From IMG/VR virus record IMGVR_UViG_3300002220_000736: DNA of 20,000 nucleotides; one strand, written 5' to 3'. The position numbers were made by a program, and so were the translations under genes. The DNA is from an uncultured virus (IMG/VR IMGVR_UViG_3300002220_000736) (lineage: Duplodnaviria > Heunggongvirae > Uroviricota > Caudoviricetes). This document shows positions 1 through 20,000 of the stretch, piece after piece. The number at the start of each line of letters is the position of its first letter. The stretch's first letter is position 1. Under the pieces are notes generated by a model. The model had not been told where the DNA came from and did no database searches. It saw only the letters and a program-made list of their open reading frames with translations.

Positions 1-776
1 CCTGTAATCGAACTTGCAAATGTTACCCCCGTCATTGATGCGTTAGAGTTTATTAAAATATTTCCTGATGTACTGAACTTGTTTAGTCTGGTTAAATCTA
101 ACACGCCAGTAATGCCAGATGAATAAAGCGATACGAAAGCCAATGCCCCTGTATATGAACTTGCAAATGTCACACCTGTAACCGATGGAGTTAAATGAAG
201 TTGTATATCTGCGGTGGATGTGAATTTTGTAAACATTTGTATGTCAACCACGCCTGAAAGACCTGTCGATTGAAGTTGAAGCGTAGAAACAGTCCCAGTA
301 ATAGTTGCAGGAAACACAACATTTGTCATACTTGTATTCGTATGTAATATCCACGAAGTCATTGTTGAAAATACAGAGTTTGACAAATCTAACGTACCAA
401 CTATATTATCATCACTGATATTAATAGACGTAATTATACAAGTTCCTTTTCCATATAACTTGACCGTTCTGGTTGCTGTCGTTAAATATGTATGTGAAAC
501 TGCCTTATCGCCAACGGCAACAGATCCGTCCCCAAAATCCCACGCATATTGCCCTGAAGTTGCCGTAATTACAGGGTCAAAAGTTGTACTGTTTGGTGAG
601 TTGTTTTGAAATTCAGCAATAAGAAACCATCCATCAGCCGGATTGATTGGTTTCCAAATCACCGGAGAATCTGGATCGTCAGGATCAAAATAGTTATTGA
701 TTGGGCAATACGTTGCAGGGTCAGGATCTCCACCTGATCCACCGTACGGTAATATACATCTTCCTATTCTGCTCAT
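1..776 (-). CDS. PKD-domain + LRR-like repeat protein, putative tail fibre/adhesin (3' end truncated by the window edge)
   Basis: Not in the ORF track; translated by hand. The ATG at 776-774 overlaps the upstream TGA (ATGA) and the frame is open to base 1. It reads MSRIGRCILPYGGSGGDPDP...QYAWDFGDGS...VSHTY (PKD signature), then ~49-aa repeats (IVGTLDLS / LSGVVDIQ / ITGVLDLT; VVFPATITG / VTFASSYTG / VTFASSITG). Confidence 0.8.
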   Translation of the reverse strand, partial: MSRIGRCILPYGGSGGDPDPATYCPINNYFDPDDPDSPVIWKPINPADGWFLIAEFQNNSPNSTTFDPVITATSGQYAWDFGDGSVAVGDKAVSHTYLTTATRTVKLYGKGTCIITSINISDDNIVGTLDLSNSVFSTMTSWILHTNTSMTNVVFPATITGTVSTLQLQSTGLSGVVDIQMFTKFTSTADIQLHLTPSVTGVTFASSYTGALAFVSLYSSGITGVLDLTRLNKFSTSGNILINSNASMTGVTFASSIT

Positions 777-1420
777 ACAATTACCTCCGTAATAATTATT
801 GAAACTGAAATATCACCTGTTGGCTCATTGGTAGCGTAAATCTTAACTGTTCCTGTGTCACTCAAATTGTCAGGCATGATATCTGCTGCCTTTGTTATAG
901 TGATTGTTTCTTTCATGTATATAACTTCGACTTCAGCCGTTGCTGTGATATTTGCATTTGCTAGATCGTATTCATAAAAACCAGAAACCAAAGTCCATCC
1001 GGTGGATAATAATGTCAACCCTGTTATTTGAAGTGGAGTTTCACCACCACCCATAGGCAAAACAAAAGATCCTACTGTTTCAGCAACACTGCCGTCCTTT
1101 TCCCAAATGTTTATAGTTACGTGTATATCATCAGTTGGTTCAAGTAAAGAATAAATTTTCACATACCCAGCTTCTTCCACCAAAGTTTTAGGAAGTACCC
1201 CAGCTACTTTTATGATATCAGTGTCTTCATTATCAGGAATTACCTGTACAACTGACGTTGCCGTGATATTAGGATCGTATAAATCATATTCGTAATACAG
1301 GCCAAAGGATGTTGTGTACCAACCAATAGAATCAGCAACTTCTAAAACCAAGTCTTTTACTTGAATTAGGCTAGTGCTTTTCTTTACCTCTATGTATTGG
1401 AAAAAGATTGGTAATTCCAT
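773..1420 (-). CDS. Hypothetical tail-region protein with two tandem copies of a ~90-aa beta-rich domain
   Basis: 215-aa ORF. The pattern GW..YEYDL...NITAT..V.VI...G.VKIY...EPT.DI.V.I.I occurs twice. Confidence 0.8.
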   Translation of the reverse strand: MELPIFFQYIEVKKSTSLIQVKDLVLEVADSIGWYTTSFGLYYEYDLYDPNITATSVVQVIPDNEDTDIIKVAGVLPKTLVEEAGYVKIYSLLEPTDDIHVTINIWEKDGSVAETVGSFVLPMGGGETPLQITGLTLLSTGWTLVSGFYEYDLANANITATAEVEVIYMKETITITKAADIMPDNLSDTGTVKIYATNEPTGDISVSIIITEVIV

Positions 1421-1423
1421 TGT

Positions 1424-1792
1424 TTACTTTTTATAAAATCCTAGTAATAAAACCATTCCTGTATTTGTAGGATTTATTGTAAGCACTTCAAACTGTGCTA
1501 GAAAAACACCAAAATCATAAGGTATCGCCCCTTGCATCAGTTCAGCATCCGTTGACTCACACAATTGTTCTGTAATTATCATATCTTCAGGGCATTTGTA
1601 CTCGAACGGAATTGTATCTATGAAATTTAAAGCTATGACAAACGTGTAATCAGTCAATTCCGTTGTAGCTGATTTCAGGATAGTTTCTATAACTTTTTCC
1701 TTATGTACAAAGGTAGAACTATTGAAATTTTGAGATCCCTGCTTTTTTGCTGGGAGCTCCCCTTTAAACTTTCTTGTAACGACTACATCCAT
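1424..1792 (-). CDS. Hypothetical tail-region protein
   Basis: 122-aa ORF with a TAATG overlap to the upstream gene and a 3-nt gap to the next gene. No recognisable motif. Confidence 0.75.
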   Translation of the reverse strand: MDVVVTRKFKGELPAKKQGSQNFNSSTFVHKEKVIETILKSATTELTDYTFVIALNFIDTIPFEYKCPEDMIITEQLCESTDAELMQGAIPYDFGVFLAQFEVLTINPTNTGMVLLLGFYKK

Positions 1793-2121
1793 TATGTCAG
1801 ATTTATCACATCAGAATTGTTATACTCTTCTAAGTCAATATCATATTCATCTTCTGTCAAAAGCATCCGAAACGATGTCAACAGAAAGGGCTTATCACTT
1901 TGTTTACCATCAGAAAACATTTGGAATGGTTTCAAAATCCTTGCATCATGTATCGTACTTGATATTTTTTGCCTTGATTTGTTTAGTACTTGAAATTTGT
2001 TTATCATCAGTAAATCAACCAACGGCAAAAATCCACTTGAAGCCCCCGTAATTTCACCACCAGATAAGGCTGAATTAATCGTAATTTCATCAGGTTCAAA
2101 TGTTTCTATTGTAACTGCCAT
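1792..2121 (-). CDS. Chimeric small protein: first strands of an FN3 domain (aa 1-26) fused to a probable tail-tip C-terminal segment
   Basis: 109-aa ORF. TIETFEPDEITINSALSGGEITG resembles the start of the FN3 domain type common in Bacteroidota (TVTT..V..IT..SA.SGG.IT). The remainder resembles the end of a tail-tip protein (inferred). Confidence 0.7.
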   Translation of the reverse strand: MAVTIETFEPDEITINSALSGGEITGASSGFLPLVDLLMINKFQVLNKSRQKISSTIHDARILKPFQMFSDGKQSDKPFLLTSFRMLLTEDEYDIDLEEYNNSDVINLT

Positions 2122-2132
2122 AATATACGAAT

Positions 2133-4685
2133 TTAAAATTTTCTAACAAAACGAAAATAAATAGTTGTGTGTGTTTTTTGCCAATAAGTAGAATACCCAT
2201 TATTGTACCCGCCATAAATTACAATAGGGGTGACTAAGGAACTAAAATCAATAGCGTAACAATATTTGTAAGCTCGCCCCCACCCATAAGGTTCAGTAGA
2301 TGTCCAATAATGAAATTTTTCAAAACCTCCTATAACATCACGATTAGCCCAAATTGCTTTCAATTCATTGTAACTAGGTAAAAACCAATCATTATAAAAG
2401 TTATTTACCCTATAAGGAACTAATTTAGACAATCCTTGTTGCCCTTGTCTTGGGTTCGCCAAAATTGCTTCGGTATTGGCAAAACCACCACCAATTATGA
2501 TTCTGTTTGCATCACTTGTGTAAGGTCCACCTCCTGAAGTTACACCAATCCTATCACGGTATTGATAATCAGAAACAATAAGACCATGAATTTGTCCTGC
2601 AATATAACCATCATCCCCAGGTTGAAAAATGTAGCCAATAGTGCCTCCACCATATTTACTCCCCACAACTAAATTTAGAGTAGTAAATGAATAAGTTCCA
2701 CTTAGGATAGACGGCAAAGTAGCGTACACAACATTGCCTTCCCCATCAATGGCGTACGCACGAACATAGTAAAGCGTGTTAGGGTTCAACCCTGTCATTC
2801 GACTATTAAATGTTCCAAAACCAGTACCATTGATTGTATGAGGATCAGCTATTGTAGGAGGATTATTTGTTGAACTATAACAAACCCCTCTTTGATTCAC
2901 AACAGTTCCATCAGCTAAAATACCCCAACGTTCTGTTCTTTTGTCAAGGTCAGTTCCACGAAGAATGGAATTTTTATATGAATAACTTTTTGAATCGTAT
3001 AAATCTAAAGAAATAGATTCTTTATTCACAAAGTTCGGTTCAAAAGTTCCTTCAATAACATTGGCTTGAATATTTCCTGTTTCGGAAACAATAAAATCAC
3101 CAAAGTATGCCCACTGTACTTGAAACATCATTGGGTTTTCAGCATCATAATCATCAGGAAAATTAGCCTGTTCCCATTGTTTTTGTTCTTCCGATTGTTC
3201 GGTAAGATACATTGTTACAGCCCCAAAACCAATAGTTATTAATTGATCCCCACTTAGATTTCCTAAAAGATAATCTGGATTAAAGACATCATATTTTTCA
3301 ACTAAGCCTAATGGAATTGATATGTTTACATTGACACTTTGTGTTGTTGATTCAAAAGAAGAACCACTGATTTCCACATATTGAACAAAGCTTTCAGATG
3401 TTTCAGAGTATTCTGTCCTATAAGTTTTTTCATCCTCTTCCGATTCATTCGCTACAATATATAAATGCTCCGGATTGATCCGTACATAATAATGAAAACG
3501 AAATGTGTAATCTTTGAAACGCCATGTATTTTCAGGAAAAGGTTTTCCAGTTATCACATACCCAAATTGAATTTCTATGGAAGTATCCTCAGATAAAACT
3601 GTGGTTTTTATTGTCGTGGATAAGCCTTCAGATATTGGGTAAGGTACAAAAGAAGAAGCTGGACGCCTGTAAATAGCATTATTAAGTACAGAATAAGGCT
3701 GACCAGCATTATCCCAAAGAATATCCGATTGTACCCATGTTCTAACTTCAGGTGTATTTTCCGGATCTCCATCAAAAACAACGCCTGATAAATCACCATT
3801 TACTAGATTTTCAAATCTTTTATCTTGTAAGTCAATTCGTAGTTTCTTTATTCCAGGATTTACAGCTAACGTTTGTGCCGTTTCAGTAAACACAAGATCA
3901 TGAACTTCTAAAACAGTATTTGTTATAGGAACAACATCACCAGATGCCGGAACTAAAGAAATTATAGAGTACTCCACATAATCAACCGAAGTATTCCAAA
4001 TATCTGAATAACGTTCAATGTACCAAAAATCATCAAACCAATATAAAACACAATTAAAGGATATTAATATTGTTTTTAGTATTTCTAAACTGGTTGTTCT
4101 TTCTACATTATCCTCCCAAAACAATTCTGTGAAAACTCCATTTTTATCAAAAAGAGTATACCCAGCTTCTAAGGTGTCCCCTTCTGCACGTAAAATAGAA
4201 TTAATGCGTATAGGAAAATCTGCTCCAGTTGATCTTAGAATTTCATCAATAATTTCAATAAATGTGATGTTCTTTAACGTGTCGATACTTACAGGATGTT
4301 CATCTTGCAACTTGGACAGGAAACCACTGGCAACAAAATTAATAGATTGTCTTTTTAGATATTTTTGGTAAACTTGATCACAATTTAAAAAGCCTGTGAA
4401 TAAAGAAATAGTTTCTGGTTCGATTGTAACTACTCTAACCTTGTATTCCCTTTCTTTAGCATACATTAAAGGAAGAAGGGTGAAAAAGTCTGTTTCTAAA
4501 TTCATTAAAGAAAATTCCAATGTCATCCCTAACAATGGTTGTTGTGTATTTGTAGTTATGGAAAACCCATCTCTTTTTAAAACTAATTCGGAAGAAGTTC
4601 CTGCATAATCAATTTTATCTATATACAAATACCCTTTCTTAGTATCTGAATGCCATCCTGAATAATATATATTTCCGTATGCCAT
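2133..4685 (-). CDS. Tail-tip/hub protein (aa ~1-588) fused to an N-terminally truncated FN3 domain and a C-terminal DUF1566/Lcl C-type-lectin-like domain
   Basis: 850 aa, directly after the tape measure gene. FN3 motif RGVCYSS...PTI...GTGFGTFNSRMTGLNPNTLYYVRAYA. Lcl motifs VG..YGGG.I.YI, HGLI, G.G..NT..I, DWFLPSYNEL, YWTSTE, FRFVRKF*. Confidence 0.8.
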   Translation of the reverse strand: MAYGNIYYSGWHSDTKKGYLYIDKIDYAGTSSELVLKRDGFSITTNTQQPLLGMTLEFSLMNLETDFFTLLPLMYAKEREYKVRVVTIEPETISLFTGFLNCDQVYQKYLKRQSINFVASGFLSKLQDEHPVSIDTLKNITFIEIIDEILRSTGADFPIRINSILRAEGDTLEAGYTLFDKNGVFTELFWEDNVERTTSLEILKTILISFNCVLYWFDDFWYIERYSDIWNTSVDYVEYSIISLVPASGDVVPITNTVLEVHDLVFTETAQTLAVNPGIKKLRIDLQDKRFENLVNGDLSGVVFDGDPENTPEVRTWVQSDILWDNAGQPYSVLNNAIYRRPASSFVPYPISEGLSTTIKTTVLSEDTSIEIQFGYVITGKPFPENTWRFKDYTFRFHYYVRINPEHLYIVANESEEDEKTYRTEYSETSESFVQYVEISGSSFESTTQSVNVNISIPLGLVEKYDVFNPDYLLGNLSGDQLITIGFGAVTMYLTEQSEEQKQWEQANFPDDYDAENPMMFQVQWAYFGDFIVSETGNIQANVIEGTFEPNFVNKESISLDLYDSKSYSYKNSILRGTDLDKRTERWGILADGTVVNQRGVCYSSTNNPPTIADPHTINGTGFGTFNSRMTGLNPNTLYYVRAYAIDGEGNVVYATLPSILSGTYSFTTLNLVVGSKYGGGTIGYIFQPGDDGYIAGQIHGLIVSDYQYRDRIGVTSGGGPYTSDANRIIIGGGFANTEAILANPRQGQQGLSKLVPYRVNNFYNDWFLPSYNELKAIWANRDVIGGFEKFHYWTSTEPYGWGRAYKYCYAIDFSSLVTPIVIYGGYNNGYSTYWQKTHTTIYFRFVRKF

Positions 4686-4687
4686 TT

Positions 4688-7600
4688 TTAGAATGATTTT
4701 TGAAATTTACCCATTTCATTTAAAATACCAACAAGTTCCCGTCCTTCTATTACAAACCTAACTTCTTGTTTATTATTTCCACTATCTTTCCCGAAGATTT
4801 CAGACACTTTGTTCAAAGGTATTACCGTTTCGCCACTTGTAAGCATAGCTGGGAAGGAATCGTTAGGAAACCCACTAGGAACCATTCCGCCAGTTGCCAT
4901 ACCAGTAGCTTTAGATTTTTTAGAAGAGTTTGAAGATAAAGCAATGGCAATAGCAGCAATTCCAGCAAGTGCCAACCCAATTCCAACAATAGGTATCCAC
5001 GCAACCGAACTAGCAGCCCCAGCAACAGCAGCACTTGTAGAAGCAGCAGCTTTTGTTGTTTCCGCACCGGCAGCAGCTAATGTGATAGGTATACCGCTTG
5101 CAGTTGCTATGTTCTTTGCTTTTTCAGCAGCAGCCGATAACTTTGTGACTTTTGTAATAGCTTCTATAACACGAAGTACCCCAGATATGATTTGAGCACC
5201 TTCTTGAAAAATACCAAAAAGTTCCTGAAAACTATCTCCCATGTATTTAGCAACAGTATTTGCCAAAGACCCTAAAGAAGAAAACAAACTTTTCCAAGCT
5301 GATAAAAGTTGTGTGCTTTGATTTACTGTTTCATTTAACTCATTGAATTTTTTTATCATTTGCTGAACAAGGTCTATTTGTTCAGGCGACATCAAATCCA
5401 TTTTTTCCTTACTTGTTAAAGTATCTAACGCCCCTTGAAGGATACTGACATCTTGTGCAGCCTTGTTGTACCCATCCCCTAATATATTGGCAATGTCCGC
5501 ATTATCCTGCAATGCTTTATTTGTGTTGGAAAAAACTGCATTAAGTTCTTCCGATTCTGCTATTGTTTTTGCAAACAGATTTCCTTTAGCTATCCTTTTG
5601 TCTAAATTAGATAAATCAAAAAATTGTGGGGATGTTTCCTTTATTTGTTTCATAGCTGGGCTATCTTCTACTTTTTTCTTGGTCGGATAAAATGTTTCTA
5701 CTGATACCCCTAATGGTTTTATAGGGGCGTTGTCAAATTGTGCCTTAGCTTGGTTGATCAATTCATCCTGTTTCTTTTGGATTTTGTCCAAAGCAAACCA
5801 TTCACGGGATAGTTGTTTCAATCTTTTTCCTGATGCTGTATCCATCAAGGTCGTTAAAGCACTTATTTGTTCTGCTAATGTTTTTACTTCTTTTCCTGAA
5901 TCAGTAGCACCAACAACAATTGGTTTTCCTGTTGCTTTATCAATAGCAACAGTTATTTCATCAATCACTTTAATTTGATCTTTTCCTCCTTCAACTACTT
6001 TTTGTGTTTCATCATACATTTTGTTTAAGTAGGCCGTTTGAAGCACATAATTTTTCCTACTTTTTTCTGCTTGTTTATCCTCAGCCTGTTCTACTAATTC
6101 AACACCAGTTCTTACAAAAGATAAAGCCCCAACTACTTGTAATAAAACACCTTTCACTTTATTGATTTTCCTATCATCACCACTCATGGTACTTGACAGG
6201 TAATCCTTTTCCACGGATACTTGTTTTTGCTGGATAGCTTCTAACTTAGCTTTATTCCTAAGACTTTCTACATAAGTGTTTATTGCAGTAGTTGCAGCAA
6301 CCGTTTTTAAAGTTTCAGAATCAATAAAACCCAAGTATTCAGGAGATATAGAATTTATTTGTCTTATGGCAGATTCCCTTGCTTGCTTGCTTGCATTTTC
6401 ACTATTAGCCAAACGCAACAAGTTAGTTAATGCGACCTTTTCTTGTATAATGTTTTTGTTTGCCTGTTCCATTACATCTGACAAAATTTGTTGTGTTGCC
6501 GATGCTTTTTTAGCAGATGATGTGAATAACATGAAAGCAGCCGAAGCAAATAAAATTGCTTGTAAAAGAAACATTAAAGGGTGTGCAGAAAAAGCAGCCC
6601 ACAAACGCAAGACAACTCCAGTTAAGAAAGTCAAAGCCCCAATCAACGCTGTGACAGCCCCTTGAAGTAATCCTAAAATAAGCAAAACAGGGCCAAGAGC
6701 AGCAAGAATTCCTGCCCAAAGTATGATAGTTTTTTGTTGTGATGATGTTAGATTTGAAAAACTATTTGCAAGCCTTTCAATAAACCTAGCAACTGATTGT
6801 ATCAATCCTATTAATGGCTCTCTAATAGCTTCCCCTATTTTAACCAAAGATGCTTGCATACTTGAAACCGACCTATTCCAACGATCCATAACAGTACCAG
6901 TGATAGACTGTATCCCATCAGCTAAAGATCCTGCCGAATTTTTGGTTGCATCTAGCACCTTTACCAAATTTGAAAAGTTTGGCCCCATCATATCCAATAC
7001 AGGAAGTAAGGCTCTAATATTGGTGAAAACATCTCCTAAAACAGTAATATTGTCTTCATACGCTTTTGTGTTTTGTAGGACGTCTAAAGTGTTGCCCCCT
7101 ACCATCTTTTTCAAAGCTTCGACAAAAGCAAGCATACCATCATCACGTAAAACTTTACGTAAATGAGCAAAAGAAATGCCCACCTTTTCCAAAGCAGCTT
7201 CCGCTCTAGGAGGCTGTTGTACTAATGTTGTGAACAAACGTGCCATTTGGGTGGAAGCTTCAGCAGCACTTTTTCCTGATAATGTCAAAGTAGCTAAAGA
7301 CCCTGCAACTTCATCAAATTCAACACCTAACTGAACAGCTAAAGGCATCACCTTTCCTATTACTCTTCCTAAAGCATCTGCCTCCCCTTTACCTTCACGT
7401 ACCGCAGCAACTAAAATATCAGTTGCTTGCCCTGCCGTGATAGCAGTATGCCCATAAGCATTTAAAACACTGGTTACAGCATCAGCAACAGCTTTAGTAT
7501 CACCAAGACCAATTCTAGCAGCATCAGCAGATTTCTTTAAAATGTCCATTGCTAATGCAGTTTCCCTTATACCAGAAGACCCTATGAAATATAAACCTTC

Positions 7601-7954
7601 CGCTAGTTCTTTAGGGGCTTTTCCTACTTTGCCAGCAAGATTTAAAAGTTCATTGGACATGTCGTGTATTTGGCTTCCTGTAAAATTCGTCAAAGCTGCC
7701 ATTTTTCCTAAAACTTGCTCGAATTTTGCAAACGACGTCACAGCAGCCCCACCAAGTAATGACATAGGAACGGTAACAAATTGTGTCAACATTGTTCCTG
7801 TCAACATCATTTGAGAACCCAAAGATTTAAAGGAAGCATTCATTGCTGCATTAGATCCGATCACCTGTGATTCAAACCGCCTCATGTTCACAGCAGCGCG
7901 TGAAAGCCCTGCGGTATTTACTCCTAACATTACCTCAAAAGATCCTAGATTCAT
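4688..7954 (-). CDS. Tail tape measure protein (TP901-family core)
   Basis: 1088 aa, Ala-rich and helical. Contains the core motifs FEQ.L.KM.A, P.ELAEGLY.I.S.G and A..A.D.L.AAVREGK, hydrophobic segments and a terminal MATGGMV...DS.PAMLT.GE.V.P motif. Follows the chaperone genes. Confidence 0.95.
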   Translation of the reverse strand: MNLGSFEVMLGVNTAGLSRAAVNMRRFESQVIGSNAAMNASFKSLGSQMMLTGTMLTQFVTVPMSLLGGAAVTSFAKFEQVLGKMAALTNFTGSQIHDMSNELLNLAGKVGKAPKELAEGLYFIGSSGIRETALAMDILKKSADAARIGLGDTKAVADAVTSVLNAYGHTAITAGQATDILVAAVREGKGEADALGRVIGKVMPLAVQLGVEFDEVAGSLATLTLSGKSAAEASTQMARLFTTLVQQPPRAEAALEKVGISFAHLRKVLRDDGMLAFVEALKKMVGGNTLDVLQNTKAYEDNITVLGDVFTNIRALLPVLDMMGPNFSNLVKVLDATKNSAGSLADGIQSITGTVMDRWNRSVSSMQASLVKIGEAIREPLIGLIQSVARFIERLANSFSNLTSSQQKTIILWAGILAALGPVLLILGLLQGAVTALIGALTFLTGVVLRLWAAFSAHPLMFLLQAILFASAAFMLFTSSAKKASATQQILSDVMEQANKNIIQEKVALTNLLRLANSENASKQARESAIRQINSISPEYLGFIDSETLKTVAATTAINTYVESLRNKAKLEAIQQKQVSVEKDYLSSTMSGDDRKINKVKGVLLQVVGALSFVRTGVELVEQAEDKQAEKSRKNYVLQTAYLNKMYDETQKVVEGGKDQIKVIDEITVAIDKATGKPIVVGATDSGKEVKTLAEQISALTTLMDTASGKRLKQLSREWFALDKIQKKQDELINQAKAQFDNAPIKPLGVSVETFYPTKKKVEDSPAMKQIKETSPQFFDLSNLDKRIAKGNLFAKTIAESEELNAVFSNTNKALQDNADIANILGDGYNKAAQDVSILQGALDTLTSKEKMDLMSPEQIDLVQQMIKKFNELNETVNQSTQLLSAWKSLFSSLGSLANTVAKYMGDSFQELFGIFQEGAQIISGVLRVIEAITKVTKLSAAAEKAKNIATASGIPITLAAAGAETTKAAASTSAAVAGAASSVAWIPIVGIGLALAGIAAIAIALSSNSSKKSKATGMATGGMVPSGFPNDSFPAMLTSGETVIPLNKVSEIFGKDSGNNKQEVRFVIEGRELVGILNEMGKFQKSF

Positions 7955-8337
7955 TTCTTGATTTTTATAGTGCTTTGTCTTTCCTTGTCTTCTTGTACTT
8001 TCTTATTGAAAGCTGCAAAAAATTGCTTGATCTGTTCAGCCGACATAACATCAGGCTCTTCCTCTATTCCCGTCCAGTTAGGTACAAAGTCCTCCACTTT
8101 GAACTGTTTAGCATTTTTAGTACCCGAAAAACCAAGGGCTATATTGTGTAAAGATGTCATGAAATGGGAGAAGTACACATCTAAACGCCTATGTCCTATT
8201 GGTTGTATCCTGTTGAAAGCTTCCCATTCTGTTATTTGAGAAGCTGTTAAGTTGTTCAACAATTCATCAGGATGTGAGTACCCCAAAGCTAAGCACAGTT
8301 CAAATTGGAAAACCCTAGCAGGACGGGCTAGGAGTTT
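7951..8337 (-). CDS. Tail assembly chaperone C-terminal extension (gpT-like), reached by -1 frameshift
   Basis: The frame of the 111-aa TTG ORF stays open upstream to the slippery site: KLLARPARVFQFELCLALGYSHPDELL...ITEWEAF...PIG..R.D. Confidence 0.85.
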   Translation of the reverse strand, partial: KLLARPARVFQFELCLALGYSHPDELLNNLTASQITEWEAFNRIQPIGHRRLDVYFSHFMTSLHNIALGFSGTKNAKQFKVEDFVPNWTGIEEEPDVMSAEQIKQFFAAFNKKVQEDKERQSTIKIKK

Positions 8338-8340
8338 TTT
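8314..8340 (-). promoter_or_regulatory. Programmed -1 ribosomal frameshift site (A AAA AAC) with adjacent hairpin
   Basis: Minus strand reads GTA AAA AAC TCC TAG, with the heptamer at 8340-8334. The stem CCTAGC/GCTAGG (8332-8327 and 8319-8314) has a 7-nt loop. Confidence 0.85.
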
Positions 8341-8768
8341 ACAATTTCTTCCCTATCTTCTTCCGTGATAGCATTTAGACGTTGTGCCACGTCAACAATT
8401 TTTTCCAATTTGGCTGCGCTGATGTTCATTGCAAACTGCTTGTAATCATTTGGCCGGAACAACAGTTCGCCTTTTTCATCACAAACGCACACAACGGCCA
8501 GCTTTGCCCGATAATCATCAAGGGTAACATCGTACTGAACTTTTTTGCCCTGACCTGATTTTTCAACCTGCGACAATTCCCAAATACTTTTTTCATGTCC
8601 TGTCATTTGACGAACGAACACATAATCTTCCTCAACAACAGCTTCTTTCACAACTGTGCCATTTTCCTGTGATAATACTTCTGGTTCTACAACCCTTGTA
8701 TCCAATACAACTTTTTCACTTTTCAATGTGTCCTTAGACATCAACTCTGCTTTTCCTAATAGTGCCAT
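8328..8768 (-). CDS. Tail assembly chaperone (gpG-like)
   Basis: 146 aa, between the tail tube and tape measure genes. Motifs V.VRQMTG.E and AKL.V..VCDE.G.LLF; ends in a KN slippery site. Confidence 0.9.
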   Translation of the reverse strand: MALLGKAELMSKDTLKSEKVVLDTRVVEPEVLSQENGTVVKEAVVEEDYVFVRQMTGHEKSIWELSQVEKSGQGKKVQYDVTLDDYRAKLAVVCVCDEKGELLFRPNDYKQFAMNISAAKLEKIVDVAQRLNAITEEDREEIVKNS

Positions 8769-8793
8769 TTTGATTATTTTTTAATAATTTGTA

Positions 8794-8817
8794 AAACAAT
8801 TCATGATTAGAATTTTT
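8794..8817 (-). promoter_or_regulatory. Hairpin with C-UAAUCAU-G loop downstream of the tail tube gene
   Basis: Minus strand AAAAATTC-TAATCAT-GAATTGTTT. The same 9-mer CTAATCATG lies after the major capsid gene. Confidence 0.6.
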
Positions 8818-8823
8818 CAATAA

Positions 8824-9252
8824 TTAGCTACCTGAACCAGAACCCTGATCCTGAGTAACTTCACCGGATACTTTAATTGTTACTTCAGAAGTCACAGCAT
8901 CATCAAACGTTACGTTGATTGGAAGATCCTGTACATAACCGCTGAACTCAATAGAAGAACCATCCGACAACAAAATTTCATAATTGATAAGCACATCACT
9001 TTGAAAATCCTGTTTCAAAAGCAAGTACCCAGCAAATGTGTAGTTCATTGACAGGGTAACAGTTCCACCATCCCTGAAAGATGGAATAAATTCACGATAA
9101 CCGCCAGTAGAATCAAGATTTGTTACATCTATCATCTCCCTTGACATAGTTGGTCCTGAAATGGTTTTTACTTCTGCAACGGCTTCCCAGATGCCTGAAG
9201 TAACATTCCATCTTCTAAATTTTGATCCAACCCCACTAAAAGCATTACTCAT
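8824..9252 (-). CDS. Major tail (tube) protein
   Basis: 142 aa. EVKTISGP.MSRE.IDVT.LDSTGGYREFI...RDGG.V.L.MN is a typical siphovirus tube motif. Strong SD upstream. Confidence 0.93.
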   Translation of the reverse strand: MSNAFSGVGSKFRRWNVTSGIWEAVAEVKTISGPTMSREMIDVTNLDSTGGYREFIPSFRDGGTVTLSMNYTFAGYLLLKQDFQSDVLINYEILLSDGSSIEFSGYVQDLPINVTFDDAVTSEVTIKVSGEVTQDQGSGSGS

Positions 9253-9257
9253 AATAA

Positions 9258-9265
9258 ACCTCCTT
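9258..9265 (-). promoter_or_regulatory. Strong Shine-Dalgarno of the tail tube gene
   Basis: Minus strand AAAAGGAGGTTTATT-ATG. Confidence 0.8.
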
Positions 9266-9281
9266 TTCTTTGTTCATTAAA

Positions 9282-9692
9282 CTAACTTAATCTTCTTTGC
9301 ACATTAAAATTTAACACGATTCGCACCCTGTTGCTAGCATCCCAATCTAGCATAGTAGGATTTGATGTTGAATAGATGACACTGTAAAAATAAGAACCCC
9401 AAGTTTCCTGCGCCCTTGCGTGTAATAGTGTTTGTATTGTATAGGATAACTCGAAAGCAGCTTGTGGGTCTATGTTCCTTACTCTTATTTGTATTGCTGG
9501 TCTTTCATAATGTTTTGTATCTTCGTTAGAAGCTAAAAGACCCATTGGGGGCATTCCGGGAACTTCAAACACCGTTACCGTATTATTAGGCGTAGCAGGT
9601 TCACGGTAAATGTGAAGAGTTGTTCCTAGAACTAAATCTAAAGAACTTTCCGCTGCAAGCATATTGGCAATATCTTCCGCTACTGAATTCAT
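9282..9692 (-). CDS. Tail terminator / tail completion protein ('minor capsid' type)
   Basis: 136 aa, immediately before the tube gene. Motifs P..P...V.V.E..G, ERP.IQIRVR and D...R.....NF. Confidence 0.8.
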   Translation of the reverse strand: MNSVAEDIANMLAAESSLDLVLGTTLHIYREPATPNNTVTVFEVPGMPPMGLLASNEDTKHYERPAIQIRVRNIDPQAAFELSYTIQTLLHARAQETWGSYFYSVIYSTSNPTMLDWDASNRVRIVLNFNVQRRLS

Positions 9693-10261
9693 GGTCGTAC
9701 CTGTGCATTAGTTTTTACTATATAAATGATCTTATCAAAGTTCCTGTACAACGCTGCCTGAAAGAATTTCGGCCCACTTCCTGATTTAGACCAATGGACA
9801 CCTTCCGGTGGGTATTTGGCATCAACCATTTCATGTACAGGAGCAGCGTAATAAGCACTAAATCCCATTATAACACCAATAGGGTATGGGGACATTGTGA
9901 TATCTGCTTCAGCTAAAGCTACTCTATGACCTTCTATTAATGCAGCTAATATTTCAGGAGTATCTGCTTTCCTAAATTTTGCTTTTCGTACTTGCATTGC
10001 TTTTGAAACAGGGTCAGCATTTTTCTTAGTCACAATAAACCAACTAGCCCGTAAATTCCCATGTTTTAATGGAATAAATGGTGGTACATTTTCCATATCA
10101 CGCCTTACCTCAATTGCTGCAAGTATTAATCCTTTGTTTGTTCTGTTCTTTATGTTGTTTATTTCACGATTTAAATTAGCATGAATTAGGGCAAAGTCAC
10201 GTTTCAAATTTCCACTTACTCCGGAAACTCCTAATAACCCTATTCTGCTGCGTAAATCCAT
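9689..10261 (-). CDS. HK97 gp10-like neck/tail completion protein
   Basis: 190 aa. Motifs P...GNLRASW, GFSA.YA..VHE and GPKF...A; lies between the head closure and terminator genes. Confidence 0.8.
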   Translation of the reverse strand: MDLRSRIGLLGVSGVSGNLKRDFALIHANLNREINNIKNRTNKGLILAAIEVRRDMENVPPFIPLKHGNLRASWFIVTKKNADPVSKAMQVRKAKFRKADTPEILAALIEGHRVALAEADITMSPYPIGVIMGFSAYYAAPVHEMVDAKYPPEGVHWSKSGSGPKFFQAALYRNFDKIIYIVKTNAQVRP

Positions 10262-10262
10262 T

Positions 10263-10658
10263 TTATAAATATATTTGAAATATCTTAATACTAGGATCGT
10301 TTAAGGATGGAATTGCATTGATCTGTTTTATTTCCCACGCACCTTCAGTTGTGTATGGATCGAATGCAGAATCAAGACTATCTAAAGTTCCCAGATACAT
10401 GTACCCATCCAAATCCCACCCACCAGTAGGAACATTGGAAGTGTATAGTGTTGCATTTGTCCTAAACTCACGACCGTCTTTTCCAATTTGAATCCTGCTT
10501 CGTGCATCTTTGGCAAAGTTTTCAATTTCATCTTCCCAACGAACCATAACTTCCTCGATAACACCAAAAGTGTATTTTCCACGACCATCATTTACAGGAG
10601 ATCCCCAGTAAACACATTTATCCTTGCACTTTCCTTTTATGAATGATCCTATGCTCAT
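10263..10658 (-). CDS. Head closure (stopper) protein
   Basis: Motifs CVYWG.P..DG.G...F....E...RWED and a neck-gene position. The likely start is the ATG at 10658 rather than the GTG at 10661, because it matches the duplicated start at 11139. Confidence 0.75.
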   Translation of the reverse strand: MSIGSFIKGKCKDKCVYWGSPVNDGRGKYTFGVIEEVMVRWEDEIENFAKDARSRIQIGKDGREFRTNATLYTSNVPTGGWDLDGYMYLGTLDSLDSAFDPYTTEGAWEIKQINAIPSLNDPSIKIFQIYL

Positions 10659-11079
10659 CACTATTGTGTGTTTGTAAATAAATAATCATATTTTGTAAAA
10701 TCCCAATGTCATCGTTAACATTCCCTAATGCTAAATTACAACACCAGCATAACAATGCCCTAACACCATTTGTAGAATGGTCATGGTCAACATTTAACCT
10801 ACTTTTAAATTCTGACTGATGTTTTCCACATATAGCACAACAACCATCTTGTTCAAAAAACATCGCATTATACCTATCCGTTGTGATGTGATATTTTCTT
10901 TTTAAATAACTTTCTCTTTGAATTTCAGTAAAACGTACATTGTTGTCTAATCGCCAATCTTCCCAACTTTTCTTATTATTCTTGTACCATTTTCGTTTTT
11001 CCTCTAAAACATGTGCATGATTTTCCTTTTTCCATTTTTTAGCCCATTCTTTTCCTTTTTCTTTATCTTTGTACGGCAT
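10618..11079 (-). CDS. Endonuclease VII-family (His-Me finger/HNH) free-standing homing endonuclease
   Basis: 153 aa. Basic N-terminus, then L.RKY.IT...Y..M...Q.G.CAIC....L.VDHDH.T..VR.LLC..CN..LG...D, the canonical Endonuclease_7 pattern. Confidence 0.92.
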   Translation of the reverse strand: MPYKDKEKGKEWAKKWKKENHAHVLEEKRKWYKNNKKSWEDWRLDNNVRFTEIQRESYLKRKYHITTDRYNAMFFEQDGCCAICGKHQSEFKSRLNVDHDHSTNGVRALLCWCCNLALGNVNDDIGILQNMIIYLQTHNSDEHRIIHKRKVQG

Positions 11080-11085
11080 CTTTTG

Positions 11086-11139
11086 CTATTTTTGTGTTGT
11101 ATTTTTGCTTTTACCTTTTATGAAAGATGCTATTGACAT
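11086..11139 (-). pseudogene. Orphaned original 5' end of the head closure gene (17-aa mini-ORF MSIASFIKGKSKNTTQK*)
   Basis: Coupled by TAATG to the adaptor stop. 10 of the first 14 residues are identical to MSIGSFIKGKCKDK at 10658. Confidence 0.8.
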
Positions 11140-11510
11140 TATTCAAATGATGTTACGGCTTTTATCATAATAGCCTGTTTTCCAGCAACCTTTAATTTTC
11201 CGCAACGATCAAGCAAAAGAGCCATTCTGCCGTATGACGTGGATGTCATATCTAATCCACGTTCACTATTGTATTCAACTTCGGCCTCACCTAATTTTTC
11301 ACGCTTAGCCTGACGACACGGGCCAGAAGCAAGCATGTGAGCAGCATACCATTTTATGACAGCATCAATTTCAGAATCCGACATTATTGTGCATCCTGCT
11401 AGGGCTGCGATCACGTAATTAGTAGCATCTGTGATAATAGAGGACACTATTGCCGAACTAACATCGCAGTCCGATAATAATTCTTGTACTTGTTGGTATG
11501 TTACTGCCAT
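11139..11510 (-). CDS. Head-tail adaptor (connector) protein
   Basis: 123 aa. Motifs W.AAHM.A, EK.G.A.VEY and ST.YGRMA..LD..G.L; first gene of the neck block. Confidence 0.8.
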   Translation of the reverse strand: MAVTYQQVQELLSDCDVSSAIVSSIITDATNYVIAALAGCTIMSDSEIDAVIKWYAAHMLASGPCRQAKREKLGEAEVEYNSERGLDMTSTSYGRMALLLDRCGKLKVAGKQAIMIKAVTSFE

Positions 11511-11520
11511 GATTTTATAA

Positions 11521-12201
11521 TTAAAGATTTTTTCTCACGTTCCATAATTTAGGCTCAATAAAATCAACAATCTTACTGTCCCATTCCAAACCAAGCCAAT
11601 CAAGCATTTCATATATTTGCGAATAATCACCATAAACCATTCGTTCAGGATGTATTTGTTTGCAGTTTAATCCCTGCTCAACCATTTCACTAAATCTCCG
11701 GTTGTGTTGACGTACCCACCAGTACCAAGCATCTTTTTTATCTTTAGCCCCAACAGCTTTTATATTTTCTTCTTTGTCAAAAGCATTCATGTAAGCCGTG
11801 TGCATACAACTATCAACAATATCATCATCTCTACGACGTACAACAATCCATTTTGCATTTGGAAAGGCATAATGCCATACAGGGTACATTAAAGCCATTT
11901 GAGAGCCTTTGCACATCCAAGTACCGTTTGTATAGTTTATTACTTTAAGTACGTCAGAAGCAAAGGAAACAGGTATTTCAAGGCTATTTACATCTGGTAA
12001 AGGGTATTGCCCATATTGATCAGCTTTGTTTGCTTGCAAATAAGGTCTAACTATGTTTTTTAACACATTTGTGTTTTCAAACATCTGGTTCATTTCACCT
12101 CCATAAGCACCGCAAAGGTTTATGATACCCCCAATCATGCTTGTCCCGCTCCTGCTCGCCCCGGTTATGAGTACGGGAGAATGCAAATAATCTTTTTTCA
12201 T
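11521..12201 (-). CDS. Sulfotransferase-family (PAPS-binding P-loop) protein
   Basis: 5'-PSB-like motif ITGASRSGTS and 3'-PB-like motif FPNAKWIVVRR...DIVDS. Confidence 0.8.
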   Translation of the reverse strand: MKKDYLHSPVLITGASRSGTSMIGGIINLCGAYGGEMNQMFENTNVLKNIVRPYLQANKADQYGQYPLPDVNSLEIPVSFASDVLKVINYTNGTWMCKGSQMALMYPVWHYAFPNAKWIVVRRRDDDIVDSCMHTAYMNAFDKEENIKAVGAKDKKDAWYWWVRQHNRRFSEMVEQGLNCKQIHPERMVYGDYSQIYEMLDWLGLEWDSKIVDFIEPKLWNVRKNL

Positions 12202-12207
12202 TGTGGT

Positions 12208-12906
12208 TTAATTTGTGTATGCTACTGCGTCTTTTCCTATTAATAGCCCAATCTCTATATTGTTTGGTGTGCGGTACATTGACAACCTATGCCCTTTACC
12301 TATTCCCTCACGTCCCGGCAAACCTTTTATACCAACAGCTAAATCCAAACCTGTAAACAAATTTATCTTGACATCTAATTTAAACAGTTCAATATCAATA
12401 AACTTTTTATTCTGTTCTAATATTTCTTTAAACTCAGGAATAACTTTTGTAGTAAACGCTGTTTGAAACAAACTACTGTGTTTTGTATTATTACAACGAT
12501 TTCCTGCATTAAAACTAGGATTAAAATAAAACGTATTTGTTTCACCACATAAATCATAATCTTCCAACATAGCTGTCATTATTTCCAAATACTTTGGTTT
12601 ATAATAATCATCATCCTCGATAATAAAAATACCTGAAGCATCTATTTTATCTGGAATTGCATTAAGTCCAGCATGAAGGTTTCTGGATTGTGTATTTTGC
12701 CCCACTTCCCAAATAGGTGTTGGATATACTTTCACAACTGTCCAATTTTCTTTAAAATCAACAGGTATAAAATCAGTTGTGCAAGGGTAGCAATCATCCA
12801 CAACAATCCACAGAACTTCTTCTGTACAAGTTTGTGCTTTCATCCACTTTGCACAAAGTTGGATTTGCTTTTCTCTACCGCCTGTTGGTGTTATTAAAAC
12901 TATCAT
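12208..12906 (-). CDS. GT-A fold (GT2-like) glycosyltransferase
   Basis: Motifs ITPTGGR, M..QT, WIVVDD and IIEDDDYY (DxD-type). Confidence 0.85.
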   Translation of the reverse strand: MIVLITPTGGREKQIQLCAKWMKAQTCTEEVLWIVVDDCYPCTTDFIPVDFKENWTVVKVYPTPIWEVGQNTQSRNLHAGLNAIPDKIDASGIFIIEDDDYYKPKYLEIMTAMLEDYDLCGETNTFYFNPSFNAGNRCNNTKHSSLFQTAFTTKVIPEFKEILEQNKKFIDIELFKLDVKINLFTGLDLAVGIKGLPGREGIGKGHRLSMYRTPNNIEIGLLIGKDAVAYTN

Positions 12907-12907
12907 A

Positions 12908-14836
12908 TTATATAACCTCCCATGTTGGTATAGGTATTATGAACTTCCCTTTGTACTCAAGTAATTTTATTTTTTCAATTATCTCTTCCTTAAAATTCCA
13001 AGACAAAATAACAATGTAATCAGGATTTATTTTCATTATCTTTTCTATACCGTATATAGGTATCCCAGTTCCAGGTGAAAATTTTCCAATCTTCTCAGGA
13101 GTTTGATCTATTATACAGGAAACAATATCAGTGTTTATTTTGGCACAATTCAATAGAGTATTACCCTTAGCACTGGCTGCAAACCCGATTATCGTATTTC
13201 CTTGTTTTTTCAATTCTAATAAATTTGTACCAAAATCTTCGATTATGATTTTTATTTCATTAGACCAATTCAAATAACTATCAATTTTACCATACCCTTT
13301 ATTTCTTTCTTCTCTACTTATTTCTACTACTGCTGATGACGGTATGTGCTTACTTTTCGTATGAGCAATAGTGTATCTCATAGAACCACCATGGATAGCT
13401 TGTTTTTCCACATTAATTACTTTCATGCCACTGTCACAGCACAATTCCATCATAGGGTTTACGCTCCAATAGGAAACATGTTCAAAGTACACGGTATCGA
13501 ATGCCATGTTCTCAATAAAATCAATCAGGTATGGATTCTCGATAACCAGTATTCCATCAGGTGCCAATGCTTCCTTACATGCCCTTATGAAATCTCCAAC
13601 TTTATCCAGATGTGCAAAAACGTTGGTTGCGGTTATTAAGTCTGCCTTACCGTCTATTCTGCCTACCAAGTGGCTTCCCCAAAAATCAGTAATCGAAGGG
13701 ATGCCGTCGGCCTCAGCAATTGCAGTTAAATTTGAAGCAGGATCAACATTCAAAACCTTATGGCGAAGTAAGCCCTTGAACACCTTTAATAAGGCTCCAT
13801 CATTTCCTGCAATATCTATATGAAAAGTATTTTCATTAAGCCCAAATTTGTAAGTCAAAGATTCGCACATATCCTTACAATGGTCGAGATAGCCTTTATT
13901 GATACTAGATCTGTACGTGTAGTAGTCAAACATCTTTTTGGGGTCTACGACTATGCTCAACTGTGATAGCCCACAGTCAGGGCAGAGCATCACCTGCAAT
14001 GGGTATTGTTCTTTAGTTTTTGCCAATTGAGAAGTGAATTCTAAATTGTTGGCCAAAGGCATAAGCCCCAAATCCAAATATTTAATCAGATCAGAGGAAC
14101 CACAAACACGACAATAATTATGTGGTCTGGCAATTGCATTTGATGTTTTATACTCTATCCATTTCTGCAAATTCAAAGAAGTGTCATAAGGTGTTACAAA
14201 ACTTGTGTCTTCTATTTTTACAGGAATTACATTTGATTTTTTGGAGGCGTGTTCATACAATGTTTTTCTTTCTGTTCCTAAATTCAACACCCCTGTTAAT
14301 GGAGAAATAGCAGCTTCATAAATCATGGGTGCTATTTTATCCACATAATCTTTAGATGTCCATTTATCTATGAATGCTTCTTTGTAATCGAATGCTGATT
14401 TTCCAAATGATGTACGTATAATTAAATGATTTGTAACAGCTTTTACAGAACATTCACCTCCAAGTTTTGTCCATGAATAAAGATTGAAAGGTAGAATATC
14501 ATCGGTTTCCTGATAATTGCCTCTGTCACCTTTATATATATAGTCAGTACTGATGTAAACCAAACGTATTCCTCTTTGAATACATTCCATGGCAATATTA
14601 GCTGTGCCTATGATGTTTGTTTGAACGGCTTCAATAGGGCATTTTTCAACAATTCTGTTATCAGTAATTGCAGCAGCATGAATAACTATATCAGGATTAT
14701 GTGTACTGATAGCTTTAGATATATCAGAATATTTAACAACATCACATTCCTTTTTTGTTAAACAAATAAGATAAGGATTAATTTTTATTAATTCTGTTCC
14801 TAAACAACCTGTAAACCCTGTTAATAAAATTTTCAT
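12908..14836 (-). CDS. Fusion of an RmlD-like NDP-sugar reductase (aa ~1-230) and a Zn-binding NDP-sugar C-methyltransferase
   Basis: N-terminal half: ILLTGFTGCLG, HAAA.T, YISTDY.Y.G, YSWTK. C-terminal half: CRVCGS..LDLG.MPLAN..CPDCGL.QL, DIAGNDG.LL, TNVFAH, FDTVYFEH.SY, IHGGSMR, A.AKGNTLLN, K.GK.SPG..IPI, LSWNF. Confidence 0.9.
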   Translation of the reverse strand: MKILLTGFTGCLGTELIKINPYLICLTKKECDVVKYSDISKAISTHNPDIVIHAAAITDNRIVEKCPIEAVQTNIIGTANIAMECIQRGIRLVYISTDYIYKGDRGNYQETDDILPFNLYSWTKLGGECSVKAVTNHLIIRTSFGKSAFDYKEAFIDKWTSKDYVDKIAPMIYEAAISPLTGVLNLGTERKTLYEHASKKSNVIPVKIEDTSFVTPYDTSLNLQKWIEYKTSNAIARPHNYCRVCGSSDLIKYLDLGLMPLANNLEFTSQLAKTKEQYPLQVMLCPDCGLSQLSIVVDPKKMFDYYTYRSSINKGYLDHCKDMCESLTYKFGLNENTFHIDIAGNDGALLKVFKGLLRHKVLNVDPASNLTAIAEADGIPSITDFWGSHLVGRIDGKADLITATNVFAHLDKVGDFIRACKEALAPDGILVIENPYLIDFIENMAFDTVYFEHVSYWSVNPMMELCCDSGMKVINVEKQAIHGGSMRYTIAHTKSKHIPSSAVVEISREERNKGYGKIDSYLNWSNEIKIIIEDFGTNLLELKKQGNTIIGFAASAKGNTLLNCAKINTDIVSCIIDQTPEKIGKFSPGTGIPIYGIEKIMKINPDYIVILSWNFKEEIIEKIKLLEYKGKFIIPIPTWEVI

Positions 14837-14837
14837 A

Positions 14838-17195
14838 TTATCTTTTGTAAATTACAATAAATCCATTCATAAATTGAATTGATTCAAATGCGGGTACATT
14901 TTTGTGACAATCCTCTCTACAATGCCACCCTTTTTCCATACTACCAAATTCTTGTGGAGGATTTATAGGGACACTCCCCGCAACTCCTTTAAAATGAATA
15001 TCATCCACAAACGTCTTAAAATATTCTACTGTTGAAATTGGATTGTTATTATAATACTCCCAATAAGAAGTAGTAGTATCTTCAACAATATAAATTCCGC
15101 CTTTTCTAACATAAGGAAAAAGAGTATTAAAAGTAAGAATTTGTTCCTTCCAAAAATGATTCCCATCATCTATTATTAAATCAAATGGGGAAAATTGTTC
15201 AAGGTTTTTAAGTTGCGCTTCATTACTTTGATCAATTAAATGAAATTTGATTCTGTCCGAATATGATTCACAAATTTGAGACGCTTCTGAAATATCGGCT
15301 CCATGAATAGTTGCTTTTGTAAAATAATCAGCCCACATTCTCATAGATTGCCCTTGTGCCACACCTATTTCCAAAATAGATAAAAAGGATTCTCTAAAAG
15401 GAGCAAGTATCTTGTCGTACTTGACTGCATAGTTATGGTATCTGGAAGATTTGTCTGCTTTATATTGAATGGCCATCCTATCCAGAATACTATTTACAAC
15501 TACTTCAGGAACATCTTGTACGACAGAAGGAAATACTTCTTCATGTTTTTGCATTAAATTGAGGTACGATCTATTATGTGCGTCCCATAAAACAGATAAT
15601 TTTAGGTCATTAACAACCATTACAGGTTTCTTACCCATATCAATGATTTGTTCATACATATTCTTACCTCTATGTTCAAATTGATAGCAGTCTTCTCTAT
15701 TATATATTGGATCTTTTGGAAAAATGAGTTTTTTAGAAATGTCTTTAGTGACTAGAAATCCTGTTGTTCTTACATGAGTTTTTACTTCATTAGAAATTTC
15801 ATAACATGGAATATATGCATCAGATAGTTTTTCTAAAAACTGCCCAACAAAATCTTTTGACATTGGAATGCAATCATCAGTAATCCAAATTAAATTATCC
15901 CATTTATTTGGAAAATTTGCAAGTCTTTCCTTACATACATCCTGAAAAGCACCAAGATCAAAACCTGCATTTTCTCTTGCCACATATTTTATTCCATTAT
16001 CATCGCATAATTTCCAATATTTGTGGTTGTCACTTTCTTGATTATGAATAACAACAAGTTCTGCATCTCTTCTATCACATTGATTCCAACAATTTACCCA
16101 TCTCCTTAAATTTTCAAACCTATTCCAGACAATAATTACAACAAGTGTTTTTATCTGAATTGGTTTACTTTCTTCCCACCACATATCATACCATCTGTGC
16201 ATCCGTTTGTCTATTTGAGTTTTTAGTTTTTTGAACGGTTTAGATTCCTGACAATGCACAATAATTGGTTTAGATGGAACTGGTAACGTAGGACAAACTA
16301 AACCATAAATATCTTGATAATCCCATTCCAGGGGTAATAGTTTTATTTTCAAATCTTCCATGTAAATAAAATCATTTAAAACACCTTCGTCAATTGAATA
16401 AGAAAAAGGAGCTGTATTTGCATAATTTAATAATTTTCTATACCATGCTTTTTTTATGATAGTTTTATTGACCACTAATAAAGCAGGTTGAATATCTATT
16501 TTGCCTTCTACAATTCTCTTGCTAAGGTTGGAAAGACGTAAACCTCGTCTTTCTAGTTCAGGTATAAGTGTATTAAAGCATTTAGAAACTATATAATCTT
16601 CAACGGATATCAAATCATATTGATTTAATTCTTCACTAAACAAATAAGAGATATCTTGAACACAAATGCAATCAGAATCAATACATATTACTCTGTTATA
16701 TTCCACCATATTGAATATTTCATAACGATACCAAGAAGTGGCATATTTTTCAACAGGTAATTCTTCACTGTATTTGACATTGGCGTAACGGGCTTTAATT
16801 TCTTCTGTAATAAAGTGGCAATTTTCTTTTCCTAATTCATTCAATACTTCTATATCCGCTGTAATTACTTTAAAATCTATTCCAGTACAATCAGTATGTC
16901 GTCTAATTGAATTAAACAAAGTCTTTCCAGCCTCTTTGTAATTCTTGTCAAATACAGTAGCAATACAAATTTTTTCAATCTGCTTACTATTATTAAATAC
17001 GTTTTCTTCCACTTTAAAATATTCCACAGGAATCACTTCAGATACCAAAACAAAATCCTTACTTAAATGTATTGGTATTTGTGATGGCACAGCATAAAAT
17101 TCCTGATTTTGCTTTATCAACTTATCTCCTAAACGAAACAACCCTCCGGTTATTTTCTTATACTTTAGTTTTATAGGTGTTTGAATAACTGCCAT
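14838..17195 (-). CDS. Multidomain enzyme: small N-terminal module + GT8-like + second GT-A-like domain + MycE/TylE-like SAM O-methyltransferase
   Basis: GT8-like: YNRVICIDSD.ICVQDISYLF, DEGVLN, IVH...KP. Second GT: REN.GFDLGAF, WITDD.IPM. Methyltransferase: DK...H.Y...Y, LEIGV..G.S.RMW..YF, DLIIDDG.H, GG.YIVED..TSYW. Confidence 0.88.
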   Translation of the reverse strand: MAVIQTPIKLKYKKITGGLFRLGDKLIKQNQEFYAVPSQIPIHLSKDFVLVSEVIPVEYFKVEENVFNNSKQIEKICIATVFDKNYKEAGKTLFNSIRRHTDCTGIDFKVITADIEVLNELGKENCHFITEEIKARYANVKYSEELPVEKYATSWYRYEIFNMVEYNRVICIDSDCICVQDISYLFSEELNQYDLISVEDYIVSKCFNTLIPELERRGLRLSNLSKRIVEGKIDIQPALLVVNKTIIKKAWYRKLLNYANTAPFSYSIDEGVLNDFIYMEDLKIKLLPLEWDYQDIYGLVCPTLPVPSKPIIVHCQESKPFKKLKTQIDKRMHRWYDMWWEESKPIQIKTLVVIIVWNRFENLRRWVNCWNQCDRRDAELVVIHNQESDNHKYWKLCDDNGIKYVARENAGFDLGAFQDVCKERLANFPNKWDNLIWITDDCIPMSKDFVGQFLEKLSDAYIPCYEISNEVKTHVRTTGFLVTKDISKKLIFPKDPIYNREDCYQFEHRGKNMYEQIIDMGKKPVMVVNDLKLSVLWDAHNRSYLNLMQKHEEVFPSVVQDVPEVVVNSILDRMAIQYKADKSSRYHNYAVKYDKILAPFRESFLSILEIGVAQGQSMRMWADYFTKATIHGADISEASQICESYSDRIKFHLIDQSNEAQLKNLEQFSPFDLIIDDGNHFWKEQILTFNTLFPYVRKGGIYIVEDTTTSYWEYYNNNPISTVEYFKTFVDDIHFKGVAGSVPINPPQEFGSMEKGWHCREDCHKNVPAFESIQFMNGFIVIYKR

Positions 17196-17878
17196 TACAA
17201 TATGTCTTTAACGTTCATTTTTGAAAACTGAGTGATTAAACTTGTAGGACTTGCATTTATAATTTCAACACCTAATCGCTTTGCATCCAAAGCAATCTGC
17301 TCAAACCCTGCTAAATGTTTATGAAAAGGCATACTAATTTTCCCATCGTATTGATCATGCCAATGCCCTTTTCCGGTTTGACTAAGAGCCATATCAAACC
17401 CTAACAAAATTATTCTTTTACAACCTGTGTTATACGCAAGGCTAATAGCAGCAGAACCGCTATTGTTATTCCAACACACTTTTGTTGTGTCTGTACTAAT
17501 TCCAAAATTCTTACTATTGTCTTTTTGCAAGTATTTTATTCCAAGATTTTGCCAACCCTGCACTTGCAAAAATTCAGAACAACCTACTAATAAACCTTTA
17601 TATGCTTTTAAATCGTTAGCATTTTTAAAATACCAAGTCTTATCACCAAAGAAACAAACATCAACCCAATCGCCTAATAAAAAAGCCCCGTTTACTCCTA
17701 TTACATGCTTATCATGTAACAAAGACATATAAGGGGAATAAGCAGAAATAGGCAATTCTTTTGCATAAACTTTATCCACTACTTTTTTAGGGATATGAAA
17801 TTGGGTAGTGATGCTTGCCCCACCACCTACTATCCAACAAGTCCCTTCATTCCATATTTTAGGAACTGCCCAAATCAT
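17195..17878 (-). CDS. MptE/DUF115-like (Maf/CstII-like fold) putative transferase
   Basis: Motifs IVGGG.S, VIGVN.A, NSG.AAI.LA...G.KRI.LLGFDM, HWH and EIINAS..S....F. Confidence 0.75.
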   Translation of the reverse strand: MIWAVPKIWNEGTCWIVGGGASITTQFHIPKKVVDKVYAKELPISAYSPYMSLLHDKHVIGVNGAFLLGDWVDVCFFGDKTWYFKNANDLKAYKGLLVGCSEFLQVQGWQNLGIKYLQKDNSKNFGISTDTTKVCWNNNSGSAAISLAYNTGCKRIILLGFDMALSQTGKGHWHDQYDGKISMPFHKHLAGFEQIALDAKRLGVEIINASPTSLITQFSKMNVKDIL

Positions 17879-18321
17879 ACGTTTAATTTTTTAAGCAATT
17901 CCTCTGCTTGTTCTTTCAACAACGGTTTTTCGGAAATAACTTTATCATTTGTATTGATAATATTATACAACTGTTCATAATCATCTTCATCCATTTCTTC
18001 CGCCGTAGGTACAATTTCCTGCAAAAAATACTTAGGTTGTTTTCTTGCTGGTTTAGGCGTGATTGGTTCTATTGGTTTTACTATATCACGAAAAGCCATA
18101 GGTACTTCATCTTCATCAGCTTCAAAAACTTCACCTTTTCCATAACTTTTGGAACGATCCCTTAATAAAGTAATACCACCACTAACAACAAGCCATTTTG
18201 GTTTTGATTCTTTCACGACTTCTTTCACAGTTTCGGTAACTACGATAGCATTTTTGTCATGAGTTGGCTTTGGTGTATCCGTAACTTTTACCGGAATTTT
18301 AATGCCTCTTTCACGTTTCAT
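17875..18321 (-). CDS. Small post-capsid protein, two small domains, function unknown
   Basis: 148-aa ORF directly after the major capsid gene, with an ATGA overlap to the next gene. Confidence 0.75.
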   Translation of the reverse strand: MKRERGIKIPVKVTDTPKPTHDKNAIVVTETVKEVVKESKPKWLVVSGGITLLRDRSKSYGKGEVFEADEDEVPMAFRDIVKPIEPITPKPARKQPKYFLQEIVPTAEEMDEDDYEQLYNIINTNDKVISEKPLLKEQAEELLKKLNV

Positions 18322-18337
18322 AATTATACTTTTTAAA

Positions 18338-18361
18338 TTGGATACATGATTAGTATGTCAA
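18338..18361 (-). promoter_or_regulatory. Hairpin with C-UAAUCAU-G loop downstream of the major capsid gene
   Basis: Minus strand TTG-AC-ATAC-TAATCAT-GTAT-C-CAA. Confidence 0.55.
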
Positions 18362-18364
18362 TTG

Positions 18365-19483
18365 TTATGCCGAGATATGGCAGATACCAGTTTTGCTATT
18401 CCTGTCAGAACGAATCTGAGGAACCTGAATAGTCATAACTTTGTAGCGGTTGATGAAGTTGCCTTCTGTCTGCCACTGAACGTTCTGGATACCCATACCC
18501 TGAACCAAACGCACTACGTCAGGAGTCATTTGTACAAGTACAGCATTGTTTAATGGCAAAGTATCCACAACCTTAATATCCGTGATGTTAGAAACGGCAA
18601 GGATACGGTCACGAATTGTACGAGTGGATGTGTCAGGATTTGCTCCAACATAATCTTCGTCCAGTGCAAGTTCCCAAGTAGAAGGAAGATAAAGGGTATA
18701 AGGGCCGTAATGTTTTGCTGCATTAAGTTTTGCTTTTGCAGCAAGAACATCATTCAAAATACCCACACCAGTTTTTGACGAAGCCGTCCAAGAAGTCACA
18801 GTCAAAGTTTCACGATCCGGAAAATTGATGTAGCTGTAAATGCTGTTACGAGAACGATCATCCAAAGCACCCCATCCGTAAGTTGTATTTGTGAACAACA
18901 AACTTTCCACATAATCAGCTACTTTACGGGCAGCACGTTCCGCAGAAGAAGTTTCAATCGGGTTGCCGTTGTTACGACTGGTTGCTAAAAACCGAGCATT
19001 GATTTCATAATCTACATGAATTATGGGGATTGGTAAAGAGTTACGTTGGAAAGTAACCCTGTCATTTTTACCACGGGAAATAGCATCCATTGTCATTTCA
19101 GCTTCCATTGCATCACCTGAATCATCCCATTCAAGTACCGTAGTGCCCATAGCATTTCCAAGTTTGTACACTAAGCCTTTACTTACCAAATCAGCGATAC
19201 CGCTTAAACGGGTTTCAGCAATGGATAGTACAGCATCATCCAACTGTTTCCATTCGTCTTTCCGCAAAGTTGTTGTGTTTGTTTGGATTTGTCGGGCTTC
19301 ATAATTCTTTGGGTTTTTTGCATCCCCACCTTTAAAAGCCGTCACGTAAACACCCCAAGCACCTGTTTTTTCATTGAAGTGCATATATGGACGCATTGTG
19401 CCGGGATCAAGTCGTGAATTGTTATTCAAAATGTGATTTGCAAATTCACCCTGTGCCTGTCCATTTGAAATTAAATCAATCAT
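18365..19483 (-). CDS. Major capsid protein (HK97 fold, encapsulin/Linocin_M18-like type)
   Basis: 372 aa. Motifs TLRKDEW.QLD.AV, PIPIIH.D..IN.R.L..SR..G.P, AARKVA, YGPY.LY and KVM.I.VP.IRSD. SD GAAAGGGGG upstream. Confidence 0.92.
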   Translation of the reverse strand: MIDLISNGQAQGEFANHILNNNSRLDPGTMRPYMHFNEKTGAWGVYVTAFKGGDAKNPKNYEARQIQTNTTTLRKDEWKQLDDAVLSIAETRLSGIADLVSKGLVYKLGNAMGTTVLEWDDSGDAMEAEMTMDAISRGKNDRVTFQRNSLPIPIIHVDYEINARFLATSRNNGNPIETSSAERAARKVADYVESLLFTNTTYGWGALDDRSRNSIYSYINFPDRETLTVTSWTASSKTGVGILNDVLAAKAKLNAAKHYGPYTLYLPSTWELALDEDYVGANPDTSTRTIRDRILAVSNITDIKVVDTLPLNNAVLVQMTPDVVRLVQGMGIQNVQWQTEGNFINRYKVMTIQVPQIRSDRNSKTGICHISA

Positions 19484-19501
19484 AGTATGTTTCCCCCTTT
19501 C

Positions 19502-19978
19502 TTAAATTATTCTTACAATGATACGTCCCACCTCAGTAGCACTGTCACTTAAATCAACAGCTTCAACAGCAACAGCTACAATAGCATGTCCGTAGATAGT
19601 TGTAACATCCGATGCTGAATCTACATCAGGCACATGTGCCTGTAATGTTCCATCCCCAGCACTTTCCAATGCAGCACCAATAGCAACATTTTCACCGTCT
19701 TTCAACAAAGCATAGACCATATCCCCACGAGTGGGAATCCAACACTGCAATTTTGATGAATTGGCGAAAGCGGTGTCAATACCCCTGCCCTGCAATTCAT
19801 CCTCAACTGCAAACATAGCTGGAAGTACATTTCCTCCTGGAACTGAATGCTTTTTCACCAAACCAGCACTATCCAATTCCAATAAATGTCCCGGAGTAAT
19901 TGCCGCAGCAGTTGATGTGTACTCCTCCATTACCGGAGTTGGCATGTAATTTTTTAACTTAATAGTGTTCTTTGCCAT
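19502..19978 (-). CDS. Capsid decoration/cement protein
   Basis: 158 aa, immediately upstream of the major capsid gene. Motifs AITPG.L.E and L..GENV.IG..LES.GDGTL. SD AAGGAGG at 19988-19994. Confidence 0.82.
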   Translation of the reverse strand: MAKNTIKLKNYMPTPVMEEYTSTAAAITPGHLLELDSAGLVKKHSVPGGNVLPAMFAVEDELQGRGIDTAFANSSKLQCWIPTRGDMVYALLKDGENVAIGAALESAGDGTLQAHVPDVDSASDVTTIYGHAIVAVAVEAVDLSDSATEVGRIIVRII

Positions 19979-20000
19979 AATTTTAATCCTCCTTATTTAT

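Follow-up and report, generated by a model that had tools for sequence, protein, structure and literature searches.

A tail hub gene divided by one cyclic period of an FN3-lectin adhesin gene, and the two-chain hub that it probably encodes

In an uncultured virus of the Caudoviricetes (IMG/VR record IMGVR_UViG_3300002220_000736), of which a stretch of 20,000 nucleotides was analysed (hereafter the window), the central tail hub gene is divided into two neighbouring genes, each a chimera of hub and adhesin sequences. We consider that the pair probably encodes an old, fixed two-chain hub displaying a lectin by double complementation, a fixed structural solution and not a switch; the assembly of the two chains is inferred. 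According to this proposal, the hub gene lying after the tape measure gene would have taken up exactly one cyclic period of an FN3+Lcl_C (DUF1566) adhesin gene, placed in a surface loop near the C-terminal end of the hub, and in such a phase that the reading frame of the hub runs on into the FN3 domain at the B-C loop. The two polypeptides would be made separately and then reassemble via two adjacent interfaces, the small chain giving back the missing end of the hub fold and donating two strands to the three-stranded A-B-E sheet of FN3. As a stalk, this FN3 domain would keep the lectin away from the tail tip, and the lectin probably binds a host surface glycan. To a further proposition we give slightly less than an even chance, namely that the A-B hairpin and the C-G remainder form a natural, long-lived split FN3, a two-piece lock, made in one step by a cyclic copy of the adhesin gene recombining through its own coding sequence into the hub loop. 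No published description of such an arrangement or route was found in open-access full texts and bioRxiv.

The open reading frames, coordinates and junction places given by the first-pass annotation, which had been made from the letters of the window, were all reproduced from the sequence. The features are as follows, in the order of transcription, with the insert last.

4688..7954, minus strand: tape measure protein gene (PHROG tape measure families, E down to 4.5e-49)
2133..4685, minus strand: large chimeric gene, 850 aa, hub N-part, FN3 strands C-G and lectin (ORF call)
2922..4685, minus strand: hub N-part, residues 1-588, with C-terminal end KRTERWG (hub profile states 1-561, E 2.9e-177)
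2670..2921, minus strand: FN3-like domain without strands A-B (strands C to G), residues 589-672 (FN3-repeat profile states 37-96, E 1.9e-22)
2136..2669, minus strand: Lcl_C / DUF1566-like lectin domain, residues 673-850 (stop codon at 2133-2135)
2122..2132, minus strand: 11-nt spacer between the large-gene stop and the small-gene ATG
1792..2121, minus strand: small chimeric gene, 109 aa, FN3 strands A-B and hub C-part (ORF call)
2044..2121, minus strand: FN3 strands A and B, small-protein residues 1-26 (FN3 profile states 11-34)
1795..2043, minus strand: hub C-part, small-protein residues 27-109 (hub profile states 566/567-646)
2044..2921, minus strand: insert of 878 nt, one cyclic FN3+Lcl_C period (codons 27-288, stop, spacer, codons 1-26)

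The insert is thus made of 864 coding nucleotides, 3 of stop codon and 11 of spacer, and the residues add up to a hub of 588+83 = 671 aa and an FN3-lectin protein of 26+262 = 288 aa. The large chimeric gene adjoins the tape measure gene on its downstream side, with the hub start at 4685 next to the tape measure at 4688-7954, which is the neighbour expected of a hub gene; the order tape measure, then hub gene, is the same in the related loci L005-L010. At the other end, the stop codon of the small gene (1792-1794) overlaps the next ATG. The GC content is ∼0.37-0.40 across 2250-3000, against ∼0.32-0.33 in the flanks, a difference too small to carry weight, and one that Gly-rich coding may cause.

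Assignment of both ends to a hub was made with a profile of 646 states, built from 25 unsplit relatives of 642-768 aa. Its coverage by the two window proteins is complementary, states 1-561 for the large protein and 566/567-646 for the small one, and small-protein residues ∼24-36 to 108 match the extreme C-termini of all 25 unsplit relatives, with E values of 1.5e-22 to 2.8e-8. The spacing from W to KF in the composite is at most one residue off the unsplit consensus. This bears out the earlier claim that removal of the segment yields an in-frame 671-aa hub, colinear within 1 residue of the unsplit profile; a colinear match across the hub join, proposed as a check, is supported by the 25/25 unsplit relatives and by the complementary profile coverage. 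In an AlphaFold2 (AF2) model of one unsplit relative, P0041 (pLDDT 86), the four-domain hub fold was recognised, of the gp27/Mu gp44/VgrG type (Tal N-terminal fold), with VIA Z scores of 15-19 over ∼300 aligned residues (19.3 for the PVC spike 9qgm, 18.3 for the Mu baseplate 9ki1, 16.5 for Mu gp44 1wru), and the window proteins match the profile of the P0041 family (states 1-561 and 567-646). Structural matches to the hub fold extend over model residues 15-675, of which 332-547 form a CBM4-like insert. Because they reach residue 675, the last 83 residues belong to the hub fold, and, judging from this model, the small protein should carry the end of a gp27/Mu gp44-like hub. The insertion site, after W598, is a coil ahead of helix 608-620.

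The FN3 domain is divided between the two proteins in the same complementary manner. Against an FN3-repeat profile derived from 250 units, the small protein aligns to states 11-34 (start 10/11) by its residues 3-26 and the large one to states 37-96 by its residues 593-654, and a whole-domain sequence match was obtained only with both proteins combined. The claim that closing the segment gives a 288-aa FN3 and lectin protein stood up, as the FN3 is restored within ∼2 residues: the composite B-C loop is ∼2 residues longer than consensus, and the breakpoints are therefore placed only within ∼2 residues. Pfam gave just a weak Pur_ac_phosph_N match on the window FN3 (E 0.0071). Within whole small proteins, the 26-aa start produces short, individually weak FN3 matches (5.4-13.6 bits), so that the case for FN3 is made by register and recurrence. 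Indeed, all nine small proteins known from distinct loci align to the FN3 profile in one register by their first 30 aa, with scores of 10.0-18.9 bits; for the window protein the score is 10.7 bits, and negative on the hub profile, where eight of the nine fall at −1.8 to −3.1 bits, the ninth not being listed.

A structural reference for the break was provided by the AF2 model of a standalone FN3+Lcl_C protein, P0187 (pLDDT 90), whose FN3 domain matches solved FN3 domains with a TMt of 0.6-0.73. It has strand B at 49-58, a loop at 59-65 and strand C at 66-72, and since strand B ends exactly at the break, the break lies in the FN3 B-C loop. By the P0041 and P0187 models, the insertion point is thus in loops of both folds. 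Profile match and model strand limits agree that residues 1-26 of the small protein are FN3 strands A-B, as had been proposed. FN3 domains are built of an A-B-E and a C-C'-F-G sheet, and with this topology an FN3 without strands A-B would have an open core. A complex prediction with large-protein residues 470-850 and the small protein, run without controls, gave scores of 0.00 and 0.02 relative to a mark of 0.32, values that speak neither for nor against a complex. A 15-nt repeat (2093-2107 and 3037-3051, coding for IETFEP and EGTFEP) had raised the idea that the small protein begins with copied hub sequence from upstream of the junction. This was ruled out: that hub region is conserved in the unsplit relatives, within hub states up to 561, and the 30-aa starts are negative on the hub profile while reaching 10-19 bits on FN3.

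The lectin of the window protein falls below the curated Pfam cut-off for Lcl_C (PF07603; E 0.0057, 17.4 bits, gathering cut-off 34.9). A match at E≤0.01 was obtained in 8 of 12 relatives, the best at 3.7e-7, and region 589-850 of the large protein matches standalone proteins annotated with PF07603 (P0172, E 3.3e-23; P0187, 1e-16). The P0187 model in turn matches the Legionella Lcl C-terminal domain 8q4e (TMt 0.77, 26% identity). By homology and by the fold of this member, we regard the window lectin as Lcl_C / DUF1566-like, though under the Pfam cut-off. In the standalone bacterial homologues P0172, P0187 and P0189, a lipoprotein signal peptide precedes strand A, whereas the small gene starts at strand A. 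A donor-like gene of 288 aa that lacks a signal peptide did not turn up, so the “complete gene with its own start” obtained by closing the insert may partly be a later adaptation.

Relatives came up only in profile or alignment searches. Single-protein searches of annotated phage genomes and IMG/VR returned the source contig and one weak FN3 match, and a word-based search with the 109-aa protein alone found only itself. The same architecture, with both junctions, is present in 9 of 9 distinct loci (window, L005, L006/7/16, L008/30, L009, L010, L015, L017/18 and L019) at 37-56% identity; every distinct locus with a long hub gene has the small gene downstream. Across the nine, the breaks fall at hub states 561-572 / 563-568 and FN3 states 34-43 / 33-39. 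All 14 long representatives share the break, their FN3 part beginning at states 33-39. The small protein, at 107-124 aa, has both FN3 A-B and hub C-part in 28/28 cluster representatives, and the A-B motif T..I..SA.SGG.[IV][TS] stands in one register in the nine small proteins at an overall identity of just 36-56%, a sign of selection on the FN3 start. A small gene kept separate without the FN3 module, which would have spoken against the insertion, was thus seen in 0 of 28 clusters, the unsplit relatives being all single-gene. Insert lengths in the 8 relatives are 842-965 nt, and the spacers measure 12, 11, 12, 11, 2, 15, 92 and 85 nt; with this range of 2-92 nt, close translational coupling is not a conserved feature.

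In a tree of the hub that also has 31 unsplit rows, all 19 split rows fall on the same side of one branch (SH-aLRT 93, 1 change), and in a tree of the module, the 19 phage modules are separated by one branch from 51 other FN3-Lcl_C modules (SH-aLRT 95). The window groups with L015b and P0003 in both. Placement on one branch in each sequence tree fits a single origin of the split forms, which are probably phages of Bacteroidota. Both trees were rooted only at midpoint, and the direction of change, gain rather than precise loss, therefore rests on plausibility. The complementary profiles support the view that one cyclic period of an FN3+Lcl_C gene splits the hub gene into reciprocal chimeras. 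The presence of both junctions in 9/9 loci and 14/14 long representatives, in one clade per tree, favours the reading as a fixed insertion with complementing chimeras over the other reading put forward in the first-pass annotation.

That other reading was a switchable adhesin cassette, the 878-nt unit excising as DNA or circularising as RNA to leave a 671-aa hub and a free 288-aa adhesin gene. Removal in frame, with the hub colinear within 1 residue, and closure to an FN3 correct within ∼2 residues are what such a cassette would need; we nevertheless judge it very unlikely. No empty-site or circle joint was detected in the Logan contigs of 4 DNA runs, a kind of data in which rare excised forms can be missed. 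The in-frame GGG microhomology reported at the junctions proved unremarkable: the strings shared by both junctions (4-7 nt) do not exceed those of control position pairs in 9/9 loci and are not conserved, whereas a site-specific cassette has sites at its ends and a recombinase. Neither a recombinase, whose absence from the window had already been remarked, nor a reverse transcriptase turned up among the ORFs scanned, which were those of the window and of 3.9 kb beyond, a scan that stops short of the far end of the 23.67-kb contig. No repeats of at least 30 nt touch the region, the lectin part 2133-2669 included, the 11-nt spacer leaves no room for a recombination site, and the junctions are inherited unaltered down to ∼40% identity. 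Equally hard to credit is that readthrough of the stop codon, or a frameshift, yields one chain in which the FN3-lectin insertion is circularly permuted. The ORFs of L005, L008 and L015 do share a frame, with a spacer free of further stops, but these are only 3 of the 9 loci, which is the chance expectation and so favours separate translation; the others are shifted by +1 or +2, two have spacers of 85-92 nt, and each small gene opens with an ATG of its own at strand A. Nothing but the unusual layout would suggest a misassembly or a pseudogene in decay, and we give this practically no weight: both junctions are bridged without differences by independent contigs of other samples (X2 records 4 and 5, X4 record 12), so that the assembly is sound, and the layout recurs in nine distinct loci of different metagenomes with both ORFs intact and conserved. 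One low-depth X3 contig ends at 2046, beside a junction, without a loose end, and was taken as a chance contig end.

Two further alternatives accept the split and concern its use or its history. The FN3 A-B piece might be a tolerated leftover, with the small protein docking by its hub part only and the five-strand FN3 of the large protein remaining as an uncompleted linker. Complementation being inferred, and the hub part alone being strong and conserved (62-110 bits) beside the short FN3 start, this has some basis, but a neutral remnant is expected to decay or vanish in some lineages, while the A-B motif is kept in one register in all clusters and loci at such overall divergence, and the FN3 remainder of the large protein is still a strong match (E 1e-19 to 1e-26). 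We therefore hold a leftover to be improbable. A history without a free one-gene circle, leading to the same product, is a more serious possibility, though not the one we would choose: an in-frame FN3-lectin insertion duplicated in tandem, with deletions at the ends and fission afterwards, or the imprecise excision of a phage integrated in a host FN3-lectin gene. FN3 has been added independently to a hub (the unsplit hub P0042/L011 has a complete FN3 at its C-terminus), tandem FN3 units with a period of ∼98 aa occur in many proteins, and no mechanism making 878-nt circles was seen. Such histories however require more events than one crossover of a cyclic unit, and no intermediates, either an in-frame unsplit insertion or a duplicated insert, were met among the 150 best representatives or 32 loci. 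An origin from a one-gene circle and one from a single period of a tandem gene array are both compatible with the product.

Insertion of a domain normally needs a guest whose two ends are close together, and FN3-lectin adhesins fail this condition because their ends are at opposite poles. The two-chain hub that we favour suggests how a phage clade appears to have solved the problem, the host chain being threaded through a guest loop and the guest ends left free, at the price of a split protein. If the one-step cyclic route is true, a protein can gain a domain with far-apart ends in this way, the natural ends of the guest becoming new chain ends. If the chains do reassemble, a single event would here have permuted a domain circularly, inserted it and split the host gene, a clear natural example for which both the standalone guest type and the unsplit type of the ancestor survive for comparison, and the natural split-FN3 pair might serve as a protein docking module. 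It would also be a warning for annotation, in that a tail gene can have its missing end in a small “hypothetical” gene behind it, and modelling or engineering the receptor-binding tip of these phages would need both genes.

Among known systems, protein circular permutation arises by duplication-deletion or by fission-fusion, and the FN3+Lcl_C unit is likewise cyclically shifted, with C-G, the lectin, then A-B. To our knowledge, known circular permutants are single proteins, whereas the unit described here lies inside another gene, is spread over two polypeptides and has its original termini as free chain ends. In phage Aeh1, a free-standing homing endonuclease gene (mobE) inserted in nrdA reportedly leaves separately translated pieces that reassemble into a working protein. 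There, an autonomous endonuclease gene forms the insert and the two pieces consist of host sequence only; in the hub locus no nuclease separates the halves, the insert being FN3 and lectin coding sequence plus 11 nt, and both pieces are chimeric. DUF1566/C-type-lectin-like proteins are targets of diversity-generating retroelements in Bacteroides phages, which have the same kind of lectin on phage tail proteins; such a retroelement was considered for our locus and rejected, as neither a template/variable repeat pair nor a reverse transcriptase was found in the window and the 3.9 kb beyond.

The fractured genes of split inteins come close to the arrangement. As outlined by Dassa et al. (2009, PMC2677866), a phage gene is broken, its halves are fused to the halves of an inserted domain, and the domain halves reassociate, so that, as here, the host gene is in two pieces, each with part of the inserted domain. 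In the cases outlined there, the order is unpermuted (host-N with intein-N, intein-C with host-C), the halves have a free-standing endonuclease gene between them, and trans-splicing removes the intein (PMC2677866); our locus is cyclically shifted, has just 11 nt in the corresponding place, and retains the module as a putative working adhesin. No intein or Hint family was found at E≤0.1 in the large or small protein, the sequences at the break being FN3.

The proposed completion of the FN3 domain is reminiscent of donor-strand complementation, which operates in chaperone-usher pili and in engineered split Ig-like domains, since an Ig-like sandwich would be completed by strands of another polypeptide; unlike in pili, two strands would be donated instead of one, and no polymer would be formed. 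Finally, T5 pb3, lambda gpJ and Tal proteins also have a gp27/gp44-like hub with sugar-binding or Ig-like modules in its loops, and the CBM4-like insert shows that the unsplit relatives were decorated in this way too. Their decorations are continuous with the hub chain, whereas the decoration of the present hub breaks it.

In the window, which belongs to a 23.67-kb IMG/VR contig, the two genes of interest follow the tape measure gene on the same strand:

4688-7954, minus: tape measure gene (PHROG tape measure families, E down to 4.5e-49)
2133-4685, minus: large ORF, 850 aa, next after the tape measure gene
between the large and small ORFs, minus: 11-nt spacer
1792-2121, minus: small ORF, 109 aa, its own stop overlapping the ATG of the next gene

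According to the first-pass annotation, taking out a segment of 878 nt (2044-2921) leaves a single tail protein of 671 aa (residues 1-588 of the large protein plus 27-109 of the small one), and the complementary pieces (residues 1-26 of the small protein plus 589-850 of the large one) make up a protein of 288 aa; these figures are correct. Both junctions were bridged without differences by contigs from other samples, which, together with the agreement of nine distinct loci (see below), rules out a misassembly of the split locus. In sequencing run X3, a low-depth contig (record 8, 1637-2046) stops at most 2 bases from the junction of the small gene; no loose end was reported for it, and its stop at 2046 was put down to chance.

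Relatives of the large protein were collected with the 850-aa sequence in an exhaustive search that used no profile, and they fall into two size classes. The long class (14 proteins of 822-1065 aa, the window's own included) spans hub, FN3 and lectin, and the short class (25 proteins of 642-768 aa) matches only residues 1 to ∼590. The extreme C-termini of all 25 shorter relatives are matched by the 109-aa protein, from residues ∼24-36 to 108 (E 1.5e-22 to 2.8e-8). A hub profile of 646 states was built from these 25 unsplit proteins, and the two window pieces were scored separately: states 1-561 fall to the large ORF and states 567-646 to the small one. In the composite, the number of residues separating the conserved W from the KF motif differs from the unsplit consensus by one at most.

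The remainder of the small protein is the start of an FN3 domain. In very large proteins returned by the search above, FN3-like units recur every ∼98 aa in long tandem arrays, and 250 of them were used to build a profile of 104 states. All six large proteins tested match it from states 33-39 on (E 1.6e-26 to 8.6e-20), and all six small proteins tested match states 11/12 to 34-43, from residues 2-4 on. For the window, states 11-34 are found in the small protein (residues 3-26) and states 37-96 in the large one (residues 593-654). Isolated 30-mer starts of the small proteins scored 10.0-18.9 bits on the FN3 profile, in one register, in nine cases out of nine; on the hub profile eight of the starts score −1.8 to −3.1 bits, the ninth not being among the hits. 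These scores rule out that the small-protein start is a copy of a similar-looking upstream hub segment.

The position of the break within the domain was read from the model of P0187, a standalone bacterial FN3+Lcl_C protein (pLDDT 90), where strand A occupies residues 36-39, strand B 49-58, the following loop 59-65 and strand C 66-72. Given these strand positions, the break falls in the FN3 B-C loop, and the first-pass annotation had rightly called the small-protein start strands A/B. The modelled domains resemble solved FN3 structures (TMt 0.6-0.73) and the C-terminal domain of Legionella Lcl (8q4e, TMt 0.77). The window protein itself scores 17.4 bits on Pfam Lcl_C, under the curated cut-off of 34.9; Lcl_C is matched at E≤0.01 by 8 of 12 relatives, and region 589-850 of the large protein has many homologues among PF07603 proteins.

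In IMG/VR and JGI metagenome contigs, alignment-based scanning recovered 30 loci; with two earlier ones added, 32 loci were scanned with the profiles. The small gene is present at every locus having the long hub gene and downstream DNA, in nine distinct cases. Loci L004, L014 and L029, cut by contig ends, were left out of the two classes:

Split: window, L005, L006/7/16, L008/30, L009, L010, L015, L017/18, L019
Unsplit (one gene, states 1-646): L011/20, L012/22, L021, L013, L023, L024-26, L027, L028, L031/32

The break falls at hub profile states 561-572/563-568 and FN3 profile states 34-43/33-39 in the nine split cases, and is common to all 14 long representatives. Searching with a profile of the nine small proteins returned 28 clusters (107-124 aa), each consisting of an FN3 start (states 11-13 to 32-43) and then a hub end (states 562-568 to 640-646). 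A 109-aa gene existing without the FN3 module had been suggested as the observation that would count against the insertion; the FN3 start is missing in 0 of the 28 clusters, and the proposal is not refuted on this point.

Two trees were made, both by a quick search and with a midpoint root only. In the hub tree (555 hub columns, insert excluded), one branch separates the 19 split rows from 31 unsplit rows (SH-aLRT 93; one change). In the tree built on FN3(C-G) plus lectin, the 19 phage modules are set apart by one branch from 51 other modules (SH-aLRT 95). The window's closest kin, L015b and P0003, are identical in both. As judged from the sequences, a conserved split arrangement with a single origin fits these data.

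Some members depart from the common layout. An extra insertion of ∼180-230 residues follows hub profile state ∼32 in L017 (1775-4936, 1053 aa), P0013 and P0015, and the spacer before the small gene is 85-92 nt in L017 and L019, versus 2-15 nt elsewhere. The unsplit hub of L011 (4001-6307, the 768-aa P0042) and that of L020 carry a complete FN3 (states 18-103) past the normal C-terminus, with no lectin, which is an independent, ordinary route of FN3 gain in the same hub protein.

How the permuted insert arose is constrained by its extent, which is one cyclic period of an FN3+Lcl_C gene within about two residues. The first-pass annotation had proposed a one-gene circle integrated through its own coding sequence. 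A circle recombining in this way would give one cyclic period by a single insertion, as would one period taken out of tandem gene copies; the circle is a candidate source. Stepwise routes would need more events, and neither the 150 best representatives nor the 32 loci included any intermediates. The reconstructed 288-aa gene is of a real type, since there are standalone FN3+Lcl_C proteins of 281-293 aa. The three examined (P0172, P0187 and P0189) start with lipoprotein signal peptides and the small gene has none; a donor-like gene was not found.

The alternative that the insert is a switchable cassette, also raised in the first pass, found no support. No empty-site or circle joints were present in the contigs of four DNA runs, although contigs may miss rare forms. 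Similarity between the junctions (4-7 nt) is at control level in all nine loci, where a fraction of 0.08-0.99 of the control pairs shared strings of that length or more, and for this reason the GGG microhomology once pointed out carries no weight. The ORFs scanned, in the window and 3.9 kb beyond its low end, included no recombinase and no reverse transcriptase, and no repeats of ≥30 nt touch the split region; a DGR target was rejected on the latter two counts.

The AF2 model of P0041, an unsplit hub (pLDDT 86, pTM 0.81), places the break site just past the invariant W598, in a coil ahead of helix 608-620, in a confidently modelled region. Its structural matches (PVC 9qgm, Z 19.3; Mu baseplate, Z 18.3; Mu gp44, Z 16.5; also VgrG, T5 and lambda tail tips, and Tal) identify the predicted fold as that of the central hub/spike of contractile systems and of phage tail tips, with ∼300 aligned residues spread over model residues 15-675. 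Residues 332-547 form a CBM4-like/BT_4411-like sugar-binding sandwich, in-frame in the hub fold (VIA Z 11.9 and ∼10), corresponding roughly to residues 300-520 of the 850-aa protein. The hub family thus already had a carbohydrate-type module, and the split clade has two. On this model, the last 83 hub residues would be part of the hub fold proper and no appendage, and the small protein should therefore be required for hub completion.

The large and small proteins are reciprocal chimeras with exactly complementary profiles, and both are conserved. The two chains are probably translated separately, since they have a common frame in only 3 of the 9 loci, spacer length varies between 2 and 92 nt, and every small gene starts with an ATG of its own at strand A. 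In L005, L008 and L015, where the frame is shared, one stop and 4-5 sense codons separate the genes; readthrough of the stop would fuse the chains there, and not in the other six loci. The chains would then rejoin via two adjacent interfaces, the small one restoring the end of the hub fold and also supplying FN3 strands A and B. One FN3 sheet has three strands, of which these are two, and without them the core of the large-chain FN3 would lie open. The hub chain would enter and leave FN3 at the B-C loop, with the lectin hanging at the opposite pole, so that FN3 may act as a stalk that projects the lectin away from the tail tip, presumably towards a host surface glycan. The main argument that the FN3 start is in use is that this short piece has been kept long-term in every lineage.

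Elsewhere in the window, an endonuclease VII-like gene (10618-11079, minus; PHROG 2914, E 8e-33) lies within the head-tail connector region and overlaps ORF 10263-10661 next to it. A 34-nt imperfect direct repeat flanks the gene (10619-10652 and 11100-11133, 79% identity), which is a possible mobile nuclease insertion. The segment 12908-17878 (minus), set between head and connector genes, holds three large ORFs with partial matches to sugar or methyl enzymes, sugar-modifying genes being unusual in a structural module:

within 12908-17878, minus: 642-aa ORF, nucleotide-sugar epimerase family, partial match, E 1.3e-25
within 12908-17878, minus: 785-aa ORF, methyltransferase family, partial match, E 8.2e-22
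within 12908-17878, minus: 227 aa, alpha-2,3-sialyltransferase family, partial match, E 1.8e-32

Downstream, a gene at 3-776 (minus), running on into metagenome locus L001 (9910-11130, 406 aa), encodes a protein with a PKD domain, possibly a fibre or receptor-binding protein. It contains a 147-nt periodic repeat (1-40 versus 148-187, 78% identity), giving repeated units of ∼49 aa.

Circular permutation is well known by itself, and so is the in-frame decoration of hubs; a permuted insert splitting a hub gene was not found described in open-access full texts or bioRxiv. Two described arrangements come closest. Insertion of homing endonucleases leaves genes in pieces, whose separately translated halves reassemble. 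Their insert is unshifted, is not a retained working module and comes with an endonuclease, whereas the insert in the window is the opposite in all three respects. Fractured genes with split inteins (PMC2677866) resemble the hub-lectin pair in having separately translated halves that reassemble; their inserted unit is not cyclically shifted, not kept as a working module and not endonuclease-free, whereas that of the window is all three. We place the split hub-lectin pair among split genes with reassembling products; here the physical complementation is a predicted one.
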